This document shows positions 1-64,000 of a DNA stretch of 64,000 nucleotides, piece by piece. The notes under the pieces are model-generated. The model did no database searches, had not been told where the DNA came from, and saw only the letters and a program-made list of their open reading frames with translations. The stretch lies in contig DASWWW010000002.1 of assembly GCA_036400935.1 (NCBI GenBank), forward strand, positions 137,529 through 201,528, given 5' to 3'. Numbering within the stretch: the first letter of the stretch is position 1; each line of letters starts with the position of its first letter. The position numbers were made by a program, and so were the translations under genes. The DNA comes from Minisyncoccota bacterium (GTDB taxonomy: Bacteria > Patescibacteriota > Minisyncoccia > Phycocordibacterales > UBA6065).

Positions 1-964
1 GCGCGATGGCAACAGGCGCCTCCGACTGCGGGCCTACGTTCTCGGACGGATAATTGAAGCAGTACAGGGTCGCCACGTCCGGATCGTACGGCGTGTCCTC
101 CGTATTGAAAGAATAGCTATTGTTGCCCTGGTCTATGAGCGCGACAGGTTTGCCGTTGAGCGTCTCTGGGTACGAGACAGTATAGCCGTTCGCGAGATCG
201 GCCACTTGCGTGCCGACCGCCTGGCCCGGAAGCCTCCTGCCCTTGTTAATATGCGTCAGATAGTCGTCGGCGCCGTCGTAAGCGGGATCAATCAGAAATT
301 CAACCGGCCAAACCGTCTTGAAAGGAGCGATGTATTTCACCTCCGAATCCTTCCTCCAGACAGTCGCCGAGACCGGCGCGCCGTCAAGGCTCCTTTCCAC
401 CGATATTTTCTCTATGCCCACCTTCTGCTTTGCCGTCTCGATCACCTCCCTGTCCGAGCCCTTCGCGTATAGCTCAAGCGGAACGTACTCCGTAATGTTG
501 ACCTCCTGATAGCGATACGCCCAATCGACCTGCTTGCGCGGGAAAGGATGGCCGCCGTACCCTTCCGCCACGTAGAGAATGCCGTCGTACATGAAAACCA
601 TATCCGGCTGCTTGTCATAGGTGCCATTGCCCCACAGCTTCGTCGTATGACCGAAATACAATTTCGAATCGCCGAGGTCGATCTCAAAAATTCCGTCCCA
701 GCTGATCTTGAGAAATCGCATCATGCTATTGCGGCTCTTGTAGTTCGACTCTACCGCCGCGAGGTTCTTTATCGACGACGGGTCGAGCACGATATCGACA
801 TGCTGAAGCCTCTTGTCCGCGTCGACGTCTCGGATCTGCGGCACGCGCGGCTCGTGTGTGCCGTCGGTTTTTGCCAAATGGCCAAGAGTCATTCCCCACC
901 ACGCCACGACGACCGCCATCATCAAGCTGCCCAATGCGAGTACGAAAAGTTTTTTATGCTTCAT
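1..964 (-). CDS. secreted hypothetical protein; N-terminal ~321 aa, gene continues past the window start
   Basis: Manual translation of the minus strand from ATG at 964 gives MKHKKLFVLALGSLMMAVVVAWWGMTLGHLAKTDG... with no stop before position 1. It has a signal-peptide-like N-terminus and protein-like composition. It is missing from the ORF track because it is edge-truncated. Confidence 0.55.
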   Translation of the reverse strand, partial: MKHKKLFVLALGSLMMAVVVAWWGMTLGHLAKTDGTHEPRVPQIRDVDADKRLQHVDIVLDPSSIKNLAAVESNYKSRNSMMRFLKISWDGIFEIDLGDSKLYFGHTTKLWGNGTYDKQPDMVFMYDGILYVAEGYGGHPFPRKQVDWAYRYQEVNITEYVPLELYAKGSDREVIETAKQKVGIEKISVERSLDGAPVSATVWRKDSEVKYIAPFKTVWPVEFLIDPAYDGADDYLTHINKGRRLPGQAVGTQVADLANGYTVSYPETLNGKPVALIDQGNNSYSFNTEDTPYDPDVATLYCFNYPSENVGPQSEAPVAIA

Positions 965-1028
965 ATGCAAACGTTAGTATGCGCTAACGATATCACAGAA
1001 TTCGTGCCACGATTATACTTTTTCTGAA

Positions 1029-1065
1029 ATATCGAACTGGACGTATTTTGCGCACAGTTCGATAT
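1029..1065. promoter_or_regulatory. 11-bp perfect inverted repeat ATATCGAACTG-N15-CAGTTCGATAT next to a TATAAT element, upstream of the secreted-protein gene
   Basis: Read directly from the sequence. On the minus strand the right arm is followed by TATAAT (plus 1012-1017), about 45 nt before the ATG at 964. Confidence 0.4.
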
Positions 1066-1107
1066 TCAAGAAAACACACGCCCGACAGTGCATACGCGCA
1101 GCCCGGA

Positions 1108-1135
1108 TAGCAAAAGCCGCGCCTTGCGGCGCGGC
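1108..1135 (-). terminator. intrinsic terminator after khpA
   Basis: GCCGCGCC-TTGC-GGCGCGGC hairpin, followed on the minus strand by a U-run. Confidence 0.55.
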
Positions 1136-1160
1136 CAATGCTTGCCCAGATAGGCCGATA

Positions 1161-1475
1161 TTAGAGATTGAGATCCGCCATCGCCTCGTCGACAGTCTTT
1201 GTCGCCTTCGACTCCTTTGGAGCTGCGCCGAGAGGCTCTGAAATCTTGAGGTTCACGCGCGAGTTGTTCTTCATTCCGACGATTCGGAGAAGAGTTCGAA
1301 TAGCCTTCGCGGTGTTTCCCTCGCGGCCGATGATCTTGCCCATGTCGGCAGGATTTACGTCGAGGGTAAGGAGGACGCCCATCTCGTCCACGGTTCGGAC
1401 GATCTTTACGTCGCTAGGGTTGTCTACGAGAGCCTTTATGAGATAGTCGAGAAATTTTGCGTCGTTTTCTGTCAT
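1161..1475 (-). CDS. khpA: KH-domain RNA-binding protein (KhpA/YlqC family)
   Basis: GKIIGREGNTAKAIRTL KH motif. The gene sits immediately downstream of rpsP, which is the conserved rpsP-khpA arrangement. Confidence 0.8.
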   Translation of the reverse strand: MTENDAKFLDYLIKALVDNPSDVKIVRTVDEMGVLLTLDVNPADMGKIIGREGNTAKAIRTLLRIVGMKNNSRVNLKISEPLGAAPKESKATKTVDEAMADLNL

Positions 1476-1582
1476 AGTGTTTGAGTTAACGGGATTAATC
1501 GAGCAGATACGCTCTGTTTTTCATTGTAGCACTCTGAAATGAAAAGAAAACTGCCCCTGTGGGCAATTTTCCTTTCGTCTAT

Positions 1583-1939
1583 TTAAGCCTTTGGAGCTTC
1601 TGCTGGGGCTGCTGCCGGAGTCGGAGCGGCTGCCGCTGCTGCCTTTGGATCTACGGGCTTGGCGATAGGCTTCTTGAGCGGGAGGTTGTTCACCTTCTTA
1701 CCTGGGATAACCTTCGTAGCTACGAGCCAGTTGTGGACTGTGTCAGAGAGCTTTGCGCCGTTGGCGATGAGCTGCTTGACTCGGTCTGCCTTGATCTCCT
1801 TTACATCGTTTACAGGATCGTATACGCCGAGGATCTCGAGGAACTTGCCGCTCTTGGTTGAATTCTTTGATTCCGTCAAAACCACGCGGAAAGTCGGGAC
1901 ATTTACGCGGCCGACACGCTGTAATCGAATTTTGAGCAT
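1583..1939 (-). CDS. rpsP: 30S ribosomal protein S16 with an Ala/Pro/Lys-rich C-terminal tail
   Basis: MLKIRLQRVGRVNVPTFRVV is the canonical S16 N-terminus. Confidence 0.9.
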   Translation of the reverse strand: MLKIRLQRVGRVNVPTFRVVLTESKNSTKSGKFLEILGVYDPVNDVKEIKADRVKQLIANGAKLSDTVHNWLVATKVIPGKKVNNLPLKKPIAKPVDPKAAAAAAPTPAAAPAEAPKA

Positions 1940-2018
1940 ATTTTTTAGGTAGGCTAGATATTAGCAGAAGCCCGGCAAATCGTCAATATAATCATAAAAA
2001 AGCCGCCCGTTAGGGTGG

Positions 2019-3170
2019 CTATGGGGTCGCCTCGCGCTCCCCCAGGACGATGCTGCGCTGGAGACTCAAATTTAACGTAATGAACTTGATGCCGGCCTCG
2101 TAGCCGGTGCTCTTGAACCAGTGCCTGGCCCAATTCTCCAGCTTGGCTTCAGCGGCATCTCGCACGGATTTGTCCCGCCGATCCATCAGATTGCTCCACT
2201 GAAGGTTTATGACAACGGCATCAGTCTCCGGATACTCGATCTGATAATGCCAGAGGGTAAACTCTCGCTCGTCGAGCCCGGGGACTTCTTTCAATTGCCC
2301 CACGGTCGGGAGATCCTTCTCCTTAACGCTCAAGAATATCTTGAGCGCTTCCTCGACTGCCAAAAGGTCCTTCAACGCCATCTCGAAATAGTCGAAGCGG
2401 GCCGAATTGGCGATCTTGTCGAGAAAGCACAGCTCGCGAAGCGCCTCGGTGGCGGAAAGCTCCGAAAGCCTACATCTCGACACGGCATGAGTCATGTAAA
2501 GCCGAAGCCTCGGATCCTCAAAATGCCATCCATTTATCTCGGCGGCGACAGTCGCCCTCGAATCGGCAGGCACCTGGCTGATCATATGTTTTGCAAGCTC
2601 CTTTAATCGCTCCGCATCTATGTGATAGGAGTACTTTCGCTGTGCGAACATGCACAGCACGCTGTCGATATCGATTTGCAACGGCTGTAGACGCCTGAGC
2701 TCGTCCCAAAGATGAACTCGCAGTCTCGGGAATGCGGGCTGATCGTCGCCGTTTGCCTCCTTGGCGGGCATCGCCTTGATTTTGTCACGAATTCCATAGG
2801 GTAAATCGCCCAAAAGGATTTTTATCATGCCGATAGTTTTCGCTTGAAATCTCAGCCACGTCTCGCTGTCAGTATGCAACTCGAAACCGGTGTGGGCTGC
2901 AGCAAGCGCCGTCGCCGGTCGGACCTCCGTCGACCTGATATTGTCCTTAAAAAACATATCTCGCTCAGCCGCGACAAGAACGCTGAACAGAGAGATGGCT
3001 ACTGTGTCGTCCAGCCTCCTTAGGGCGTCATTGAACGAGATGCGGGCGAGATTATTCGCCTGAACTGGATCCTTTACTTCTTCGAGAACACTCCCCAAGG
3101 TGAATTGCTTGTTCTCTTGCGCCACTTGATACGCCTTGGCGTACCGTTGAATAACCAAACTCTTTTCCAT
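2019..3170 (-). CDS. hypothetical protein (383 aa)
   Basis: Long intact ORF with protein-like composition lying between rpsP and rnr. I recognise no motif. Confidence 0.6.
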   Translation of the reverse strand: MEKSLVIQRYAKAYQVAQENKQFTLGSVLEEVKDPVQANNLARISFNDALRRLDDTVAISLFSVLVAAERDMFFKDNIRSTEVRPATALAAAHTGFELHTDSETWLRFQAKTIGMIKILLGDLPYGIRDKIKAMPAKEANGDDQPAFPRLRVHLWDELRRLQPLQIDIDSVLCMFAQRKYSYHIDAERLKELAKHMISQVPADSRATVAAEINGWHFEDPRLRLYMTHAVSRCRLSELSATEALRELCFLDKIANSARFDYFEMALKDLLAVEEALKIFLSVKEKDLPTVGQLKEVPGLDEREFTLWHYQIEYPETDAVVINLQWSNLMDRRDKSVRDAAEAKLENWARHWFKSTGYEAGIKFITLNLSLQRSIVLGEREATP

Positions 3171-3335
3171 TGTCTGCTTTCCGGGCCAAAGCCCTATGCT
3201 GAAACTCTTTCCAGAGAAAGAGGCTTATGCAAGGTCCGCCCAGAGGCGGCTCCATAAGCTTTAGTGGTCTATCAATGAGCGGAGTGCCCACGGATTCCAT
3301 TGCTAAAGCTACTCTTTTGTGGGCTTTAGTCAAAC

Positions 3336-5312
3336 GTGCGCGCGAATGCTGCAGAAAGTAGCAAAATAGGCCATTTTTGCTATAGTGAACAGCAAATGAA
3401 ACAAACTTTTATCGGTACAGTTAGCGTTAATTCTAAAGGCATCGGATTCATCGAGAATCCAGCAGACAAGCAGGGCGAGGACGTAGAGATTCCACAGAAT
3501 CTCCTCCACACCGCCCTTCACAGGGACCAGGTCGAAGTAGCTCTCCAGCCAAAGCGCGGAACCTTCCGCCAGACGGCAGAGGTAGTAAAAATTATCCAGC
3601 GCGCAAAGATCCGCTTTGCGGGCGTTTTGGAGCAGGCCAAGAACGGCTTCGCATTCATCGCCGACGACAAGAGGCTCTATCAGGACATCTTCATCCCGAC
3701 CGCAGCGAGCATGAAGGCAAAGCCCGGCGACAAGGTATACATCGAGCTCACCGAATGGAATGAGAAGCTTTACCCTATCGGCAAGGTCATCGAGATCATC
3801 GGCCGCCACGGCGAGCACAATGCGGAGATGCGCGCCATCGTTTTGGAGCGAGGCCTCGCATACGACTTCCCCGCCCAGGTCCAGCAGGAGGCAGAATCCA
3901 TCGGCAAGAAGGAGAAGCACATAACCAAGGAAGAGCGCGCATCCCGCCGCGATTTCAGCGACGTTCCTACCTTTACCATCGACCCAGTCGACGCAAAAGA
4001 CTTCGACGACGCGATCTCGTTCAAGGAATTGCCAGGAGGCCTCTATGAGATCGGCGTGCACATCGCCGACGTATCTCACTATGTCCGCGAAGGCACGGCC
4101 CTCGACGCCGAGGCCCGCGAGCGCGGCATGTCGATCTACCTCGTAGACCGAACCATCCCGATGCTCCCGGAAGTCCTCTCGAACGACCTCTGCTCCCTCA
4201 ACCCTAACGAGGAGAAGCTCACATTCTCGTCCGTCTTTATCATGAACGACAACGGCGACGTGCTCGAGCGCTGGTTCGGCAAGACCATCATCAAGTCGTG
4301 GAAGCGCTTCACCTACGAGGCAGCCCAGGAAGTGCTCGAGGGCAAGTCAAAGGAGTACTCGAAGGAACTTTTGAAGCTCAATTCGATCGCCAAGAAACTC
4401 AAGGCGGTAAAGGAAGCCTCTGGAGCAATCGATTTCGAGACCGACGAGGTCAAATTCGAGCTCGACGCGACCGGCCGCCCTATCCGCATATACAAGAAGA
4501 CCCGAAAGGACGCGCACAAGCTCGTCGAGGAATACATGCTTCTTTCAAATCGCGAGGTAGCGCACTTCATGTGGAAGGCTAATGCGAAAAACAACGGCGC
4601 CTTCCTCTATCGCGTCCACGACGTGCCTGTCATCGAGAAGATCGACAACCTCATCACCCTCGTAAAGGCCCTCGGATACAACCTCCCCGTCACCAAGAAA
4701 GGCATCGCCGTAAAGGATCTCAAGAAATTGTTTACGGAGGCTGCAGGCACCGCAGAGGAATCATTAATCAAGACCGCAGCCGTCCGATCGATGGCTAAGG
4801 CCGTCTATTCTACGACCAATATCGGCCACTACGGACTGGCTTTCGAGTACTATACCCACTTCACCTCGCCTATCCGACGATACGCAGACCTCATCGTCCA
4901 CCGCCTCCTTTTCCGCGAGCTGACCAAGGGCAAGATCACCCAGGGCGAGGCTACCAAGTTCCAGAAGATCGCCGAGGACAACTCGGAAAAGGAAATCCGC
5001 GCATCAGAGGCAGAGCGTGCTTCCATCAAGTACAAGCAGGTTGAGTACATGAAGGAGCACATCGGCGAGACCTTCAACGGCACCATCACCGGCGTGACCC
5101 AGTGGGGCATGTACGTCGAGGACAAGGAGACAAAATGCGAAGGCATGATCTCATTGCGAACCATGACCGACGACTTCTACAAGTGGAACGAAAAGACCTA
5201 TTCCATCACCGGCGAGAAGACCAAGAAGAAATATACCCTCGGTGACTCCGTAAAGTTCAAGATCGTCGCGGCTGACATGGAAAAGAAGACGCTCGATTAC
5301 GTGCTGGCGTAA
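3336..5312 (+). CDS. rnr: ribonuclease R / RNase II family exoribonuclease
   Basis: RNB-domain motifs HIADVSHYV and SPIRRYADLIVHR, plus a C-terminal S1-like domain. The true start may be the MKQTF ATG at 3396. Confidence 0.85.
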   Translation: MRANAAESSKIGHFCYSEQQMKQTFIGTVSVNSKGIGFIENPADKQGEDVEIPQNLLHTALHRDQVEVALQPKRGTFRQTAEVVKIIQRAKIRFAGVLEQAKNGFAFIADDKRLYQDIFIPTAASMKAKPGDKVYIELTEWNEKLYPIGKVIEIIGRHGEHNAEMRAIVLERGLAYDFPAQVQQEAESIGKKEKHITKEERASRRDFSDVPTFTIDPVDAKDFDDAISFKELPGGLYEIGVHIADVSHYVREGTALDAEARERGMSIYLVDRTIPMLPEVLSNDLCSLNPNEEKLTFSSVFIMNDNGDVLERWFGKTIIKSWKRFTYEAAQEVLEGKSKEYSKELLKLNSIAKKLKAVKEASGAIDFETDEVKFELDATGRPIRIYKKTRKDAHKLVEEYMLLSNREVAHFMWKANAKNNGAFLYRVHDVPVIEKIDNLITLVKALGYNLPVTKKGIAVKDLKKLFTEAAGTAEESLIKTAAVRSMAKAVYSTTNIGHYGLAFEYYTHFTSPIRRYADLIVHRLLFRELTKGKITQGEATKFQKIAEDNSEKEIRASEAERASIKYKQVEYMKEHIGETFNGTITGVTQWGMYVEDKETKCEGMISLRTMTDDFYKWNEKTYSITGEKTKKKYTLGDSVKFKIVAADMEKKTLDYVLA

Positions 5313-5337
5313 GATCCGCCCCGCTCGTTATTTCCAT

Positions 5338-5372
5338 AAAAAAAATCCCTGCGCTATTGCGGGGATTTTGCT
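5338..5372 (+). terminator. intrinsic terminator after rnr
   Basis: ATCCCTGC-GCTATT-GCGGGGAT hairpin followed by TTTTGCTT. Confidence 0.5.
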
Positions 5373-5821
5373 TGCCGGTAGACGGTGACGACGGTGTCAT
5401 TATCTACCCGGCCGACTGAACCGAGATTAAAATCGGCCTCAGAAGAGCCTGGCAGGACCTCGATGATGGCGACATTGCCGAAATGCGCCTGCCGATCGCC
5501 GAAATTCTGGGACACGTTGCCGGACAGCTTCCTGCCTCGGTAGCTGGGGAGCTCGAATGCTTCGCCCTCGCATACCTCGCTGAAAGGCACCTGAGATCGG
5601 GGCACGAGCGTCCAGAAGCCCACATCATCCATCTGTATTTGCCGCAAAACCTGAAGTCGTGCGAGCGCCTTCAGAAGCACAGGCATGGACGTGTTAGGCG
5701 GCACTTTGCAGAAGAGGTCGCTGATCGACAGCGGCTTGCCGATATTCGCTTTGAGGACATCGATGATCCGCTGCTCTGGGGCTGGAGGTATAACCACTGA
5801 CGGGGGAGCTGATTGACTCAT
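5354..5821 (-). CDS. hypothetical protein (155 aa) immediately downstream of smc on the same strand; possible winged-helix N-terminus
   Basis: Intact ORF, 98 bp after the smc stop. The N-terminal region IIDVLKANIGKPLSISDLFCKV looks wHTH-like; this is my impression only. Confidence 0.5.
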   Translation of the reverse strand: MSQSAPPSVVIPPAPEQRIIDVLKANIGKPLSISDLFCKVPPNTSMPVLLKALARLQVLRQIQMDDVGFWTLVPRSQVPFSEVCEGEAFELPSYRGRKLSGNVSQNFGDRQAHFGNVAIIEVLPGSSEADFNLGSVGRVDNDTVVTVYRQAKSPQ

Positions 5822-5919
5822 GGTATGGAAAGAAAACAGTTGACCGACTCGGGATTACCTTGCCAGACTACCCCGCCCTGTATTTTTTGCAAGAAAAAAG
5901 CACCCCGACCGGGCGCCTT

Positions 5920-8190
5920 CTATTTTGCCACCGCCAACGCCTCGTTAAACGCGATCGACAGCAGCTTCGAGTATCCTTCGCGGCCCATAGTGACTCCGTA
6001 GAGCACTCCTGCGCGGCCCATGGTCTCTCGGTTGTGGGTGATGACGATGAGCTGCGACGATTTCGCGAGGCCTTCCACCATGTCGCCGTACTTCTTCGAG
6101 TTCGCCTCGTCGAGGGCGGCGTCTGTCTCGTCCAATATGATAAATGGCGGCGGATTGACCTGAGAGATCGCGAACAAAAGCGCGATAGACGTGAGTGCGC
6201 GCTCGCCTCCCGAAAGCATTTCGAGAGCCTTGATCTTCTTGCGCGGCAAATTCACCTGAATGTCGACACCAAGCTCTGTCTCTTCCGGCTCGTCCTCCTC
6301 GCCTCCTGCGCCGATACCCATTTCTGCCATTTCCTCGGGGGAAAGCTGGCGGCGGCGCTTCTTTTCGCGGACGACGGCAAGGGACGCCTCGCCGCCGCCG
6401 AACATGAGCGCGAAATACTCCTTAAACTGATTGTTTATTTTTGAAATTCCTTCTGAAAAAAGCGTATCGAGCTTCACCTCGAGGTCCTTTATGAGAGTTG
6501 TGAGGGAATTCGCCGAATTCTCGAGGTCGAGAAGCTCGCGCGCCAAAAATTCGTCTCGCTCAGTCGTCTCCTTGAACTCCTTCATGACCTCGCCCGGCGA
6601 GACCGCGCCTGAATCCTCGAGGCGAATCTTTATCTTCTCGATATTCTTGCGGCGATCCTCCTGGGCGTGGCGCTCTTCGGCAGGATGCACGGTCGCATCT
6701 GACTCGTACGCGTAGATATCGCGGCCGATCAGTATCGCGCCCTCCTCGACCTCCCTCTTGAAATCCTCTTTCTCAAGGCGAAGCTTCTCCTCGCGCACGC
6801 GCAGGACGCCGAGCTTGCCGCGTATCTCGTTCTCCTCGGCCATGATGCGGAACATCGCCTTTTCGGCGTCGCGAGAGCTGTCTTTCTCCTTCTCGATGCC
6901 CGCGCGCAATGCGCCATAGGCGTCCGACAGCCTCGCCAGCTCGGATTCCTTCTCCTTCGCCTCGGCGTCGGCATCGGTCTTGCGGCTGCGGAGGATCTCT
7001 ATCTCCTTCTCGAGGTCTCCGGCACGATTCTCCGCCTTGGTATTCTTGTTCGACTCGAGGAAAGCCTTGAGGGACGCGCGAATTTTCGCCAAGACGCCTC
7101 GAATAGCGCCCATGTCAGACGAGGTCTCGATATCCGTGGCCAATCCATCTACGTGCGCGACCAACTCCTTTACCTTGGCGTATTCGACAGTCGTAATCTC
7201 GGCCTGAGCGCTCTGCCTTTCTCGGGCAAGCATCCTCTCGAGGCTTCCGATCTCTCCCTCGATGCGGCCGATAGTGCGGGTAATCTCGTCGCGGGACGCG
7301 CGGACTGTCTTCAGGTTCGATTCAAGCTCGATCAGCTCGCTCGACTTTACGTCCTTGTGCTTCGAGTCCTCCAGGACCTTCTTGGCGAGGGCAAGCTCCT
7401 TTTCGAGGCGCTCCAAATCCTGCTTTGGCTGCGCGCTCTCGGTCGCCAACGCCTTTTCCGTGGCGGAAAGGTAGTCGGACTCGCGCCTGAGGTACTCCTT
7501 GTATACGTTGCGCAATTCCTCGCGCAAGGCGATGGTCTTCTCGACCTTCTCCACCTGCTTTTTCAAAAATTTGAGATGAGGCGCGATCTCCTTTCGCAAG
7601 GATTCGACCTTGTCCATATTCTCGCGCGTCTTTACGAGCTTTCGCTCGCTCTCTTCGCGCTTGTACTGGAAGACCTTGAGGCCGAGGGCGTCCTCGATCA
7701 TCTCGCGGCGCTCCTTGATGTTGGCATTCAAAATGCGGTCCGCCTCGCCCTGGGAAATGATGTGGTGTCCTGAGCTGCCGATGTGGGCGCCGGCGAGCAG
7801 TTCGGTGATATCGCGCAAGCGTACGGCCGACCCGTTGATGAAATACTCGGAAAGAGAGTCGCGATGGATGACGCGCTCGATCGTGACCTCGTCGAAGTCG
7901 ATATTAAGGAGTCTTTTGCCATTCTTCAGGCTGTTATCAAAGACGAGCTTTACCGAAGCGCGGTTGCCTCGCGGCGAATTCTCGCCTCCGTTGAAGATGA
8001 GGTCCTCGGTACGCTTTCCGCGCATCGACTTTATGGACTGCTCACCCAGTACGAAGCGGAAAGCCTCGGCGACGTTCGATTTGCCGGAGCCGTTAGGGCC
8101 CACGACCGCCGTTACGGGCGCATTGAATTCGAGATTCGCCTTCTTGGCGAAAGACTTGAAGCCGGTAAGCTCGAGGGATTTCAGATGCAT
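5920..8190 (-). CDS. smc: SMC-family chromosome-segregation ATPase, short form (756 aa) with no recognisable hinge domain
   Basis: N-terminus MHLKSLELTGFKSFAKK...GPNGSGKSNVAEAFRFVLGEQS carries the Walker A. C-terminus LSGGERALTSIALLFAI...ILDETDAALD carries the signature and Walker B. Everything in between is coiled-coil. Confidence 0.8.
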   Translation of the reverse strand: MHLKSLELTGFKSFAKKANLEFNAPVTAVVGPNGSGKSNVAEAFRFVLGEQSIKSMRGKRTEDLIFNGGENSPRGNRASVKLVFDNSLKNGKRLLNIDFDEVTIERVIHRDSLSEYFINGSAVRLRDITELLAGAHIGSSGHHIISQGEADRILNANIKERREMIEDALGLKVFQYKREESERKLVKTRENMDKVESLRKEIAPHLKFLKKQVEKVEKTIALREELRNVYKEYLRRESDYLSATEKALATESAQPKQDLERLEKELALAKKVLEDSKHKDVKSSELIELESNLKTVRASRDEITRTIGRIEGEIGSLERMLARERQSAQAEITTVEYAKVKELVAHVDGLATDIETSSDMGAIRGVLAKIRASLKAFLESNKNTKAENRAGDLEKEIEILRSRKTDADAEAKEKESELARLSDAYGALRAGIEKEKDSSRDAEKAMFRIMAEENEIRGKLGVLRVREEKLRLEKEDFKREVEEGAILIGRDIYAYESDATVHPAEERHAQEDRRKNIEKIKIRLEDSGAVSPGEVMKEFKETTERDEFLARELLDLENSANSLTTLIKDLEVKLDTLFSEGISKINNQFKEYFALMFGGGEASLAVVREKKRRRQLSPEEMAEMGIGAGGEEDEPEETELGVDIQVNLPRKKIKALEMLSGGERALTSIALLFAISQVNPPPFIILDETDAALDEANSKKYGDMVEGLAKSSQLIVITHNRETMGRAGVLYGVTMGREGYSKLLSIAFNEALAVAK

Positions 8191-8258
8191 GGGATTTCAG
8201 CCCTATAAATATAGCATGCTCGCGCCGTACCTTACTATATGAGATAGTTATCCGCGGA

Positions 8259-8459
8259 ATGAGTTATTTTAAGTTCTGGCGTAACCTTTTTATCTGGAGC
8301 GGTTTAGCGCTGGCGTCGATCGCTCTCGATATCTGGATAGACTGGATTCCAAGGAAATTCGAGATTGCAGCAATAGTCGTCGGCGTCATCTCCGCGGTCG
8401 CAGTTTGCATATCCGCCATCGGAATGATCGCGTGGGTTTCGAAAAACAAAAAACTATAA
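8259..8459 (+). CDS. small membrane protein (66 aa)
   Basis: Two hydrophobic helices, and a strong terminator follows at 8465-8499. Confidence 0.45.
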   Translation: MSYFKFWRNLFIWSGLALASIALDIWIDWIPRKFEIAAIVVGVISAVAVCISAIGMIAWVSKNKKL

Positions 8460-8464
8460 CGTCA

Positions 8465-8499
8465 CGGCCGGTTCGCGCAAGCGAACCGGCCGTTTTTTA
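8465..8499 (+). terminator. intrinsic terminator
   Basis: CGGCCGGTTCGC-GCAA-GCGAACCGGCCG perfect 12-bp stem followed by TTTTTT. Confidence 0.7.
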
Positions 8500-8521
8500 A
8501 CTATTGAAATTGCGCGGGAGC

Positions 8522-9220
8522 CTACGCCATCCAGCCCTTTGCCTCGAGCGCCTTCAGCGCGGCATTCTGCTCGGCCTCCTGCTTTGACTTGCCTTCGCCC
8601 GTGGCGATCTGATCCTTGCCGATAAGGACGCCGACGGTAAACGACTTGTCATGGTCGGGACCGGCCTCCCTGACGAGCTTGTACGAAGGCGTGATGCCCG
8701 TCTTCTCCTGGGCTTTCTCCTGAAAGAGGCTCTTGGCGTCGACGAGGTTGCCTTTGGCGATCAGCTTGTCTGCGAATACGAGGATATGCTGCTCGATGAA
8801 TGCCTTTGCCTTGTCATAGCCCTGATCGAGGTACAGCGCGCCCGTCACCGCTTCGAAGGTGTTAGCGAGGATGTATTGGCGGGCGCGCCCCGTATCCTTT
8901 GCCTCGCCCTTCGAAAGCAGAAGGTAATCGTTCATAGTGAGGTTTGACGCGACTTCGGCGAGGGTGATCGAGTTTACGAGCGCCGATCGGTACGTAGTGA
9001 GCTCTCCCTCGGGCTTTGTCGGGTACTTTGCGTATAGAAAATTGGTAACGACCAGCTCCAAAACGGCGTCGCCGAGGAACTCGAGGCGCTCGTTGTGCTC
9101 GAACCGGGTGTTCTTGTTCTCGTTTATATACGAACGGTGCGTGAAGGCCTGGCGCAGGAGGTTCTTATCCTTGAACGATATGCCGGCCTTTTCTTCGAAT
9201 TTTGCGAAATTTATATCCAT
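8522..9220 (-). CDS. rnc: ribonuclease III
   Basis: ERLEFLGDAVLELVV RNase III signature, with a dsRBD-like C-terminus. Confidence 0.9.
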   Translation of the reverse strand: MDINFAKFEEKAGISFKDKNLLRQAFTHRSYINENKNTRFEHNERLEFLGDAVLELVVTNFLYAKYPTKPEGELTTYRSALVNSITLAEVASNLTMNDYLLLSKGEAKDTGRARQYILANTFEAVTGALYLDQGYDKAKAFIEQHILVFADKLIAKGNLVDAKSLFQEKAQEKTGITPSYKLVREAGPDHDKSFTVGVLIGKDQIATGEGKSKQEAEQNAALKALEAKGWMA

Positions 9221-9241
9221 TTCCGTATGCGCGGAGCGCTG

Positions 9242-10141
9242 TTATTTCTTTGGTATGAGTGAGATTGCCTTTGCGATGATCGGGAGCATGTCCTCGTAGA
9301 AGTTGAGGCTCGCTATCTCGTCTGCCCGGAACCACTCGGCCTTGTCGAGGCCACCGGTCTCCTTGAGGGTGAGGGGCTTGTATGCCGCTTCGGCGAGGAA
9401 GTATGTCACCTGCTTGCGGAGCTTGCCCTTCTCTGGGTGCGTCGCCACGTACTCGTTCGAATCGACGGACTCGAGGAGCTTGATATCAATGCCGATCTCC
9501 TCCTTCACCTTGCGCATGGTGCCTTCCTCCACTGTTTCTGTCTCCAAAAGGCTTCCCTTGGAAAGAGTCCAGCGGCCGAAGACGTCGTGCACGAGGGCAA
9601 GATAGATGCGGCCGTCGTGTCGGGCGAACACGACCGCTCCGCCGAGCTTCACGATAGGCATCTTGTCGAAAGGAATGTTGAACTTGTCGTCCTTCTTCTT
9701 TGACACGGCGTCCTTGCCCGGCTCGCCCATCTCCTTGTATACGGATCCGAGCACGCCGTTCACGAACTTGCCCGAATTCTCGCCGCCAAAGCTCTTTGCG
9801 AGCTCGATAGCCTCGTTGATAGCTACCTTTGCAGGCACCTCGCCGCGATCGGCGAACAAAAGCTCGTAGAGGCCCATGCGCAAGACGTTCCTATCGATGA
9901 TGGAGATCTTGTTCAAAGGCCAGTCAGGGGCCGCCTTTGTGATGATCATGTCGATCTCGGGCTGCTTCTTGAGCACCCCTTCGCCAAGCTCCTGCATAAA
10001 GGCAAGATCGCTGTTTCCCGGCGCAAATTCTGCGGCGTCGCGGCCGATAGCATCAGAGAGGATGCTCGAATTTTGGTCGCGGAAATCCCACTCAAAGAGT
10101 GATTGGAGAACAACTGATCTTGCAAGGTGCCTGTTTGCCAT
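9242..10141 (-). CDS. nusB: NusB antitermination-factor domain fused to a C-terminal Nudix hydrolase domain
   Basis: N-terminal half: DRNVLRMGLYELLF...VPAKVAINEAIELAKSFGGENSGKFVNGVLGSV, which is NusB. C-terminal half: GGAVVF...GRWTLSKGSLLETETVEEGTMRKVKEEIGI, which matches the Nudix box GX5EX7REUXEEXGU. Confidence 0.8.
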   Translation of the reverse strand: MANRHLARSVVLQSLFEWDFRDQNSSILSDAIGRDAAEFAPGNSDLAFMQELGEGVLKKQPEIDMIITKAAPDWPLNKISIIDRNVLRMGLYELLFADRGEVPAKVAINEAIELAKSFGGENSGKFVNGVLGSVYKEMGEPGKDAVSKKKDDKFNIPFDKMPIVKLGGAVVFARHDGRIYLALVHDVFGRWTLSKGSLLETETVEEGTMRKVKEEIGIDIKLLESVDSNEYVATHPEKGKLRKQVTYFLAEAAYKPLTLKETGGLDKAEWFRADEIASLNFYEDMLPIIAKAISLIPKK

Positions 10142-10209
10142 AAATTACTTAAACTCTGAATCCTAACCTATACCTCTAGTGTATAGCGTTAGACATCAAA
10201 GCTCAAGCC

Positions 10210-10434
10210 TTATCGGGCTGTCTGAGCTTCCTTCATTTTCTTCTCCTTCTTGGCGAGCTTCTTGTCCATGTCGATGGCGACAAGGTTCTTGTACTTGCCA
10301 GTGACAGCGCTTGCGCGGTGTCGAAGGTGGATTGTTCCTGTATTTGTATCAGTCGTCAAAGCAGGGTTCTTCAACGCGTGATGAGAGCGTCGATTTCCCG
10401 TATGAGACCGAGTTGATCGCATTCGTACTACCAT
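10210..10434 (-). CDS. rpmF: 50S ribosomal protein L32 with a Lys-rich C-terminal extension
   Basis: RSTRSHTGNRRSHHALKNPALTTDTNTGTIHLRH matches the L32 core (E. coli RSKRGMRRSHDALT...KHLRHH). Confidence 0.8.
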   Translation of the reverse strand: MVVRMRSTRSHTGNRRSHHALKNPALTTDTNTGTIHLRHRASAVTGKYKNLVAIDMDKKLAKKEKKMKEAQTAR

Positions 10435-10477
10435 GTCGATTACTATAGCAGATATTGGCCAAAAGGCAAGATTTGGC

Positions 10478-11071
10478 CTAGAGCAGGCCTTTCATGAAGC
10501 TCTTGCGGTGTATCGGCGTCATCCCGTTCGAGCTAATGGCCGCCAGGTGAAGCGCCGTGCCGTAGCCCTTATGCCTTTCAAAGCCATAGGCTGGATATTT
10601 CTTGGCCATCTTGTCCATATGGCCGTCGCGAGTGACCTTGGCGATGACAGAGGCCATGCTTATGAGGGGAATCTTCTCGTCCCCCTTTATGAAAGTCTCT
10701 TGGTGAACGTATGCCACTGGCGCCTTGAGCGAGCCGTCGAGAAGAACGCTCGTTCCGGACGGGTCGAGACCGAGGGTCGCGAGGCATTCGGCGAGCGCCG
10801 ACCTGATGGCGCCGGTGATTCCGTCCCTGTCGATCTCCCGGGCCGTTCGCGACACGACAGACCATCTCATAGCGCCAGCATCGCGCGCCGCCTGCGCCCT
10901 GGCGAACCACTCTTCCCTCTTTTTTGCCGAGAGTTTTTTCGAATCCCTGATTCCGGCAAACCATCCCATATTGAAATCCGCCGTCACGGAGCACGCGCAG
11001 AGCGTCACCGGGCCAGCCAGAGGGCCACGGCCGACCTCGTCGATGCCGACGATGTTTGAGATTTTGGGCAT
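10478..11071 (-). CDS. rnhB: ribonuclease HII
   Basis: IVGIDEVGRGPLAGPV signature. The ORF is open up to 11188, but that N-terminal extension would translate the palindrome (FVVFFYY), so I prefer the MPKIS start at 11071. Confidence 0.85.
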   Translation of the reverse strand: MPKISNIVGIDEVGRGPLAGPVTLCACSVTADFNMGWFAGIRDSKKLSAKKREEWFARAQAARDAGAMRWSVVSRTAREIDRDGITGAIRSALAECLATLGLDPSGTSVLLDGSLKAPVAYVHQETFIKGDEKIPLISMASVIAKVTRDGHMDKMAKKYPAYGFERHKGYGTALHLAAISSNGMTPIHRKSFMKGLL

Positions 11072-11091
11072 GCTCACAGTATATACTTTTT

Positions 11092-11141
11092 CCGCCATGG
11101 GCGATTTGTAGTAAAAAAATACTACAAATCGCCCATGGCGG
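11092..11141. repeat. perfect 22-bp inverted repeat CCGCCATGGGCGATTTGTAGTA-A6-TACTACAAATCGCCCATGGCGG in the divergent rnhB/dnaE region
   Basis: Read directly from the sequence. It shares the core TTTGTAGTA-W-TACTACAAA with the repeat at 25365-25391. Confidence 0.7.
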
Positions 11142-11224
11142 AAAATACGCATCCCGCCCTCGGCACTACACGGACACGTCAAAGTCAACGCGCATTTAAG
11201 ACCGATTTGTTCTAAAATCTACGC

Positions 11225-14200
11225 ATGGCCCGCTTTATCCACCTCCACACGCACAGCCACTACTCGCTTTTGGCAGCGCTTCCGAAGATCGAAGACCTCG
11301 TAAAGGCGGCAAAGGCCGACGGCGCGCCAGCCCTCGCTCTCACCGACAACGGAAACCTCTACGGGGCGATCGAGTTCTACAAGGAGTGCAAGAAGGCCGG
11401 CATAAAGCCGATCATCGGCATGGACGCATATCTGGCGGCGCGATCGCGCACCGACAAGCAGTCCGGAATCGACTCACGGCGCACCCGCATGGTCTTTCTC
11501 GTCAAAACCGAGGCTGGCTACAAGAACATCATCCAGCTCATCACCAAATCCCACCTCGAGGGCTTCTACTACAAGCCTCGCGTGGACAAGGAGCTCATCA
11601 ATCTCCACAAGGAGGGCCTCATCGCCATCGATTCGGCATTTTCCGGCAACCTGACGACGGCGCTCCAAGGAAACGACATCGCAAAGGCCTGCGAGATCGC
11701 AAACTACTGGAAAGGCGTATTCGGCGCGGACTACTACCTCGAGATCACCCATCATCCCGACATCGACGGCCACGAGACGATCATGGAGCGCACCAAGGAG
11801 GTGGCAAAAAAGACCGGCATCCCTCTGGTAGCCGGCGGAAACGTCTATTACATAAGGCCCGAGGACAAGGCTGCGCAGCAGACCCTCATGCTCGTGAACT
11901 CGTCGGGCGACGACCGCATCAACGACGACGACGTGGCGGATTTCTCATTCATCTCAGACAGCACGGCCCAGAATTATTTCCGCGACATCCCGGAAGCGAT
12001 CGCCAATACGGAAAAGATCGTCGCCGACATCACTTTCGACATGAAGCTCGGAGTCTGGGCTTTCCCCGACTTCCCTTTGCCGCCCGGCGTCACGCCGGCA
12101 GACGCATTGCGCAAGATCGTATTCGAAGGATTCGCAAAGCGAAACGTCGAGCAGACGCCGACGGCGGTAGAGCGCGTCGAGTACGAGCTCAAGGTCATCA
12201 AGGATAAGGGTTACGAAGCCTACTTCCTCATCGTGGCCGACCTTCTCGCATACGCACGAACCCACGGAATCCTTTCGAACATCCGAGGATCCGTTTCCGG
12301 ATCGATGGTTACGTACCTGTCGGGCATCACGAACCTCAACCCGATGGAGTACGAGATCCCATTCGAGCGATTCCTCAATCCGGACCGACCTTCGGCGCCC
12401 GATATCGACATGGACTACGCCGACGACCGCCGCGACGAGATGATGGAGTACGCAAAGCAGAAGTACGGCTCTGACCGCGTGGCTCAGATCGGTACCTTCG
12501 GAACCATGGCCGCCCGCGGATCGGTCCGAGACGTCACGCGCGCCCTCGGATTCCCGGTAGAGATGGGCAACAGGCTCTCGACCCTGATCCCTATGGGCTC
12601 GCAGGGATTCCCTATGACTATCGACAAGGCGCTCGAGGATGTCGAGGAGCTTCGCACCCTCTACAAGAACGAGGCCGACGTGAAGCGCATCATCGACATG
12701 GCCAAGAAGATCGAAGGCTGTGCCCGCCAAATGGGAGTGCACGCAGCCGGAATCGTCATCTCGCCTACCTCGCTCACAAATTTCACCCCGCTCCAGCTCG
12801 ACCCGAAGGGCGAGGGCAAGATCATCACCCAGTACGACATGTACTCGATCGACGAGAACGGCGCGGGCCTCCTCAAGTTCGACTTCCTTGGGTTGAAAAA
12901 CCTCTCTATCATCGCCGACGCCCTCAAATTCATAAAGGAGAACCACGGCGTGACAATCGACCTCGACACCATGTCGGTCGACGACAAGAAGACATTCGAA
13001 ATGCTCGCCCGCGGCGAGACGTCCGACCTCTTCCAGCTCAACGGAGACGGCATGACCAAATATTTGAAGGACCTCCGCCCGACATCGATCCACGACATCA
13101 ACGCTATGGTGGCCCTCTACCGACCGGGCCCAATCCAGTTCATCCCTCAGTACATCGAGCGAAAGCACAATCCGAAGCTCATTACCTACCTCGACCCTGC
13201 CCTCGAGCCGATTTTGAAAAAGACATACGGAATTCTCGTCTATCAGGACGACCTCCTGATGATGGCGAACAAGCTCGCGGGATATACCTGGGGCGAAGTG
13301 GACAAATTCCGAAAGGCCGTCGGAAAGAAGATTCCGGAAGAGATGGCCGCGCAGAAAGAAAAGTTCATCGCAGGCTGCGTAAAGTACCAGAAATGGCCTG
13401 AAAAGAAAGCCAAGGAGCTTTGGACATGGATCGAGCCCTTCGCGGCATACGGATTCAACAAGGCACACTCTGTGTCGTACGGACGCGTCGCGTACCAGAC
13501 CGCATACTTGAAAGCAAACTATCCTGGCGAATACATGACCGCAATCCTCATCCACGAAGCCGGAGACGTCGAGAAGGTCGCAGAGTCGATCAAGGAATGC
13601 AAGCGCATGAACATCGCCGTGCTTCCGCCGTCAGTCGGACAAAGCCAGGAAAAATTCGCCCTCATCAAGGGCGCGGGCAAGGACGGCGCGGACGTCATCC
13701 GCTTCGGCCTGAACTCGATCAAGAACTTCGGAGAGAACGCCGCAAAAGCCATCATCGAGGAGCGCAAGCGGGGCGGCCCGTTCAAGTCCCTCTCGGACTT
13801 CCTTTCGCGCGTCAAAGGCAAAGACATGAACAAGAAGTCGCTCGAATCCCTCATCAAGGCTGGGGGCATGGACGAGTTCGACGACCGCATCAAAATGTAC
13901 GGCAACCTCGACCGCCTGCTCGACTACAGCAAGGAAAAGGCCAAGGCCGGAAACAATCAGGACTCCCTATTCCTAGGCTTTGCGAACCACGACGAGGTGC
14001 GCCTCGATCCTGTCCCGATGACGGATGCTTCGGCCCGCGAGAAATTGAATTGGGAAAAGGAGCTCCTCGGCCTCTACATTTCCGGACATCCCTTGGACCG
14101 ATACAAGGCCGTGCTCGCCAAGAGCCCTATAAACATAGCAAGCATCAAAGCGAAAGCCCTGAAGGAGCTCGCCAACGTGAATGAGCAGATCGCCAAAGCC

Positions 14201-14491
14201 AAGGAAAAGGGCGTGAAGCCGCCAAAGGGCCTCGGCATCAAGGAAGACATGGTCGTCATCGGCTGCATCATCGAGGAGGCCCGCGTCATCATGACAAAGA
14301 AGAACGAGCCGATGGCCTTCATCCGCATCCTCGACCTGACCGGCACTATGGAGGCAGTCGTATTCCCAAAATCGTTCGCCCGCTTCAAGAACAGCATCGT
14401 TCCCGACAAATGCATCGCGCTCAAGGCAAAAGTCTCCGAGCGCAACGGCGAGATCTCGCTCATGCTCGAGGGATTGATGGAACTGAAATAA
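11225..14491 (+). CDS. dnaE: DNA polymerase III alpha subunit
   Basis: PHP-domain N-terminus MARFIHLHTHSHYSLL, then polymerase core and OB domain; 1088 aa. Confidence 0.95.
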   Translation: MARFIHLHTHSHYSLLAALPKIEDLVKAAKADGAPALALTDNGNLYGAIEFYKECKKAGIKPIIGMDAYLAARSRTDKQSGIDSRRTRMVFLVKTEAGYKNIIQLITKSHLEGFYYKPRVDKELINLHKEGLIAIDSAFSGNLTTALQGNDIAKACEIANYWKGVFGADYYLEITHHPDIDGHETIMERTKEVAKKTGIPLVAGGNVYYIRPEDKAAQQTLMLVNSSGDDRINDDDVADFSFISDSTAQNYFRDIPEAIANTEKIVADITFDMKLGVWAFPDFPLPPGVTPADALRKIVFEGFAKRNVEQTPTAVERVEYELKVIKDKGYEAYFLIVADLLAYARTHGILSNIRGSVSGSMVTYLSGITNLNPMEYEIPFERFLNPDRPSAPDIDMDYADDRRDEMMEYAKQKYGSDRVAQIGTFGTMAARGSVRDVTRALGFPVEMGNRLSTLIPMGSQGFPMTIDKALEDVEELRTLYKNEADVKRIIDMAKKIEGCARQMGVHAAGIVISPTSLTNFTPLQLDPKGEGKIITQYDMYSIDENGAGLLKFDFLGLKNLSIIADALKFIKENHGVTIDLDTMSVDDKKTFEMLARGETSDLFQLNGDGMTKYLKDLRPTSIHDINAMVALYRPGPIQFIPQYIERKHNPKLITYLDPALEPILKKTYGILVYQDDLLMMANKLAGYTWGEVDKFRKAVGKKIPEEMAAQKEKFIAGCVKYQKWPEKKAKELWTWIEPFAAYGFNKAHSVSYGRVAYQTAYLKANYPGEYMTAILIHEAGDVEKVAESIKECKRMNIAVLPPSVGQSQEKFALIKGAGKDGADVIRFGLNSIKNFGENAAKAIIEERKRGGPFKSLSDFLSRVKGKDMNKKSLESLIKAGGMDEFDDRIKMYGNLDRLLDYSKEKAKAGNNQDSLFLGFANHDEVRLDPVPMTDASAREKLNWEKELLGLYISGHPLDRYKAVLAKSPINIASIKAKALKELANVNEQIAKAKEKGVKPPKGLGIKEDMVVIGCIIEEARVIMTKKNEPMAFIRILDLTGTMEAVVFPKSFARFKNSIVPDKCIALKAKVSERNGEISLMLEGLMELK

Positions 14492-14517
14492 TTTCAGCCA
14501 TAAAAAAGACGCCCACA

Positions 14518-15510
14518 TTAATGGGCGCCCCTCTCCGATTCCAATTGCCTGTAGACCGCCATCTTCTCCTTATCGCCCTGGCCGTTGAGGTCGCATATGC
14601 GGAAGCCTACCAGCAGAGCGCACTGAGTGTTCAAGAGCTTCCTGCCGGCCTCGGTCTTTTGGGCGTCGAACATCGCCGCCAGGCCCTCCCGCTCTTCGAA
14701 CGTTATGGAGGCGACGACTTTTCTCATGCTCTTCTCCCGGACATTGCGGCGAGCGATCTTTTCGATAAAGGCGGAATACTTGCCATCGACGAGCCGGTCC
14801 ATGATAGCGCCCGCCATGCTGTGCATCTCAAGCTCCTCGAGGACCCTGTCGTCGCTGCTGCGATCTATCTCCTGACCCCTGCGCTTCCCGGTCTCCTTGT
14901 TCCAGATGAAGGCATGGCCGAGCTCGTGATAAATGACGCCCGTCATGATCTTGTCGGGAATCTCTACCGCGGGGACGGCTATGGTGTTGGCGCCAGTATT
15001 CCATTTGGGCGTATACCAGTCGTTGTCCTTGAAGCAGTTCTCCTCTGACACGAAGCAGAATCCGAGCTCCTCGCCCATAGGCGGCTTGAGGTCGGTCTGA
15101 TCGGGCCTGCCGAGAAACGTGATAGGCGCCTGGCCGAAGCCCTTCGGCGTCACGTAGCCGACGCGCAAGGAATGGAACCGGGCGGCGATCCGCTCCGTAT
15201 CCGGAGAAAAATGCCGCGCGGAATTCACGAGTGCCTGGATCTTATTCTTCTTCGATTCAAGAAGGTAGTACCATTCGATGGCCGTATCGGGATCTTTCCT
15301 GAGCCACCAGACATCCGTATGGCGGCTCGTCACGATGTTGGTGACGATAAAGCTCCTGAACGACGCTAGCACTTCCTCCTTCTCGCGCTTCTTGCGATCG
15401 ATGATCCTGAAGCAGGATACGATCGCCAGAACCAGCAGGACGGCGATGCCCGCATAGGCCCATCCCCTGTTGCTTTTCCCATTAGGTATCTTGACTGTCG
15501 GTTTTTTCAC
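14518..15510 (-). CDS. membrane-anchored putative zinc metallopeptidase (HExxH)
   Basis: N-terminal TM helix AYAGIAVLLVLAIVSCF. VIYHELGHAFIW HExxH motif with a downstream EELEMH glutamate. Confidence 0.5.
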   Translation of the reverse strand: MKKPTVKIPNGKSNRGWAYAGIAVLLVLAIVSCFRIIDRKKREKEEVLASFRSFIVTNIVTSRHTDVWWLRKDPDTAIEWYYLLESKKNKIQALVNSARHFSPDTERIAARFHSLRVGYVTPKGFGQAPITFLGRPDQTDLKPPMGEELGFCFVSEENCFKDNDWYTPKWNTGANTIAVPAVEIPDKIMTGVIYHELGHAFIWNKETGKRRGQEIDRSSDDRVLEELEMHSMAGAIMDRLVDGKYSAFIEKIARRNVREKSMRKVVASITFEEREGLAAMFDAQKTEAGRKLLNTQCALLVGFRICDLNGQGDKEKMAVYRQLESERGAH

Positions 15511-15671
15511 GGTTCGAAACTCCCAGAATATAGGTTTGGTTGAAGAAATTGGTTTTGAAAGAACGGCCTATAAAATACCATTAAAATTGAAATTTGACAA
15601 TATTTCATGCTTCGAAAGAAGCGCGTGGTTTTGACTTTCATACCTAATAAAAGTAATCTCTACTCCGGAAG

Positions 15672-15880
15672 ACGGCGTGATCGGTAGCGCGCCGGCCTGT
15701 CAGCCATGGCCACAGGGTGGTTCGCGGATGTCTTTGCTCGGTTCCAAACGCCCGAGAAAATCCGTAAGCCCACTATCGAGACAGGGACGTAGCATCTGAG
15801 CAAGCGCCTGACATCGTGATGCAGCTGCGTCCTACCATACAAAGGGCGGGGATTCATAATCCTCGCCCTTTCTGATTTTC
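15672..15880 (+). ncRNA. candidate structured small RNA (unclassified)
   Basis: A GC-rich, hairpin-rich island inside a 410-bp AT-rich intergenic region. A TTGACT-17-TAATCT promoter-like element precedes it and it ends in a terminator, AAGGGCGGGG-TTCATAAT-CCTCGCCCTT plus a T-run, at about 15841-15880. There is no credible ORF. Confidence 0.25.
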
Positions 15881-15923
15881 ATTGACAAAAACCCATTTTA
15901 TTATACTTTGACAGCAAACGGTT

Positions 15924-16694
15924 GTGTTGAGAGCAGAAGAAATGTCGCCAAACGGCTATCTTTCTTCTGCTTTCAAATACAATCCAATGAACATCACACT
16001 GACACCTGAACAGAATGCAAAGGTAGGGCCAGAAATTGTCGCCCTGCTCGCGAAAAGCGATATCGATATCCCTGTGGGCCACACTGCCGAAGTGAGCGTG
16101 CGAATCATCAGCGCTTTCTTCCCTTCCGTCGAGATCGTCCATATAAATCCCGAGCTCGACAAAAAACTGGCTGCGCCGGCGCGAAGCCTGACTCTCAAGA
16201 AGGGCTCGCAAGGGCGCTTTGTAAACAGCATCGTTAATAGAGGCAACCTCCACACGATCGGCGAACTGGTACGCAGCACGGACGAGCAGCTGCTAGCGCT
16301 GCACAACGTGTCAAAAGGCACGGTCGCGGGCGTCAAGGACGCTCTGTCGGAAATCGGACTCTCAACTGGCATGAAGATGCCGGTCGGTCCGCAAGAGAAG
16401 GAGGCTAGGCGGCAACGCAGGCTTTGCATCAAAGTCCATAGCTATAGCTGGAGCCAAAGCACCATTCAAGGAATCCCCGATGGAATAATGCTCTTCGTCT
16501 CAGATTCAGGATTCTACTCGGCGCACCAATTTCTAAACGGACGTTCCAAGGATACTCTTGTAAGGCTTCTCGGCCAATGCACCCTTCTACGAGAAAACGA
16601 TGAAAGCTCCGTGAAGTGGCTGCTCATGCATCCAACGGGAGAATGCCGATACCAGGTAATCTTCGACGCTATATACAGCCACTGCAACGGCTAG
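15924..16694 (+). CDS. hypothetical protein with an RNA polymerase alpha-subunit C-terminal-domain-like (helix-hairpin-helix) module
   Basis: FVNSIVNRGNLHTIGELVRSTDEQLLALHNVSKGTVAGVKDALSEIGLSTGM closely resembles RpoA alpha-CTD ([42 protein letters not shown]). TTGACA-15-TATACT lies upstream. Confidence 0.55.
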   Translation: MLRAEEMSPNGYLSSAFKYNPMNITLTPEQNAKVGPEIVALLAKSDIDIPVGHTAEVSVRIISAFFPSVEIVHINPELDKKLAAPARSLTLKKGSQGRFVNSIVNRGNLHTIGELVRSTDEQLLALHNVSKGTVAGVKDALSEIGLSTGMKMPVGPQEKEARRQRRLCIKVHSYSWSQSTIQGIPDGIMLFVSDSGFYSAHQFLNGRSKDTLVRLLGQCTLLRENDESSVKWLLMHPTGECRYQVIFDAIYSHCNG

Positions 16695-16742
16695 GCCCGC
16701 GACTTGTATCGCGGGCTTTTTTATTGGTTTTTCACAACCCCA

Positions 16743-17003
16743 TTACGAGTTTTCAGCTATCGCAATCATCGCAAATGCGACATACACAACGACTCCTAGG
16801 ATTGAAAGCACAAAAATGCGCCTGCTGCCCTTGGCAAGCGAAAAAAGCCAGGTAGTGACACCGATCCAAACCAAGGTTCCTAGCCAACCGAACATTATGA
16901 ACATATTGTAATTAGTCGGCATCGACAGCGTCGCAACAAGTCCCGTGCACACATAGTACGCAGACCAGCCAACGACAGACAAAAGGGCTCTTAGGGCTTT
17001 CAT
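16743..17003 (-). CDS. small membrane protein (86 aa)
   Basis: Three predicted hydrophobic helices. Confidence 0.4.
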   Translation of the reverse strand: MKALRALLSVVGWSAYYVCTGLVATLSMPTNYNMFIMFGWLGTLVWIGVTTWLFSLAKGSRRIFVLSILGVVVYVAFAMIAIAENS

Positions 17004-17089
17004 TTTGGATTAATTATTTTGTTGCTGTTTAGTATAGAAGCAAATCTTGCCAACGTAAACACGCCCATCGCGGCGCGCCGGCACATTTG

Positions 17090-17300
17090 ACCAAATCGGC
17101 TTGCCGCTATACCATTAGCCCTATCAGAGATCGCCTTGGCTACCAACCAGGGGCCGTACAGACGGCAGGAAACTCCAATCTGACCAAAGAGACAAAAGCC
17201 AGGTGGAACCGCGACGCAAATCGCCCTAGCAAATACATGACTTCGGTCGTGTCGTTGCTAGGGCGCTTTTCTTTATCAGGCAACTTTATCCAATAACCAT
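17090..17300 (+). promoter_or_regulatory. candidate T-box leader (tRNA-sensing riboswitch) upstream of thrS
   Basis: GGTGGAACCGCG matches the T-box core GGUGGNACCGCG and lies about 25 nt upstream of the terminator hairpin CCCTAGCAA...TTGCTAGGG plus U-run, immediately before the thrS ATG. An AGAGA motif and ACC triplets are present in the 5' part. Confidence 0.4.
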
Positions 17301-17310
17301 TACAAACAAC

Positions 17311-19059
17311 ATGTCTTCTATAGAACATATCCGACACTCATTCGCCCACCTGCTCGCAGCAGCCATCGGCGACCTGTACCCAGGCGTAAAGAACACCATC
17401 GGCCCGGCGGTCGACAACGGCTTCTACTACGACTTCGACTTCTCTGCCGTCGAGGGCGGCAAGATCCCGTCGGACAAGGACTTCAACGCCATCCAGAACA
17501 AGATGCGCGGCATCCTCAAGGCCTGGAAGGGCTTCGAGGGCAAGGAGGTCTCAGAAGCCGAGGCAAAGGAGCTTTTCAAGGATAATCCGTACAAGCTCGA
17601 GCTCATCGCAGAGATCGTAAACAAGGGAGAGAAGATCACCCTCTACACCTCGGGCAACTTTACCGACCTCTGCCGAGGAGGCCATGCCGAGATCAAGGAG
17701 ATGAAGGGCGACGCCTTCAGGCTCGAGCGATTGGCCGGCGCGTACTGGCGTGGCAATGAGAAGAACGCCATGCTCACCCGCATATACGGCCTGGCATTCG
17801 AGTCCAAGGAAGCGCTCGAGAAGTACGAGAAGGACCAGGAGGAAGCAAAGAAGCGCGACCACCGCGCCATCGGCGAGAAGCTCGATCTCTTCTGCTTTGA
17901 CGAGTCTATTGGCAAGGGCCTCCCTATCTGGCTGCCAAAAGGAAACATCATCAAGGAGACCCTCGAAAAGTGGGCCAAGGAGACCGAGGAGGCATGGGGC
18001 TACCAGCGCGTAACGACGCCAGTAATCACAAAGGAGAATCTTTTCTACACCTCCGGCCACCTGCCTCTCTACAAGGACAGCATGTACGCCCCTATCGTCA
18101 TCGAGGACGAAAACTTCTACATCAAGCCGATGAACTGCCCATTCCACCACAAGGTGTTCTCGGCTCGCCCTCGCAGCTATCGCGAGCTTCCATTGCGCGT
18201 TGCTGAATACGGCTGGTGCCATAGGTACGAGGACTCAGGCAGCCTCTTTGGCCTCATGCGCGTGCGCGGCATGCAGATGAACGATGCCCACATATACGTG
18301 CCTCTCGAGCAGGCCGTTGAGGAATTCGTGCAGGTCATCAAGCTCCATGAGTACTACTACAAGATCCTCGGCATTAAGAACTACCAGATGGAGCTTGCGC
18401 TGCGCGACCCGAAGAAGATGGACAAGTACCACGGCAACGAGGAAGATTGGAAACTTGCCGAGAAAATGACTATCGAGGCTATGGAGAAATCCGGCGTGCC
18501 ATTCAAGGTTGTTCACGAAGGCGCCGCATTCTATGGGCCAAAAATGGACTTCCAGATCTTCTCATCCATCGGCCGAGCATTCACCGCGTCGACAAACCAG
18601 CTCGACCTCTTTATGGGCAAGAAATTCGATCTCGAATACACGGCCAAGGATGGCACCAAGAAGACCCCTGCAGTCATCCATCGCGCCCCTCTCGGCACGC
18701 ACGAGCGATTCATCGGCTTCCTTATCGAGCATTTCGGAGGCAATTTCCCTCTCTGGCTCTCTCCTGTGCAGGTGAAGGTCATTCCTGTGCGCGAGAATCA
18801 TGACGCGGCGGCCACGGCTGCAGCGGATCTCCTCAAGAAAGCCGGACTCCGCGTCGACCTCGACACCTCCGATGCCGGCTTCGGCAAGAAGGTCCGCGAG
18901 GCAAAAGACTACAAGGTCCCTTACACAATCATCATCGGCGACAAGGACATCGAGGCAGGCGTAGTCACCCTCGAGTCCCGTGACAAGGGCAAGGTCGGCG
19001 CCATGAAGATCGAAGAGGTAGTGGCGATGCTCTCGAAAGAGTCAGAAGCAAAGGCGTAG
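17311..19059 (+). CDS. thrS: threonyl-tRNA synthetase (editing + catalytic + anticodon-binding; no N-terminal TGS domain)
   Basis: HxxxH (IRHSFAHLL) and CxxxH (CRGGHAEI) editing-site zinc motifs, class II core motifs, 582 aa. Confidence 0.9.
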   Translation: MSSIEHIRHSFAHLLAAAIGDLYPGVKNTIGPAVDNGFYYDFDFSAVEGGKIPSDKDFNAIQNKMRGILKAWKGFEGKEVSEAEAKELFKDNPYKLELIAEIVNKGEKITLYTSGNFTDLCRGGHAEIKEMKGDAFRLERLAGAYWRGNEKNAMLTRIYGLAFESKEALEKYEKDQEEAKKRDHRAIGEKLDLFCFDESIGKGLPIWLPKGNIIKETLEKWAKETEEAWGYQRVTTPVITKENLFYTSGHLPLYKDSMYAPIVIEDENFYIKPMNCPFHHKVFSARPRSYRELPLRVAEYGWCHRYEDSGSLFGLMRVRGMQMNDAHIYVPLEQAVEEFVQVIKLHEYYYKILGIKNYQMELALRDPKKMDKYHGNEEDWKLAEKMTIEAMEKSGVPFKVVHEGAAFYGPKMDFQIFSSIGRAFTASTNQLDLFMGKKFDLEYTAKDGTKKTPAVIHRAPLGTHERFIGFLIEHFGGNFPLWLSPVQVKVIPVRENHDAAATAAADLLKKAGLRVDLDTSDAGFGKKVREAKDYKVPYTIIIGDKDIEAGVVTLESRDKGKVGAMKIEEVVAMLSKESEAKA

Positions 19060-19080
19060 CGCGCAAAGACGGACAAAGAA

Positions 19081-19110
19081 AAAAGGCCGCCTCTAGCGAG
19101 GCGGCCTTTG
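19081..19110. terminator. bidirectional intrinsic terminator (thrS / small minus-strand ORF)
   Basis: AAAA-GGCCGCCTC-TAGC-GAGGCGGCC-TTTG. Confidence 0.65.
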
Positions 19111-19131
19111 CATTAAATTGATGTAGACCTA

Positions 19132-19326
19132 CTAATCGGGAAATGAGCTGGGAGCCTTTTCCAGAAGCTCCTTAACAGTCATGTCGAGTTCGTCGGCAAT
19201 GTGCTGAAGCTGAGATTCAACCTCAGGAGTACGCGTGACGTAGCGCAGCCGAGAGGCTTGCTCTAGATACCCATCGCGGTCGATAGCGGAAAGGACAGCC
19301 ATATATTTGGAAATAGTATACGCCAT
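19132..19326 (-). CDS. small hypothetical protein (64 aa) in the low-GC islet
   Basis: MAYTISKYMAVLSAIDRDGYLEQASRL...; the ORF track's 153-aa version has an implausible N-terminal extension. A terminator follows at 19081-19110. Confidence 0.35.
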   Translation of the reverse strand: MAYTISKYMAVLSAIDRDGYLEQASRLRYVTRTPEVESQLQHIADELDMTVKELLEKAPSSFPD

Positions 19327-19346
19327 ATGGGTATTTTGTAAATAAA

Positions 19347-19372
19347 AAAGCCGCACGCTATTGTGCGGGCGG
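19347..19372 (-). terminator. intrinsic terminator after the 106-aa ORF
   Basis: CCGCAC-GCTATT-GTGCGG hairpin with a U-run on the minus strand. Confidence 0.5.
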
Positions 19373-19678
19373 CGGATCTGAAATAGTAAGCCCCGGCAAG
19401 ACCGCTTTATCTTCTTTGGCGCTTGGGCTATAAAGAGACTTCTTAAAGAAAATTTCAGAAACATTAAATGCGATCTGATATATCCAAAGAGGTACAGAGC
19501 CAATAAGCAGAACATTGTCACACTCAGACTCCGGTATCGCTTCAACATAAGCCAGCGCATTCCGGTATATCGCCAAGTGATTCCCCCTTTCATTTATCGG
19601 GAACTTATCTTCAGGCTTTGCAAACCTACAGCCCTTGTAGAAAGCGGAATTCGCATCCGACAAATCGATGGTAACCAT
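19358..19678 (-). CDS. hypothetical protein (106 aa) in the low-GC islet
   Basis: Intact ORF in an AT-rich stretch (about 45% GC against about 58% elsewhere), with its own terminator. Confidence 0.35.
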   Translation of the reverse strand: MVTIDLSDANSAFYKGCRFAKPEDKFPINERGNHLAIYRNALAYVEAIPESECDNVLLIGSVPLWIYQIAFNVSEIFFKKSLYSPSAKEDKAVLPGLTISDPPPAQ

Positions 19679-19747
19679 AAAATGTACTAACGGACCCGTT
19701 CCGTTTTGCTACAACCTAGTATAGCGACCGGGATAAGTCAACGATAC

Positions 19748-19772
19748 GAAAAGCCGCCCTTGCGGGCGGCTC
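19748..19772 (-). terminator. intrinsic terminator after gyrB
   Basis: GCCGCCC-TTGC-GGGCGGC with a U-run on the minus strand. Confidence 0.6.
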
Positions 19773-19786
19773 TCCTATTTGAATGA

Positions 19787-21874
19787 CTATACGTCAATCG
19801 TTGCCTTGTGGGCGTTGGACTGGATGAAGGACTTTCGGGACGGAACGTCGGTACCCATGAGCATATCGAATACCTTGTCTGCGTCCTGGGCGTCGGCGAT
19901 GTTGACCTGCTTGAGGATTCGGCGAGCCGGGTCCATGGTCGTCTCCCAAAGCTCTTCCGAGTTCATCTCTCCGAGACCCTTGTATCGCTGGACGTAGAGC
20001 TTTGGGGCCTTCTTGCCGCCCTTGGCGTCGGCAGATTCCTCGGCTTCAGCCTCTGCGGCTGCCTCGTCCGTGATGACCTCCTCCTCGAGAGGGATCTCGT
20101 CCTTTCCGAGGACCTTGGTCTTCTCCTCTTCGGAGTAGAAGTACATGATCTCCTTGCCCCTCTTAACCTTGTAGAGCGGCGGCTGGGCGATATAGATGTA
20201 TCCACCCTCGATCAGAGGCTTGAAGTACCTGTACATGAGAGTGAGGATGAGCGTTCGGATGTGCGCGCCGTCGACGTCCGCATCGGTAGCGATGATGATC
20301 TTGTGATAGCGGAGCTTCGAGATGTCGAACGTCTCGCCGATAGCCGTTCCCATGGCCACGACAAGATTCTTGATCTGCTCCGATCCGAGCATGCGGTCGA
20401 GGCGGGCTCGCTCGATGTTGAGGATCTTTCCTCGGAGCGGGAGGATGGCCTGAGTCTTTCGGTTTCGGCCGGTCTTTGCCGTACCTCCCGCGGAGTCTCC
20501 CTCCACGATGAAGATCTCGGAGACCGAAGCGTCGTCAGATTCGCAGTCGGCAAGCTTTCCCGGGAGCGTCATGCCTTCGAGGGCGCCCTTTCGCAGGATA
20601 GAATCCTTTGCCGCCTTTGCCGCCTTTCGGGCGCGCAATGCGAGGATTGCCTTTGAAATGATTGCCTTGGCGTCGTCAGGATTCTCCTCGAGGAACATGG
20701 TGAATGCCTCGCCGAATACGGTCGCGGTCGCGGCCTGTGCCTCGACGGAGCCGAGCTTGGCCTTTGTCTGGCCTTCGAACTGGATCTCCCGGAGCTTTAC
20801 GGAAACGGCCGCGGTGAGGCCCTCGAGCACGTCGTCGCCGGTAAAGTTCTCCTCGCTTTCCTTGGTCAGGCCGTTCTTGCGGGAATAGCTGTTGAGGATA
20901 CGGGTGAGCGCGGTCTTGAAGCCGGTGATATGGGTACCGCCTTCTGAGTTATAGATATTGTTCGCGAACGGCAGGATACGCGACGAGATGTCGTCGACGT
21001 ACTGGAGCGCGATCTCTACCGACTCGACGCCTTCGACCTTCTTCTCTACGTAGAAGATGTTCTTGTGAACGGGCTTCTGTATGAAGTTGGTGAAGCGGAC
21101 GAGCGAGACGAGGCCTCCCTCGAAATAGAATGCCTCTGACGGAGAGTCAATGTTGAGCTCGCGGAAATAGTGCACGCCCTCGAGGTCGATCTGGCCGGCA
21201 TAGTCGCGGGCGTCGATGATAGTGATGCGGAGGCCGCGCACGAGATACGCCTGCTGTCGCAAGTAGTTCACCATTCGCCTGAAGTCGAACTTCTGGACGC
21301 CGAAGATGGCGGTATCAGGCTCGAACATGACGACGGTGCCGTGGGCCTTCGAGCTGCCGATCTTCTTTACGGCAGCCTTCTTCTTGCCCTGAGAGTATTC
21401 CTGCATGAAAATTCCGCCATCCTTGTGGACCTCGACGCGGCACATGATAGAGAGGGCGTTCACCACGGACGCACCCACTCCGTGAAGGCCTCCGGAAACC
21501 TTGTAGCCCGAATCCTCGCCTCCGAACTTTCCTCCGGCATGGAGGACGGTCATGATGGTCTCGAGAGCGGAGACCTTTGTCGTCTTGTGGACGTCTACGG
21601 GGATGCCTCGGCCGTTATCGACGACACGGACGATCTCGTTTCCGTGCTCGCCCTTCATGAAGGTGATCTCGATGTCGTTCGCGTGGCCTCCCATGGCCTC
21701 GTCGCGGGAGTTGTCGAAGATTTCGTTGATGAGGTGATGGAAGCCGTCTGGGCCGGTCGTTCCGATGTACATTCCGGGGCGCTTTCGGACGGGCTCGAGA
21801 CCCTCGAGGACCTGGATCGAATCGGCACCGTACGAATCCTGCTTCTTGGTGTTTTTAGTATCTTCTTTGGCCAT
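19787..21874 (-). CDS. gyrB: DNA gyrase subunit B
   Basis: GHKL ATPase N-terminus (LEGLEPVRKRPGMYIG, HHLINEIFDNSRDEA), TOPRIM domain and GyrB C-terminal tail. Confidence 0.9.
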   Translation of the reverse strand: MAKEDTKNTKKQDSYGADSIQVLEGLEPVRKRPGMYIGTTGPDGFHHLINEIFDNSRDEAMGGHANDIEITFMKGEHGNEIVRVVDNGRGIPVDVHKTTKVSALETIMTVLHAGGKFGGEDSGYKVSGGLHGVGASVVNALSIMCRVEVHKDGGIFMQEYSQGKKKAAVKKIGSSKAHGTVVMFEPDTAIFGVQKFDFRRMVNYLRQQAYLVRGLRITIIDARDYAGQIDLEGVHYFRELNIDSPSEAFYFEGGLVSLVRFTNFIQKPVHKNIFYVEKKVEGVESVEIALQYVDDISSRILPFANNIYNSEGGTHITGFKTALTRILNSYSRKNGLTKESEENFTGDDVLEGLTAAVSVKLREIQFEGQTKAKLGSVEAQAATATVFGEAFTMFLEENPDDAKAIISKAILALRARKAAKAAKDSILRKGALEGMTLPGKLADCESDDASVSEIFIVEGDSAGGTAKTGRNRKTQAILPLRGKILNIERARLDRMLGSEQIKNLVVAMGTAIGETFDISKLRYHKIIIATDADVDGAHIRTLILTLMYRYFKPLIEGGYIYIAQPPLYKVKRGKEIMYFYSEEEKTKVLGKDEIPLEEEVITDEAAAEAEAEESADAKGGKKAPKLYVQRYKGLGEMNSEELWETTMDPARRILKQVNIADAQDADKVFDMLMGTDVPSRKSFIQSNAHKATIDV

Positions 21875-22038
21875 ACATATGGGTTAAATGTGAGAAAAGT
21901 ATACCAAATTTGGCGCTTTATCGCCCATTGACAAATGAACTATTTCTGGTACTATACCCACAGAAACGGCTCTAGGCATAGGTTGAATGGGACAAAGAAA
22001 GCACGGCTCGCCCGCGCTCTGTTTGTCCCACTTAATCA

Positions 22039-22437
22039 ATGTCTTACAGATCGAAATTCCAAAAAATCAGTACGACAATCCTCGTACTTGTCGGCGCGGC
22101 GGTGATACAGGCCTGCACCCATTGGGGAGTAACGGCATGCCTGGCATTCTTCATCGCCTTCCTGGCTAATCGCCAAACCACAGACTGGCAGCATCGGATG
22201 TTCGCCCCGGCAATGATCCTCGGCAGCCTCGTCGGGCGGACCGCGGTAGATTTTCTCAAGCACTCGAAGAGCCCGCTCGACCTCTGGGGCACTCCGGGGA
22301 TCTATTGGCTGGCCGTAAGCCTGCTGGTGATCGCCGGATGCTACTACCTGGGTACCATCATCGAGAAACACCTTCACGCGCTTGCGACGAAAATGCAATC
22401 GAAGCGCAATGTCAGAGTCAGAGAGACGTACCTCTAA
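22039..22437 (+). CDS. membrane protein (132 aa)
   Basis: Multiple TM helices, and a terminator at 22421-22455 immediately follows the stop. The overlapping minus-strand ORF is rejected. Confidence 0.5.
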   Translation: MSYRSKFQKISTTILVLVGAAVIQACTHWGVTACLAFFIAFLANRQTTDWQHRMFAPAMILGSLVGRTAVDFLKHSKSPLDLWGTPGIYWLAVSLLVIAGCYYLGTIIEKHLHALATKMQSKRNVRVRETYL

Positions 22438-22455
22438 GGGTCGTCTCTTTTTTAT
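22421..22455 (+). terminator. intrinsic terminator
   Basis: GAGACG...CGTCTC hairpin followed by TTTTTTAT. Confidence 0.55.
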
Positions 22456-22480
22456 ATTCAAGAAAGCTGCGCGGAGCGAG

Positions 22481-24460
22481 CTAACGAACCTCCCAACCCT
22501 TTGCCTTTACGGCCGCATAGATAGCCTGCATGAAGGCATTCACCTCATCGTCAGAAAGCGTCTTTGAGAAAGACTGGAAAATCATGCGGAAAGCGTACGA
22601 AGTCTTGCCGTCCTTGGTGAAGGCGTCGAACATGTCGGGCCCCTTTACGAGAAGCTCGCTGGCCGCTGACTGGGCCGCGGCTTTTATAGTAGCGGCGACC
22701 TCCTCCCCATTCACCGTCGCGGGCACGAAGAGGGCGATGTCGCGGCTGATGAACGGATAATGCGAGAACGGCACGTATTTCTTGTCCTTCGGAAGCGCCT
22801 TGAAATCGAGATCCTTGAGAGACGCTGATTGAGCGCCATTCTTTGCAGAAAGCTTTGTGACGAGTGCGTCGAAATCAGCCTCGATAATCGCGCCGAACTG
22901 CCCCACCTCGATCTTTGCGTCGAGCGATACGGCCAAGGCCGCTTCAAGATTCGCCACGGCATCCTTCAGGACGGACTCGGACGTGACACCCTTCTTTTTC
23001 TTTACCTGGGAGACGCCAATGCAGATAGAGGTCTTTTCGCCGGTCTTCGGGAAAACCCTGCCGATCTCACACATGCGGATCGTCTCGAGGCCGAGAAGGT
23101 CGGCGTTGCGGGCATTATCGACGAGAGCCTGCGAGAGCTTTGGAGAGAGCCTCTCTCGCAATGCCGACTTGTCGCTCGCCAACGGATAGGTGACTTCGAA
23201 TGCGCCCTTCGGGACGAGGACGTAGAGGATCATCTCGGAGAATCCGGCAGAAACGAGGACGCTCTTCACTTTCTCTGACCAATAGAACGTCGAATCGATG
23301 GCGACCGGAGCGATATCGGGAGTCTGTACGCCGACCAATTCGCCGTAGCCCTTGATGCGGGCGATCTCGTCGCTCACATCCTCGGTAATGATCATGTCCA
23401 AACGGTCCAAGGGCGGTGTAACTGAAAGCATGTCTCCTGAAACGGAAACCTCGCAGCCCTGTCTCTTCAGAATATCCTCTACCTCGGCCTGCGAAACCGG
23501 CATGCCGACCATCGATGAAATGTATGAAACGGGAACGGTAACGGTCCATGGTCGGGCCGGGGCAGGATAGATATCTGTCGCGATGCCCGCTTTTGCTGGC
23601 GATACGGCATTCGCGCCCGCATCTTTCGAGAGCTCGAGTATGAGAGCGGTCACCTGATCCAGGGCGCGGGACGCGAGATCGGGTGTGATCTCGTTCTCGA
23701 ATCGCTTTGACGAGTCGTTTCGCAAATTCGTGCGGGTGGCGGTGCGGCGGACGGTCGTTGGATTGAAATTGGCCGCCTCGATGATGATATTTTTCGTAGA
23801 CTTGGTGACTTCGGCGCGCTTGCCCCCTTTGACGCCGGCGATAGCAAGCGCGCCGAGGGTATCCGCGATGACGAGGTCGCTCTCCTTGAGCTCGATCTCG
23901 CGGCCGTCGAGGATGGTGATCTTCTCGCCTGCCATCGCCTTGCGCACGGTGATGACGCCCTGGACCTTATCAGCGTCGAAAGCGTGCAGGGGCTGGCCCA
24001 TGTCGAACATGACGAAATTAGTGGCGTCGACGATGGCGTTTATCGAGCGGGCGCCGATAGCGGTCAGCCTCTCGGAGAGCCACGCAGGCGAATCGGCGCC
24101 CGCCACCCCGTCCACCCTACGCGCCATATAGCGCGGGCAGAGCTTCGAATCCGTAACATGAACGAGAACCTCCGCAACGGTCTTGTCAGGGGCAATTTCG
24201 GGCTCTACAGAGGCTTTTAGAGGCATTTTCGCGATAACGCTCGCCTCCCGAGCGATACCGGCATGGCACAGGGCGTAATGGCTGCGATCAGGCAGGATTT
24301 TCAAATCAAGAACAGAGTCGGCATCTGCAACACCATCAAGCGCGGCCTTCTCCATGCCCTCAAGCTCGAACGCATGCGCATTGAAAAGCTCGCCGAGCTT
24401 TTCCGGATCCGGAAGCTTGTCTGCGAAATACGTCTGGAGCCATGCGTACGAGATTTTCAT
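22481..24460 (-). CDS. pheT: phenylalanyl-tRNA synthetase beta subunit (short form lacking the N-terminal tRNA-binding OB domain)
   Basis: MKISYAWLQTYF N-terminus; B3/4, B5 and catalytic-like domains, with a C-terminal FDX-ACB-like end; 659 aa. Confidence 0.85.
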   Translation of the reverse strand: MKISYAWLQTYFADKLPDPEKLGELFNAHAFELEGMEKAALDGVADADSVLDLKILPDRSHYALCHAGIAREASVIAKMPLKASVEPEIAPDKTVAEVLVHVTDSKLCPRYMARRVDGVAGADSPAWLSERLTAIGARSINAIVDATNFVMFDMGQPLHAFDADKVQGVITVRKAMAGEKITILDGREIELKESDLVIADTLGALAIAGVKGGKRAEVTKSTKNIIIEAANFNPTTVRRTATRTNLRNDSSKRFENEITPDLASRALDQVTALILELSKDAGANAVSPAKAGIATDIYPAPARPWTVTVPVSYISSMVGMPVSQAEVEDILKRQGCEVSVSGDMLSVTPPLDRLDMIITEDVSDEIARIKGYGELVGVQTPDIAPVAIDSTFYWSEKVKSVLVSAGFSEMILYVLVPKGAFEVTYPLASDKSALRERLSPKLSQALVDNARNADLLGLETIRMCEIGRVFPKTGEKTSICIGVSQVKKKKGVTSESVLKDAVANLEAALAVSLDAKIEVGQFGAIIEADFDALVTKLSAKNGAQSASLKDLDFKALPKDKKYVPFSHYPFISRDIALFVPATVNGEEVAATIKAAAQSAASELLVKGPDMFDAFTKDGKTSYAFRMIFQSFSKTLSDDEVNAFMQAIYAAVKAKGWEVR

Positions 24461-24487
24461 ATGGTTTGAAAATGGGCGAAAATGCGC

Positions 24488-25225
24488 TTAAAACTGATTG
24501 ATCAAGCGGAGGTCGCCCGAATAAAGGTGGCGGATGTCGTCGATACCGTAGCGCAAGAGCACGAGTCGGTCGACGCCCATGCCGAAAGCGAATCCTTTCC
24601 AGACAGCGGGATCAAGCCCAGACGCCTTGATGACGTGAGGATGGACGAGACCGGCACCGCAGGCCTCGAGCCACTTGTTCTTCCACCAGACATCCACCTC
24701 CACTCCCGGCTCCACGAAGCCGAAGTAGCTCGAGCGGAAGCGGATCTTGGTCTCGGGGCCGAGGAATTCCTTGAAGAAGCGCTCCAAAGTTCCCTTCAGC
24801 TCCGCCATCGAGACAGACTTGTTCACATAAAGGCCCTCGAACTGATGGAACTGCGCCTCATGGGTCGCGTCGGTCGCCTCGTTTCGGTATACCTTGCCCG
24901 GGACGACGATCTTGAAGGGGCGCGGACTAGCGCCGTTTGCCGCTGCCTCTTTCGCGACCGATTCCATGAATCGGACCTGCACGGACGACGTTTGCGTGCG
25001 CATAACCTTGCGCTGTTCGCCTGGCTTGGTTCTTATCCAGAACGTGTCCTGCATATCGCGAGAAGGGTGATCGCCAGGCATATTCAGGGCATCGAAGTTA
25101 TAGAACTCAGTCTCGAGCTCCGGGCCCTGGGTAACGGAAAAACCCATCTTGTCGAAGATAGCGGACATCTCGCGGATAACGGATGTTACAGGATGAAGGT
25201 GGCCTTTCAGCGCGTCGTCTTTCAT
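24488..25225 (-). CDS. pheS: phenylalanyl-tRNA synthetase alpha subunit (catalytic core only)
   Basis: HPVT...FDALNMPGDHPSRDMQDTFW class II motifs; 245 aa and no N-terminal coiled-coil arm. Confidence 0.85.
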   Translation of the reverse strand: MKDDALKGHLHPVTSVIREMSAIFDKMGFSVTQGPELETEFYNFDALNMPGDHPSRDMQDTFWIRTKPGEQRKVMRTQTSSVQVRFMESVAKEAAANGASPRPFKIVVPGKVYRNEATDATHEAQFHQFEGLYVNKSVSMAELKGTLERFFKEFLGPETKIRFRSSYFGFVEPGVEVDVWWKNKWLEACGAGLVHPHVIKASGLDPAVWKGFAFGMGVDRLVLLRYGIDDIRHLYSGDLRLINQF

Positions 25226-25364
25226 GGCTTAGACTATAGCACTTTTGGCAGAAATTTCCACGCGCGGGCGCGATTGCGACGGCGCGGGCGAAGTGACTTT
25301 TTTAATATCTTAGGAAAACCTCAAATCCCTCAGCCCTTTCTGACAACGTTTTTCTCTCTATCTG

Positions 25365-25391
25365 ATTTTGTAGTATTTTTTACTACAAAAT
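25365..25391. repeat. perfect inverted repeat ATTTTGTAGTA-T5-TACTACAAAAT upstream of pheST
   Basis: Read directly from the sequence. It has the same core as the repeat at 11092-11141. Confidence 0.7.
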
Positions 25392-25517
25392 GCCTACGAC
25401 GGAGAAAGTACTACCGCTACCTTTAGCCACGTCGCTTATCGCCTCATCCGCCAAGCAAAAACCGCCTTTTGGACGGTTTTTACGCTAGTCAATTCGCTGA
25501 TTGCTGGCCTACTTTTT

Positions 25518-25593
25518 TGGAGCCACCTCTCGGGCTTGAACCGAGGACCTACTGTTTACAAAACAGTTGCTCTACCAACTGAGCTAAGGTGGC
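25518..25593 (-). tRNA. tRNA-Thr (anticodon UGU), 3' CCA encoded
   Basis: The reverse complement GCCACCTTAGCTCAGTTGGTAGAGCAACTGTTTTGTAAACAGTAGGTCCTCGGTTCAAGCCCGAGAGGTGGCTCCA folds as a cloverleaf. The anticodon loop is TTTGTAA. Confidence 0.85.
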
Positions 25594-25632
25594 ATGCGCC
25601 TTTCGGCGGTGCCCAACTAACTTACCACAACA

Positions 25633-26082
25633 TTACTTATTGTCCAAAGCGTCCTCAGCCGCCGCTTCCGTCCGCGCGGCGGTAACCGTCTCCTCAATCT
25701 TGCCCTCGCCGCCAGCCTTGGCGCCCTCCTTTACCTTCTTGAGGTAGAACGAGGCAGCGCCGCCGCGCACGAGATCCTCCTTCTTCTGAGAGGCCTTGGT
25801 CACGACGTCCGAGGACGCCTTGTGGACTTTGTGCGAGAAGTGCATCAAAAACCGAACGACGTGGACGAAAATATAATTCGCAAGCAATACGCCGTTTTTG
25901 ATCGTGAGGTACGACACGAATCGGCGCGTCTTGTGATGGACGTCGTGCAAAACCGGATCTGCCTTCGCGCGGACGGCATGGATGGGAGTTTTCACTCCTC
26001 GAGAGCTCTCGTAGCGCTTGTGAACGATGATTGCAGTCATCGCAGCGAACGAAACCGCTAGAAGCGAGAGCTCGACTACCAT
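25633..26082 (-). CDS. hypothetical membrane-anchored protein (149 aa)
   Basis: N-terminal TM helix and charged C-terminus, immediately downstream of tsf on the same strand. Confidence 0.4.
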   Translation of the reverse strand: MVVELSLLAVSFAAMTAIIVHKRYESSRGVKTPIHAVRAKADPVLHDVHHKTRRFVSYLTIKNGVLLANYIFVHVVRFLMHFSHKVHKASSDVVTKASQKKEDLVRGGAASFYLKKVKEGAKAGGEGKIEETVTAARTEAAAEDALDNK

Positions 26083-26086
26083 GGGA

Positions 26087-26566
26087 TTAAGCGCTGTAGC
26101 GCGTGAATCGCGTGATCTCGATCTTCTCGCCGAACTTCTGGGTTGCAGAAGAGAGAAGGCCCGCGACCGTTAGCTCGGGATTCTTGATGAAAGGCTGGTC
26201 CAAGAGGATAGACTCGGCAGGAGTGCCCGCTGGAGCGCCGTCCGCCTTTACGGCGACAGGGTTGGTAGCGGCGGTGTGCATAGCGATATCGTAAGCCATG
26301 GCCTTGAACTCAGGATTTCGCGCGACGAAGTCGGTCTCGCATGCGAGCTCGATCATGACGCCGACGGTGCCTGACGAATGAACGTACGCCGCGATCTGGG
26401 TAGCGTTGAGGGTCCGGTCGCCCTTCTTGGCAGCCGCCTCGCCCGCCTTCTCCTTTATGATGGCGAGAGCCTTCGCCTTGTCGCCGCCGGCAGCGTCGAG
26501 GGCCTTCTTGCACTGCATGACTGACACGCCGGTCTCTTCTCGAAGCTCTTTGATAAGGTCGTTCAT
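26087..26566 (-). CDS. tsf: elongation factor Ts, minimal form (159 aa)
   Basis: MNDLIKELREETGVSVMQCKKAL UBA-like N-terminus plus the EF-Ts core; it is directly downstream of rpsB. Confidence 0.8.
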   Translation of the reverse strand: MNDLIKELREETGVSVMQCKKALDAAGGDKAKALAIIKEKAGEAAAKKGDRTLNATQIAAYVHSSGTVGVMIELACETDFVARNPEFKAMAYDIAMHTAATNPVAVKADGAPAGTPAESILLDQPFIKNPELTVAGLLSSATQKFGEKIEITRFTRYSA

Positions 26567-26648
26567 AAGGATAACGTTAAATGTATTAAGGTAGGGTCTA
26601 GTATAGCAGAAAGGCGGCCGTATTTCACGCGCCGCCCTCTGGTTTGGA

Positions 26649-27359
26649 TTACGCGGTCTTTACGACCTTTGCGTTCACGTACGCCGTAGCCAATTCGTTG
26701 AGGAAGAATGCGGCTGACGATGCTGAGCCGTCGTTCGCTGGGATTGCGTAGTCTACGAGAGAGAGGTCGCAGTCCGAGCTCGCGATTGCGATCACCGGTA
26801 CGCCCATCTGTCGTGCCTCTGCTACCGCGATGTACTCCTTCTTAGGGTCTACTACGATGAGAGCGCCTGGCTTCTCCTTTACCGAGACGATGCCTCCGAA
26901 GAGGGTCTCGAGCTTTGCGATCTCTCGATCGATGAGGAGTCGCTCCTTCTTGGTGTACTTTGCGAGCTCGCCCTTCTCCTTCTCCTTGAGTCGAGACTCG
27001 AACTTGTCGATTCGCTTTCGGATCTGGGTGAAGTTAGTGAGGGTGCCTCCGATCCATCGTCCGCCGACTACTGGCTGGCCAGCCTTGAGGGCTGCTGCCT
27101 TTACGGCTGGGATAGCCTCTGACTTGCCCGCGACGAAGAGAGCCTGCTTGCCCGCCGCTGAGACGGTAGCGAGGAAAGCCTTTGCCTTCTCGAGAGCCTC
27201 GGCTGTCTTATCAAGATCGAAGATCTCGATCTTGTTCTTTACGCCGAAAACGTACTGCTTTGTCGAAGGGTGGCGGCGCGCCTTTGCGAGGCCAAAGTGA
27301 GCCCCTACCTTGAACATCGCCTCGACCATCGAATTCTTGTCTTTTATAGTGTTTGCCAT
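26649..27359 (-). CDS. rpsB: 30S ribosomal protein S2
   Basis: MFKVGAHFGLAKARRHPSTKQYVFG...; start set at MANTIK (27359), and the ORF is open up to 27425. Confidence 0.9.
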   Translation of the reverse strand: MANTIKDKNSMVEAMFKVGAHFGLAKARRHPSTKQYVFGVKNKIEIFDLDKTAEALEKAKAFLATVSAAGKQALFVAGKSEAIPAVKAAALKAGQPVVGGRWIGGTLTNFTQIRKRIDKFESRLKEKEKGELAKYTKKERLLIDREIAKLETLFGGIVSVKEKPGALIVVDPKKEYIAVAEARQMGVPVIAIASSDCDLSLVDYAIPANDGSASSAAFFLNELATAYVNAKVVKTA

Positions 27360-27686
27360 AATTAAAATGTGTTCCGAAAGTCTAACAGATAGGCCGTAAA
27401 AAGGCAAGATTACCGCCTCCCGCACCTATCTATGGGCACGCATAAAGGCCTGCTGGCGGATTGCTCCTCCTTACAGGAGCAGTACACCTTTTGGACGGAG
27501 TACCGTCTCAAAAGGTCTTGCGACATGGGGCCCTATCCCATGTCTCACTCGCCCGTCGGCCTGCGCGAGGCCCATTTCGAGGTGCGGGAGGCTCAACTGT
27601 AGTTTTCCACAGGACCTAGACATACGGGACAAAAGTGCTATGATTTTTTCCGTATTGATCCCCTGGAGCCGAAACGACAGGCCTCG

Positions 27687-27911
27687 TTGCCCGTCGCAGA
27701 AGTTCCAAAGCTTAAAAACTGTTATTCCCGCATGTCCTCCTCCCATCCCGACCTATCCTCACTGTCCACCGTGGAGCTCCGTCACATCGCCGAAAACGAC
27801 GGCGATCCCGCCAAGCGCCGTGCCGCCGAGCTGGTTCTCGACTCGCGCAAGCCCGCCGAAACGCCTCCCAGCGACGAGGCAGCCCTTCTGGGCCACGGTT
27901 GCCGAGCCTGA
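27687..27911 (+). CDS. small protein (59-74 aa) with a Rho-N/HeH-like motif
   Basis: The likely start is MSSSHPDL at 27732. LSSLSTVELRHIAENDGDPAKRRAAELVL resembles Rho_N/SAP-like helix-extension-helix. Third-position GC is high, and a terminator follows at 27938-27968. Confidence 0.35.
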   Translation: MPVAEVPKLKNCYSRMSSSHPDLSSLSTVELRHIAENDGDPAKRRAAELVLDSRKPAETPPSDEAALLGHGCRA

Positions 27912-27937
27912 CCGGCAGTTACTTTTAAGCCAATCCA

Positions 27938-27968
27938 AGGCGCACCCATTCGGTGCGCCTTTTTATTT
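27938..27968 (+). terminator. intrinsic terminator
   Basis: AGGCGCACC-CATTC-GGTGCGCCT followed by TTTTATTT. Confidence 0.65.
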
Positions 27969-28083
27969 ATCGATGAGCATTGATTTATCCTGAGATTGTT
28001 GTACCATCATCGCCAGAACGCGAAACGAATCTTGCGAAAAAAGTCCTAATTCTGGACTCAAAGATTCATCGCGTACCGCACTT

Positions 28084-28719
28084 ATGGTAGCCCCCAGCTC
28101 ATCAGCGGCGCTTACTGCGCCCCCACCGACCTCTGGTCGTACGCTATCCGGAAAAGGAAGCCGCAGCGCGGACATGCCGCCTGAAGCAAAACTGCCTTTT
28201 TCCGTCAAAAAGGTCGCCCCGCTCGACGCCAGGCTCAAAGAGGGCGTGACAGTCCTACTCGACGTCGAAATTGCCTTCCACTCTGAAGAGGAGGCGGAGG
28301 GACGCACGGGCGAGACAGGCAAGAAAAAAGATCCCGTCCCGGCGATCTGGCTCGGCCTGACTTTCGAGCGAACGATACAGGACGAAAAGAAAAAGGACGG
28401 ACCCAAGGAAAGGGTCGTTCGCGTCGCCGCCGAGACCCAGGCGATACCGTACAGCACGATAGCGGAGGTGATCAACGTGAACATTCAGGCCCTGTTCGCG
28501 CACATGCTCAATCCAAGCCCGTCGGAGAGCGCCCTGCTGCTCGCATCGGCTGTCGAGCAGATCATCGAACAGGTGTCCATACGCTTCAGCGTGACAAATG
28601 AGATCATCTTTCAGCTCAAAGGCCTCGCCAAGGACGTGACCGGAGAGACTCCGGCTGCCGAACTCGTCGGACTTTCCAGCGATTTTAAGGAGATCTTCGT
28701 CGACCTCAAGAAGAAGTGA
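28084..28719 (+). CDS. hypothetical protein (211 aa)
   Basis: Intact ORF with a strong terminator right after it; the competing minus-strand ORFs are rejected. Confidence 0.5.
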   Translation: MVAPSSSAALTAPPPTSGRTLSGKGSRSADMPPEAKLPFSVKKVAPLDARLKEGVTVLLDVEIAFHSEEEAEGRTGETGKKKDPVPAIWLGLTFERTIQDEKKKDGPKERVVRVAAETQAIPYSTIAEVINVNIQALFAHMLNPSPSESALLLASAVEQIIEQVSIRFSVTNEIIFQLKGLAKDVTGETPAAELVGLSSDFKEIFVDLKKK

Positions 28720-28734
28720 CGGCCTGAGAACGTC

Positions 28735-28767
28735 AACGCCCAACAGATTGTTGGGCGTTTTTTTATT
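28735..28767 (+). terminator. intrinsic terminator
   Basis: AACGCCCAAC-AGATT-GTTGGGCGTT followed by TTTTTTTATT. Confidence 0.7.
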
Positions 28768-28774
28768 ATCCAAA

Positions 28775-29755
<981 letters not shown>

Positions 29756-29905
29756 AGTGGCGTGAGACTAATGAAGATAAGTATACGATAAAAGGCGAGA
29801 GTGTTCTTGAGAAAAGCCTCGGAAGGCGCGACGGCGCCGGACGGAGAAAAACTTCAGCGGAAGTTTTTCGTGCTTTTCGAGAGAACTACTCTCGCCTTTA
29901 TATCG

Positions 29906-30160
29906 TTAAGCTTTCTTCTTAGCTGTTCGAGCCTTGAACTTCTCTACGCGGCCGGCCGTGTCGATAACGGTCTCGTTTCCGGTGTAGAAAGGATGAGAAG
30001 CCGATGAGATTTCAACCTGATAGAGAGGGTACTCCTTTCCGTCGGTCCACTTGTCGGTCTCCTTTGTCGCCACAGTAGAATTTATCAAAAAGCGGGTCTT
30101 CGACGAGTTATCGAGGAAGATCACTGGGCGGTAGTTATTTGGATGGGTTTCTTTCTTCAT
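29906..30160 (-). CDS. rpmE: 50S ribosomal protein L31 (type B, non-zinc)
   Basis: MKKETHP...[10 protein letters not shown]...GRVEKF. Confidence 0.8.
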
Positions 30161-30200
30161 ATAGGTCAAAACTATAGCTTAAACGCCGTTAAAATGCAAA

Positions 30201-31637
30201 TTAGAGCTGCAAAAGGAGGATGTCCTGCTCGATATCCTTTACCTTCTTCATGACCGAGTTTCCATAGCTGTTTCCGGCGGCGCTCGAGCAGCCTACGCCT
30301 CCGGCATAGTACTTGCAGGCGGCCTTCTTTTCGGCCGCGGCGGTCTGGAGGCCCGCGCCGAGATCCGAAAGCATGAAAGACGATGCGGTAATGGCATGCT
30401 GAGGGTTGAATGGGTCGGAAGCGCTCGAGAGGCCGAGAGCCTTGCGGATGCGGTCCTTGGACGAGTCGTAGCTATACGAAGGGGCCGGATAGCCGCCATA
30501 AAGCGCCCACGTCGATGGGATGAACTGTGTCGGGCCCAATCCGCCTCCCCATCCCGAAGGCTGTCCGGAGACGTAGTATGGGTACCAACACGCGATCGGC
30601 GTGTTTTTCGGATTGCGACCGAGCTGCTCGGTCAATTTTAGGAACGGCGCGACGTCGCGATCCGGCTTGAGCACGCGGATAGCCGTCGTATTCTTCTTTA
30701 CGTTAATGCCGGCGCCCGTAGCGTAATCTGTAATGAAGCAGTCTCCGATATGCTTGCCGAACACGTCGTTCTCGTCCTTTGACGATTCCTGCTGGAGGAT
30801 GGCGAGGAGGAAAGCCGGTCGGACAGCGGTTGTCTTCGAGGCCTTGAGCGCGTAATCATAGGCCTCACCGAAGGTGATCCCCTCTCCGTCCTGGAATTTG
30901 AAGAGGCGCGAGCGGATTTCGGCGACTTTCGCCTTCTTGTCGTCGGCGAGCTTCTGGGCGATGTTGTATTCGCCGGTTTTCAGGGCGAGGATGGCTGCCT
31001 TTTCGGTCTTCTTTCGCTCGATAAGCTTGCGCTCGCTCTCGATAGCCTCTCGGGCATTGGTTTCCCTGTCCTTGCGGTCCTCGAGGGTCTGGCGCTCGTT
31101 TTCGGTTTCGGCTTTCGATGCCTTTACCTCGTCGACAAGCCTGACGAGCTGCTTGTTCAAAGTGTAGAGCGTGTCCACCTCGGTATAGAAGTCGGAAAGG
31201 GATTCAGATCCAAGGAAGACAGCCGGCACCGAGACGGCGTCATGCATGTTGACCATCTTTACGATATCGCCGATCGACTGGGACTGCCTGTCGATCTGGC
31301 CCTGGAGGCTGGCTACGACCTGGGTTTTGGCGCCGATGTCCTTGGACAGCTTGCTGATGATGGTGTTCTGGAGCTTGATCTTCTGCTCGGCGAGCCTGAT
31401 CTCGGCATTGATGGCGTCGACGGCTGCCTGAGCGGTATCCTTTTCGCCCTTCTTTCCGGTCGCGGCGGCGAGGGACTTCTGGTATTCGGCGCATTCAGCG
31501 ACCGCCGCGGCGTCCGCCTTGGCTACCGGGCCGGCGCAGAATTCGACGATCGGATCGGTAGCAGCGAACGCAGGCGTAGCCAGAGCTAAGCCAAATGTGA
31601 AGACGCCAAAAGCCGATAACTTCTTGAGGTATGACAC
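30201..31637 (-). CDS. secreted coiled-coil protein with a C-terminal lytic transglycosylase-like domain
   Basis: Signal peptide, long coiled-coil, then ILQQESS and GLGPTQFIPSTW, which are MltB-family-like motifs. Confidence 0.55.
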   Translation of the reverse strand: MSYLKKLSAFGVFTFGLALATPAFAATDPIVEFCAGPVAKADAAAVAECAEYQKSLAAATGKKGEKDTAQAAVDAINAEIRLAEQKIKLQNTIISKLSKDIGAKTQVVASLQGQIDRQSQSIGDIVKMVNMHDAVSVPAVFLGSESLSDFYTEVDTLYTLNKQLVRLVDEVKASKAETENERQTLEDRKDRETNAREAIESERKLIERKKTEKAAILALKTGEYNIAQKLADDKKAKVAEIRSRLFKFQDGEGITFGEAYDYALKASKTTAVRPAFLLAILQQESSKDENDVFGKHIGDCFITDYATGAGINVKKNTTAIRVLKPDRDVAPFLKLTEQLGRNPKNTPIACWYPYYVSGQPSGWGGGLGPTQFIPSTWALYGGYPAPSYSYDSSKDRIRKALGLSSASDPFNPQHAITASSFMLSDLGAGLQTAAAEKKAACKYYAGGVGCSSAAGNSYGNSVMKKVKDIEQDILLLQL

Positions 31638-31710
31638 CCGTCTATTTTACCATACCGACCCCTCCATCTGGGCAGCAAAAAACCAGCAGAAGCTGGTTTT
31701 TTGTGTTGTA

Positions 31711-32388
31711 TTATTTCTTCTTTGCGTCGGCTGCTGGAGCTGCTGCGTCTGCGCCTTCTGCTCCTTCCTTTGCCTCCTTGCCCTTCTTGGCGACCTCGAT
31801 AGCCGAGAGGTCTACTGGGGCTGCTGGCTCTTCCTCCTCTGCCTTTGGCTCTGCGACCGAAGCGATGATGTCGTCAGCGTTTACCGCGAGAGCTACGCCC
31901 GCTGGGAGAGCGATGTCCGAAGCCTTGATAGAAGACTTGAAATCGACGAGAGCCGAGATGTCTACGGCGATCTTGTGAGGGAGATCCTTTGGAAGGGCCT
32001 CGATCTCGATATCGTGGAGAACCTTGATAAGGGAGCCGCCGAGCTCCTTGATAGCCGGAGCCGTGCCGACGAACTCGAGAGGTACGCCCACCTTGATCTT
32101 CTTGCCCTTCTCGAAGACGTAGAAGTCAGCATGCATAGGCTTGCCGGTGACCGGATGGAGGTCCATGTCGTGGATGAGAGACTCGACCTCGATATCGTTG
32201 CCCTTGAGAACGACTACGGTCGATTCGCCGGCTGCCTTGTAGGCCTTTATGAAATCTACCGTAGCGATAGAGATAGGCGTAGAAGCCTCCTTCTTGCCGT
32301 AAAACACAGCAGGGATCTTGCCCGCCTTTCGCAAAGCGTTTACGTCTGCCTTCAAGTCCCTCTTCTCAACGTTTAGTGTAATTGCCAT
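31711..32388 (-). CDS. rplY: 50S ribosomal protein L25 / general stress protein Ctc
   Basis: MAITLNVEKRDLKADVNALRKAGKIPAVFYGK, with an acidic and Lys-rich C-terminal tail. Confidence 0.85.
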   Translation of the reverse strand: MAITLNVEKRDLKADVNALRKAGKIPAVFYGKKEASTPISIATVDFIKAYKAAGESTVVVLKGNDIEVESLIHDMDLHPVTGKPMHADFYVFEKGKKIKVGVPLEFVGTAPAIKELGGSLIKVLHDIEIEALPKDLPHKIAVDISALVDFKSSIKASDIALPAGVALAVNADDIIASVAEPKAEEEEPAAPVDLSAIEVAKKGKEAKEGAEGADAAAPAADAKKK

Positions 32389-32524
32389 CCGATTAATTTA
32401 GCTTGTTATATAGGTTTATAAGTATATCCAGAATGGCTTAAAAGTAAAGGGCGCGAGGCTCTAATTGACAATAACCGAATTAATCGCAATATAAGTACCA
32501 AATGCTCCTTGGCAGCGATTTGGC

Positions 32525-32560
32525 CATGGCTATAAGGGATATGAGGCCCTTATAGCCATG
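32525..32560. promoter_or_regulatory. 14-bp perfect inverted repeat CATGGCTATAAGGG-N8-CCCTTATAGCCATG overlapping the start codon of the downstream membrane-protein gene
   Basis: Read directly from the sequence. The right arm ends with the ORF's ATG at 32558-32560. Confidence 0.5.
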
Positions 32561-33139
32561 ACTAAACTAATACTGAAAGTGCTCCTCGGCTGGTTCTTCG
32601 TAGCCAGCTTCCTCGGCGGGTTCGGCTACTTTATCCAGAAACCCGCGCGCGACATCGGCAAGATCACCACCGTCAGCGAGGTTATCTGGCTTCCAAAAAG
32701 CTACGTCCATGCGAACAAGCTTCCCGACGGCTCCTACGGCGCGATCGACTCGGTATCCTTCAATAGCATGACGATGTCAGTCGCCTTCGACGAGGCGTTC
32801 AAAGTGCGGGCCTCGCTTTCGGAACAAACGGTCGTGACGGTCACCTCGGAAGGAGTCCATTACGTGGCGACCTACGGTGGCATCGAGTACCGCGCGTTCT
32901 GGAGTCCCCTGCCAGGATCACCCGCCGCGCACAAGCGCCTTGGGGCAAGAATCCTCACCGACCATAACGTCATCTGGAAAGTGCAGGATTGTCACTCGCT
33001 AGCGCTGACAATCATATTCATCTGCATTATGGCGGCACTGATCGTTGTTCCGTTCAAAGGCATCAAAGCGGGTATGCGTAGCCTTTGGAAAGATACGCAA
33101 AAGCTCTTTCCCAAAGCTCCTGGGCTCGCCGCCTGCTAG
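32558..33139 (+). CDS. hypothetical membrane protein (193 aa) with N- and C-terminal TM helices
   Basis: Intact ORF with its own terminator at 33164-33190, in a lower-GC stretch. Confidence 0.45.
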   Translation: MTKLILKVLLGWFFVASFLGGFGYFIQKPARDIGKITTVSEVIWLPKSYVHANKLPDGSYGAIDSVSFNSMTMSVAFDEAFKVRASLSEQTVVTVTSEGVHYVATYGGIEYRAFWSPLPGSPAAHKRLGARILTDHNVIWKVQDCHSLALTIIFICIMAALIVVPFKGIKAGMRSLWKDTQKLFPKAPGLAAC

Positions 33140-33163
33140 CAGTACGCCGCCGACAGTTCAAAA

Positions 33164-33190
33164 CCATCGCCTCATCGCGATGGCTTTTTA
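33164..33190 (+). terminator. intrinsic terminator
   Basis: CCATCGC-CTCATC-GCGATGG followed by CTTTTTATT. Confidence 0.55.
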
Positions 33191-33204
33191 TTGAAAAATC
33201 TCAC

Positions 33205-33236
33205 AAAACAAAAGCCGTGTAGTAAAACTACACGGC
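33205..33236 (-). terminator. intrinsic terminator after the 205-aa ORF
   Basis: GCCGTGTAGT-AAAA-CTACACGGC perfect 10-bp stem, with a U-run on the minus strand. Confidence 0.6.
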
Positions 33237-33262
33237 CGCGGGTCTGGTTAACCCGGCTTCTA

Positions 33263-33880
33263 CTATTTTTTCTTCCTCTTGGCCTTTTCAGCCTCCAAGA
33301 AGTCCTTCGCTGCTTTAAAGAGCTGCTCCCTACTGTCCTTATCCCACGGGAAATGGTCGCAGAGTATGTGATGAGCCATCTCACCCACAAACTGGATCCG
33401 CTCCCCAAGGGCCTCTATCTCTATCTTCTGATAATGCAGGGAGCACTTTAGCACCTCTTCGAGCTCGAGCGCCTCGGCGGACAGCTGGCCATGACCCTTG
33501 TCGAAAACCAGCATTGCCCACTGACTTTTCTCTCGCTCGAACCGCTTCTCGTCCCGGACTTTCTTGCGGGCAAGCCCATCGAGATGGCCCCCGACATACT
33601 TGACCGCCTCTTCCACCGAGTGCGTTGGATCAAGTCCGATAAGGGCACAGGTCCTCTGATGGTTGGCATACAACGTGAACCACGCCCGGTCCATATCGTT
33701 CTCGCGTTTCTCGACCTTGCGATAGTCCCAGAAGCGAAGCCGCGACACGCGGCCATTCTGACCGATATTCCGCTTTCTCATGGACACCTGCACCTCTTCT
33801 GACAAATGACCGATCATGGAGGCGAGAATTCGCGGATCGATATAGCGAACCGTCTGTTGTTTTTTAGCTACAGCATTCAT
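33263..33880 (-). CDS. hypothetical protein (205 aa) with a Lys-rich C-terminus
   Basis: Intact ORF convergent with the previous gene, and it has its own terminator. Confidence 0.45.
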   Translation of the reverse strand: MNAVAKKQQTVRYIDPRILASMIGHLSEEVQVSMRKRNIGQNGRVSRLRFWDYRKVEKRENDMDRAWFTLYANHQRTCALIGLDPTHSVEEAVKYVGGHLDGLARKKVRDEKRFEREKSQWAMLVFDKGHGQLSAEALELEEVLKCSLHYQKIEIEALGERIQFVGEMAHHILCDHFPWDKDSREQLFKAAKDFLEAEKAKRKKK

Positions 33881-34112
33881 GACGACGAACTCCTGAACCT
33901 AACGTGTTGCCTAAGTGGTATTTGATCAAAAGGCTTCCGCCCAATATCCCTCAACTTGAGAGACTACACGGGACTCTTGCCCCATGCCTCGATCAACAGA
34001 CAGAATGGCAACGTTATTCAGTCCTGAATACAATTATACACCCAAATAATATATTTGTCAATAACAAAAACGGCTCCGTTGAGCCGTTAAATGCTGCCGT
34101 ATGGCGCTTTAT

Positions 34113-34292
34113 CTAGAAAACCGCGAGATAGATAGCGATAGCAAAGAATACGATAGCCGCTATGAGCTGAATCTTGTTGGCGCTCGCCTCGTCCTTTGCC
34201 CAGCCTTTCGAGATGAGAAAGGCCGCGAACTTTGGGGTCTCGCTACCGCCGTAGTTTCGTGGAATGCCGCCTTCGTCGAATTGAACTCCCAT
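34113..34292 (-). CDS. small membrane protein (59 aa); not in the ORF track because it is below the size cut-off
   Basis: Manual translation: MGVQFDEGGIPRNYGGSETPKFAAFLISKGWAKDEASANKIQLIAAIVFFAIAIYLAVF. A hairpin AACGGCTC-CGTTG-AGCCGTT plus U-run lies downstream on the minus strand. Confidence 0.3.
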   Translation of the reverse strand: MGVQFDEGGIPRNYGGSETPKFAAFLISKGWAKDEASANKIQLIAAIVFFAIAIYLAVF

Positions 34293-34345
34293 GTGTTTAT
34301 TTTAAATATTTCTAAGTTCTTTTATTGTATCACGCCAAGCATCGC

Positions 34346-34684
34346 TTAAAATCCATTAGGATATTTCTCGAGAAGCCACGCAAGTGAACCCGTGAAGGCA
34401 AACCAGAACGCTCCTGGGGCAACGAGCCCGTAGAGAAAGACCGAGAGGCCTCGCGAAGGATAGCGCATAGTCACCTTATCGGAAACGACGATAACAATGC
34501 CTGCTGCCAAGACGGCGAGAAATGCCATACCCAAGAAAAGATATAGCCTGTGCGAACCATAAGGCTCGAGGATGGCGCCGAGAACGTAGCCTCGGGGCGA
34601 TCCAGGCGCAAGCCATATCCCATATATAAATCCGATAACCCAAAAACCGACGGTAGCTGAAGTAATTTTTTCTCCTTTGCTCAT
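34346..34684 (-). CDS. hypothetical membrane protein (112 aa)
   Basis: Four hydrophobic segments. Confidence 0.45.
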   Translation of the reverse strand: MSKGEKITSATVGFWVIGFIYGIWLAPGSPRGYVLGAILEPYGSHRLYLFLGMAFLAVLAAGIVIVVSDKVTMRYPSRGLSVFLYGLVAPGAFWFAFTGSLAWLLEKYPNGF

Positions 34685-34708
34685 ATATTTTATTAGCTGA
34701 TATCCGCC

Positions 34709-36361
34709 CTACCCTCGCGCGATATGATCCAGCATGTATTTCTTGGTCGCGCCGACTTTTTTGCCCGGATTGAGGATATTTGCCGGGTCGAAAGCCTTTT
34801 TCGTACGGTCAAAGAGCGCGATGACCTCGGGCCCGAACATTTTCGCCAGGTACGGCGTGCGGATGATGCCGTCGTTATGCTCTGCCGTGAGCGATCCCTT
34901 GTACGAGAGCACGAGATCGTAGACCTTATCCGAGACCTCGTCGATGATCGGCACGTTTTTCGGGTCCTTCATGTCCATGAGAGGGATGATGTGGAAATTT
35001 CCGTTGCCAGCATGGCCGGCGATGGTGTAGACGAGCTTGTAGTCGTCGAGAATTCGCCGCATCTTTGGCAAGAAGTCAGGCATGGCTGCCGGCGGTACGA
35101 CTATGTCGTCGATGAACGGCGCCGTTCGCCTGCCGTGGACGTGGCTTCGCAGGAGGTTGAAGCTCTCGCGGCGGATCGTCCAGTACTTTTCCGAGTCGAA
35201 TTCGTTTCTGGCGCGACGCATCTTGAAGCCGTAGCCTTTTATCTTGGCCTCGAGGGCGTTTATGGTCGCGTCGATCTCGGACTCGGTGTCGCCCGAGAAT
35301 TCGACAAGGAGGACGAGCTTTGGGAAGCCTCCGCCAAGAGCCATGAAGGCCTCGGGAATGAAGCTCCAGAGCAGGCGGAAGAAGTTGAGCTTCATGGTCT
35401 TGAGCATCGACGGCATGAATTTCACGGCGAGGGCCATAGTGCTGTCGTCATACGACTCGAGGCTTTCCGGGCCGAGCGGCAGGATGTCGTTTACGATCTG
35501 GCCGAGGCGGCTGATCTCCGGCATGAATACGACGAACAGTTTCGAAAGGGGCTTTATCGGCACGAGGCGGACCTTAACCTCGGTCACGATGCCAAGAGTT
35601 CCCTGCGATCCAACAAGGAGCTTTGTCATATCGAAAATTTCCGTCTGTGCATTCCAGACATTCCAGAGGTAGTAGCCGGCAGAGTTTTTAGAAACCTTCG
35701 GCTTTGCATCGGCGAGCAGGGGCGCATTGCGCGAGACCATATCCCAAACGCTGCGATAGACTTCCCCTTCGAAATCTTCTTGGGAAAGCTTTGCCCTGAG
35801 GCCCTCCTTGTCGAGAGGCTTCACCACGTATTCGTTGCCGTCCGAGAAAATCGCCTTGAGCTCGAGGATGTAGTCCTCCATTTTGCCGTATTTGAGCGTC
35901 TTCTCGCCCGCCGAGTTATTGCCGACCATGCCGCCGATGGTGTTCAGATTCTTCGAAGCCGTATAGCACGGGAGCATGATGCCGAGCCTTGCTGCCGCGG
36001 GCTCGAAATCGCGGTAGAAAGTTCCGGGAAGGACGCGTGCAGACTCTTTCGTGAGGTCGAGGATGCCGTGCATGAATCGCGTAACGTCGAGGATGATCGA
36101 GTCATTGAGAGGGCCGCCAGCCATGCAGGTTCCGGCCGATCGGACGGTTACGGAAAGGTCGGGATATGCGGTTTTGTTTATGCGGACGAAATGAACGACC
36201 GCCTTTATGTCGTTTGCGTCCTTTGGGAAGAGGACGATCTTCGGCTTAACCTCGAGCAGACTGGCGTCATGGCTGAACGTCGTCAGGACGGCCGCCGAAT
36301 CCTCGATATCGCCTTTGAAATTATCCTTAAGAAACGATTTGAGCGCTGTGATTGAATCCAT
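34709..36361 (-). CDS. FAD-linked oxidase (PCMH-type FAD-binding domain; GlcD / D-lactate dehydrogenase / alkyl-DHAP synthase family)
   Basis: FAD-binding region ...VTVRSAGTCMAGG...NTIGGMVGNNSAGEKTLKYGKMEDYILELKAIFSDGN...; 550 aa. The antisense 543-aa ORF is rejected. Confidence 0.7.
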   Translation of the reverse strand: MDSITALKSFLKDNFKGDIEDSAAVLTTFSHDASLLEVKPKIVLFPKDANDIKAVVHFVRINKTAYPDLSVTVRSAGTCMAGGPLNDSIILDVTRFMHGILDLTKESARVLPGTFYRDFEPAAARLGIMLPCYTASKNLNTIGGMVGNNSAGEKTLKYGKMEDYILELKAIFSDGNEYVVKPLDKEGLRAKLSQEDFEGEVYRSVWDMVSRNAPLLADAKPKVSKNSAGYYLWNVWNAQTEIFDMTKLLVGSQGTLGIVTEVKVRLVPIKPLSKLFVVFMPEISRLGQIVNDILPLGPESLESYDDSTMALAVKFMPSMLKTMKLNFFRLLWSFIPEAFMALGGGFPKLVLLVEFSGDTESEIDATINALEAKIKGYGFKMRRARNEFDSEKYWTIRRESFNLLRSHVHGRRTAPFIDDIVVPPAAMPDFLPKMRRILDDYKLVYTIAGHAGNGNFHIIPLMDMKDPKNVPIIDEVSDKVYDLVLSYKGSLTAEHNDGIIRTPYLAKMFGPEVIALFDRTKKAFDPANILNPGKKVGATKKYMLDHIARG

Positions 36362-36369
36362 GCGAGATA

Positions 36370-36750
36370 TTATACCCCAATAGCTTTCTCGAGGCGCACG
36401 ATGCGGACGTCATGGCCGCGATACATGCCTGTCAGCTCGTCGAATTTGAATTCGAGCGTATCAAGCCTCCCTTTGACCCCGCGCATGTCATCCTTCAAGT
36501 CTGAGACATCCGATTTCAGCTCATACAGGGACTGCTCCGTAGACTTTTTGAAAGGCTCGAACTCGTCTCTGGTTACCATATTCTTATCCAGATACTTGAA
36601 CAGCGAATCAAAAGCATCCGTCACGGTCGTGACGATCTCTTTTATGTCTGCCTTGGTAGCCACCTCAGATCCTGAATTTTGATCGCTGTCCTTCATACAA
36701 AAATTATATCGACCCAATAGACGCAGTAAAGGAAAAATATCAGCGGGCAA
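36370..36750 (-). CDS. hypothetical coiled-coil protein (about 109-126 aa)
   Basis: Lies between the Y-family polymerase and the FAD oxidase on the same strand. The likely start is MKDSDQ at 36694. Confidence 0.4.
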   Translation of the reverse strand: MPADIFPLLRLLGRYNFCMKDSDQNSGSEVATKADIKEIVTTVTDAFDSLFKYLDKNMVTRDEFEPFKKSTEQSLYELKSDVSDLKDDMRGVKGRLDTLEFKFDELTGMYRGHDVRIVRLEKAIGV

Positions 36751-36769
36751 TAATCGAGATAAAATTTTC

Positions 36770-38038
36770 CTAAAGAACGTCGCCGATAAACGGAACCGAG
36801 AGCCTTCGGCGCACGCCGGGCGGCAGGAATGAGAGGCTCTTCTCGCCCCGCTCCTCCTTTTGGATGGCGCGCAGGCTCGATGCGACGTGGATCAGGTCGC
36901 GCCCGTATTTTTTATTGAGTTGATCGACGGCCTTGAATGCCTCGCCTCGGCTGCGGTCTGCGCCGGCCGCGCCGAACAAGTCCTCCTGGCGGCCAGACGC
37001 GGGCACAAGATTGCACAAGGTCACTCCCGAAGCACGATACACGTGGCCGGGATCGAACAGCTTCCCGAATAGCTTCTTGGCCTCGGCAATGATGATGAAT
37101 GGATCGTCGGTGGCGAGCTGGAGTCTAACCGAGTCGCGCTTGTACCAAAACTCCTTGGTCTTTATGAAGACGGAGAATTCGCGAGCGCACAGGCCCATGC
37201 CGCGCGCCCTGTGGCAGGCGCCCTCTATGTTTTTTGAAAGCTCCGAAAAGATGTAGCCCTCGTCGCTCGAATGCGGATGGAATGAGCGGGTCTTCATGAT
37301 CGATTTCTGCGCCTGGCCCGCATGCTCGCCGACGCGGTTGATCGAAGTGCCGTTGAGCTCGTACCACATCTCGATCTGAAGCTTTGAGAAATGCTCGCGG
37401 ACCCAGTCTGCCGATTTTCGCGCAAAATCGAGGGCCGTGTTGATGCCCAGCTTGCGAAACGAGATAGTCGTAGCCGAGCCGATGCCCCAGACGCTGCCGA
37501 TCGGCGTCCTGTCGAGCAGCTTTTCGACATCGGCCATGGGTAGGATGGTCAGGCCGTTAGGCTTTTGGCTTTTCGATGCCGTCTTTGCCAGGACGCGTGT
37601 CGATGCGAGGCCGAGCGATACGGAAATGCCAAGCTCTCGAGCGATGTCTTTCTTTATCTTTTCCAAAATGGGGCGAGCGGACTCGAGCGAGCCGTCGGCG
37701 GCAGGCGCGAATTCGGGAATATCGGAGAAATCGGCAAAGCACTCGTCTATGGAGTACTCCTCAACCACGTCCGTGTAGCGCCGGACTATATCGAACATGC
37801 GGCGCGAGAAAACGGCATAGGCGTCGTAGTCGGATTCGACGATGCGCACCTGCGGAAACTCCTTTCTGATGCGAAAGACCGGCATGGCGCGGGTAATGCC
37901 GAGCGACTTCGCTTCCTTGGACATGGCCGTGGCGATGCCGCGCTCGAATCCCGTCACGACGGGCTTGCCGCGCAAGGACGGATCCTTGGCAGCCTCGACC
38001 GACGCAAAGAAAGAATCGCCATCGAGGTGCATGATCAT
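36770..38038 (-). CDS. Y-family (UmuC-like) translesion DNA polymerase
   Basis: MIMHLDGDSFFASVE...GKPVVT...YSIDECFADF palm motifs. It resembles UmuC (GKPVVVL, YSIDEAFCDL) more than DinB. There is a 4-bp overlap (ATGA) with the upstream S24 gene. Confidence 0.8.
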   Translation of the reverse strand: MIMHLDGDSFFASVEAAKDPSLRGKPVVTGFERGIATAMSKEAKSLGITRAMPVFRIRKEFPQVRIVESDYDAYAVFSRRMFDIVRRYTDVVEEYSIDECFADFSDIPEFAPAADGSLESARPILEKIKKDIARELGISVSLGLASTRVLAKTASKSQKPNGLTILPMADVEKLLDRTPIGSVWGIGSATTISFRKLGINTALDFARKSADWVREHFSKLQIEMWYELNGTSINRVGEHAGQAQKSIMKTRSFHPHSSDEGYIFSELSKNIEGACHRARGMGLCAREFSVFIKTKEFWYKRDSVRLQLATDDPFIIIAEAKKLFGKLFDPGHVYRASGVTLCNLVPASGRQEDLFGAAGADRSRGEAFKAVDQLNKKYGRDLIHVASSLRAIQKEERGEKSLSFLPPGVRRRLSVPFIGDVL

Positions 38039-38367
38039 ACGAGCTTGCGGATTACGGCCGTGACGACGGCCTCTATGGAAAGCTCCGAGCCGACTGCAAG
38101 ATCCGCGCGAACAGGACCCGCGCCACCAATTCGCGAATCGAACCGGGCCATCCTAAAAGCGCCGTCATGCACGGCAATCACGATATTTCCATCGTGCGGC
38201 GAACGGGATCGGTCGACGATCAGCAAATCGCCGCGGAAAATTCCCTCACCGCGCATCGAATCGCCGGACGCGCGCATCATGAAAGTCGCCTCCTTATTTT
38301 CTATGAGGTATTCGTCGAGAGACATCGTCTCGAGCGCGTCTTCTTCTGCCTGCGTGCGGAATCCCAT
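38035..38367 (-). CDS. UmuD'-like S24 peptidase-domain protein lacking the N-terminal cleavage arm and the catalytic Lys
   Basis: ASGDSMRGEGIFRGDLLIVDRS...DGNIVIAVHDGAFRMARF aligns to UmuD [21 protein letters not shown]...GDIVIAAVDGEFTVKKL. Only about 35 residues lie before the Ser. The start is set at ATG 38367; the ORF track extends to GTG at 38373. Confidence 0.7.
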   Translation of the reverse strand: MGFRTQAEEDALETMSLDEYLIENKEATFMMRASGDSMRGEGIFRGDLLIVDRSRSPHDGNIVIAVHDGAFRMARFDSRIGGAGPVRADLAVGSELSIEAVVTAVIRKLV

Positions 38368-38373
38368 GCACAC

Positions 38374-38402
38374 AGTATAAGTGAACTACAGTTCACTTTC
38401 AA
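38374..38402 (-). promoter_or_regulatory. sigma70-type promoter TTGAAA-17-TATACT for the umuD-like/umuC-like operon; likely leaderless
   Basis: On the coding strand: TTGAAA GTGAACTGTAGTTCACT TATACT GTGC ATG. The ATG at 38367 is 7 nt after the -10 element. Confidence 0.55.
38380..38397. promoter_or_regulatory. Cheo-type SOS box (LexA operator) AGTGAAC-TACA-GTTCACT
   Basis: Perfect palindrome containing GAAC-N4-GTTC, which matches the B. subtilis-type consensus CGAACRNRYGTTCG. It occupies the promoter spacer. Confidence 0.65.
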
Positions 38403-38404
38403 CT

Positions 38405-39304
38405 TTACAACTTATTGAAAATTTTGAGCTCCTCCTCCACCACCTTCTGCATGGCCTCGATCGTAGGCTTCATGATCTTATATGGGGCGACCTGCGACGG
38501 GTCTGATGCGACCTGCTTCGCCAGGGCGTCGCGAAAAGCGACCCGTATTTCAGTATTCACATGGATAATCGCGACGCCCGCATCAATCGCGGCCACGAAA
38601 TCCTCCGCCGAGTTTCCAGAACCGCCATGCAAAACAAGGGGCACCTTTGCCGCGGCCGAAATCTCCCCTATCCTCTTTATGTTCAGATCAGGATCCTTCC
38701 CGCCCGAGAGCATGCCGTGGATATTGCCGACAGCAGGCGCGAGCATATCGACGCCCGTAGCGTCGCGGAACTTCTTGGCCTCCTCGGGCTTTGTCAGGAA
38801 TTCCTCGCTGATCTTTACTCCCTCGGGGATGGCGTCGAGCACCCTCGAAGACTTGCCGATGAATCCGATCTCAGCCTCAACCAAAATATTCGGATTGATT
38901 TTCTTGGCATAGGCCACGCATTTTTTCGTAGCGGCGACATTGTCGTCGAAAGACTGCTCCGTGCCATCATAAATGACCGAGTCATAGCCCGCATCGACGA
39001 CCTCCTTCACCTTTTCGAACGAGTACGTGTGATCGGCATTGAGGAAGATCGGGAATCCTCCCTTTTTTACCGAATCAACGAGCGCGCGAACCTGAGCGAC
39101 ACCCATAAATTCCCGCTCACCCTCGGAGACGCCGATGATGACCGGCACCTGAAGCTTCTTTGCCGCGTTCACGACCGCCCAGAATCCCTCGATGTTTGAA
39201 ATGTTGAAATGGCCGATAGCGACTTTCTTGGCGAGAGCGTCCTGTACGTACCACTGAAGGGATTTTGGGCCGGCCTTCGCGCCTGATGTGAAGAATGTGA
39301 ACAT
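38405..39304 (-). CDS. fba: class II fructose-bisphosphate aldolase (FBA / tagatose-bisphosphate aldolase family)
   Basis: IGHFNISNIEG...PVIIGVSEG...LNADHTYSFE...HGGSGNS. Confidence 0.85.
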   Translation of the reverse strand: MFTFFTSGAKAGPKSLQWYVQDALAKKVAIGHFNISNIEGFWAVVNAAKKLQVPVIIGVSEGEREFMGVAQVRALVDSVKKGGFPIFLNADHTYSFEKVKEVVDAGYDSVIYDGTEQSFDDNVAATKKCVAYAKKINPNILVEAEIGFIGKSSRVLDAIPEGVKISEEFLTKPEEAKKFRDATGVDMLAPAVGNIHGMLSGGKDPDLNIKRIGEISAAAKVPLVLHGGSGNSAEDFVAAIDAGVAIIHVNTEIRVAFRDALAKQVASDPSQVAPYKIMKPTIEAMQKVVEEELKIFNKL

Positions 39305-39366
39305 GTGATTATTTTAGCACAACAAAAAAGCCCGGGAATTTCTTCCAGGGCCTCGACTGACAGGTA

Positions 39367-39687
39367 TCATACGGAGAACCTGTCCATGACTTCAGCGGTC
39401 TCGAGGATGAAGCCGCGAACTTTGCTGGCAAACCCGGCAGGATTCGCGACAACATCGTTCACTTCCTCATCTTTGACGCTGATTATGAATTCTAGTCGGC
39501 TTCCGAGGGTCCGCGGGACCGGCGCGACGCTGCAGGGAACCTTAAACTTGGATGAGATCTTGCGACTCAGGCCAATCGGGTTCCCCGTAACGATCACGTC
39601 GATCATAAACAGGGCTCGGTGACTATATTCGTCGAAGTTCATGGACAAGCTACCGTCTGACCGCAAAGGGAGAGCAGTAGTTTTCAC
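39367..39687 (-). CDS. hypothetical protein (about 91-106 aa)
   Basis: Intact ORF between fba and the PfkB kinase gene; the likely start is MNFDEY at 39642. Confidence 0.35.
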   Translation of the reverse strand: MKTTALPLRSDGSLSMNFDEYSHRALFMIDVIVTGNPIGLSRKISSKFKVPCSVAPVPRTLGSRLEFIISVKDEEVNDVVANPAGFASKVRGFILETAEVMDRFSV

Positions 39688-39770
39688 TAACTATATTGTA
39701 CACCCAATAGCAAATAAAGTCAATAGGTATTTCGCCCTTTACCCTTGCCCTTATTTGGTACAATGATTGG

Positions 39771-40766
39771 ATGTTCTCAAAACAAATCGACTTCCTGGCG
39801 ATCGGCGACACGGTCACCGACGCCTTTATCAAGCTGAAAGAGGCGCACGTCACCTGCTCTATCGACCATGCGAGCTGCGAGATCTGCATGAAATTCGGCG
39901 ACAAGATCCCATTCGAGTCGGCGACGGTCATAAACGCCGTCGGAAATAGCGCAAACGCCGCCGTTTCGGCCGCTCGCCTCGGCCTGCGCTCTACCCTCGT
40001 CACCGATTTGGGCGACGACCTCTACGCAAAGGAAGCGATCGCCGAGCTCAAGAAGAATAATGTCGATACGCGCTATGTCCGCCAGCACAAAGGCATGCCG
40101 ACGAACTACCACTACGTCCTCTGGTACGGCGACGAGCGCACCATCCTCGTAAAGCACCAGGATTACGAGCGCGAGTTCCCGGACTGCAAAGATCCGAAGT
40201 GGGTGTACATCAGCTCGCTGGGCAGCAACTCGTACGAATACCACCTCGGCATCACGAATTGGCTCGAGTCGAGCCCGGACATCAAGGTCGCCTTCCAGCC
40301 GGGAACCTTCCAGATGAGCCTCGGCCTCGAAAAGCTCGCCGGTCTCTACAGGCGCACGGACCTTTTCTTCTGCAACAAGGAGGAGGTGCAGCGAATCCTC
40401 GGCACTTCCGAGAGCGACGTGAAGCGGCTGATGGAAATGATGCGCGGAATCGGCCCAAAGACGGTCGTCATCACCGACGGCCCGAACGGCGCGTACGCGT
40501 ACGACGGCACAAACGCATTTTTCATGCCGCCCTACCCTGATCCAAAGCCTCCGCTTGAGCGAACCGGCGCCGGCGACGCGTTCGCATCTACGCTCACGGT
40601 CGCCCTCGCCCTCGGCAAGACGCTCGAAGAGGCCCTGACCTGGGCCCCTATCAATTCCGCATCGGTCGTGCAGGACATCGGCGCGCAGCGCGGACTCCTC
40701 AACCAGAAGCAGCTCGCCGAATGGCTCGCGAAAGCTCCGGCGGACTACAAGCCGAGAAAGATTTAA
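39771..40766 (+). CDS. PfkB-family carbohydrate kinase (ribokinase-like)
   Basis: N-terminal AIGDTVTDAF and C-terminal GAGDAFASTLTVALALG (anion-hole/DTxGAGD motif). Confidence 0.8.
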   Translation: MFSKQIDFLAIGDTVTDAFIKLKEAHVTCSIDHASCEICMKFGDKIPFESATVINAVGNSANAAVSAARLGLRSTLVTDLGDDLYAKEAIAELKKNNVDTRYVRQHKGMPTNYHYVLWYGDERTILVKHQDYEREFPDCKDPKWVYISSLGSNSYEYHLGITNWLESSPDIKVAFQPGTFQMSLGLEKLAGLYRRTDLFFCNKEEVQRILGTSESDVKRLMEMMRGIGPKTVVITDGPNGAYAYDGTNAFFMPPYPDPKPPLERTGAGDAFASTLTVALALGKTLEEALTWAPINSASVVQDIGAQRGLLNQKQLAEWLAKAPADYKPRKI

Positions 40767-40792
40767 ATAAAAAGGCGCCGCTACGCGGCGCC
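40764..40792 (-). terminator. intrinsic terminator after the 193-aa ORF
   Basis: GGCGCCG-CTACG-CGGCGCC with a U-run on the minus strand. Confidence 0.45.
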
Positions 40793-41362
40793 AGGGTGCA
40801 ATACTCTCGAGAATAAGCGTCTCCTATTGTGACCCTCTTTGATGATCTGTTCGTAACTGAACATGTAGCGAAGTCTCTTCAGCTGGCGAGCGCCTTCGCC
40901 TATGTCCAGAAGCCTTTCGACAGCGTCAAACACCTTCTTTTCCGTAAGGCTCAGGAAATGGCCCGGCCCGATTTCCTTTAAAGGATCCTGGGCATACCAG
41001 AGACGCAGGCCTTCGAGGGCAAGACAGGTAAACCGGTCGAGCGGCATGACGTTCAGCCCTCTGAAAAGCTCTGGCTCGAACTCGTGCCGGACGGGACGAG
41101 CCCGCGCGGCCTGATCCAGAAGCCAATCCAGGTCAGCCGGCGAGCAGCGGAGCTCGATAGGAGTGCAGTCGGTAACCGACTCAAGCAGAGCACTGCGCTC
41201 GGCGCGGCCATTGGATATCCCGCCACCGTCGTAATAGCTCCACAGCTGCTGCATCAGGGAACGCGCGATCTTGAACTGCTCCAGATCGATAAACGATCTG
41301 TATGATGTCGTATTCATGCGAAAGAACTCTCTCAAGGCTACTCCCAGAGAGAGCAAAGTCAA
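40781..41362 (-). CDS. hypothetical protein (about 178-193 aa)
   Basis: Intact ORF with no recognised motif. Confidence 0.45.
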   Translation of the reverse strand: MTLLSLGVALREFFRMNTTSYRSFIDLEQFKIARSLMQQLWSYYDGGGISNGRAERSALLESVTDCTPIELRCSPADLDWLLDQAARARPVRHEFEPELFRGLNVMPLDRFTCLALEGLRLWYAQDPLKEIGPGHFLSLTEKKVFDAVERLLDIGEGARQLKRLRYMFSYEQIIKEGHNRRRLFSRVLHPGAA

Positions 41363-41365
41363 CCG

Positions 41366-41929
41366 CTACCGCTTCTTCAATTTCTTGTCGTACGGAGACC
41401 ACAATTTCTGCCCTATCGCCCTGAATATCAAAAGAAGGAGGATTCCAAAGAGCCAGCCAGCAAGGACCTGCGACGGATAGTGCACGCCCAGATAGATGCG
41501 CGAGAGGCCGACGAGCACGATGATGGAGGCGGCGCCCCAGGCGATGACATGGCTCTTTGGGTGGCGCAAGGCGATCCAGCCCAAAATGACGACGGACATC
41601 AGTGCGTGGCCCGATGGGAAGGCGAAGCTGTCGGGAGAATCGTACGAGAGCAGCGAGGGATCAATGACAAACGGCCTCTCGATGGCGAAAAAATGCTTGA
41701 GCGCCGAAAGGACGATGAACGAGACCAGAGTCACGACGAAGAGCTCGATCGCCACGCGCCACTTGTCTATGCAGATGAGCGCGATAAAGAATACGACAGC
41801 CATGACCGCGTACGACCCTACCCCGTAAGACAAAAATCGAGCCACTGGCTCCCATGAAGGACCGATCGACTGCACGGCGTGCATGATCGGATAGTCGAAA
41901 TTCGAAAGGTATGAGATGAATGCCTGCAT
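41366..41929 (-). CDS. PAP2-family membrane phosphatase (undecaprenyl-diphosphatase / PgpB-like)
   Basis: PSGHALMSV and SRIYLGVHYPSQV PAP2 motifs, and multiple TM helices. Confidence 0.8.
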   Translation of the reverse strand: MQAFISYLSNFDYPIMHAVQSIGPSWEPVARFLSYGVGSYAVMAVVFFIALICIDKWRVAIELFVVTLVSFIVLSALKHFFAIERPFVIDPSLLSYDSPDSFAFPSGHALMSVVILGWIALRHPKSHVIAWGAASIIVLVGLSRIYLGVHYPSQVLAGWLFGILLLLIFRAIGQKLWSPYDKKLKKR

Positions 41930-41930
41930 A

Positions 41931-42527
41931 TTATCGGTGCATGGTTACCACTCGCTGGACGTCGGCGCGGCGCAAGAGCTCGCTCTGCAAAGCCTCGGCG
42001 ATCTCCCTGTCGACGGTCTCGAGGATGCCCTGAGACTCGACGCGCGCGGTCGAAGGATCATCGGCACCCGCGGTGACGATCACAAGTTTGGAGACGCCGG
42101 TCGCCTGCTGGAACAAGGTCCTCTCGATATCTACGTTCTGGATCTGGCGGTACGGGATGGCGATCTCCTGGCGGGTAAATATGCCCTTGCGGATCTTCAG
42201 CGCGTCGGGACCGATATTGAAGCCCTGATTCTTGAAGACGAAACGCGCCGAGAGGACCGAAACCACAAAGCAGATGATCGAAATGCCGAGGCAGACGATA
42301 CTTCCGATAGCGATCAGGCGCTGGTACTGCGGAGGCACAACCGACAGGCGCCGGATGAACGAAAAGATAAAGGCAAGGACGAGAAACGAGACCGGCGTCT
42401 CGAGCCATTTCGAAAGGAAGAGCCAAAACGTCTTCTTGCCCAAAGTCTGGTACGCGTCGAACGTCAGTATCGGTGCCTGGTCGCTATTCATAGGCACAGT
42501 ATATACGAGCAATGCGCTGTTTGACAA
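41931..42527 (-). CDS. membrane protein with a bacterial PH domain (YdbS/DUF304-like)
   Basis: Two TM helices, then ARFVFKNQGFNIGPDALKIRKGIFTRQEIAIPYRQIQNVDIERTLFQQATGVSKLVI. Confidence 0.5.
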   Translation of the reverse strand: MSNSALLVYTVPMNSDQAPILTFDAYQTLGKKTFWLFLSKWLETPVSFLVLAFIFSFIRRLSVVPPQYQRLIAIGSIVCLGISIICFVVSVLSARFVFKNQGFNIGPDALKIRKGIFTRQEIAIPYRQIQNVDIERTLFQQATGVSKLVIVTAGADDPSTARVESQGILETVDREIAEALQSELLRRADVQRVVTMHR

Positions 42528-42590
42528 AAGGTGCAGGAGTTGTAATTTGAATAATGAAATTAAACCCGCGTCTCAACCGCACCGCTCCAC

Positions 42591-42983
42591 ATGAGTACCG
42601 CCCCCAATCCCGCCCCGCGCCCCGTCATCACGATCCGCGTTTTCGATCATCACAACCAGCAAGTCCCGGAGGACAACGTCCCGGCCGCAGGCCTCAGCGT
42701 CGAGCTCATTCGGCATGACGGACCGCCGAGCAAAAGCTTCAAGGCAACCACCGATTCCCAAGGGGTGATCGAGGCGCCCCTCCAGGGCGACGATCCCTTC
42801 TTGGGAGAATACGAAATCCTACTCAGATGCGGCGAATATTATGCCGCCAAAGAGGTCGAAAGCCCCTTCATCTCCAGGGTATCGTTCCCCTTCCATGTCG
42901 GCAGACTAGAGACCAGGGCCTTTGTCGGCACGGTAAACGTCTGGATCTGCCCCCTGGGCCTCAAGATCGGCCTAACCTCCTAG
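42591..42983 (+). CDS. hypothetical protein, possibly transthyretin/5-hydroxyisourate hydrolase-fold (tentative)
   Basis: ITIRVFDHHNQQ...AAGLSVELIRHDG...TTDSQGVIEAPLQGD...GEYEILLRCGEYY loosely parallels the HIUase pattern (isthvLD...PAaGv.v.L.r....TdaDGR...G.Y.l.F.tg.YF), but the C-terminal YRGS motif is absent. Confidence 0.3.
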   Translation: MSTAPNPAPRPVITIRVFDHHNQQVPEDNVPAAGLSVELIRHDGPPSKSFKATTDSQGVIEAPLQGDDPFLGEYEILLRCGEYYAAKEVESPFISRVSFPFHVGRLETRAFVGTVNVWICPLGLKIGLTS

Positions 42984-43003
42984 CCGCCCCCCCCGGCAAC
43001 GCA

Positions 43004-43036
43004 AAGCCGCCCCATTCCTGGAGCGGCTTTTTTTCT
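43004..43036. terminator. intrinsic terminator between convergent genes
   Basis: GCCGCCCCA-TTCC-TGGAGCGGC followed by TTTTTTTCTT. Confidence 0.6.
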
Positions 43037-43057
43037 TATTCCCTTTTGGGGATTATT

Positions 43058-43702
43058 TTACTGCTGGGTTCGGATAGACGCCGGCCATGTGACGCTCACA
43101 TTTCCGGACTGATCCTCTGTGTGGATCATGTAGTAGTAGGTCGTATCCCGATTGAGATTAGGGATCGAGACGTTCTGCGATGTCCTGAATCCCGCGTCGC
43201 CAGTAGCCAGCGCGCCGACTACCGCGACCGTATGGAGGCTCTCAGAGACCATGAGGGGCGAAGTGCTGTAATACACAGTTCCCTTCGAGAGCTCGTTAGT
43301 AGTCCAAGCGACGGTTGCCGAATTGTTGTTCGCATTCGAGCTAATGCCGTAGATCATAGGGGCCGACATGTCAGCTCCTCCTACCGTCATGCCGCCATCC
43401 ATCTGGGCATTGAGGGCAGACATGGTAATCGGTCCGACGCGGCCTACGGTAGAGATGCCGTTGCGCGCCTGGAATTTGGTTACGGCCGCCTTCGTAAGCT
43501 CGCCGTAATAGCCCGTTACGAGCCCTTCTGGATAGAGGCTCGAATCCTGAGCGAGAAATTGCTGGAGGGCGCTGACGTCGCTTCCCGTGGATCCCACATC
43601 GAGAGATCGATAGAGGGTTGCCGCGTCAGCGAATGAAGGGGCGGCCACCGCTATCGCTGCGGCCAAAGCCAATCCTGCGCCTAGTTTTTTAGTGTTAGTC
43701 AT
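43058..43702 (-). CDS. secreted protein with a peptidoglycan-binding (PG_binding_1-like) domain and an Fn3-like domain
   Basis: Signal peptide; GSTGSDVSALQQFLAQDSSLYPEGLVTGYYGELTKAAVTKFQARNGISTVGRVGPITMSAL. Confidence 0.55.
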   Translation of the reverse strand: MTNTKKLGAGLALAAAIAVAAPSFADAATLYRSLDVGSTGSDVSALQQFLAQDSSLYPEGLVTGYYGELTKAAVTKFQARNGISTVGRVGPITMSALNAQMDGGMTVGGADMSAPMIYGISSNANNNSATVAWTTNELSKGTVYYSTSPLMVSESLHTVAVVGALATGDAGFRTSQNVSIPNLNRDTTYYYMIHTEDQSGNVSVTWPASIRTQQ

Positions 43703-43846
43703 ATGTTTTTATTAGGCTAATCGTATAAAGGCATTAGGACCTTTATACTTGATGTGCCGTTCGATGCGGGAGCATATTACAATGATCCGCAAGCAAAAAG
43801 GCGCCCTCTTGCGAGGGCGCCTTTCGCTATCGGAAATTAGAGAGTT

Positions 43847-44668
43847 TTAGAACCCGAAGAGTCCGGCGAAGAATCGGCCGATGCCTCCGAAGAAGCCCCG
43901 CGCGTTCCTCCTGTCGCTTTCGCCCCTCGCCTCCTTGCCCTTGATAATGCTCGAGGCGGTCACAGACGTGCCGTTAATTTCACCCTGGACCAGGACCTCG
44001 TCGCCCGAAGCGAGGCTCGAGAGCTCGATCGTGTCCTTGCCCGACAGGACCTTCGCATTTGCAGCGTCCACGGTGTATGAAGTTCCGGCCTTGGTAGTGA
44101 CAGTGACGGATGAGCCGCTCACTGACGATACAGTTCCCGCGACGACAGGCTTGCCGTCGCCGGTGAATACTGGGGTCGAAGTGCCGTTGCCCCTGCCGCC
44201 CTTATCATCCTTTTCACCGCCCATGCGGAACATTATGCCGCTGTCGATCCTTGTGGCCACGACGTTCGTGCCGGTTACAGTTCCCTGCACCATGACATTG
44301 TCGCCGACTACGATGCTCGAGATAGTTGCATCGGCGTTATTCTTGCGAATGGTCGCATTGCTCGCATCGACGGTATAAGAGACGTCCGCAGAAGAAGGGT
44401 CCTTGAGATTGCCCTGCTTTCCCGCAACCACCAAAGTCGTGCCGCTGACAGAGGTCACCTTTCCGGCGATGCCCTGCTTCATTGCATCCTTTGGACCCTG
44501 GCCTTCCGCGCGCATGCGCATAGCCTTGCCCCCCATCCCCTCGCCCGTTCCGACCGCGGCATTCGCCTTGACCGTCACGCTTGTCTCCGCGTGCGTCGGT
44601 GCTGCTACGGCGAATCCCGCTAAAGCCACCGCCGCGACCGCCACAGACAAAGTTTTCTTGTTGATCAT
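43847..44668 (-). CDS. secreted protein with two internal about 70-aa repeats
   Basis: Signal peptide. Repeated pattern G.V(T/S)SVSG..(L/V)(V/T)V..K.G...TVDA.NA.(I/V)...D...S(S/L)..GD.V.VQG...GT.V.A..I. C-terminal FFGGIGRFFAGLFGF. Confidence 0.5.
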   Translation of the reverse strand: MINKKTLSVAVAAVALAGFAVAAPTHAETSVTVKANAAVGTGEGMGGKAMRMRAEGQGPKDAMKQGIAGKVTSVSGTTLVVAGKQGNLKDPSSADVSYTVDASNATIRKNNADATISSIVVGDNVMVQGTVTGTNVVATRIDSGIMFRMGGEKDDKGGRGNGTSTPVFTGDGKPVVAGTVSSVSGSSVTVTTKAGTSYTVDAANAKVLSGKDTIELSSLASGDEVLVQGEINGTSVTASSIIKGKEARGESDRRNARGFFGGIGRFFAGLFGF

Positions 44669-44758
44669 ATATTGTTGAGTTTATCGGCGGTTATTAGGCC
44701 GCACTAGGAGTACGCACTGAGAGTCTGAATTGGTGCAGTACCCCGTTTAAGGTGCCGA

Positions 44759-45379
44759 CTAAGGCGTCGTATTCTTACGCCTGGCAGCGCCCTTATACAT
44801 ATAAGCCAGAGGCTTCGAGCTCGTGGCGAATTTTTCCAATTTCGTGATTTCAAAGCCGGCATCCGTGATGACCCTTTCGATATTTCGATCGAGATGGCAC
44901 CCTCCGGCAATCTTTTTAGAAAATGGAGTGAGGACATGCTGCAGAATCGCAGTGAATCGCTTCGGCGAGGCGCCATGCTCTATGAAAGAGAAGGTTCCGC
45001 CCGGCTTGAGAACGCGAAGCATCTCCCCGAGGGCCGCGGGCAAGTCCGGAATGCTGCACAGGCTCCAAGTCGAGACGATACAGTCGACTGAATTGTCCTG
45101 CAAAGGGACCTCTTCGGCCGAAGCCTGGACGAATTCGATCGGAAATGCGCTCGCCCGTACGCTTGCCTGCGCGAGATCGAACAGCTCTCTGGACGGATCG
45201 AGCGCGTACAATTTTGACACGCCTTTGTAGTGCGGAAGATTGAGCCCCGATCCGAATCCGATCTCGAGCACAGTTCCATGCGCCCCGGAAGCGACATGGG
45301 CACGATGCATCTCAAAATCCTTTCCCTTCATCGTCTGGTCGAGGTATTTGGGCAGAATGTAGCGGTCGTAGAAATTCAT
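44759..45379 (-). CDS. class I SAM-dependent methyltransferase
   Basis: VLEIGFGSGLN motif I and LKPGGTFSFIEH post-II motif. Confidence 0.8.
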   Translation of the reverse strand: MNFYDRYILPKYLDQTMKGKDFEMHRAHVASGAHGTVLEIGFGSGLNLPHYKGVSKLYALDPSRELFDLAQASVRASAFPIEFVQASAEEVPLQDNSVDCIVSTWSLCSIPDLPAALGEMLRVLKPGGTFSFIEHGASPKRFTAILQHVLTPFSKKIAGGCHLDRNIERVITDAGFEITKLEKFATSSKPLAYMYKGAARRKNTTP

Positions 45380-45468
45380 ACAACTATCGTACCAGATTCT
45401 CGCAATTCAAATAGTTTCTGGTAGTATCACGATCAGGTACGAAACCACCACCCACATCCACTGAAATC

Positions 45469-46032
45469 ATGAGCAAGCTCTTTGCAGTATTGCTAGGAGG
45501 CAGGCCTACTGGCGCTACGATCGAACAGCACAACGTCTTTTTCGGCGTCGGCGAGAAGCTTGAGGAATTGTTTCCCGCCATCAAGAGATTCTGGACTGCA
45601 GCGCCAAAGATCCACATCGATGCCTATATGGTCATCGAGCAAGTCGGCGACTATTCCGTCGTTCCGTTGAAGAAAAACGAGCTTACTGACCCCGTGCGTG
45701 GCGAGCAGAGGCTCTTCTTCGTAAACCTCGGAGGCTATCAAGCGGGAGTGTTCGACGAGATTCACAAGAAGCTCTTCATCGTCGCACCTGATATGAAGGC
45801 AGCCCTGCTCGCCGCAAATACCGATCCCTTCTTCAGCGAAGGCATTCGTGCCGGACAGGCTGTCCCGCATATCGACGACAAGCATCCTTTAGACGAGTTC
45901 GGGGACGATACCCCTCTCGACCTCGGCGAACAGGTCAATCCTCAAGGATACGTCCTGTGCCTCAACAAGATCTCATCGGGAAGCAAGGCATATCCCGAAC
46001 CGTTCATTACCGGCTTCCTCCGGGTCGCCTGA
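45469..46032 (+). CDS. hypothetical protein (187 aa)
   Basis: Intact ORF with no recognised motif. Confidence 0.45.
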   Translation: MSKLFAVLLGGRPTGATIEQHNVFFGVGEKLEELFPAIKRFWTAAPKIHIDAYMVIEQVGDYSVVPLKKNELTDPVRGEQRLFFVNLGGYQAGVFDEIHKKLFIVAPDMKAALLAANTDPFFSEGIRAGQAVPHIDDKHPLDEFGDDTPLDLGEQVNPQGYVLCLNKISSGSKAYPEPFITGFLRVA

Positions 46033-46062
46033 CAGGCTAATTTCGATTAGCCTGTTTTTTAT

Positions 46063-46395
46063 TTACCGATCCAAAACCCTCAACGATCGCTTGATGGTCA
46101 CAAAAGCGTACGCCCACAGGAGTGGCATCCATAGAGGCATGATTCCGAAAAGGCTGTTTCGAGTAAACGTCTCGACACCCGTGCTTATGAAAATATATTC
46201 GGAGATCGTTATGCCGATGAGGCCAAAGATGAGCGCGGCCCAGTCATTTTTCTCGCTCTTAATGAGCATCAATCCAGCGATGAATGCGACGTAAACTGCC
46301 GCAAGCGCATAATCATTGGCAATCACGGGTATAAGCCCGATCATTGCGACGATCGGAACAAAATAAAGGACCAGAGTTAAGGATTTTCTTTGCAT
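46063..46395 (-). CDS. hypothetical membrane protein (110 aa)
   Basis: Three TM helices; it overlaps the upstream ORF by 19 bp. Confidence 0.4.
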   Translation of the reverse strand: MQRKSLTLVLYFVPIVAMIGLIPVIANDYALAAVYVAFIAGLMLIKSEKNDWAALIFGLIGITISEYIFISTGVETFTRNSLFGIMPLWMPLLWAYAFVTIKRSLRVLDR

Positions 46396-46823
46396 GCTGA
46401 CATTATGTCCTTAATGAGCGCCGGAATATCCCCTCTGTTGAAGTGAACGAATGAGTGCCTTACACCCCGCGACCCAATGGCCTCCGACACTTTGTACATT
46501 GCCCAATTGCAAAATGATCTCGTCGGAATTTTCGAAACGTGAAAAATAGGGCTTTTGGGAATATAAAGGGCGTACGACTTCTTGCCTCTCCTATTCACTT
46601 TCCCTTTCGGCCCGAATGAATTTATGGCGACGCTTTCAAAGCGGCTCTTTGTCTTGATTTCGGCCACGCCAATCACGCGAGCAGGTTGTCTTTTCTCGAT
46701 CAGCTCAACAAGCTTTGCCATATCCTCCTTGAGCTTTCCCAAAACGAATACGTCAATTTCCGCTTCCTTGAAAGCCACGATATGCTTGTTCGTGCGAAAG
46801 GAGTAGACTAGCAGTTTTTCCAT
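46377..46823 (-). CDS. compact peptidase C15 (pyroglutamyl-peptidase I)-like protein (tentative)
   Basis: ESVAIN, SFCNWAMY and SFVHF align with the PCP catalytic Glu (ERIAVN), Cys (LYLCNYVMY) and His (GFIHVP). The protein is 148 aa against about 210 aa typical. Confidence 0.35.
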   Translation of the reverse strand: MEKLLVYSFRTNKHIVAFKEAEIDVFVLGKLKEDMAKLVELIEKRQPARVIGVAEIKTKSRFESVAINSFGPKGKVNRRGKKSYALYIPKSPIFHVSKIPTRSFCNWAMYKVSEAIGSRGVRHSFVHFNRGDIPALIKDIMSACKENP

Positions 46824-46845
46824 GCAAACATGATAGCATTAGCGC

Positions 46846-47130
46846 ATGAAAGACGATTTCAAATCTCAGCTTCTCAAGCTCAAGAACACCGGCAAGATCG
46901 CCATGCCGGCCGATTTGCGCAAGGCTCTGAATGCAAACAAGCGGGCCAACGCCACATGGAATGACCTTACAGAAATCGCTCGGCGAGACTGGATTCTGTG
47001 GGTCATATCAGGCAAGCTCGCGAAAACGCGAAAGCGCCGCATCGAGAAGGCGTGCGACATGCTCTCATCTGGAAAGCGGCGAGTATGCTGCTTTGGAGGC
47101 ATGAACTGGCTGATCAAGACGGAGCTCTAG
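46846..47130 (+). CDS. YdeI/OmpD-associated (OmdA) family protein
   Basis: TWNDLTEIARRDWILWVISGKLAKTRKRRIEKACDMLSSGKRRVCCFGG is the characteristic C-terminal motif of this family. Confidence 0.6.
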   Translation: MKDDFKSQLLKLKNTGKIAMPADLRKALNANKRANATWNDLTEIARRDWILWVISGKLAKTRKRRIEKACDMLSSGKRRVCCFGGMNWLIKTEL

Positions 47131-48572
47131 TGCACCACTCCGTTCTCGATCCTCACTACCCTCTCGAACCCGATCCTATCTACGAAATACCGATCGTGAG
47201 AGACGGCGAGGATCGCCCCTTTGTACTCGACGAGCGCGTCCTCGATGATCTCGCGCGACGCGATATCGAGATGGTTCGTGGGCTCGTCCAGGATCAGAAG
47301 CTCATTTTCCTGATTCGTCAGCTTCGCGAATATCAGGCGGACGCGCTCGCCGGAACTCAGATCCGAAACCTTTTTGAACACGTCCTCGCCCCTGAAATGG
47401 AAAGCGCCCAGTATCGCCCTCCAATCCCTTTCAGACGCCTTCATCCTTTCCGTGCTCAGGAACTCGTCCTTCACTGTCTTGGCAAGGTCGAGCCCCTCGT
47501 GCTCCTGCGCGAAATATCCGATGCGGACCTTTTTGCCAATCTTTACTTCGCCCTTGTCCTGAGGCAATTCCCCGGAAATTATCCTGAGCAGCGTTGTCTT
47601 GCCCGAGCCGTTTTGCCCCGACAGCAGCACGCGCTCCTCGCCGCGAATCTCGAGGCTGATATTCCGCAGAACAAGCCTGCCTCCGAGCGTTTTAGCCACT
47701 TCTCGGCATCGCACGATCAACTTCGCGTGATCCGCCTCTCCAGAGAGCTCCATGCCCCTGATCTTTCTGTCCGCCCTTGGCTTTGCAATCTCTTGGCTGT
47801 AGATTTCCCGCTCAAGCCTTTTCTCCATAGCCCTGATCTGCTTGCCCTTTGACGGGTCGGGATGGACCCTTGCCTCCTGCCGCTTGAGGGCAAGCCACAA
47901 TTCCAGGCGCTTCTTCTCCTTCTGCTGCCTCCAATAGCTGTCCTCCTGGCGCTCGAAGCTTTTCTCCTTCTGGATCCTGTACTCCGAATAGCCTCCCTGG
48001 TACTCAACGAAGGAATGGTTCATCGGATCGATCTCGAATATGTTGTGAACGGAATTGTCCAGGAGCTTGCGGTCGTGCGATATGACGAGAACAATCCCTT
48101 TGAATTCCTCGATGAATTTCTCGAGCCATGCCAAGCCCTGTACATCCAGATGGTTCGTGGGCTCGTCCAAAAAGAGAGCGGATGGGCTCGAGAGCAGTAT
48201 CTTTGCCAAAGCCAAACGGGTTCTTTGCCCGCCGGAAAGCTTTTGCACGGGCATGTCGGATGCAACCTTGTCGAGGCCAACTTTCTTCAGGGCGTCCTTA
48301 GCATCCGGCTCGCGCGCGGCAAGGACGCTCTGAACACTGTCTTCCGGCTTGAACGGATGCTCTTGGGCGAGGTATCCAATCCTCTCTCCCTCGATGCGAA
48401 TATCTCCAGAGTCCCCCTCGGCAAGGCCAAGTATGATCTTCATCAGTGTCGATTTCCCGCAACCGTTCGGCCCCACGAGCCCTACCTTGTCGCCCTTGTG
48501 CAACGCGAAGGAGACCCCCTCGAACAGAGGATCGCCCAATACGCTTTTTGCCAATTTCTTAACGATAATCAT
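47127..48572 (-). CDS. ABC-F family ATPase (two tandem ABC domains, no TM domain)
   Basis: Two Walker A motifs (GPNGCGKST, GQNGSGKTT), two LSGGQ/LSSGE signatures and two Walker B motifs; 481 aa. Confidence 0.85.
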   Translation of the reverse strand: MIIVKKLAKSVLGDPLFEGVSFALHKGDKVGLVGPNGCGKSTLMKIILGLAEGDSGDIRIEGERIGYLAQEHPFKPEDSVQSVLAAREPDAKDALKKVGLDKVASDMPVQKLSGGQRTRLALAKILLSSPSALFLDEPTNHLDVQGLAWLEKFIEEFKGIVLVISHDRKLLDNSVHNIFEIDPMNHSFVEYQGGYSEYRIQKEKSFERQEDSYWRQQKEKKRLELWLALKRQEARVHPDPSKGKQIRAMEKRLEREIYSQEIAKPRADRKIRGMELSGEADHAKLIVRCREVAKTLGGRLVLRNISLEIRGEERVLLSGQNGSGKTTLLRIISGELPQDKGEVKIGKKVRIGYFAQEHEGLDLAKTVKDEFLSTERMKASERDWRAILGAFHFRGEDVFKKVSDLSSGERVRLIFAKLTNQENELLILDEPTNHLDIASREIIEDALVEYKGAILAVSHDRYFVDRIGFERVVRIENGVVH

Positions 48573-48595
48573 TGTGTTGGAATTAGAAAATTAAA

Positions 48596-48622
48596 AACCC
48601 AGCCGAGGAGCTGGGTTTTTCT
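48596..48622. terminator. bidirectional hairpin terminator upstream of the ABC-F gene
   Basis: AAAA-AACCCAGC-CGAGGA-GCTGGGTT-TTTTC. Confidence 0.5.
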
Positions 48623-48815
48623 TAAAAATCTTTCATGTGCCGCTTGTCCGCCTATGATTTTTGAGTTTTTACCCAGCTCGAAAAAGCGCACGGAGTTGCT
48701 CCCTTGAAGTTCTTTAGATATATGCACGCTTTCACTTTCATACCAGGAATCCTACAGCAATCTCGTGATAAAATCCAACATACGTATAATCATCTTCCTT
48801 ATCTCAGCGCTAATG

Positions 48816-48850
48816 CGAAAAATCCCTACATGAAGTGGGGATTTTTCGTA
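48816..48850. terminator. bidirectional terminator downstream of the large surface-protein gene
   Basis: AAAAATCCCTAC-ATGAAG-TGGGGATTTTTC. Confidence 0.45.
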
Positions 48851-48932
48851 TTAACGGGGATTGTGGGTTCAGCACCGGTTATAAGCTAACCCTGTCAGCA
48901 ATACAAATTGTAGTGCACGACTCGAATCAGGC

Positions 48933-51900
48933 CTAGTAATCAAAACTTCCCTTACCATCGAGCTCTACAGCCCCCGTCTTGCATCCGACAAGCATATTCA
49001 GAAACTTATTGGTCGTTTTGTATTTATAGCCAGTGCCCTCTGAAAGGTTCCATGGCTTGAGCATTGCGTCTGAGAACTCTTCCTGAAAACGCCCAAGGGA
49101 CGCCTCGAACCCAGTATCAAACGATATATCGATTGCCCCGCTATAGAATCCAAGCCCTGAAAGCAGAGACTTTGCGCGAGACACCTCCGTTGAACGCGGA
49201 TTCACCGAAACACTGTTGTATTCAGTAAAAGCAGGGCATTCTGATGTCTGGGCGCACTTAATTGAATTTATCTTGAGAAGCGTCGTTCGATAGACATAGC
49301 CAGTCGGCTCAGAGATTCCCCAGATCAAGAGCACCTCGGTCTTATATTTCTTCTGAAAGCGCTTGACGGCTTCGACGTCTGCAGGTGAATACACGCCATC
49401 GACCGAAAGACTTTCACCCTGCGTGTCATTAAGAAACTCTTCGAGCCTCCTAACCTCCGAAGGATCATTCTGGCCCCCATAAGCGACGTATCCCTTCATA
49501 TAGGGCGCGCAAGAACCTTGCGGGACAGATGCGGCGGAACTCTGAAAAAAAAGGTGTGCCCACTGTTTTTTGAGGACATCTGCTTCAGCGGTCCTTCCCA
49601 TAGCAATGAGGTTCGCGACAAGGGACTGCACTGACGATCCGCTCCTATTGTTGCTCGACTGCGCCTGGGAGCCGAATAGGGCAAAGATGGAGAAATGGGG
49701 AGCGGTACACTCGATGCGATTGCCGGCCGTATCAACGTCACAGCTATCGAGCGCACTCCATGCGCCGTTACTGTAGTGGTAAAGCCAGAGGGACGACTCG
49801 CTGATGTTTGATATTTCGCTGTCCGTGTACTCGTACGAAATCGTCACCGGGTGGTCAAACGAGTCGAGGATCGTCGTGCCGTTTATTACCGCCTTTACAT
49901 CGAATACCGTAGCGCCGACTTCGTTTGGTTTAGCGTCAGGGCGCCCAATCATGCCGAGCACGTTGTCGCTCGGCACGGCCTTCACTTGTATGACAAGAGA
50001 CGAGGAGGTCGCCGTAACATTCGCAGGCAGAGACACCGTGAATGTCTTGCCCCCTTCTTGCATGGTAGAGACACCTCCGGAGCTCGACGTTATGCTCGCA
50101 GAAGTAGCCTGTGTCGGCGCCGAAGAATACTCACAGCCCGCCGTCGTGAACGTCGCATCAGTTGAAGTCGCGACATTCCCCGCCGCGTCGCTAGAGACCG
50201 TTGCGTAGTGATAGATCGCACAAGCTGCAAGCGGGGAAAGAGAAACGCTGTGGGAGGTGACGCGCGGCGACGTGTTTGACTCTGGCGTTGTAGAACCGTA
50301 CGCAGAGGTCAACCCGAACGCGACCCTCGTCGAAGCCGCTTCGTTCGTCGCCCACGCGACTCCCGCAGAGCTGCTCGCAGTTGAGGAAGCTGTCACGCTT
50401 GAAATCACCGGCGCGCTTGAATCGGCGGTGGTGAAGCTCCATCCCGTGGCGTTCGTTATGCCCGGGAAGTAATCGTCATCGGCGTCCTTAAATGCGGTCG
50501 AGGGGATCTGAACGTAATATTCAATGCCGTCATCGAGGGAATTCGCAGGATTGATAGTGATGGTATCAGTTCCGCTGCCGCTCACCTGCCCGCTCCCCAC
50601 TGGTATAGTTTCAACGATCGAATTATCAGACGCCTTCTTGATGAGGATGTCTCCGGTACCTACCGTTACCGAGGTGCTCAACGTTATGACTAGATTCGTG
50701 TTTCCGTTGACCCCTACGGCATTGTCGACCGGTGACAGACCTTCTGCGGCAGGATTCTCCGTCGACGCGAGTGTAAAGAGTCCTCCTGCCCCAAAATCTA
50801 CCGCCACGCGCCACGCATCGCCTCCCTGATCACTCATACCCTGGGGAACCTCGTCGCTCAAGCTGCCGTCGTTATCGGAGTCGTACACGAAATAATAGAC
50901 GCCGCCGTCAAGGGTGTCGGGAATATTCATATTTGAGTTCGCGACGTTAAAATCCATGCGAACGAATCCTACGTCGCCCTGCTCCTGCTTCTTCCATTTA
51001 CGCTCAAGAATGCTGTAGCCAGAAGGCGCCCCCGTCGTTGTCCACGACGCCGCGCCACCGTTATCCCCAAAGACGAGAAACTCCAGATCGTCCATGTCCT
51101 CAAAATCGGGCACGAGGTTTGTGCCTTCGTTGACGGCCTCCACCGTGATCACAGTTGTCGAGTTCTGCCCCCTCGACTTTATCTGGCTGAGGTTCGACGC
51201 GTCGTCGCGCCCGATGCCAAACAGGTCGTTGTCATAGGTGCTCGCATCCGCTGCGTCCTTGTCCCACATGAGGTTGCTACCGCTCGCAAGGTAACTTTGC
51301 GCGGTACCCTGATCAAGGCTGAAGCCGTACTTGAGGGCGAGATACGAGTTGATACGCTGCCGCTCGGTGGCCGTTACGAGCCGGTCATAGTAGATAACCT
51401 CCGAAATATTGCCGTCCCAATATTCGTCGCCACGCGAATTGGAGCCTATCTTCACGCTGCCGCTTAGAGACGTGTTTACGTTTCCTCCGCTTCCCTGCAC
51501 GGGAACACTGCCGTTTACTGCGATATACAGGGGGCCGCCATTCACCGCGCCGTATGCGAGGCGAGCAGTACCATAGGGAGTCCAGCTGCCAGTGATCGCT
51601 TCCTGCGAACTGTGCGTGGTGATAAAGACCGACGCGCTGTTCGAGTTGTGCCCAAAATCGAATCCAGCACCTCCACCGAACGTGCCTGCACCGAGGACGT
51701 AACGCCAACCGCCGGAATCGGCAGAGGCGACCACGAAAATAGAACGGTCGCCCGAACCGCTTACGAGGCCCGTATCACTTGCCTGGTATCGGCCATCAGT
51801 GAAATTGAGCGTTGGATTGAAATTGAGACCATTTTCGCTATAGACCGCGCTTCCGGCTGAACGGGTCGCATCGCGATTATTTGCAGACTGGTCCTCCCAT

Positions 51901-52127
51901 GTCTCTATCTGCTCGTTATCAGCTGCCGCATTCCCGCCCGAATCTTTGGCACCGCTGTCGGCCGAGAACCAGAACTCAAGGCCACTTTCCACACCAGCGG
52001 GCCCGGCGGCAAATGCGATAGGCGAAAAAATAGAGCTGATTGCAGCTGTCACCGTTACCGCCAAAAGAAAAAAGCCCCGACGTCTCATTATGGTGAATAG
52101 TATAGCAACCATTGAGGCTTCGGACAA
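48933..52127 (-). CDS. large secreted cell-surface protein (1064 aa): N-terminal LamG/concanavalin-like domain, Ig-like beta domains, two C-terminal peptidoglycan-binding-like domains
   Basis: Signal peptide (probable start MRRRGFFLLAVTVTAAISS at 52088). LamG-like DRLVTATERQRINSYLALKYGFSL. The C-terminal PG_binding-like repeats are DGVYSPADVEAVKRFQKKY... and LSGLGFYSGAIDISFDTGFEASLGRFQEEF... Confidence 0.7.
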   Translation of the reverse strand: MSEASMVAILFTIMRRRGFFLLAVTVTAAISSIFSPIAFAAGPAGVESGLEFWFSADSGAKDSGGNAAADNEQIETWEDQSANNRDATRSAGSAVYSENGLNFNPTLNFTDGRYQASDTGLVSGSGDRSIFVVASADSGGWRYVLGAGTFGGGAGFDFGHNSNSASVFITTHSSQEAITGSWTPYGTARLAYGAVNGGPLYIAVNGSVPVQGSGGNVNTSLSGSVKIGSNSRGDEYWDGNISEVIYYDRLVTATERQRINSYLALKYGFSLDQGTAQSYLASGSNLMWDKDAADASTYDNDLFGIGRDDASNLSQIKSRGQNSTTVITVEAVNEGTNLVPDFEDMDDLEFLVFGDNGGAASWTTTGAPSGYSILERKWKKQEQGDVGFVRMDFNVANSNMNIPDTLDGGVYYFVYDSDNDGSLSDEVPQGMSDQGGDAWRVAVDFGAGGLFTLASTENPAAEGLSPVDNAVGVNGNTNLVITLSTSVTVGTGDILIKKASDNSIVETIPVGSGQVSGSGTDTITINPANSLDDGIEYYVQIPSTAFKDADDDYFPGITNATGWSFTTADSSAPVISSVTASSTASSSAGVAWATNEAASTRVAFGLTSAYGSTTPESNTSPRVTSHSVSLSPLAACAIYHYATVSSDAAGNVATSTDATFTTAGCEYSSAPTQATSASITSSSGGVSTMQEGGKTFTVSLPANVTATSSSLVIQVKAVPSDNVLGMIGRPDAKPNEVGATVFDVKAVINGTTILDSFDHPVTISYEYTDSEISNISESSLWLYHYSNGAWSALDSCDVDTAGNRIECTAPHFSIFALFGSQAQSSNNRSGSSVQSLVANLIAMGRTAEADVLKKQWAHLFFQSSAASVPQGSCAPYMKGYVAYGGQNDPSEVRRLEEFLNDTQGESLSVDGVYSPADVEAVKRFQKKYKTEVLLIWGISEPTGYVYRTTLLKINSIKCAQTSECPAFTEYNSVSVNPRSTEVSRAKSLLSGLGFYSGAIDISFDTGFEASLGRFQEEFSDAMLKPWNLSEGTGYKYKTTNKFLNMLVGCKTGAVELDGKGSFDY

Positions 52128-52213
52128 CGAACCAGATTGACGGCACCAAGCAACTTCATATGAAAACTCAAGATATCCACATTCGGGTCACTCCGAAACA
52201 AAGTTTTTTGTAG

Positions 52214-52300
52214 CGGAGAGAGGGGGATTCGAACCCCCGGTGCCATTTCTGACACACAGTCTTTCCAGGACTGCGCATTAGACCACTCTGCCATCTCTCC
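52214..52300 (-). tRNA. tRNA-Ser (anticodon GGA), long variable arm, CCA not encoded
   Basis: The reverse complement GGAGAGATGGCAGAGTGGTCTAATGCGCAGTCCTGGAAAGACTGTGTGTCAGAAATGGCACCGGGGGTTCGAATCCCCCTCTCTCCG folds as a cloverleaf. The anticodon loop is CTGGAAA. Confidence 0.85.
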
Positions 52301-52331
52301 TTTCCGTCGCGGGCAAACTGCCGCGACTATC

Positions 52332-53204
52332 CTACCACGATCCGCTGGAACCTCCACCGCCGGACGAGCCGCCGCCGAATCCGCCAAAGCCTCCGCGGCC
52401 GCTCGAGCCGCCTCCCCCGAGGAACCAGAAGTGCGGGCCGCTGCCGCCTTTGTCCTTGAAAAACTTTCCGGCAAAGCGCGACAGGAGGAAATCTACTACA
52501 AGTCCTATCACTGCCGCAATGACGGCGCCGACGACGCTGAGGAATATGATGCCGGCGACAAAGCCGACCACGCCGCCGAGCCACCACGACCTCGATCGCG
52601 CCATGACGCCAACGAGGTTCGCGATGACGATGAGAACGAACACGACTATCTCTGGGCTGACGTACTTGCCCCAATCGCGGCCAGCGTCATTCACGCTCGC
52701 CATGACCGTCGGATCGCCCTCAACGAGGCCGATCATCTGATTGACCGCGGCGTCGACGCCTTCGTAGTACTTGCCCTCCTTGAAAGCCGGAGTGATGACC
52801 GTCCGGATGATAGTCGACGCCTGGGCATCGGTGATAGTTCCCTCCAGCCCGTACCCAACCTCAATGCGGACCTGCCGCTCTGTCGGAGCGATCAGCAAGA
52901 GAAGGCCGTTGTCCGCGCGCTCCTGGCCGATGCCCCATTCCTCGAACAGCTTTACGGCATACGTCTCGATCGTCTCGTCGCCCAGAGACGGCACGGTAAC
53001 GACAGAAAACTGCACGCCGGCGGGGCGCTCGAAGTTCCCTATCTTATTCTCGAGAGCTGCGCGCTGCTCGACGGTGAAAAGATTCGCGAAGTCGTTCACG
53101 AATCCCTTCGGCTTGCCCGGGCTCTGATATGCCAAGGCGGCGTTCGCGCAAGCGAACGCCGCGATCACGGCAAAGCAGACATATGTGCGGGCTTTTCTAA
53201 ACAT
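52332..53204 (-). CDS. TPM-domain (YgcG/TLP18.3-like) membrane protein with a Gly-rich C-terminal tail
   Basis: Signal peptide, FVNDFANLFTVEQRAALENKI TPM motif, C-terminal TM helix and GGGSSG repeats. Confidence 0.7.
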   Translation of the reverse strand: MFRKARTYVCFAVIAAFACANAALAYQSPGKPKGFVNDFANLFTVEQRAALENKIGNFERPAGVQFSVVTVPSLGDETIETYAVKLFEEWGIGQERADNGLLLLIAPTERQVRIEVGYGLEGTITDAQASTIIRTVITPAFKEGKYYEGVDAAVNQMIGLVEGDPTVMASVNDAGRDWGKYVSPEIVVFVLIVIANLVGVMARSRSWWLGGVVGFVAGIIFLSVVGAVIAAVIGLVVDFLLSRFAGKFFKDKGGSGPHFWFLGGGGSSGRGGFGGFGGGSSGGGGSSGSW

Positions 53205-53221
53205 GAGCCTAATTTATTGCA

Positions 53222-54127
53222 TTACCCTTCCAAGCAATTTTCGTTCCCATAGAGCCAGAGAGGCAAAATGTACAGAGGGTTTTGCTGCTTGCGCATATCG
53301 TCCCTCTTGAAGAATTCGACATTTACGTTGCAGACCGGCGATTTCGAGAGGTCGAGGGTCGCCGTGAAATCGACGAACTCGCCCGACATCCAATTGTCGC
53401 CCCTCTCACCCGGCACTCGTCTTGCGAGCGTCTGGGATATAACCTGCCTCTTTCCGTCCGGGAAGTATGAGACGCGAATATCGAACTCGCCTTCGCCGAA
53501 TATGCCGCGAGCCTTACCGGCTACGGCAACTGGCTTGCCAAGGTCCACCCTGGCATTCGGCGCAGGAGAATCGACGACGATGACCGGAGATCCAGAAACC
53601 TTGAACGAGGACAAGCTGCGTCCGACGTACTCTCGAGAGCCCGCAGGATATACCTCGATCCGATAATTGTTAGCGGTATCCTCAGAGGTTACCGTCCACT
53701 TGTATGCGCCACTCGCAGCGGCAGGAACGCCTCCGGCGATTATTTTCGTATACGCCTGGCCATTTGTAGAAGTAACTATGAGCGCGATAAGCAAATCTTC
53801 CTTTCCGAGATAATTCTCCCAAGTGACATCGTATGTCTTGCCAATCTCTAGGGTCTCGCCCCCATTAGGCGACACGACCCGGATCTTGTCGGATTCCTGG
53901 GCAAAGCCAGCTCCAGAAGACACAGGCAAAGTACGCTGAGCGGGCTCCTTTCCGATTTCTGTTACAGGCATTTCATCTGCGACGACAGTCTCTGAGACTG
54001 TCGTGCTTCCCGCGCTTTCAGTATCTGCCGCATTCCTGAGATACGCCCAAGCGCCGGATGCTACAAGCAGCACAATTGCCGCAATGACTATCGCCCAGAT
54101 AAGGGGCTTGCTGCTGGTCTGTTCCAT
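53222..54127 (-). CDS. membrane-anchored protein with a C-terminal Gmad2-like immunoglobulin-like domain
   Basis: N-terminal TM helix; C-terminal SGSPVIVVDSPAPNARVDLGKPVAVAGKARGIFGEGEFDIRV... Confidence 0.5.
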   Translation of the reverse strand: MEQTSSKPLIWAIVIAAIVLLVASGAWAYLRNAADTESAGSTTVSETVVADEMPVTEIGKEPAQRTLPVSSGAGFAQESDKIRVVSPNGGETLEIGKTYDVTWENYLGKEDLLIALIVTSTNGQAYTKIIAGGVPAAASGAYKWTVTSEDTANNYRIEVYPAGSREYVGRSLSSFKVSGSPVIVVDSPAPNARVDLGKPVAVAGKARGIFGEGEFDIRVSYFPDGKRQVISQTLARRVPGERGDNWMSGEFVDFTATLDLSKSPVCNVNVEFFKRDDMRKQQNPLYILPLWLYGNENCLEG

Positions 54128-54154
54128 ATTTGATTTTTAGCGTCTAAATAGAGA

Positions 54155-54730
54155 CTAGAATTCTACCGTCGGAGCGACTTCTGTTCCCGCGGCGGCCTCG
54201 AAATAAGATCGGGAGTCGAATCCGGTTACAGATGCCACGAGCGAGCTCGGGAATCGGGATACGACAAGGTTATACGATCGGACGTCCTCGTTGTATCGGC
54301 CTCGCTCTGTCGAGATGCGGTTCTCAGTTCCCTCGATCTGAGCCTGAAGGGTCTGGACGTTGGCAGACGACTGGAGCTGAGGGTAATTCTCCATGACTAC
54401 GAGCAATCGCGCGAACGAGGACTCTACCTCGCTTGCCGCTGCTGCCTTTGCGTCTGGGGTGGTCGCGCCCGCATATCGGGTTCGTGCGTCGGCGATCGCG
54501 CCGAATACTGCCGTCTCCTGCTTCATGACGCCCTTTACCGCGTTCACGAGGTTAGGAATAAGGTCGAAGCGCCTCTGATACTGGGTTTCCACCTGGGCCC
54601 ACTGCGCGTCTGCTGCGGTTCGAGCCGTTACGAGCCTGTTATAGGTCATCGCGAAGTAACCGACCAGGATGACGACGACCGCTATGATGATTATTGTTGA
54701 TTTTTTCATGACCCCCTCATTATACAGCAA
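54155..54730 (-). CDS. lemA: LemA family protein
   Basis: MKKSTIIIIAVVVILVGYFAMTYNRLV... The true start is probably MKKST at 54709. It is adjacent to the TPM-domain gene, which is the typical LemA-TPM arrangement. Confidence 0.8.
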   Translation of the reverse strand: MLYNEGVMKKSTIIIIAVVVILVGYFAMTYNRLVTARTAADAQWAQVETQYQRRFDLIPNLVNAVKGVMKQETAVFGAIADARTRYAGATTPDAKAAAASEVESSFARLLVVMENYPQLQSSANVQTLQAQIEGTENRISTERGRYNEDVRSYNLVVSRFPSSLVASVTGFDSRSYFEAAAGTEVAPTVEF

Positions 54731-54737
54731 ATAAAAA

Positions 54738-54772
54738 ACCGCACCTCAATGGCGCGGCGATGAAAATCCATG
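54738..54772 (-). terminator. intrinsic terminator
   Basis: CCGCGCC-ATTGA-GGTGCGG stem (one G-U pair) with a U-run on the minus strand. Confidence 0.45.
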
Positions 54773-54778
54773 CAATCA

Positions 54779-54925
54779 CTAGGCCTCGGGAGGATCCTGA
54801 GTGTCCTCGTAGGAAGGATTTTTCTTTCCCGACATGGCGAAGCCAAGGATCAGGAGGATTACGGTTGCAGGAAGGGCGAAAATAAGCCAGAAGTACATAT
54901 TGATTTGCTCAAAGCTTACACCCAT
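54779..54925 (-). CDS. small membrane protein (48 aa), tentative
   Basis: MGVSFEQINMYFWLIFALPATVILLILGFAMSGKKNPSYEDTQDPPEA, with a terminator immediately downstream. Confidence 0.3.
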   Translation of the reverse strand: MGVSFEQINMYFWLIFALPATVILLILGFAMSGKKNPSYEDTQDPPEA

Positions 54926-54990
54926 TGACACATCAATGCAAGTCGTGGTGTGAATTAAAAATTCGCCCGTAACCAGGGCGAATCGACTTG

Positions 54991-55287
54991 CTATGCGGCA
55001 ACAGCCGCCAGGCGAGAATGATGACCCCGAAGCCAATAGGCCTCAGGCCGAGGTTCAGTTTCCCACAGAAGAGGAACCTCGATCTTGACATAGCCCTGAC
55101 CGGGATCACAGACGGAGTCGCCTTTGCGCGTCCACATCCATCCATCCTTATCGAAGACCACTGTCTCGCCAGCAAAGAAAAAGAACTGCGAGGCAAGATC
55201 GGGAAACTGCCCCAATTCAGCCTGCAACTCGAAGCTATCTGATAACGGACCAGTAGTAGCTTGCATTACATCGCTATTATGCAACAA
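54991..55287 (-). CDS. hypothetical protein (about 91-98 aa), tentative
   Basis: ORF with plausible composition, and nothing else. Confidence 0.25.
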   Translation of the reverse strand: MLHNSDVMQATTGPLSDSFELQAELGQFPDLASQFFFFAGETVVFDKDGWMWTRKGDSVCDPGQGYVKIEVPLLWETEPRPEAYWLRGHHSRLAAVAA

Positions 55288-55375
55288 ATTACCCCAAATG
55301 CAAGAAAGCTTTCGGGTCGCCCGCCAACCCTCCTATATATTGCAAAAACCGCCTACTTATGATATCTTTATACCC

Positions 55376-55609
55376 ATGAGTACGATTTCTAGCGTAATGC
55401 CGTATATTCAGATAGCCATTTCAGCGCTTCTTATCCTCGCGATCCTCCTTCAGCACTCTGGTGCTCAGAACGGCGGCGCTCTTGGAGGCGGTGACAACAA
55501 CAGCTCGGTTTTCCACACTCGCCGAGGGCCTGAAAAATTCCTCTTCATCGCAACGATCGTCTTGGGCGTGCTTTTTGCAGCTACGTCTCTCGTCTCGCTT
55601 GTCCGCTAG
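55376..55609 (+). CDS. secG: preprotein translocase subunit SecG
   Basis: MSTISSVMPYIQIAISALLILAILLQHSGAQNGGALGGG...FLFIATIVLGVLFAATSL matches SecG. The ORF track's 161-aa version carries a spurious N-terminal extension. Confidence 0.8.
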   Translation: MSTISSVMPYIQIAISALLILAILLQHSGAQNGGALGGGDNNSSVFHTRRGPEKFLFIATIVLGVLFAATSLVSLVR

Positions 55610-55668
55610 CTCAAGCGTACTCTCTTTAACTTACATAATACTGTCTCATTACAGACAGCCTCTCATAC

Positions 55669-57438
55669 ATGGAACCGAAAAATTCCCTTTGGCGATCCCT
55701 CACTCGCGAACGCAAGGTTCAGGGCCTTCATAAGACTCAGGAGACCTTCGACTCCCTCTCCATAACCGAAAAGGCGCTTTTCCTTGCTTTTGCCTTGGTA
55801 TCGATCGTCGCCGCGCTTTCCCTTTTGGGCAAGGCGAGCGCCGAATTCTCAGTGAACATCCCACGCGACGGCGGAAAGCTCGTCGAAGGCATCGTGGGAA
55901 CGCCGCGCTTCATCAACCCCTTGCTCGCGATATCGGACGCGGACCGGGACCTTACGGCTATCGTCTATTCGGGGCTTTTGAAAGCTACGCCTAAGGGCGA
56001 ATTCATTCCGGACCTCGCGGACACCTTTACCGTATCGCCGGACGGCCTCACATACTCCCTTACCATCAAGGACGGCGCCGTGTTCCATGACGGAACGCCC
56101 GTAACCGCCGAGGACGTGCGATTCACCGTAGAAAAGGCCCAGGAGGCAGCCCTCAAGAGCCCTCGCCGCGTAAACTGGGAAGGTGTCACTATCGCCCACG
56201 CGGAGGGCCATGAGATCGTTTTCACACTCAAGCAGCCGTACGCCCCCTTCATATCGAACCTCACGCTCGGCATCCTGCCAAAGCACCTCTGGCAGTCCCT
56301 TGAGAGCGACCAGATCCCTTTCAGCTCGCTCAACGTCAATCCGGTAGGCACCGGACCGTACCAGATATCCAAGGTTATCCGATCGTCCGACGGCATCCCT
56401 ACGGAGATCATGCTCAAGGCCAATCCGAACTACGCCCTCGGCCGACCGTACATCTCTATACTCGACATAAAGTTCTTCTCGAACGAGAAGGCGCTCCTCG
56501 CAGCCGTCACCGACGGCCTCGTAGAGAGCGCGTCGAACCTTACCCCTACGGGCGCGACGTCGACAAAGGCGATCCGGAACATAGTGTCCGCGCCGCTGAC
56601 CCGCGTCTTCGGGGTCTTTTTCAATCAGAACGAGAACGAGATCCTCGCCCACAAGGAAGTCAGAAAGGCGCTCGCCCTGGCGACCGACAAGGATTTCATA
56701 GTTAACAGCACCCTTCAGGGATACGCCGCCGAGACAAACGGCCCGCTTCCGGCATCGGCCGAGGCTACCGCATCGACATCCCCTGCTCTTATCGACCAGG
56801 CAGCCGAGACGCTCGCCAAGGCGAAGTGGAAGAAGAATGCCGACGGGGTATTCGAGCTCGGGTCAAAGACTGGCTCGTCGACCCTCTCGCTCTCCCTCTC
56901 GACCGCCAACATCCCGGAGCTCGTGGCCAGCGCCAAATCAATCGAGGAGAACTGGACGGAGCTCGGAGCAAAGGTGGACGTTCAGGTATTCGAGCAAACC
57001 GACCTTAACCAGGGAGTAATCAGGCCCCGAAAGTACGACGCCCTCCTCTTTGGCCTCGTCATCGGCAAGAACTCAGACCTCTATCCGTTCTGGCATTCGT
57101 CGCAGCGAAACGATCCCGGCCTCAACATCGCCATGTACACCAACGCAAAGGCGGACAAGGCCCTCGAGAAGATGAGGACGGCGACATCGACGGCGGCGGC
57201 AAAGGCCCAGTACGACATTTTCAAGAAGGAGCTCGACACTGACACGCCAGCCATATTCCTCTGGAGCCCCGACTTCATTTACGCCATCCCGGAAAAGCTT
57301 CACGGCGTAGATCTCGGAGAGATTACCACCCCAAGCGACAGGTTCAGCGGAATCGAGCGATGGTACGTAGAAACTGACGCAGTTTGGAAAATATTCGTGA
57401 AGGATCAGGACGAAGTCATTACAAATACAGAAAATTAA
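55669..57438 (+). CDS. ABC transporter substrate-binding protein, family 5 (OppA/DppA-like), with no adjacent permease or ATPase genes
   Basis: 589 aa, N-terminal TM/signal anchor, family-5 SBP architecture. Confidence 0.75.
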   Translation: MEPKNSLWRSLTRERKVQGLHKTQETFDSLSITEKALFLAFALVSIVAALSLLGKASAEFSVNIPRDGGKLVEGIVGTPRFINPLLAISDADRDLTAIVYSGLLKATPKGEFIPDLADTFTVSPDGLTYSLTIKDGAVFHDGTPVTAEDVRFTVEKAQEAALKSPRRVNWEGVTIAHAEGHEIVFTLKQPYAPFISNLTLGILPKHLWQSLESDQIPFSSLNVNPVGTGPYQISKVIRSSDGIPTEIMLKANPNYALGRPYISILDIKFFSNEKALLAAVTDGLVESASNLTPTGATSTKAIRNIVSAPLTRVFGVFFNQNENEILAHKEVRKALALATDKDFIVNSTLQGYAAETNGPLPASAEATASTSPALIDQAAETLAKAKWKKNADGVFELGSKTGSSTLSLSLSTANIPELVASAKSIEENWTELGAKVDVQVFEQTDLNQGVIRPRKYDALLFGLVIGKNSDLYPFWHSSQRNDPGLNIAMYTNAKADKALEKMRTATSTAAAKAQYDIFKKELDTDTPAIFLWSPDFIYAIPEKLHGVDLGEITTPSDRFSGIERWYVETDAVWKIFVKDQDEVITNTEN

Positions 57439-57461
57439 TCAATCATTTAACAAAAAACATT

Positions 57462-59492
57462 ATGAACGACACGAATACATCACAGCCAAGCAGGTCAGGA
57501 GACTCTATCCCTAACTCGGGAGCGATCCCTCCTATGCCTCAGCGACCGGTCTCTGGAAACCAGGGACAGCGACAGGGCGGCCACGGAGGCCGAGGGCGCG
57601 GCGGACGCGGATTCCGCGGCAATCGCGGAGGCCACGGACGACCTCAGGGCCCACGGCCTGAAGGCGCGCCGGCGGGTGGCGGACAAGGCGGACGCTCCGG
57701 CGGCCGAGGCGGCTCGATGAAGCGCATGATGCGCGACCGACGCAAGCCGATGCGACGCTTTAACCAGGGCGGCCCTCGACCTATGGGAACGAGCAACAAC
57801 GCCCCATCCCAGGTTATCCCTCCTATCGGCGACAATATCCGCATCATCCCATTGGGAGGCGTGGAGGAGATCGGCAAGAACATGACGGCCATCGAGTTCG
57901 GCAACGACATCATCGTTATCGACGCGGGCTTCCAGTTCAAGGACGAGGCGACCCCGGGAATCGACTACATCCTTCCTAACACCAAGTACCTCGAGGAGCG
58001 AAAGCACCAGATCCGCGGCATGTTCATCACCCACGGTCACCTCGACCATATCGGAGGCCTCCCTTACATTATCGACCGCATCGGCTACCCGACTATCTAC
58101 ACCCGACAGTTCGGAGCAGTCATGATCCAGAAGCGCCAGGAGGAATTCCCTCACCTGAAGCCTTTGGATATCAAGGTCATCGCCGGAAACGAGACCATTA
58201 CCGTAGGCTCGCTCAAGGTAAAGACCTTCCCTATCTCGCACACAATCCCTGACTCGATGGGACTCGTTATTCAGACTCCTTACGGCGACATCGTCTTTAT
58301 CGAGGACGTGCGTGTCGACAACGTCAAAGGCGTCCCTACCGAGGAGGAAGTCGAGCAGTACAAGCAGTTCGCGGGCAAGGAGGCTCTCCTTTTGACCATG
58401 GACTCCACGTCCGTCGAGAAGCCGGGATTCTCGCTTTCCGAGTCAGTCGTCGTCGAGAACATCGACAAGTACATCAAGGCGGCTACGGGCAGGCTCATCA
58501 TCGGAACCTTCGCGTCGCAGGTGGAGCGAATCATCGCCATCATCAAGGCGGCCGAGAAATACGGCAAGAAGGTCGTCGTAGAGGGCCGCGCCATGAAGTC
58601 AAACGTCGAGATCATCAAGCTCCTGAAGCTCCTCGAGGCGACGAACGTCATCGACGTCTCCCAGATCGAGAACTATCCGCCGGACCGCATCGTCATGCTC
58701 GTCACCGGATCTCAGGGGGAGGAATTCGCCGCCCTCATGCGCATCGCGACCAAGCAGCACAAGTACATCCAGTTCCGAAAGACCGATACCGTGCTCCTCT
58801 CTTCGTCTATCATTCCTACGAACCACAACGCCGTAGTTAAGCTCAAGGACAACCTTTACCGCTCGGAGGCGAAGATCATCACCTACCTTGACTCCGACAT
58901 CCACGCGTCCGGTCACGGAAACCGAGACGAGCTCAAGTGGATCCACGAGCAGGTAAAGTACCGATTCTTCATGCCTGTGCACGGCAACCACTATATGCTC
59001 CGCCTGCACGCAGAGCTCGCAATGGCTCTCGGCGTGCCGCGCGAGAACATCATCGTCCCTGACAACGGATCGGTCGTAGAGATCTACGACCAGGGCAAGT
59101 CTATCCGCGTACTCAAGGAGAAGGCTCCGTCGAACCTCGTCCTCGTGGACGGATTCGCCGTCGGAGACGCCCAGGAAGTAGTCCTCCGAGACCGAACGAT
59201 GCTCTCTCAGGACGGCATGTTCATCGTCTTTGCCATCATCGACGCCCAGACCGGCCGATTGCGAAAGTCTCCGGACATTATCTCCCGAGGATTCGTCTAT
59301 CTCCGCGAGTCTCAGGACCTGCTCCGCGACACTCGAAACCTCATCAAGGATACTATCGAGCAGACGGCGCACGGCATGAATCCCCTCAACGTCGAAATGA
59401 TCAAGGCGAACGTTACCGACGCCGTATCGCGACAGCTCTTCCAGGAGACCGCGAAACGACCAGTGGTGATTCCGGTGCTTCTTACGATCTAG
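57462..59492 (+). CDS. rnj: ribonuclease J (metallo-beta-lactamase/beta-CASP) with an about 140-aa RGG/Gly-Arg-rich N-terminal extension
   Basis: IIPLGGVEEIGKNMTAIEF, HGHLDHIGG and a beta-CASP region. Start set at MNDTN (57462). The N-terminus is GQRQGGHGGRGRGGRGFRGNRGGHGRPQGPRP... Confidence 0.9.
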   Translation: MNDTNTSQPSRSGDSIPNSGAIPPMPQRPVSGNQGQRQGGHGGRGRGGRGFRGNRGGHGRPQGPRPEGAPAGGGQGGRSGGRGGSMKRMMRDRRKPMRRFNQGGPRPMGTSNNAPSQVIPPIGDNIRIIPLGGVEEIGKNMTAIEFGNDIIVIDAGFQFKDEATPGIDYILPNTKYLEERKHQIRGMFITHGHLDHIGGLPYIIDRIGYPTIYTRQFGAVMIQKRQEEFPHLKPLDIKVIAGNETITVGSLKVKTFPISHTIPDSMGLVIQTPYGDIVFIEDVRVDNVKGVPTEEEVEQYKQFAGKEALLLTMDSTSVEKPGFSLSESVVVENIDKYIKAATGRLIIGTFASQVERIIAIIKAAEKYGKKVVVEGRAMKSNVEIIKLLKLLEATNVIDVSQIENYPPDRIVMLVTGSQGEEFAALMRIATKQHKYIQFRKTDTVLLSSSIIPTNHNAVVKLKDNLYRSEAKIITYLDSDIHASGHGNRDELKWIHEQVKYRFFMPVHGNHYMLRLHAELAMALGVPRENIIVPDNGSVVEIYDQGKSIRVLKEKAPSNLVLVDGFAVGDAQEVVLRDRTMLSQDGMFIVFAIIDAQTGRLRKSPDIISRGFVYLRESQDLLRDTRNLIKDTIEQTAHGMNPLNVEMIKANVTDAVSRQLFQETAKRPVVIPVLLTI

Positions 59493-59511
59493 CAATCAAT
59501 CGCAGACGAAA

Positions 59512-59537
59512 GAGACCCTCGCAAAGGGTCTTTTTTG
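59512..59537 (+). terminator. intrinsic terminator after rnj
   Basis: GACCCT-CGCAA-AGGGTC followed by TTTTTTGC. Confidence 0.65.
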
Positions 59538-59553
59538 CTGCTTCTTTGCTATA

Positions 59554-60738
59554 ATGTTCCGCATGCCAGAAGAAATAACCCTTCCCAAGAAAAGAGCGAT
59601 CATGTACGCGATCGCTTTCGTGTTCAGCCTTAGCAGCGCATTGCCGGCTTATATAAACTCGTCGTTTTTGTCGGAGCTTTTCATAAATAGCAGCCTCGTC
59701 GGAATCATCTATACCGCGAGCTCGCTCCTCGCCATAGCGGCCTTTATAGAGATGCCTGCATTGGTACGACGCTTCGGCAATTTCCGCGTCACCATCTCCC
59801 TGCTCCTCCTCGAGCTCCTCTCGCTTGCGGGCCTTATCATGGGCAGCGATACGCTCGCCGTCATATCGGCCTTCATCCTCAATTTCGTATCGATCTCGCT
59901 CATCAACTTCACCCTCGACGTATTCCTCGAGAGTTTCTCATCCAATACCGCCACCGGCAAGATCCGCGGCACCTTCCTGACCATAGCCAACATGGCGTGG
60001 CTTATATCGCCGATGCTGGGCGCGTATATCCTGGGCGACAACGCCTTTCACCGCATATATATCGCGAGCGCGGCACTCATCGTGCCCGTTATCGCCCTCG
60101 TCCTTATAAACCTGCGCGGAATCAGGGAGCCTGAGTATAATCACATGCCGTTCTGGAAGAGCTTCGGCGAGATCTGGACCGACAGGAATATAAAAGGCGT
60201 GCTCCTGATCCAGTTTTTGCTCCAGTTCTTCTTTGCCTGGATGATCATCTATACCCCAATCTACCTGCACGAGACCGTCGGATTCGACTGGAAGACGATG
60301 GGAGTCATATTCACCGTCATGCTCCTGCCTTTCGTATTGCTCGATGTGCCGCTGGGCAGGCTTGCGGACAAGGCAGGCGAAAAGGCCATGATGTCGATCG
60401 GATTCGTCATCATGGCCATCTCTACGGCCCTTATAGCCTTCGTAACCGACCATAACGTCCTTATCTGGACCATCGTGCTCTTCATGACCCGCGTGGGCGC
60501 AGCCATGGTCGAGATCATGACCGACACCTATTTCTTCAAGAAGGTAGATGCGTCAAAGACGCATATCATCAGCTTCTTCAGGACCGCCCGACCGCTCGCC
60601 TACGTCGTAGGGCCGATCATCGCGACAATCCTGTTTACCGTATTCGACATGAAGGGACTCTTCGTCTTCCTCTCCCTCCTGATGCTCTACGGACTGCGCT
60701 ACAGCCTCGCTATCGAGGACGTAAAGCCTCGCGCGTAA
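59554..60738 (+). CDS. MFS transporter
   Basis: Twelve predicted TM helices, 394 aa, and a GRLADK motif in the loop between TM helices. Confidence 0.75.
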   Translation: MFRMPEEITLPKKRAIMYAIAFVFSLSSALPAYINSSFLSELFINSSLVGIIYTASSLLAIAAFIEMPALVRRFGNFRVTISLLLLELLSLAGLIMGSDTLAVISAFILNFVSISLINFTLDVFLESFSSNTATGKIRGTFLTIANMAWLISPMLGAYILGDNAFHRIYIASAALIVPVIALVLINLRGIREPEYNHMPFWKSFGEIWTDRNIKGVLLIQFLLQFFFAWMIIYTPIYLHETVGFDWKTMGVIFTVMLLPFVLLDVPLGRLADKAGEKAMMSIGFVIMAISTALIAFVTDHNVLIWTIVLFMTRVGAAMVEIMTDTYFFKKVDASKTHIISFFRTARPLAYVVGPIIATILFTVFDMKGLFVFLSLLMLYGLRYSLAIEDVKPRA

Positions 60739-60753
60739 GGGCTCGCAGCCTCC

Positions 60754-61017
60754 TTAGGCCTTTTCCTCATCCATCAATTTTTTGGCCTCGATGACTTTCT
60801 CGAGGTAGTGCCTCAATTTGGTCTTATCCTCCTTGGCGAGGCCCTCTTTGGAGTAGACCTTTACCAGATTCCGCAATAAAAAACCCATAACCTCGTTCAG
60901 GTACTGGGTCTGTACCGGCTGCCGGGTTCCCTCAGGGATGTCCCGCAGTATCTGTATGCATGCGTCTTGCCCGAACGATGAGATTATCGCTCTGGACGAC
61001 ATTTGAAGTGTGCTCAT
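60754..61017 (-). CDS. small hypothetical protein (87 aa) immediately downstream of radC
   Basis: Intact ORF, 3 bp after the radC stop. Confidence 0.4.
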   Translation of the reverse strand: MSTLQMSSRAIISSFGQDACIQILRDIPEGTRQPVQTQYLNEVMGFLLRNLVKVYSKEGLAKEDKTKLRHYLEKVIEAKKLMDEEKA

Positions 61018-61019
61018 TT

Positions 61020-61763
61020 TTATTCGTAGATAACAGGGACGCTCGTAAATTTGCCCTTGCCCACGATGACGTGGTCGACGAGTGATATCCCCATAATCTT
61101 TCCTGCATCTATCAGCTGTTTGGTGACTTCGATATCAGCCGCCGAAGGGGTCACCACTCCAGACGGATGGTTGTGCACCAATATTACGGCAGATGCTCCG
61201 TATTCGACTGCCGGCTTGAACACTTCGCGCGGATGGATGATGTTTGCATCGATGGTTCCCATGGATAGGACCTCGTCATGGACGATCTGGTGATGGTTAT
61301 TTACGTAAATGCCGCGCAGGTACTCCTTTGGCAGCGTATGCATGTCGGAGACGTAGGCCGAAACATCCTTGGCATTGCGGACGCTGACGTTCCTGCCACC
61401 CGACTTCTTGAAAAAGCGCCGGCCCAGCTCGCTCGAGGCGACTATCTGGCAGGCTTTGACCAGAGGAATGTTGAGTTCCTCGGAGATTTTGGTCGCATTG
61501 TCGAACGAAGAGAAGCTTTTCTCGCCGTATTCGCGGATAATGCGGGACGCCATGGTCATGACGTCCTCCTTTACCGTACCGGTATTGATAATGATAGCGA
61601 GCAATTCGACGATAGAAAGCATCTGAGGGCCGTGAGCGATCATTTTCTCGCGCGGCTTGTCGGCCTCGGGCATGTCGCGAAGCTTGTAGATGTACTGTCG
61701 GCCGACCTCCGGAGCGACGGTGAGCAGCTTATCCTGATTTCGTATCGCGTATGTCGTATTCAT
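61020..61763 (-). CDS. radC: RadC-family JAB/MPN domain protein
   Basis: ILVHNHPSGVVTPSAADIEVTKQL JAMM motif, and an N-terminal HhH region. Confidence 0.85.
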   Translation of the reverse strand: MNTTYAIRNQDKLLTVAPEVGRQYIYKLRDMPEADKPREKMIAHGPQMLSIVELLAIIINTGTVKEDVMTMASRIIREYGEKSFSSFDNATKISEELNIPLVKACQIVASSELGRRFFKKSGGRNVSVRNAKDVSAYVSDMHTLPKEYLRGIYVNNHHQIVHDEVLSMGTIDANIIHPREVFKPAVEYGASAVILVHNHPSGVVTPSAADIEVTKQLIDAGKIMGISLVDHVIVGKGKFTSVPVIYE

Positions 61764-61825
61764 ACGGATAAGTATAGCAAAGGCGGGATAAAGAAAAGAT
61801 AAAGATGGGGACAGGCGATTTCAGC

Positions 61826-62584
61826 CTAGAGCTTCACGCATTCAAGACACATGAACAAAGGGATTTCGCGGCGAGCTTTGTCCTCGGCGGCCTTTTTCGG
61901 GCCCTTCTCGCTCTCCTTGTGCGATACCCACTCCTCTATGCGGGCTATGGCGAATCCGGCATTTGCCAGAGTTTTTGAATAGGTCTGGAGCGATCGGTGG
62001 AAGGAATAGGTAAGCTCCTTCTTCGCCTTGGGATCCTTTAGGCCGGGATTCATGTCGATAGCTGATCGCGACTCGGAAAGGTACTCGTCTACCCTCCTGT
62101 ACTGCACGCCCTTCTTGGCGTCGAAATCCCACGAGCTCTGACCCGGAATCCTGAACGTCGGGTGATTAAGCACAAGAACGAACCTGCCCTTGTCGCCGAC
62201 GAGCCTGCCGACCTCCTTGAACGTGATAGCCATGCGCTCGATGTTCTGAATAGCCAGCACGCACAGGACGGAATTGAAGCTCTTATCCTTGAACTTCGAA
62301 AGCATGTCCGAAGGGGATACGTAGAATTCCTCGTTATGCCCGGCATGCTTGCGGGCTATGTCGATAAGCTCCGGCGATATGTCGACGCCGGTCACATGCG
62401 GGCCCTTGGCGGCCAATGCATGCGTAAAGAAGCCCTGCCCGCAAGCGAGATCGAGGATCCTCTGCCCTTTTTCAGGCGCGAGGATACGCAGCAAGTTCGG
62501 CAAAATGACATTTACCTGATAAGAATCCTTGTCATTTACGACGGTATCGTACCAGCCCGCGACATTGCCCCATGAAGTTTTCAT
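61826..62584 (-). CDS. class I SAM-dependent methyltransferase
   Basis: ILDLACGQGFFT motif I. Confidence 0.75.
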   Translation of the reverse strand: MKTSWGNVAGWYDTVVNDKDSYQVNVILPNLLRILAPEKGQRILDLACGQGFFTHALAAKGPHVTGVDISPELIDIARKHAGHNEEFYVSPSDMLSKFKDKSFNSVLCVLAIQNIERMAITFKEVGRLVGDKGRFVLVLNHPTFRIPGQSSWDFDAKKGVQYRRVDEYLSESRSAIDMNPGLKDPKAKKELTYSFHRSLQTYSKTLANAGFAIARIEEWVSHKESEKGPKKAAEDKARREIPLFMCLECVKL

Positions 62585-62599
62585 GGGTATATGATACCA

Positions 62600-63004
62600 C
62601 TACTTCCTGGAAGTTTTCTTTGCCTTAGGAGCAGCCTTGGACTTTGCCGCCTTCTTTGCCTTTGGGGCAGACGCCTGGAGAGTCGTCTTTATGCCGTTCC
62701 AGTGGCCTTTCATCTCTTCGATGAATGCGCCGAGCTCTTCCTGATCAATATTCTTGAGCTCGTTGTACTTCTTGGCGACAGTGTCGACGGCAGAAAGGTA
62801 TGCAGTCTCAGTCACGTCCTGGACGTTCTCGAGCTGCTCGAGGACCTCGCCCTTGGCCTTGAGCATCCAGCTCTTGACCTTTGAGCGGTTCTTCTCGGCA
62901 TTCTTGTGGCCGTAAAGGTAATATGCGCCGACAGCAGCCGCAGTAAGGCCTGCCAATCCGACTACCACCGAAGTTGTTCCGATGCCTGATTTCTTTTCTG
63001 CCAT
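62600..63004 (-). CDS. membrane-anchored hypothetical protein with a Lys-rich C-terminus
   Basis: Likely start MAEKKSGIG. TM helix VVVGLAGLTAAAVGAYYLY. The ORF is open up to 63049. Confidence 0.45.
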   Translation of the reverse strand: MAEKKSGIGTTSVVVGLAGLTAAAVGAYYLYGHKNAEKNRSKVKSWMLKAKGEVLEQLENVQDVTETAYLSAVDTVAKKYNELKNIDQEELGAFIEEMKGHWNGIKTTLQASAPKAKKAAKSKAAPKAKKTSRK

Positions 63005-63011
63005 ATGTTTT

Positions 63012-63341
63012 TTATTTTGTATGAGTAATTGTATCCGCCACCTTCTCAACCTTGTCCACGGTCTTCTTAGCCTTTGTCGCCTTTCTCATGAAGAAAGTCC
63101 GGACAAGGCCTACGACGTGCTTCCATTTGATCCCTTCGTCGCGCAAGTTCGCGCGGAGCTTCTTGAGATCGCTCACGATCTCGCCGCTCTCGGTCCGTAT
63201 CTTTTCGCTGACTTCGCTCGCGTCGCGCAGGATCCTGATCGCGTAGAAAAGGGCGATCGCGATGCCGATCGATATCAGCACGAGCGCGATGGTCGATATG
63301 AAGAAGAATATGTCCGCATGTATGAGGGATTCGTTTGGCAT
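63012..63341 (-). CDS. membrane-anchored hypothetical protein (109 aa)
   Basis: N-terminal TM helix FFFISTIALVLISIGIAIALFYAI followed by a charged helical region. Confidence 0.45.
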   Translation of the reverse strand: MPNESLIHADIFFFISTIALVLISIGIAIALFYAIRILRDASEVSEKIRTESGEIVSDLKKLRANLRDEGIKWKHVVGLVRTFFMRKATKAKKTVDKVEKVADTITHTK

Positions 63342-63360
63342 GAAGTTTGGTTAAGCGCGA

Positions 63361-63939
63361 CTACCTGAACGTTACCGGCACGTCCACATGGGCGTCGTTT
63401 TCCGGCAGGCCCGATGGATTGTCTTTGCTTAATCTTACATAACCCGAGACGTTAGTGCCAGGGATAAAGCTGACCGTCGCCGCAAACGGCACGAAGCCTT
63501 CCGTCATCCAGTCGCCCTGCGCCTGCGCTATGCCCGATCCGAGGATCGTCCCGTCGGCGCCGATAACCTGCACCGGAAAGCTCGCCTCGAAGAACCAGGG
63601 GCCGCGGGCGGTACCGGAGACCTGAAGCGGCGACGATACGGTGGCGCCCGCGGCCGGCATCACCAGGCTAACCCGCGGATCGCTTACGCCGCCGACAATG
63701 CCGCCCGTAGTCGTACCTATCATGGGATCGACAGGAACAGTCACGTCTTCGACAAAGAGGTTGCCCTCATCATCGCGGCACTGCCTCGGATAGGATTCCA
63801 TGACCGGATATCCCATGCCTACGCAGGTCTCAAAGCTGTCTGCCGCATCGCTATACGGCCCATCGAAGACGAAAGCTATATATGCGACTACGCCGAGCGC
63901 CAACACGGCCAGTATTATCTTATTCGAATTGGAAGTCAT
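63361..63939 (-). CDS. secreted Gmad2-like immunoglobulin-like domain protein
   Basis: Signal anchor; VSSPLQVSGTARGPWFFEASFPVQVIGADGTILG...GYVRLSKDNPSGLPENDAHVDVPVTF. Confidence 0.55.
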   Translation of the reverse strand: MTSNSNKIILAVLALGVVAYIAFVFDGPYSDAADSFETCVGMGYPVMESYPRQCRDDEGNLFVEDVTVPVDPMIGTTTGGIVGGVSDPRVSLVMPAAGATVSSPLQVSGTARGPWFFEASFPVQVIGADGTILGSGIAQAQGDWMTEGFVPFAATVSFIPGTNVSGYVRLSKDNPSGLPENDAHVDVPVTFR

Positions 63940-64000
63940 ACATTTAGAAGAGGGCGAAATAAATGAATAGCCCCATAAACGTAGCCGCTAGAGCTATGTT

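Follow-up and report, generated by a model that had tools for sequence, protein, structure and literature searches.

What is a 756-aa protein with an SMC-type ATPase head and no evident hinge? The hinge is regarded as a defining and essential part of SMC proteins: it is where they dimerize, it binds DNA, and it has been proposed to act as a DNA gate. The gene lies on the minus strand of a 64-kb window (the whole stretch of DNA analyzed here), and its coordinates, those of a 155-aa open reading frame (ORF) on the same strand, and the 98-bp gap between the two are reproduced as given in an earlier note on this DNA.

5920..8190, minus strand: smc, coding for the 756-aa hinge-less Smc (ORF; Pfam SMC_N; TIGR02168)
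5354..5821, minus strand: orphan 155-aa ORF outside the Smc system (self-match only in the database search)

The 756-aa protein is the Smc of this lineage, the bacterial condensin ATPase, and is neither a fragment nor a separate SMC-like protein of repair or defense. It scores 539.8 bits against TIGR02168, and Pfam SMC_N extends over residues 2 to 741 (E 9e-66). The equivalog cutoff of TIGR02168 (567.35) is not reached, and this shortfall fits the ~500 profile positions that are missing from the protein. The closest fold to the AF2 model is 5xei, the head, coiled coil, and joint of P. yayanosii Smc (TMt 0.72), and a protein from a Candidatus Paceibacterota MAG is 100% identical to the one described here. 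We note that the NCBI pipeline labels the hinge-less Smc proteins only as 'AAA family ATPase'.

A complete ATPase head

The protein was first described as having a canonical SMC head, on the strength of motifs quoted from its N and C termini, and those motifs are indeed present. The Walker A motif, R57, Q147, LSGGE, the Walker B/D-loop, and H719 are all invariant in 55 homologues, and the B. subtilis Smc head aligns to the head of the 756-aa protein with an E value of 3.8e-84, in an alignment that runs through the joint motif. The AF2 pLDDT drops below 50 in the C-terminal head at residues 613 to 616 and 625 to 637.

7678..8190, minus strand: N-terminal half of the head (residues 1 to 171), aligning to B. 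subtilis Smc head residues 1 to 209
8074..8100, minus strand: Walker A, GPNGSGKSN (residues 31 to 39); the N-terminal half also carries R57 and the Q-loop Q147
5923..6399, minus strand: C-terminal half of the head (residues 598 to 756), from the alignment to the B. subtilis Smc head and its invariant columns
C-terminal head, minus strand: signature LSGGE (residues 659 to 663) and H-loop H719
6109..6216, minus strand: Walker B/D-loop (residues 683 to 694)
6277..6372, minus strand: lineage-specific basic/acidic insertion (residues 607 to 638) in the C-terminal head half

A shortened arm without a hinge

Between the two halves of the head, the AF2 model has a coiled coil of ~425 residues (172 to 597) with breaks at residues 277-278, 331-336, 357-359, 382-383, 498-506, and 527-531, which replaces the continuous coiled coil of ~550 residues originally proposed. 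The coiled coil is antiparallel with ~180 residues per strand (about 165 to 185), and at a rise of 0.148 nm per residue the arm would measure roughly 26 nm, compared with about 50 nm in B. subtilis.

7183..7677, minus strand: N-terminal arm strand (residues 172 to 336), with the neck, the joint level, and breaks at 277-278 and 331-336 (AF2 helices 172-276 and 279-330)
6400..7050, minus strand: C-terminal arm strand (residues 381 to 597), with a polar break at 381-392 (AF2 helices 384-497, 507-526, and 532-597)
6598..6699, minus strand: joint insert of the C-terminal strand (residues 498 to 531; AF2 breaks 498-506 and 527-531)
6826..6897, minus strand: conserved arm island IEKEKDSSRDAEKAMFRIMAEENE (residues 432 to 455), with a family consensus of Q at 453

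The motif in the joint insert aligns with GTVNLGSI of B. subtilis Smc (head-joint constructs 5xg3 and 3zgx), and an indel hot spot lies next to the insert, at residue 497. Arm length is tightly conserved, and what indels there are fall mainly in the loops of the tip and the joint. Conservation within the arm peaks not at the tip but at the island of residues 432 to 455, which is near-invariant in all of the aligned members displayed; conservation is 0.77 to 0.9 in the 10-residue blocks from 431 to 460, against 0.4 to 0.6 in the blocks just before.

That the protein has no SMC hinge was among the first claims made for it, and several searches concur. SMC_hinge (PF06470) has no match at E ≤ 1 on the full 756-aa protein; among the families listed by a Pfam scan (E ≤ 10) of the arms of 12 members there is neither an SMC or MukB hinge nor a Rad50 hook; and an arm profile searched against the PDB at E ≤ 10 recovers generic coiled coils only and no hinge structure. 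The reported lack of a CxxC motif also stands, with no cysteine in the 756-aa protein and zero to two in each of 55 members, none of which has a CxxC. TIGR02168 positions 2 to 331 correspond to residues 3 to 333 and positions 839 to 1179 to residues 380 to 746, leaving only 46 residues between the two collinear blocks, with ~500 profile positions missing. A cryptic hinge is ruled out by these profile and PDB negatives together with the 46 residues available to it.

The distal arm and the hinge have been removed in register, on both strands. The edges of the deletion in TIGR02168 add up to 1170 (331 + 839), matching the 1171 to which paired positions sum in the mini-Smc constructs of B. subtilis (PMC5344682). 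Compensating indels in relatives give an i+j of about 710 to 720, both in P0142 (272x14 with 424x18) and P0145 (325x9 with 379x13) and in P0126, P0143, and P0144, and this register also pairs the dips in pLDDT (residues 271-280 with 431-440, residues 321-340 with 381-390).

The tip hairpin and the meeting of two protomers

The arm ends in a small helical element:

7051..7182, minus strand: tip hairpin where the hinge should be (residues 337 to 380, ~46), between the two TIGR02168-collinear blocks

It consists of a helix (337 to 351), a variable loop (352 to 361) with uncompensated indels of up to 10 aa, and a second helix (362 to 380) with an invariant F377. Compensating indels place the apex near residue 357, a position that is preferred because of the TIGR02168 block boundaries, these indels, the uncompensated 10-aa indel at 352 to 361, and the matched pLDDT dips. 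An apex at 382-383, the midpoint of residues 172 to 597 in the AF2 secondary structure, is ruled out in its favor. Mean-field DCA for the coiled-coil register (336 sequences) has a signal dominated by gap columns.

Taking head, arm, and tip together, we think it probable that this is the Smc native to the lineage, shorn of its distal arm and hinge, with a helical cap in place and a role as a tip-dimerizing chromosome organizer; tip dimerization, the use of a kleisin, and a function in loop extrusion or segregation are what we infer for it. In an ancestor of a very large clade of Paceibacteria (Parcubacteria, CPR), Smc lost its entire hinge and the outer half of its arm at register-matched points, and a helix-loop-helix of ~46 residues now caps the arm. 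The ABC/SMC head is complete and keeps all of its catalytic motifs, and the neck, the joint, and an antiparallel coiled coil are also retained, with ATP-driven head engagement presumably proceeding as in canonical Smc. Two protomers may be joined at the far end by arm-arm zipping and by their hydrophobic tip hairpins, which could plausibly pack into a four-helix bundle, and the ring may be closed at the well-conserved neck and cap by a kleisin (ScpA) that we assume to be encoded elsewhere. Such a complex would organize a chromosome of well under 1 Mb.

The Smc identity is shared by an alternative that we consider rather unlikely, in which the tip does not dimerize, the protomers meet through their ATP-engaged heads alone, whether or not a kleisin bridges them, and the arm is a free rod that serves some other purpose, for example as a spacer, as a lever, or as a site for binding a partner. 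No helical segment of the arm is more hydrophobic than the tip, but the enrichment (13/34 at the tip versus 48/191 in the rest of the arm; one-sided p=0.087) is not significant and is only suggestive as a sign of dimerization; the tip is also poorly conserved overall (0.4 to 0.57), and the peak of arm conservation is the 432-455 island, all of which would suit a free rod. However, eight tip positions (V340, L343, V347, I363, L367, I370, L374, and L378) are hydrophobic in at least 88% of sequences, and the invariance of F377 and the tightly kept arm length, with its indels mainly at the tip and joint loops, likewise speak for a tip that is in use. In B. subtilis, Smc without hinge dimerization is nonfunctional, and any dimerization fold suffices (PMC5344682), which also argues for dimerization at the tip.

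Gene neighborhood

The gene sits in a conserved order, dnaE-rnhB-nusB/nudix-rnc-smc-rnr, with rnc upstream of smc in 69 of the 82 related loci (L003 to L005 and 79 of the 80 genome loci). The rnr gene is convergent to smc, and the neighbors in the window are all housekeeping genes (rnc, nusB-nudix, rnr, rpsP, and similar). Clustering of neighbor genes finds no conserved unknown gene beside smc, the recurrent clusters being either housekeeping genes or antisense shadow ORFs.

8522..9220, minus strand: rnc (RNase III), conserved upstream neighbor of smc (Pfam Ribonuclease_3 and dsrm)
5889..5921, minus strand: terminator-like hairpin and U-run directly after smc (RNA fold)

This canonical rnc-smc position makes it improbable that the protein is a specialized paralogue, standing beside a hinge-bearing canonical Smc elsewhere in the same genomes. 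The reading covered 64 kb of this genome and 10-kb flanks in the relatives, and the NCBI label is a generic one, both of which leave room for a paralogue, but no locus has another SMC-like ORF within 10 kb, and of the representatives of 50%-identity clusters, the best 150 are mostly 700 to 782 aa and include none of full length.

The 155-aa ORF had been proposed as a novel partner, cotranscribed with the ATPase and carrying a winged helix such as that of ScpB. A two-gene module of this kind is very improbable, although the two genes do share a strand and are closely spaced. The hairpin that separates them starts in the smc stop codon, has 11 bp and a stability of -16.1 kcal/mol (z -3.17; 0 of 200 shuffles as stable), and is followed by a U-run, which argues against cotranscription; a consensus scan did not list it. 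The weak match of PF08100, which we take to belong to the winged-helix clan, to residues 17 to 77 of the ORF (E 0.003) and the three short N-terminal helices predicted for it are in keeping with a winged helix, but the match falls below the family's cutoff, and the AF2 model, made with no alignment, has a pLDDT of 40 and an uninterpretable fold. There is no Pfam or NCBIfam match to ScpB, a profile made from the sequences of five solved ScpB structures misses the ORF, and searches with PADLOC and NCBIfam models return no match at all. As for a conserved partnership, a word-indexed search of 5.8 billion sequences matches only the ORF's own sequence, no homologue occurs in the 82 related loci, and the smc-rnr slot holds unrelated ORFs in relatives with 80 to 92% identical Smc and none in L005, whose Smc is 60% identical. 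The intergenic slot is a variable one, and the 155-aa ORF that occupies it here is an orphan specific to this strain, without a conserved role.

No scpA or scpB had been seen adjacent to smc, and neither ScpA nor ScpB turns up in the 64-kb window or across the 1.5 Mb of 87 related loci, with nothing below an E value of about 0.5 for queries that were checked against PDB entries.

Relationship to known SMC proteins

The protein shares with bacterial Smc (B. subtilis; TIGR02168) the head motifs, the neck, the joint, a collinear antiparallel arm, and the rnc-smc gene order. It differs in having no hinge and an arm strand of ~180 residues, where bacterial Smc has a hinge and ~344 residues, in its helical hairpin cap and the ~30-aa basic/acidic insertion in the C-terminal head, and in that the ScpAB partners of bacterial Smc are not seen in the window and 87 loci.

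Engineered B. subtilis proteins offer a close comparison. A Rad50 zinc hook in place of the hinge supports normal growth (Burmann et al. 2017, PMC5344682), and shortened Smc arms work at particular lengths, the shortest functional window in the truncation screen being 253 to 267 aa (PMC5344682). Mini-Smc/Smc(Zh) combines a register-matched arm truncation with a small, unrelated dimerization element and in this resembles the Paceibacteria Smc, whose dimerization is putative; the former is engineered and uses a zinc hook, whereas the latter is natural and lineage-wide and has a cysteine-free helical hairpin. The Paceibacteria arm (about 165 to 185 aa) is below the 253-to-267-aa window and near a minor natural mode at 163 aa.

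Sussfeld et al. (2025, PMC12153180) described a hinge-less SMC cluster from ocean metagenomes, assigned it to Actinomycetes, and saw no regular smc co-occurring with it when they screened genomes. Compared by description only, it is similar in its SMC-type head, hinge-free coiled coil, lack of CXXC, and membership in an abundant environmental clade, and differs in belonging to Actinomycetes rather than Paceibacteria/CPR. That paper does not include a deletion map, a tip element, or gene context (PMC12153180).

RecN also has an SMC-superfamily head, a short antiparallel coiled coil, and neither a hinge nor a zinc hook, but differs in head subtype, in having no joint, and in gene context. RecN dimerizes through the far end of its coiled coil, and of known mechanisms this comes closest to the tip dimer proposed here. 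Rad50/SbcC and the archaeal ASRP/ClsN likewise combine a head and coiled coil without an SMC hinge; they dimerize through a CxxC zinc hook (PMC9389158), whereas the hinge-less Smc has no apex cysteine and no Mre11/SbcD neighbor.

Given that these families also lack a hinge, the protein could be read as an SMC-like ATPase of the Rad50/SbcC, RecN, or defense (Wadjet, Lamassu, MADS) type instead of Smc, a reading that is extremely unlikely. The PADLOC mad3 model matches the N-terminal head with 190.8 bits, and there are weak matches to Rad50 models (70 bits or less) and to the RecN model TIGR00634 (45.6 bits versus a cutoff of 407.85), but the Smc model stands at 540 bits, and the joint and neck are of the Smc type. 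The MukB model PF04310 reaches only E 0.11, and the PADLOC JetC model matches the signature motif only (31 bits). The earlier note's assignment to the SMC type rather than RecN or SbcC is confirmed by these scores, and its suggestion of a Rad50-like system fails on the missing zinc hook, the missing Mre11/SbcD neighbor, and the weak Rad50 matches. No MukEF/JetAB or other defense gene is nearby either; a defense system is ruled out, with the mad3 likeness being generic head similarity without any system context.

Distribution

The ~750-aa hinge-less form occurs in at least 545 GTDB species genomes, and the named relatives are all Paceibacterota/Parcubacteria. The best 80 genome matches span residues 1 to 756, with a few starting at 3 or 4 or stopping at 750, and for the longest smc ORFs in the 82 loci the median length is 757 aa. 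Among the 90%-identity clusters, the 120 listed (58 to 92% identity) range from 706 to 786 aa, all but two being 741 to 786 aa, and PF06470 is found in none of them. Near-complete single contigs of relatives are 0.5 to 0.7 Mb.

The idea that a normal 1,180-aa smc has been cut short by an assembly error or survives as a truncated pseudogene, the case that could have undone the claim of a genuine short SMC, has nothing beyond the short length to recommend it and is of negligible probability, since the identical protein is found on nine contigs from independent assemblies, the deletion is register-matched, and the same architecture and length are kept with an intact reading frame in hundreds of genomes.

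Implications

We have found no report of a hinge-less Smc in CPR bacteria in the literature searched (including Patescibacteria, Parcubacteria, and Saccharibacteria), and for natural hinge-less SMC proteins we have found a single report, from 2025, in marine Actinobacteria (PMC12153180). Here, an Smc in the canonical gene position lacks the hinge and half of the arm across hundreds of CPR genomes. It is a natural test of which SMC parts chromosome organization needs and of the periodic arm-length rule, and its small size should suit structural work. The public annotation as an AAA family ATPase needs correction.

It is possible, if doubtful, that the class Paceibacteria has a minimal condensin, built on a hinge-less Smc of ~26 nm with a cysteine-free four-helix tip dimer and with ScpAB perhaps lost or heavily altered. 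If so, the hinge would be dispensable for the core SMC motor in nature, and these bacteria would provide a stripped-down SMC for mechanistic study.

Identity of the protein

The smc gene (5920..8190, minus strand) codes for a 756-aa protein and is followed, 98 bp downstream, by a 155-aa open reading frame (5354..5821, minus strand), the two frames and their spacing being as the earlier note described; the terminal motifs that it quoted are also found in the protein. Pfam SMC_N covers residues 2 to 741 (E = 9e-66), and the bacterial Smc model TIGR02168 is the top NCBIfam match at 539.8 bits, narrowly under its cut-off of 567.35, such that the equivalog score is missed. The NCBIfam RecN model, in contrast, scores 45.6 bits and the Rad50 models no more than 70 bits, in agreement with the earlier assignment as an SMC-type rather than a RecN- or SbcC-type protein. 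The B. subtilis Smc head aligns with that of the 756-aa protein, joint motif included, at E = 3.8e-84. The protein descends from bacterial Smc and most likely acts like it. Rad50/SbcC, RecN, and MukB/JetC identities are ruled out by the model scores, motifs, and neighboring genes, all of which also speak against the suggestion of a Rad50-like system. We note that the PADLOC mad3 model of the MADS defense system matches the N-terminal head (190.8 bits), but no other MADS genes are near smc, and the match is thus probably generic SMC-head similarity.

The SMC hinge family (PF06470) has no match to the full protein at E ≤ 1, and a Pfam scan at E ≤ 10 of the arm (residues 215 to 525) in 12 members returned weak coiled-coil noise only, with no SMC hinge, Rad50 zinc hook, or MukB hinge among the families listed. 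A profile of the same arm segment compared with all PDB sequences (E ≤ 10) finds nothing beyond generic coiled coils (tetherin, for example), and no hinge. The protein has no cysteines, the 55 aligned members have zero to two each, and none of the 55 has a CxxC motif. Both the hinge-less description and the by-eye absence of CxxC are thus borne out and, as judged from its sequence, the protein departs from bacterial Smc at the hinge.

Arm and head anatomy

The arm had been described as a continuous coiled coil of roughly 550 residues, which is overstated: the coil spans about residues 172 to 597, and is interrupted in the AF2 model (pLDDT 78) at residues 277-278, 331-336, 357-359, 382-383, 498-506, and 527-531. 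The parts of the protein are as follows.

Residues 1-171 and 598-756: ATPase head
Residues 172-220: neck, conservation 0.84-0.96
Residues 276-283 (N-strand) facing 432-455: first discontinuity, double and conserved
Residues 331-336 and 381-392: second discontinuity
Residues 337-380: tip hairpin (helix 337-351, loop 352-361, helix 362-380)
Residues 432-455 (6826..6897, minus strand): arm island IEKEKDSSRDAEKAMFRIMAEQNE, near-invariant and hydrophilic
Residues 498-531 (C-terminal strand): joint insert, accounting for the extra ~34 residues there

All of the ATPase motifs are intact, with R57, Walker A, Q147, LSGGE, D687/E688, the D-loop, and H719 being invariant, and conservation is much higher in the neck and joint than in the distal arm (0.4-0.6). 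No other part of the arm is as well conserved as the island at residues 432 to 455, which stands far above its surroundings and may bind a partner or form an elbow-like discontinuity. Within the tip hairpin, F377 is invariant and conserved hydrophobic positions are at their densest (13 of 34 in the tip helices versus 48 of 191 in the arm), although this enrichment of the tip is no more than suggestive (p = 0.087 in a one-sided Fisher test). The C-terminal half of the head carries an insertion of ~30 aa (residues 607-638; 6277..6372, minus strand) with no counterpart in the B. subtilis Smc head. In this insertion, a conserved basic stretch (consensus REKKRKR) precedes an acidic one (EEEETE); it is modeled by AF2 with low confidence, and may serve as an additional loop for DNA contact or as one for regulation.

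Deletion map and position of the apex

Residues 3 to 333 are collinear with TIGR02168 positions 2 to 331, and residues 380 to 746 with positions 839 to 1179; therefore, 46 residues stand in for ~500 profile positions comprising the distal arm and the hinge. The block edges sum to 1170 (331 + 839), which agrees with the mini-Smc constructs of B. subtilis: in each of them the paired positions add up to 1171, as in 1-438/733-1186 and 1-398/773-1186 (Burmann et al. 2017, PMC5344682). Both strands are therefore cut at one coiled-coil level. The N-strand (residues 172-333) has ~165 residues, or ~180 with the tip helix counted, near the minor mode of natural Smc arm lengths at 163 aa (PMC5344682).

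Three more observations locate the apex at about residue 357. In many members, segment 352-361 has indels of up to 10 residues without compensation; divergent homologues (for example P0142 and P0145, and also P0126, P0143, and P0144) have paired deletions with position sums of 710 to 720, as in P0142 (14 residues at 272 with 18 at 424) and P0145 (nine at 325 with 13 at 379); and dips in AF2 pLDDT fall into pairs that fit this register (271-280 with 431-440; 321-340 with 381-390). An apex at residues 382-383 is rejected in favor of this position.

Distribution of the short form

An identical 756-aa protein is present on nine contigs, the named source being a Candidatus Paceibacterota MAG; the NCBI taxonomy equates the phylum Minisyncoccota with Paceibacterota. 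Among the 120 clusters listed at 58 to 92% identity, lengths range from 706 to 786 aa, all but two being 741 to 786 aa, and none has PF06470. Scanning GTDB at one genome per species shows that at least 545 relatives carry the hinge-less Smc, and the best 80 of these matches span residues 1 to 756, a few starting at residue 3 or 4 or stopping at 750. In a search of 1.84 billion 50%-identity cluster representatives, the best 150 matches (41 to 58% identity) are nearly all 700 to 782 aa long, mostly with a single full-length alignment stretch, and the longest ORFs in 82 smc loci read from related genomes have a median length of 757 aa. An assembly artifact is ruled out by the identical protein on nine contigs and the same length across relatives; the hinge-less Smc is real and lineage-wide. 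Record titles name Paceibacterota, Parcubacteria, Taylorbacteria, Kaiserbacteria, and Minisyncoccia; the 'uncultured Candidatus Saccharibacteria' titles on many records look like generic submitter labels.

Gene neighborhood and the 155-aa ORF

The conserved gene order is dnaE, rnhB, rpmF, nusB-NUDIX, rnc, and smc, followed by convergent rnr, rpsP, a KH protein gene, and trmD. The rnc gene is upstream of smc in 69 of the 82 loci, the classic canonical position of smc. There is no second SMC-like ORF within 10 kb in any locus. ScpA and ScpB queries, first validated against PDB entries, find neither protein in the window or in 1.5 Mb of related loci, consistent with the earlier observation that no scpA or scpB is adjacent.

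The 155-aa ORF, which had been suggested as a novel partner of Smc, is not a conserved partner. It matches only itself in a word-index search of a 5.8-billion-sequence database and has no homologue in the related loci, where clustering of neighbors finds no conserved gene of unknown function beside smc. The smc/rnr slot holds an unrelated Cys-rich 105-aa ORF in a relative with a 92% identical Smc and three unrelated ORFs in one with an 80% identical Smc, and is empty in another. The winged-helix suggestion for this ORF rests on a sub-threshold PF08100 match, and its AF2 model (pLDDT 40) is unusable for the fold. A hairpin (5889..5921; -16.1 kcal/mol, z -3.2) with a U-run starts within the smc stop codon, though it is not listed by the consensus scan, and the postulated co-transcription of the two genes is therefore unproven. 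A second hairpin (-11.9 kcal/mol) with a U-run at 5342..5369 (minus strand) is placed between the 155-aa ORF and convergent rnr, and may thus terminate both.

Several other features of the window are of note. The NusB-NUDIX fusion protein (299 aa; 9242..10141, minus strand) is encoded upstream of rnc-smc, and the fusion is present in 72 of the 82 related loci. Between rnc and smc, on the opposite strand, is a 66-aa hydrophobic ORF (8259..8459, plus strand) followed by a strong GC-rich, terminator-like hairpin of 13 bp (8464..8493); relatives have other small ORFs in this slot. Farther away are a gene pair (~36770..38380, minus strand) coding for a 110-aa UmuD/LexA-like Peptidase_S24 protein and a Y-family polymerase of 422 aa (IMS), and an ORF of ~1,050 aa (48933..52127, minus strand; the called start differs from that of the longest ORF) that matches DUF8202, Big_5, and, faintly, PG_binding_1, and is probably a cell-surface protein.

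Relationship to other SMC proteins

Among engineered proteins, Mini-Smc and Smc(Zh) of B. subtilis come closest. In this species, loss of hinge dimerization inactivates Smc but the dimerization domain's fold is irrelevant, as a Rad50 zinc-hook chimera grows normally (PMC5344682). Because dimerization is needed there but its fold is not, a small helical cap is a plausible substitute for the hinge. ATP would drive head engagement as in Smc, a kleisin encoded elsewhere would still be bound by the conserved neck and cap, and, instead of a hinge, the tip hairpins would hold two protomers together at their far ends, alone or along with arm zipping.

Archaeal ASRP/ClsN proteins differ in having zinc hooks (PMC9389158). 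In nature, the nearest precedent, as judged from its description, is an SMC cluster called 'hinge-less' that comes from ocean metagenomes and is assigned to Actinomycetes, for which neither a deletion map nor gene context is given (Sussfeld et al. 2025, PMC12153180). We found no account of a hinge-less Smc of CPR bacteria in the literature covered, which is mostly outside the subscription journals. The hinge-less Smc is apparently undescribed for CPR bacteria, and is of clear interest to SMC specialists.

Follow-up and report, generated by a model that had tools for sequence, protein, structure and literature searches.

Two related intergenic palindromes in a Minisyncoccota genome, for which a small repeat element specific to the species is a likelier reading than a conserved switch of housekeeping genes

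In bacteria of the CPR, genomes are very small, genes are separated by short intergenic regions, and regulators and described repeats are few. Literature searches on Patescibacteria uncovered no account of palindromic repeats or regulatory motifs like those analyzed here. REP sequences carry a GTAG or GTGG head outside the 5' foot of an imperfect GC-rich stem, and work by Nunvar from 2010 and by Messing from 2012 is said to place a GTAG head in that position. Two palindromes in a stretch of 64,000 nucleotides from a Minisyncoccota bacterium (hereafter the window; contig DASWWW010000002.1 of assembly GCA_036400935.1, positions 137,529 to 201,528) resemble the REP/REPIN (RAYT) systems in that they are short, extragenic, and hairpin-forming, occur in more than one copy, and contain GTAG. 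As in REPINs, two inverted halves make up one long hairpin. In contrast to the REP head, however, GTAG/CTAC is paired in the stem near the loop, and the top of the stem is AT-rich. REPs also number in the tens to hundreds per genome, whereas two copies were found in about 80 kb of the source genome, including the 10 kb to the right (L128) and the 6 kb to the left (L155) of the window, neither of which contained a third copy. No RAYT gene was found in the window or its flanks, where searches with Pfam, NCBIfam, and PHROGs identified no Y1 (PF01797) transposase.

MITEs and other small palindromic repeats (Correia/NEMIS, RPE, and ERIC) are likewise non-coding inverted repeats in intergenic DNA, and, in a MITE-like manner, the palindrome is missing from the equivalent sites of relatives and can overlap promoters. 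It differs from these repeats in being much shorter (~60 bp) and in keeping its centre rather than its termini. Specifically, conservation between the two copies peaked at the centre and fell outward, which is not the pattern of a MITE terminal inverted repeat, and no target-site duplications or direct repeats were found at the ends of either copy. As no more than part of the defining features was found, the palindrome was filed under neither REP/RAYT nor MITE.

Operators of dimeric repressors or activators also consist of inverted half-sites in promoter-proximal DNA, comparable to the 9-bp half-sites of the palindrome. For a generic operator of this type, the half-site identity (18/18) fits, whereas the variable spacing, the variable distances to gene starts, and the absence from the relatives examined do not. 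The consensus of the BlaI/MecI/CopY operator is TACAnnTGTA, while the half-sites in the window are GCGATTTGTAG, not CTACATTTGTAG, and do not form this box; the assignment was rejected for lack of TACA and of any PF03965 protein in the window. The centre of copy 1, GATTTGTAGTA-AAAAAA-TACTACAAATC, has 11-bp inverted arms and a 6-bp spacer like the Xer/dif sites (11-6-11), which are 28 bp long and occur once per replicon, near the terminus, but the spacer of copy 2 is 5 bp, and the two sites lie 14 kb apart on either side of essential genes. Neither do the arms resemble the conserved XerD arm, and no integrase or recombinase gene for a Xer-type site was found in the window, where cumulative GC skew was monotonic and thus placed no terminus.

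Some identities were considered and rejected. The Xanthomonadales LexA motif, TTAGTAGTAATACTACTAA, together with umuDC in the window, prompted a test for a LexA box. The palindrome contains no GAAC/GTTC, and the umuD-like operon has a GAAC-TGTA-GTTC of its own (38381-38396). The original prediction was right in recognising no known box of the LexA, CIRCE, or Rex type in the motif, with the LexA box of this host being GAAC-N4-GTTC upstream of umuDC. At gathering scores, Rfam identified tRNAs only, and a permissive search added sub-threshold noise from eukaryotic miRNA hairpins, so a known RNA family was rejected. DNA-uptake sequences (DUS/USS) occur at a density of about one per kb, and such an identity was rejected at the density of about one per 40 kb observed here.

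Two palindromes with a common centre

The core pattern TTTGTAGTA-N3-9-TACTACAAA had two matches in the window and none in 100 dinucleotide-preserving shuffles, which confirmed both palindromes of the original prediction at their positions (Table 1). Degenerate copies with up to three mismatches were not found in the window. Searching for each half-site, a check that had been proposed, was unproductive, as the solitary matches at 11567, 18355, and 52494 are Tyr-Tyr-Lys codons inside genes. Two other sites had been named as weaker relatives sharing GTAGT. The one at 33214-33236 is a terminator as described, belonging to the - strand gene 33263-33880 and consisting of a stem followed by TTTTGTTTT on the - strand, but it is an ordinary intrinsic terminator rather than a relative of the palindrome. 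The one near 48908 is not a hairpin at all.

Table 1. Positions of the palindromes and of associated features in the window
Feature	Position	Strand	Description
-10-like TATACT	11078..11083	-	6 nt ahead of the rnhB start codon; layout of the leaderless type
Four bases beyond the perfect arms, rnhB side (…AGTA on the - strand)	11084..11087	-	Still match the copy 2 right flank; set the orientation of the element
Copy 1 palindrome	11088..11145	.	TTTTCCGCCATGGGCGATTTGTAGTA arms and 6-nt A/T loop, between divergent rnhB (-) and dnaE (+)
Copy 1 core, TTTGTAGTA-AAAAAA-TACTACAAA	11105..11128	.	18/18 half-site bases same as copy 2
dnaE promoter block, GATTTGTTCTAAAATCTA	11204..11221	+	18/18 in relative L124 (9253-9270); outside the palindrome
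pheS promoter, TGGAAA-16-TG-TATAGT	25233..25260	-	Its end is 8 nt from the ATG; copy 2 lies ~105-130 nt further upstream
Lineage-specific non-coding DNA, ~195 nt	25261..25455	.	Between the tRNA-Thr terminator and the pheS promoter; absent from L130 and L131
Copy 2 left flank	25345..25365	-	Weaker remnant of the other arm, 11/21 at 1-nt offset, p = 0.012, marginal
Copy 2, ATTTTGTAGTA-TTTTT-TACTACAAAAT	25365..25391	.	11-nt arms, 5-nt loop
Copy 2 right flank, ATGCCTACGACGGAGAAAGTA	25390..25410	+	Homologous to the copy 1 outer arm and rnhB-side flank TCGCCCATGGCGGAAAAAGTA, 15/21 in register

Copy 1 had been described as a flawless inverted repeat of 22 bp. Its perfection was upheld, whereas its length was found to be greater, with arms of 26 nt each (11088-11113 and 11120-11145) around AAAAAA. 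It is by far the longest hairpin of the window (26 bp, compared with at most 15 bp for all others), with a dG of -32.1 kcal/mol when folded as DNA (z = -13), while the hairpin of copy 2 has a dG of -8 kcal/mol (z = -6.6). Both copies are AT-rich in a window of ~55% GC, and both are intergenic, where intergenic DNA accounts for 10.5% of the window. At both loci, independent Logan assemblies of SRR11449181, 183, 186, and 187 agreed with the window to 100%. Given this base-for-base identity in assemblies from at least four sequencing runs, neither copy is an assembly artefact, and no population variation was found at either locus among the sample assemblies.

Stable hairpins at both copies would fit an intrinsic, possibly bidirectional, terminator, which is scarcely credible on the remaining evidence. 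Copy 1 is located between divergent genes and has TTTT 5' of its stem and AAAA 3', the inverse of terminator polarity. On neither strand does a T-run follow either copy, and a terminator scan was empty at both. Moreover, a canonical terminator for tRNA-Thr is already present at 25456-25481, a hairpin with T-runs on both strands. The view of the original prediction that neither copy is a terminator therefore held.

The similarity between the copies was not restricted to the half-sites. In a local alignment of both intergenic regions, the match ran from the core out into the flank, with no homology found past ~60 nt. An independent repeat finder paired 11084-11118 with 25376-25410 (I2: 35 nt, 83%) and returned this pair as the sole non-coding dispersed repeat in the window. 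The match between the right flank of copy 2 and the outer arm of copy 1 had a p value of 2.8e-5, uncorrected for the registers and lengths tried. Altogether, the shared extent amounted to ~45-60 nt, and the in-register alignment of the copy 2 flanks with the outer arms of copy 1 shows that the two palindromes are copies of one ~60-bp element. Judged by this alignment, copy 1 is intact, and copy 2 is an older, decayed copy that has stayed perfect only in its central 24-27 bp. The proposal that the palindrome could be REP-like thus stood with respect to its extragenic location, its shared ~45-60 nt, and its placement in lineage-specific DNA (see below), but not with respect to the head and stem form of REP/RAYT.

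With the better-matching flank taken to set the orientation, the loops are runs of T in both copies (T6 and T5), and the element reads …TTTT-CCGCCATGGGCGA-TTTGTAGTA-T5-6-TACTACAAA-TCGCCCATGGCGG-AAAAAGTA. Arm positions 10-11 differ between the copies (GA…TC versus AT…AT) and are complementary inside each of them. While the arms are ~62% identical, the centre is identical at 18 of 18 positions, and an intact 18-nt centre would be expected from neutral decay with a probability of ~2e-4, a value biased by the discovery of the pair through its centre. Subject to this ascertainment bias, the contrast between centre and arms points to a sequence-specific function, for which an operator would be just as good an explanation.

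Promoters, gene order, and the syntenic loci of relatives

The gene calls around the palindromes were upheld, with rnhB (-) and dnaE (+) divergent, pheS and pheT on the - strand, and tRNA-Thr (-) upstream of pheS; RNase HII corresponds to HEY0908098.1 and PheS to HEY0908108.1. An alignment with nine relatives supported the ATG at 11071 (-) as the start of rnhB, as the original prediction had preferred, and dnaE starts with the ATG at 11225 (+). With the rnhB start so fixed, copy 1 is wholly non-coding, and it spans positions -17 to -74 relative to that start. The centre of the core is located at about -45 (about -45.5) from rnhB and at about -108 from dnaE, while the core of copy 2 is at about -152 from pheS. 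The copy 1 palindrome starts 4 nt upstream of the TATACT of rnhB and occupies the expected place of a -35 element, and a simple promoter scan identified no -35/-10 pair at rnhB.

The nearest genomes available are distant, with RNase HII 63-68% and PheS 80-84% identical, and they retain synteny on both sides of each locus. In three of them, one or two prepilin-type (N_methyl) genes lie between dnaE and rnhB (L124 9307-9843, L125 8655-10010, and L126 8949-10008, corresponding to 11072-11224 of the window), and in the two relatives with two pilin genes (L125 and L126), the second shares 8-10 nt with rnhB. The corresponding gap in the window is 153 bp long and contains the palindrome and no pilin gene. 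Similarly, tRNA-Thr and pheS are separated by 70 nt in L130 and 57 nt in L131, compared with 292 nt in the window, and in both relatives the tRNA-Thr terminator leads straight into the pheS promoter. About 195 nt of the 292 nt are extra, and copy 2 is located near the middle of this lineage-specific stretch, ~140 nt of which lie beyond the palindromic element.

No copy of the palindrome was found in 109 kb of the relatives' syntenic loci, even at 5-6 mismatches. The lack of a copy carries weight, since non-coding DNA with a function is kept between genomes this far apart, as in the dnaE promoter block (18/18), which is identical between genomes with proteins ~65% identical, and in the leader of a ThrRS-like gene. 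In these comparisons, both copies occupy lineage-specific intergenic DNA. The original prediction had regarded absence from orthologous intergenic regions as evidence against its motif, and the palindrome was absent in every relative obtained. Its proposal of an operator for a regulator of replication and translation genes found no support as stated, given the spacing of 6 versus 5 nt, the variable positions, and the absence from relatives, and a conserved operator linking replication and aminoacyl-tRNA synthetase genes is not supported by the sequences compared.

The location of copy 1, exactly where three relatives carry pilin genes, would suit a rearrangement scar, in which fold-back or template-switch repair at the pilin-gene deletion was seeded by a short pre-existing hairpin; the perfect arms likewise imply a recent origin or homogenisation. 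However, traces of both outer arms persist in copy 2 (15/21 and 11/21), which indicates that the long palindrome belongs to the element and not to one local event, and a scar is considered very improbable. A tRNA-targeted integration scar at copy 2 was rejected, as a search for a repeat of the tRNA-Thr 3' end identified none (score 16, compared with a null 95th percentile of 19).

Another reading places the hairpin in the 5' leader of the rnhB-rpmF-nusB-rnc operon, where it would be cut by the RNase III that the operon encodes, in an autoregulation modeled on the rnc leader of E. coli. Consistent with this analogy, rnc (8522-9220) is part of the same - strand gene string as rnhB, in which gaps are 21-68 nt, and a perfect stem of 26 bp is long enough for RNase III. 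It would nevertheless require a - strand promoter upstream of 11145, where none is detectable, while the TATACT located 6 nt before the ATG implies a leaderless mRNA from which the hairpin is excluded. In addition, the 11-bp AU stem of copy 2 is too short and not near rnc, and relatives with the same operon have no such hairpin. Autoregulation of this kind is decidedly improbable. The gene string itself is found in these Paceibacterota as rnhB-(rpmF)-nusB/nudix-rnc-smc, and it includes a NusB-NUDIX fusion of 299-300 amino acids (9242-10141, - strand, in the window) that is kept in the orthologues of L124-L127.

The orthologous pheS promoters of L130 and L131 read TGcTAGTAT and TGcTACTAT, respectively, and the oriented core, TTTG-TAGTAT, is similar to the relatives' pheS promoter TTTTGcTAGTAT. 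The element might accordingly be a promoter module for short transcripts that enter the conserved flank, heading for rnhB at copy 1 and, at copy 2, for a 32-codon open reading frame ending at the bidirectional terminator. TAGTAT is indeed the -10 box of pheS in L130, and the strand that bears it points to the better-conserved flank in both copies. At copy 2, an ATG follows the predicted start by 8 nt, and the reading frame (25390-25488, + strand) begins at the edge of the copy and ends just past the hairpin 25456-25481. On the other hand, a -35 element is missing, the TG does not stand where an extended -10 would need it, the promoter scan was silent at both copies, and the small reading frames have no family match. 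As the palindromic symmetry and the 26-nt arms would also be left unexplained, a promoter module is improbable.

Distribution of the core and interpretation of the element

Outside the source genome, the bare core was searched against species-representative genomes, where the matches listed were single matches, mostly in AT-rich Bacteroidota and Cyanobacteria. A viral collection yielded 11 AT-rich matches, and the core with an A-run loop had 11 matches in JGI metagenomes. No family member with GC-rich arms was found among the viral, metagenome, and listed genome matches. In at least seven filamentous cyanobacterial genera, a near-identical palindrome, TTTGTAGTA-AGCGCT-TACTACAAA, was observed (L011, L036, L042, L065, L075, L101, L109, and L118), with the variants AACACT and AACGCT in L011 and L109. 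It looks like a conserved element of its own, unrelated to the window.

In another group of matches (L021, L074, L079, L102, L105, and L152), each half of the same core forms CTACATTTGTAG, so that a TTGACA-N16-TATAAT promoter encloses two TACAnnTGTA boxes. The core of L152 adjoins an open reading frame matching Penicillinase_R (BlaI/CopY-type) with an E value of 6.6e-4, a score below the Pfam cut-off due to truncation of the reading frame. This arrangement suggests that the core in these genomes belongs to an operator family of the cop-box type.

The use of the same core as a promoter-embedded operator in unrelated bacteria favors what ranks as the main rival explanation, in which the palindromes would be operators of a lineage-specific dimeric regulator, with the 9-bp half-sites as the functional unit and the flanks reflecting duplication of the site. 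At rnhB, the regulator would act from about -45, either in the manner of a class II activator or by occluding the -35 position. An operator would account for half-sites identical at 18/18 while the flanks diverged, for two intergenic, AT-rich copies in a 55% GC genome, and for an rnhB promoter with a -10 but no recognisable -35 and with the core centred at about -45.5. Against this stand the spacing of 6 versus 5 nt and the placement of copy 2, which is ~150 nt from the pheS start and ~105-130 nt upstream of a complete pheS promoter, with no other annotated gene at hand. Furthermore, the palindrome is absent from relatives although true promoter DNA is kept, the 15-nt perfect extension of the copy 1 arms would be needless, and neither an HTH regulator nor another partner protein was found in the window. 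An operator of this type is thus possible but unlikely.

On the evidence of sequence comparison, a small repeat element specific to the species is a likelier explanation of the palindromes than a conserved switch of housekeeping genes, and the favored reading is a REP/MITE-like hairpin repeat, confined to this species, with a centre recognised by a protein (rough probability 0.45, and thus tentative). Several observations favor a repeat element. Homology extends past the half-sites on both flanks of copy 2, and both copies lie in DNA that has no counterpart in relatives, in 109 kb of which no copy was found while the dnaE block and the ThrRS leader were kept. The loops differ in length (6 and 5 nt), no constant distance to gene starts is maintained, and arm positions 10-11 differ yet remain complementary, with T-runs in both loops. 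Additionally, copy 1 forms the longest hairpin, and both copies are intergenic.

Other observations count against a repeat element. With two copies in about 80 kb, a dispersed family rests on n = 2, and the window contains no transposase, Y1/HUH, or recombinase gene, nor do the copies have target-site duplications. The centre is conserved, whereas MITE logic predicts conserved termini, and no member turned up in the other genomes searched, which leaves mobility a conjecture.

As a repeat, the element would have been propagated as a unit able to form a hairpin, through insertion or duplication, much as REPs or MITEs are, and its centre would be kept intact by a protein that recognises either duplex DNA or, in an extruded or single-stranded hairpin, the tip. 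Copy 1 probably affects the promoter of the rnhB-rpmF-nusB-rnc operon as a side effect rather than by a conserved regulatory design. The readings considered here are not mutually exclusive. Small repeats often carry protein-binding sites and can alter nearby promoters. In a broader and rather unlikely version, the palindrome would be the first example to come into view of a so far undescribed small hairpin repeat family in CPR/Patescibacteria, in which a dedicated protein (of the HUH type, or a lineage-specific regulator) reads the AT-rich centre TTTGTAGTA-W5-6-TACTACAAA and which reshapes promoters, here by replacing the pilin cassette and supplying the upstream region of rnhB-rpmF-nusB-rnc. 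If a multi-copy family and a recognising protein do exist, it would offer a tractable case of the gain of non-coding DNA and the rewiring of promoters in such genomes, as well as an entry point to a DNA-binding or DNA-processing protein not yet described. With two copies only, it would be a minor lineage-specific curiosity.

Other features of the window

The 8-mer CGATTTGT is common to the dnaE promoter block and the palindrome arm. A second hairpin of some length, the second-longest in a divergent intergenic region, was located at 32523-32562 between the L25 gene and a gene for a 193-amino-acid protein of no known function (GCCATGGCTATAAGGG-N8-CCCTTATAGCCATGAC, 15 bp with one mismatch), and it has GCCATGG in common with the arm of copy 1. 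Between dnaE and the ThrRS-like gene, three genes at 14518-17003 (330, 256, and 86 amino acids) are absent from the relatives' synteny. Of their products, the one of 256 amino acids weakly matched the C-terminal (HhH) domain of the RNA polymerase alpha subunit, and the 330- and 86-amino-acid proteins matched no family.

The ThrRS-like gene itself (17311-19059, 582 amino acids) is preceded by a strongly conserved leader (17195-17290, + strand), in which AGCCAGGTGGAACCGCGAC is followed by a long hairpin, CGCCCTAGCAA…TTGCTAGGGCG, and a U-run. Equivalent leaders are found in L124 (5545-5665), L125 (4367-4495), and L126 (4943-5060), and the hairpin is kept in four genomes with three compensatory pairs. 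Despite the likeness to a T-box motif with a terminator, Rfam gave no T-box match at this leader even at E <= 1, and it may be a divergent or reduced T-box leader of the CPR.

A -10-like hexamer without a Shine-Dalgarno sequence was observed 6-7 nt before the ATG of rnhB (11071), dnaE (11225), pheS (25225), and a umuD-like gene (38367), a layout suggesting that leaderless mRNAs are widespread in the source organism. The umuD-like gene encodes an S24 peptidase that has no HTH domain (38035-38367) and forms a - strand operon with a Y-family polymerase (36770-38038). Its promoter (38374-38402, - strand) reads TTGAAA-[GTGAAC-TGTA-GTTCAC]-T-TATACT-gtgtgc-ATG, where a LexA (Cheo) box of the Gram-positive type fills the spacer between the -35 and -10 elements, again in a leaderless-type layout.

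Follow-up and report, generated by a model that had tools for sequence, protein, structure and literature searches.

In E. coli, Pol V is restrained by three layers of control: repression by LexA, a slow UmuD cleavage that depends on RecA, and RecA transfer. A pair of overlapping minus-strand genes in the window (the whole stretch of DNA analysed here, 64,000 nucleotides) raises the question of whether a Y-family polymerase can be provided with its S24 partner in an already shortened form. The pair is currently annotated just as 'S24 family peptidase' and 'DNA polymerase IV'. We consider it probable that they form a two-gene, SOS-controlled translesion-polymerase operon with a pre-cleaved UmuD'-like subunit; the window stems from a Candidatus Paceibacterota (CPR) MAG. 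The features on which this reading is built are listed below; the S24 gene is referred to as mini-S24 and its relatives as the short-S24 family.

36770..38038, minus strand: Y-family DNA polymerase gene, 422 aa, HEY0908124.1, annotated 'DNA polymerase IV'
36773..36874, minus strand: conserved C-terminal tail of the polymerase ending ...RRRLSVPFIGDVL (residues 389-422), candidate S24-subunit docking site
36875..36940, minus strand: RecA-NT-like motif AFKAVDQLNKKYGRDLIHVASS (residues 367-388), from the BLASTP alignment with UmuC LMTVMDTLNAKEGRGTLYFAGQ
36974..36988, minus strand: candidate beta-clamp motif QEDLF (residues 351-355), aligned with UmuC QLNLF
38035..38367, minus strand: mini-S24 gene, 110 aa, HEY0908125.1, from Pfam S24 and alignments A1, A2 and A3
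38365..38367, minus strand: ATG start and predicted transcription start, from the leaderless geometry
38374..38379, minus strand: -10 hexamer TATACT, read from the sequence and the promoter scan
Between the -35 and -10 hexamers, minus strand: 17-nt spacer GTGAACTGTAGTTCACT, read from the sequence
38380..38397, no strand assigned: predicted LexA operator AGTGAAC-N4-GTTCACT, 18 bp with 7-bp perfect arms
38397..38402, minus strand: -35 hexamer TTGAAA, read from the sequence and the promoter scan

The stop codon of mini-S24 (ORF 38367-38035) and the start codon of the polymerase (ORF 38038-36770) share the 4-bp ATGA overlap described in the original prediction, which suggests translational coupling. 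Mini-S24 lies immediately 5' of the polymerase and under the operator, a UmuD-like placement that points to co-transcription and LexA control. A polymerase was found directly downstream in 11/11 short-S24 loci, its start codon overlapping the S24 stop in most of them, and a Y-family polymerase occupied the same position in 67 of the 68 CPR lexA loci with enough downstream sequence. A 108-aa coiled-coil gene further downstream was considered as a third member and rejected, being absent even from the closest relative, and Rfam returned no match in 36300-38800.

Pfam identified IMS (PF00817, 137 bits) and IMS_C (PF11799, 61 bits) in the polymerase, which carries the catalytic motifs HLDGDSFFAS and SIDECFAD. 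It aligned with E. coli UmuC at 28% identity over 418 aa (140 bits) and with DinB over residues 2-230 only (113 bits). The enzyme had been called UmuC-like, and this stands in so far as the two proteins are collinear to the end, but its scores stay under the UmuC and Pol IV equivalog cut-offs (UmuC NF002955, 167 bits against 431; nine Pol IV NCBIfam models, of which the best, NF002492, gave 212 against 399 bits). Beyond the catalytic domains, Q-x-D-L-F was repeated in related polymerases, consistent with clamp binding. The RecA-NT region scored 18.9-21.8 bits against Pfam DUF4113, below the cut-off of 24, and every CPR polymerase linked to an S24 gene retained the RecA-NT-like motif (defined in PMC6511836). 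Conservation extended to the tail, ...R(R/K)L.(I/V)P.(L/I)GE(V/A), in both short-S24-linked and lexA-linked CPR polymerases. The UmuC C-tail binds UmuD' (PMC6511836) and the UmuD' arm inserts into UmuC (PMC12926913); by analogy, the tail described here may be where the S24 subunit docks.

The S24-fold motifs claimed for the 110-aa product were borne out by Pfam, where Peptidase_S24 (PF00717) matched with 56.4 bits (cut-off 23.3). Its best PDB sequence matches were UmuD and UmuD', and an AF2 model (pLDDT 73) adopted the S24 core, with UmuD' (1ay9 and 1umu) as the best match followed by LexA C-terminal domains (TM ~0.6). Scores against family models were lower than their cut-offs for both UmuD (NCBIfam NF007621, 81 bits against 110) and LexA (TIGR00498, 47 bits against 110.95, covering profile positions 91-165 only). 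The protein lacks a DNA-binding domain. In the alignments, Met1 falls on the P1 residue (Ala/Cys) of the LexA/UmuD cleavage site, and Gly2-Phe3 correspond to the Gly-Phe of that site, with which UmuD' begins. Neither a scissile Ala-Gly or Cys-Gly bond nor the N-terminal segment preceding it is encoded, as Met1 occupies P1 and a TAG lies upstream; the cleavage arm is thus missing, as had been proposed. The nucleophile position is retained (Ser37) and the position of the dyad Lys is taken by Ala74, again in line with the original prediction, leaving the protein without the Ser-Lys dyad of an active S24 autopeptidase. In addition, a beta-hairpin of ~20 residues has been deleted. This hairpin might be needed for UmuD'-type dimerisation, and the stoichiometry and contacts of a complex may differ from those of Pol V.

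Comparison with related loci indicated where such a protein could have come from. A lexA-polY operon was found in about 70 CPR (Patescibacteria) loci, and it shares with the mini-S24 operon the operator and box-in-spacer promoter, often leaderless, an S24 domain that is homologous and carries DTMSLDEYLIENKEAT and AVVTAVIRKY, and a homologous downstream polymerase with the same RecA-NT-like motif and tail. Unlike mini-S24, the first gene of these operons encodes a full LexA of 186-192 aa in which a winged-helix domain is present, Ala-Gly, Ser and Lys are invariant and the hairpin is intact. Identity to the window polymerase was 38-46% for the lexA-polY polymerases versus 57-80% within the short-S24 clade. 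The mini-S24 operon is a derivative of this widespread operon, and mini-S24 itself descends from CPR LexA-type domains, whose C-terminal strand (...AVVTAVIRKY) it shares. Intermediate forms were also found, some lacking the DNA-binding domain yet cleavable and others hairpin-deleted yet dyad-keeping. The graded series leads from LexA plus polY to DNA-binding-domain-less cleavable forms, then hairpin-deleted forms, then pre-cleaved dead minis, and could serve as a model for the interconversion of repressors and polymerase accessory proteins. Of the proposal that the 110-aa product is a UmuD' analogue, a pre-truncated S24 protein of UmuD' length survives, whereas orthology to UmuD does not, the protein deriving instead from a CPR LexA-type S24. 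We read mini-S24 as a genetically pre-truncated derivative of that domain, without DNA-binding domain or hairpin and defective in the dyad.

The C-terminal fragment of CPR LexA would, after RecA-stimulated self-cleavage, start with GFPSPAEE, resembling UmuD'. It is possible, and we offer this only tentatively, that CPR LexA has a dual role in which its cleaved C-terminal fragment activates the co-transcribed polymerase, and that the lineage of the window split off the second job into a dead, pre-cleaved mini-subunit. If so, a single LexA cleavage event would both derepress the operon and assemble the mutasome in CPR bacteria.

Within the short-S24 family the nucleophile position varies (S, A, H or G) and only a minority of members retain the Lys, whilst Ala-Gly, Ser and Lys are invariant in 29/29 full-length CPR LexA proteins; catalytic constraint has therefore been lost in the short family. 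The most conserved parts of the family are the N-terminal arm and the C-terminal strand. Mini-S24 is most likely a constitutive UmuD'-like accessory subunit of the polymerase encoded with it, a function that we infer from these comparisons. Alternatively, mini-S24 could regulate the SOS switch, as a heterodimer with full-length LexA or a competitor for RecA filaments that tunes feedback, with the polymerase acting alone or with RecA only. Its ancestry in a LexA-type C-terminal domain, including the shared last strand, would suit such a role, as would the position of its gene under a LexA box, which would close a feedback loop. We nevertheless regard this as unlikely, given the strict linkage to the polymerase in all 11 loci. 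Moreover, the groove residues that LexA presents to RecA filaments vary freely and the hairpin is deleted, whereas the arm and last strand are conserved as expected of a UmuD'-like partner, and so is the polymerase tail, like the UmuD'-binding tail of UmuC. Under the accessory-subunit reading, the operon hints at which minimal S24 scaffold may suffice to partner a UmuC-like polymerase.

SOS control of the pair would depend on the sequence at 38380-38397, which comprises the entire 17-nt spacer and the final base of the -35 hexamer. It had been described as a perfect palindrome, AGTGAAC-TACA-GTTCACT; the arms are indeed perfect, but the central 4 nt lack self-complementarity. GTGAAC/GTTCAC arms were identical in 10/10 boxed short-S24 loci, with a variable central N4, and the box filled the -35/-10 spacer in 10/11 short-S24 loci. 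A search for the strict box GTGAAC-N4-GTTCAC in 774,515 bp (80 related loci) recovered 50 sites where ~0.7 were expected by chance. There was at most one per locus, and 50/50 were directly upstream of an S24 gene, either lexA or short-S24. The same box preceded 55-57 of 70 CPR lexA genes, mostly within their own -35/-10 spacer; in 57/70 a -10 came directly after the box, and a -35 was present too in 56 of those 57. Occurrence at lexA itself supports the claim that the palindrome is a LexA operator, and GTGAAC-N4-GTTCAC can be regarded as that of the lineage, to which LexA would be expected to bind. The GAAC-N4-GTTC core was not enriched in the 64-kb window (2 sites against 1.14 expected) and this count is uninformative alone, so the significance of the operator derives from comparison with other loci.

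An earlier study of the Patescibacteria SOS response (Sanchez-Osuna, 2017) reportedly defines a Patescibacteria LexA motif. The core dyad and spacing of the box are the same as those of the Cheo box, GAAC-N4-GTTC, the LexA box of Firmicutes and Actinobacteria (PMC4951493). In comparison, the CPR consensus is longer, (G/T)(T/A)GAAC-N4-GTTC(A/T)(C/A), and is typically placed exactly within the -35/-10 spacer. No lexA or recA was detected in the 64-kb window by tblastn with LexA-type P0022, P0030 and P0060 and E. coli RecA, which matched only the short gene. Nor was a lexA from the same MAG found on the Logan contigs for P0001 (24-33 kb) or by a LexA profile search, where none of the 120 proteins listed of >7,000 was traceable near HEY0908125. 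Two LexA-like proteins with the same ...IRKLV end, P0030 and P0039, were considered as the same-MAG lexA and rejected as coming from other contexts or samples.

The TTGAAA and TATACT hexamers with their 17-nt spacer, proposed as a promoter on the minus strand, are all present, and a promoter scan of the window returned a 10/12 match with a 17-nt spacer. The -10 and the ATG at 38367 are separated by the 6 nt GTGTGC, making the A the 7th nucleotide after the -10 and leaving too little space upstream of the ATG for a Shine-Dalgarno sequence. This ATG is the start chosen by gene callers. An in-frame TAG at 38388-38386, 7 codons 5' of the ATG, means that no longer mini-S24 ORF is possible, and a GTG start at 38373 (MCMGF...) was rejected as it abuts the -10 and other loci show no conservation of the upstream codons. 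The leaderless geometry that the original prediction had read from the proximity of ATG and -10 recurred elsewhere: the arrangement of box, -10, 6 nt and ATG was found in 10/11 independent short-S24 loci with unrelated flanks, although the transcription start is a prediction. TTGnnn occurred at the same -35 site in 10 short-S24 loci. Every boxed short-S24 locus had TATA(C/A)T as its -10 and ATG as its start codon, and the gap between them was exactly 6 nt, of variable sequence, in 10/10. Upstream neighbours of the 10 loci varied and included fba, tRNA-Ala and a glycosyltransferase, amongst others. This fixed geometry, common to all of the boxed loci, implies a leaderless mRNA. Approximately one third of CPR lexA genes have the same geometry. 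A promoter of this type, with the box in its spacer and predicted to be leaderless, is a common CPR lexA design and not peculiar to the mini-S24 operon, and it would provide very small genomes with a compact, predictable damage-inducible switch.

An mRNA with a leader would instead require transcription mainly from upstream, through fba read-through or another promoter, with the box acting as a roadblock and the ATG at 38367 internal and without a Shine-Dalgarno sequence. The -35 starts 2 nt past the fba stop codon (TAA, 38407-38405), only 37 nt separate that stop from the ATG, and no terminator-like hairpin was seen between fba and the promoter, all of which would permit read-through. Shine-Dalgarno-like motifs are in any case scarce in the window (5/66 predicted gene starts). 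Leaderless geometry was not enriched across it either, occurring in 4/66 genes versus a 0.8% background, a comparison that allows several candidate starts per gene and is uninformative alone. However, a leadered transcript gives no reason for a constant 6-nt gap of variable sequence. The whole layout from -35 to ATG is preserved in 10 loci with differing upstream neighbours, the same geometry occurs at CPR lexA genes and every start is ATG, and we consider a leadered mRNA decidedly unlikely.

The 110-aa ORF was intact, with conserved length and start, in >30 proteins forming about a dozen 50%-identity clusters, and the short-S24 alignment contained 11 invariant and 17 nearly invariant columns. 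Between mini-S24 and its relatives, pN was 0.18-0.29 and pS ~0.7-0.8, indicating purifying selection; only pN and pS, and not dN/dS, are given because synonymous sites are saturated. Codons 2-5 varied among loci mainly at synonymous third positions, save for Gly or Ala at codon 2. Mini-S24 evolves ~3.5 times faster than neighbouring housekeeping genes. In L001, the closest relative, the polymerase is interrupted by an in-frame stop codon; some lineages may be losing the operon or able to do without it. That the 110-aa ORF is a functionless lexA remnant beside a polymerase that alone matters is highly improbable: the losses of DNA-binding domain, cleavage site, dyad Lys and hairpin, the fast evolution and the stop codon in L001 would fit decay, but the intact ORFs, the conserved columns, a pN well under pS, the mostly synonymous variation at codons 2-5 and a modelled S24 core all oppose it.

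For the SOS-controlled operon that we favour, the following sequence of events can be envisaged. A LexA dimer on the spacer operator would occlude RNA polymerase at the sigma-70-type promoter until DNA damage led to RecA-stimulated LexA cleavage, freeing it. Transcription would then start at or beside the A of the ATG, giving a leaderless mRNA from which the polymerase would be translated by coupling via the ATGA overlap. Mini-S24 would start at the Gly-Phe that cleaved LexA or UmuD would expose and, without dyad Lys and hairpin, would be neither cleavable nor in need of cleavage. Contacts with the polymerase would be made by its conserved N-terminal arm and C-terminal strand, in the way that the arm and body of UmuD' touch UmuC. 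Control would be transcriptional, via LexA, and would lack the proteolytic timer known from E. coli Pol V. The original prediction that control is purely by LexA derepression nevertheless overreaches; the enzyme may continue to require RecA as a subunit, potentially binding the polymerase through the RecA-NT-like motif (sub-threshold DUF4113) that it retains.

A close comparison is with E. coli umuDC, which also consists of two genes with a stop/start overlap, a small S24-fold gene followed by a 422-aa Y-family polymerase, and a LexA operator upstream, the latter predicted from sequence here. The window polymerase has a UmuC-like layout of candidate clamp motif, RecA-NT-like motif (sub-threshold) and C-tail, and mini-S24 is the same length as UmuD' and would start Gly-Phe after Met removal. 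Unlike UmuD, it has no pro-form and no Cys/Ala-Gly site, its dyad Lys is Ala, the ~20-residue hairpin is gone and it descends from CPR LexA-type domains; both window proteins also fall short of the UmuD and UmuC family cut-offs. The operator differs too, being of the GAAC-N4-GTTC type and located inside the promoter spacer, with an mRNA predicted to be leaderless. The mini-S24 operon would represent a natural chromosomal system without the middle layer of Pol V control, UmuD cleavage.

The concept of a pre-truncated, LexA-controlled UmuD' is not new, as bacteriophage P1 HumD, an already activated, shortened UmuD (NCBIfam NF051876), is a direct precedent. Both proteins are genetically pre-truncated and start M-G-F at the cleavage-site position (MGFRTQAEE versus MGFPSPAAD in alignment A3 with HumD), and both genes have a LexA box upstream. 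Mini-S24 was 32% identical to RCS47 HumD in a five-sequence alignment (36.8% by tblastn) and scored 61.4 bits against the HumD model, below its cut-off of 120. HumD is encoded by a phage without an accompanying polymerase gene and relies on host UmuC, whereas mini-S24 is chromosomal and accompanied by its polymerase. HumD also retains the dyad Lys and hairpin that mini-S24 has lost, and its gene is preceded by a Shine-Dalgarno leader and a box of the E. coli type, CTGT-N8-ACAG. In Acinetobacter, UmuDAb (PMC8565304) illustrates how one S24 lineage can combine repressor-like and UmuD-like roles beside umuC-type genes, paralleling CPR LexA-polY; UmuDAb has a DNA-binding domain, whether gained or kept, and cleaves itself, and mini-S24, with neither property, is the opposite extreme. 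B. subtilis YqjX/YolD with YqjW/UvrX likewise places a small non-proteolytic accessory upstream of a LexA-regulated RecA-NT Y-family polymerase, and insertion of the YolD N-terminal arm into the polymerase has been proposed (PMC6511836, PMC12926913). YolD, however, belongs to an unrelated family with an SH3-like barrel (PF08863), whereas mini-S24 is a true S24 homologue. The window operon is a naturally occurring variation on E. coli Pol V and on phage P1 HumD and not a new type of system.

The original prediction had placed a LexA-type box inside the promoter of a leaderless UmuD'-like gene that overlaps a gene for a UmuC-like polymerase. This anatomy (box, promoter, ATG, ORFs and overlap) was correct in every detail against the sequence, a promoter scan and Pfam. 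The features are as follows.

38407-38405, minus strand: stop codon TAA of the class II fructose-bisphosphate aldolase gene
38402-38397, minus strand: -35 element TTGAAA, starting two bases after the aldolase TAA
Between -35 and -10, minus strand: 17-nt promoter spacer, GTGAACTGTAGTTCACT
38380-38397: 18-bp palindrome AGTGAAC-N4-GTTCACT, covering the entire spacer and the final -35 base
38379-38374, minus strand: -10 element TATACT
38367, minus strand: ATG, preceded by the six-base gap GTGTGC
38367-38035, minus strand: 110-aa ORF (mini-S24 protein)
38038-36770, minus strand: 422-aa ORF (polymerase)

The promoter scan scored these elements as sigma-70-type, with 10/12 matches and a spacer of 17 nt. 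Since a TAG occurs in frame at 38388-38386, 5' of the mini-S24 ORF, its start is limited to GTG 38373 or ATG 38367; its TGA shares bases with the polymerase ATG (ATGA). By Pfam, the mini-S24 ORF carries Peptidase_S24 and the polymerase ORF the Y-family polymerase domains IMS and IMS_C; no Rfam family matched in the operon region. The mini-S24, polymerase and aldolase proteins are identical to NCBI entries HEY0908125, HEY0908124 and HEY0908126, respectively, from a third-party-annotated Candidatus Paceibacterota MAG, where the first two are labelled 'S24 family peptidase' and 'DNA polymerase IV'. Relatives came from MAGs of Paceibacterota, Taylorbacteria and further Patescibacteria (CPR). The window has a G+C content of 55%, and neither lexA nor recA was found within its 64 kb. 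The product of the next gene downstream (36370-36696, minus strand) is a coiled-coil protein of 108 aa that matches DUF16 weakly; the gene has its own leaderless-type promoter (TATAAT, 6 nt, ATG; 36694-36708, minus strand). It was rejected as an operon member because it is absent from the closest related locus, L001, making it a lineage-specific insertion.

The window on its own shows no enrichment of the core GAAC-N4-GTTC (2 sites versus 1.14 expected); the sole other site (10744-10755, GAACGCTCGTTC) falls within ORF 10478-11188, has no extended arms and fits a chance occurrence. The comparison drew on a scan covering one genome per species, which gave 8 short-S24 loci and 72 full-length CPR lexA loci (proteins of ~186-192 aa), 70 of which were analysed. 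A GAAC-N4-GTTC-type box was present upstream of lexA in 55/70 loci. In 57/70 the box led directly into a TAnnnT hexamer, 56 of these with a correctly spaced -35, meaning that the box takes up the promoter spacer. A strict pattern ([GT][TA]GAAC-N4-GTTC[AT][CA]) searched in 774,515 bp of these 80 loci returned 50 sites, compared with ~0.7 by chance, with at most one per locus and all 50 just upstream of an S24 gene. GAAC-N4-GTTC is a known LexA motif in Firmicutes and Actinobacteria (PMC4951493). A box found on lexA's own promoter throughout a phylum is the LexA operator by the usual reasoning in comparative genomics of SOS systems, and we infer that LexA binds it. Both arms are identical and the N4 centre is variable across ten diverged short-S24 loci, which argues that a LexA factor bearing a DNA-binding domain (DBD) exists for the window genome. 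A Patescibacteria LexA motif was reportedly defined by Sanchez-Osuna and colleagues in 2017.

The ten independent short-S24 loci compared (window, L001, L002, L003, L005, L008, L009, L012, L090 and L091) all share TTGnnn / GTGAAC-N4-GTTCAC / TATA(C/A)T / exactly 6 nt / ATG. The gap between -10 and ATG is fixed in length and variable in sequence, and DNA farther upstream is unrelated (aldolase, tRNA-Ala, glycosyltransferase and others). Codon 2 is Gly or Ala and codons 2-5 vary chiefly through synonymous third-position changes (TTC/TTT, CGC/CGA/AGA, ACG/ACA); therefore, translation starts at this ATG (38367 in the window). Given the fixed 6-nt distance to the -10, transcription would be expected to start on the A of the ATG, leaving no space for a ribosome-binding site. 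Because roughly one in three CPR lexA genes has the same geometry (6-nt gap in 14 loci, 7-8 nt in 6 more), the box-in-spacer leaderless promoter is a standard SOS design in part of the CPR and not unique to this operon. Nor is leaderlessness typical of the genome as a whole: only 4/66 predicted window genes have this geometry. Two further window genes, starting at 10434 and 42491 (both minus strand), have a -10, 6-7 nt and ATG. Shine-Dalgarno-like motifs occur at 5/66 predicted window starts, these predictions being crude, versus 28% of internal in-frame ATG/GTG codons, which suggests weak Shine-Dalgarno use in this genome. The promoter may not be the only source of operon transcripts: the promoter/terminator scan found no terminator between the aldolase gene and the mini-S24 promoter, so read-through from the aldolase gene is possible.

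Gene linkage was strongly conserved. A homologue of the window polymerase lay downstream of full-length lexA in 67/68 CPR lexA loci with enough downstream sequence, usually a few tens of bases 3' of lexA (for example L079, lexA 5773-6342, polymerase from about 6380), and each locus has just one LexA box, located 5' of lexA (L006-L080, about 70 loci). Likewise, a polymerase gene directly follows the short S24 gene in 11/11 loci. The lexA-linked polymerases share 38-46% full-length identity with the window polymerase, and the short-gene-linked polymerases (57-80%) form their own clade. This linkage identifies the window locus as a derivative of a widespread CPR lexA-polymerase operon, in which the first gene has lost the DBD and retained the lexA-type promoter, operator and predicted leaderless start. 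In L049 (5511-5768) and L078 (5435-5641), a conserved 68-85-aa ORF without a Pfam match sits between the SOS promoter and lexA, beginning 4-7 nt after the -10 (...IRTIRxEIxRxNREIDLRIIKGAxYRREALRHKxLMAELARLAP..., hydrophobic C-terminus), and may encode a small SOS-induced protein. A tRNA-Ala (GGC or CGC anticodon) ends ~55-60 nt 5' of the short-S24 start in L002 (5874-5946), L005 (5871-5942) and L090 (9875-9946), the 5' flanks in L008 and L012 carry a tRNA-Ala(TGC) at a distance of 2-3 kb, and the P0015 contig has a resolvase/recombinase gene about 9 kb upstream; such neighbours may reflect conserved synteny, or the site may be an integration hotspot.

Over their full length, the short proteins share 42-56% identity with CPR LexA, as well as the motifs DTMSLDEYLIENKEAT and AVVTAVIRKY; in the alignments, identity is 33-35% to E. 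coli UmuD and 32% to HumD. In a neighbour-joining tree (no bootstrap), they form one clade beside CPR LexA C-terminal domains, and UmuD and HumD are nearer to the whole CPR group than E. coli LexA is. Two intermediate architectures were found: DBD-less proteins of 127-134 aa with the A-G cleavage site, Ser-Lys dyad and beta-hairpin intact (P0199, P0208, P0215), and hairpin-deleted proteins with Ser and Lys kept and an N-terminal extension of 10-19 residues (P0196, L026). The latter, DBD-less and 107-111 aa long, have extensions ending T-G or A-G; the L026 gene (5968-6291) also precedes a polymerase gene, yet its promoter lacks a LexA box. In L084 (8425-10576), the gene for P0030, a 191-aa LexA-like protein 50% identical to mini-S24 and likewise ending ...IRKLV, is divergent from a Y-family polymerase gene; the contig carries nitrite-reductase genes and the context looks non-CPR.

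Alignment of mini-S24 with LexA from CPR bacteria and E. coli, with E. coli UmuD and with phage HumD bore out the predicted pre-processed start and replaced dyad Lys. Met1 falls where the scissile bond has its P1 residue, which is Ala in LexA and Cys in UmuD; Gly2-Phe3 align to the Gly-Phe that opens UmuD', Ser37 to the nucleophile and Ala74 to the dyad Lys. The top sequence match among solved structures is the engineered K97A mutant of E. coli UmuD (8gmt), which reads FTVAKL where mini-S24 naturally reads FRMARF. The LexA/UmuD beta-hairpin (~20-25 residues) is absent after residue ~78, replaced by an 11-residue lineage-specific filler predicted to be disordered. An AlphaFold model (mean pLDDT 73) best matched UmuD' (1ay9, 1umu; TM ~0.6), followed by LexA C-terminal domains. 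The short family (96-110 aa), which falls into about a dozen 50%-identity clusters within a set of 1.84 billion representatives, starts M-(G/A)-F-R-T in nearly all members. Its nucleophile position is S, A, H or G and its Lys position mostly other than Lys, while Ala-Gly, Ser and Lys are invariant in 29/29 full-length CPR LexA proteins. Nearly invariant are the N-terminal arm (F3, T5, E8, M15-M30) and last strand (E99-K108). A pseudogene is ruled out by this conservation and by pN (0.18-0.29) far below pS (~0.7-0.8, saturated) against relatives; together with the variable Ser and Lys, these patterns point to a functional, non-proteolytic S24 derivative. Relative to L001, mini-S24 changes ~3.5 times faster than flanking housekeeping genes.

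The window polymerase scored below all NCBIfam equivalog cut-offs (best Pol IV model 212 bits versus 399; UmuC 167 versus 431). BLASTP aligned 418 of 422 residues to E. coli UmuC (28% identity, 140 bits) and only residues 2-230 to E. coli DinB (113 bits). QEDLF aligns with UmuC QLNLF at the clamp-binding position, and AFKAVDQLNKKYGRDLIHVASS with UmuC LMTVMDTLNAKEGRGTLYFAGQ, the RecA-NT motif defined by Timinskas and Venclovas (PMC6511836), where Pfam DUF4113 scores 18.9-21.8 bits, just under its cut-off of 24. The C-terminal region thus seems to parallel UmuC; its conserved tail, ...RRLSVP(F/Y)(I/L)G(D/E)V, is common to lexA-linked CPR polymerases. In L001, the closest relative (polymerase 80% identical), an in-frame TAG (6840-6842) stands at codon 182 of the polymerase, where the window has Arg; this may be an assembly error or operon decay (pseudogene) in some lineages.

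We propose that LexA bound in the spacer would block the promoter, and that LexA cleavage upon damage would release transcription of a leaderless bicistronic mRNA. Mini-S24 would need no activation, would begin with Gly-Phe like UmuD' after Met1 removal, and would bind the polymerase as a constitutive UmuD'-like subunit. The original prediction survives in this outline; the ancestry of mini-S24 is corrected to LexA-type, and control 'purely' by LexA derepression is probably overstated because the polymerase may still need RecA as a stoichiometric partner, engaged by way of its RecA-NT-like motif.

The concept itself also has a precedent, as a genetically pre-processed, LexA-controlled UmuD' is already known: humD of the P1-like phage RCS47 starts MGFPSPAADY behind the SOS box TACTGTATGAATAAACAGTA, with a Shine-Dalgarno leader. 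Unlike HumD, the CPR mini-S24 system is chromosomal, is paired with its own polymerase, descends from LexA-type domains, lacks the dyad Lys and hairpin (with Ser often lost too within the family) and has a predicted leaderless mRNA. A more novel possibility, which we hold only tentatively and consider rather unlikely, is that CPR LexA itself, once cleaved, supplies the UmuD'-like subunit to the polymerase. Operons of lexA and dinB were reportedly found in Geobacter by Jara and colleagues in 2003. YolD/YqjX of Bacillus, which is unrelated to mini-S24, is also an accessory protein that is non-proteolytic and is encoded at the corresponding place in its operon. UmuDAb of Acinetobacter, a UmuD with a DNA-binding domain (PMC8565304), represents the opposite solution to the DBD-less CPR mini-S24.
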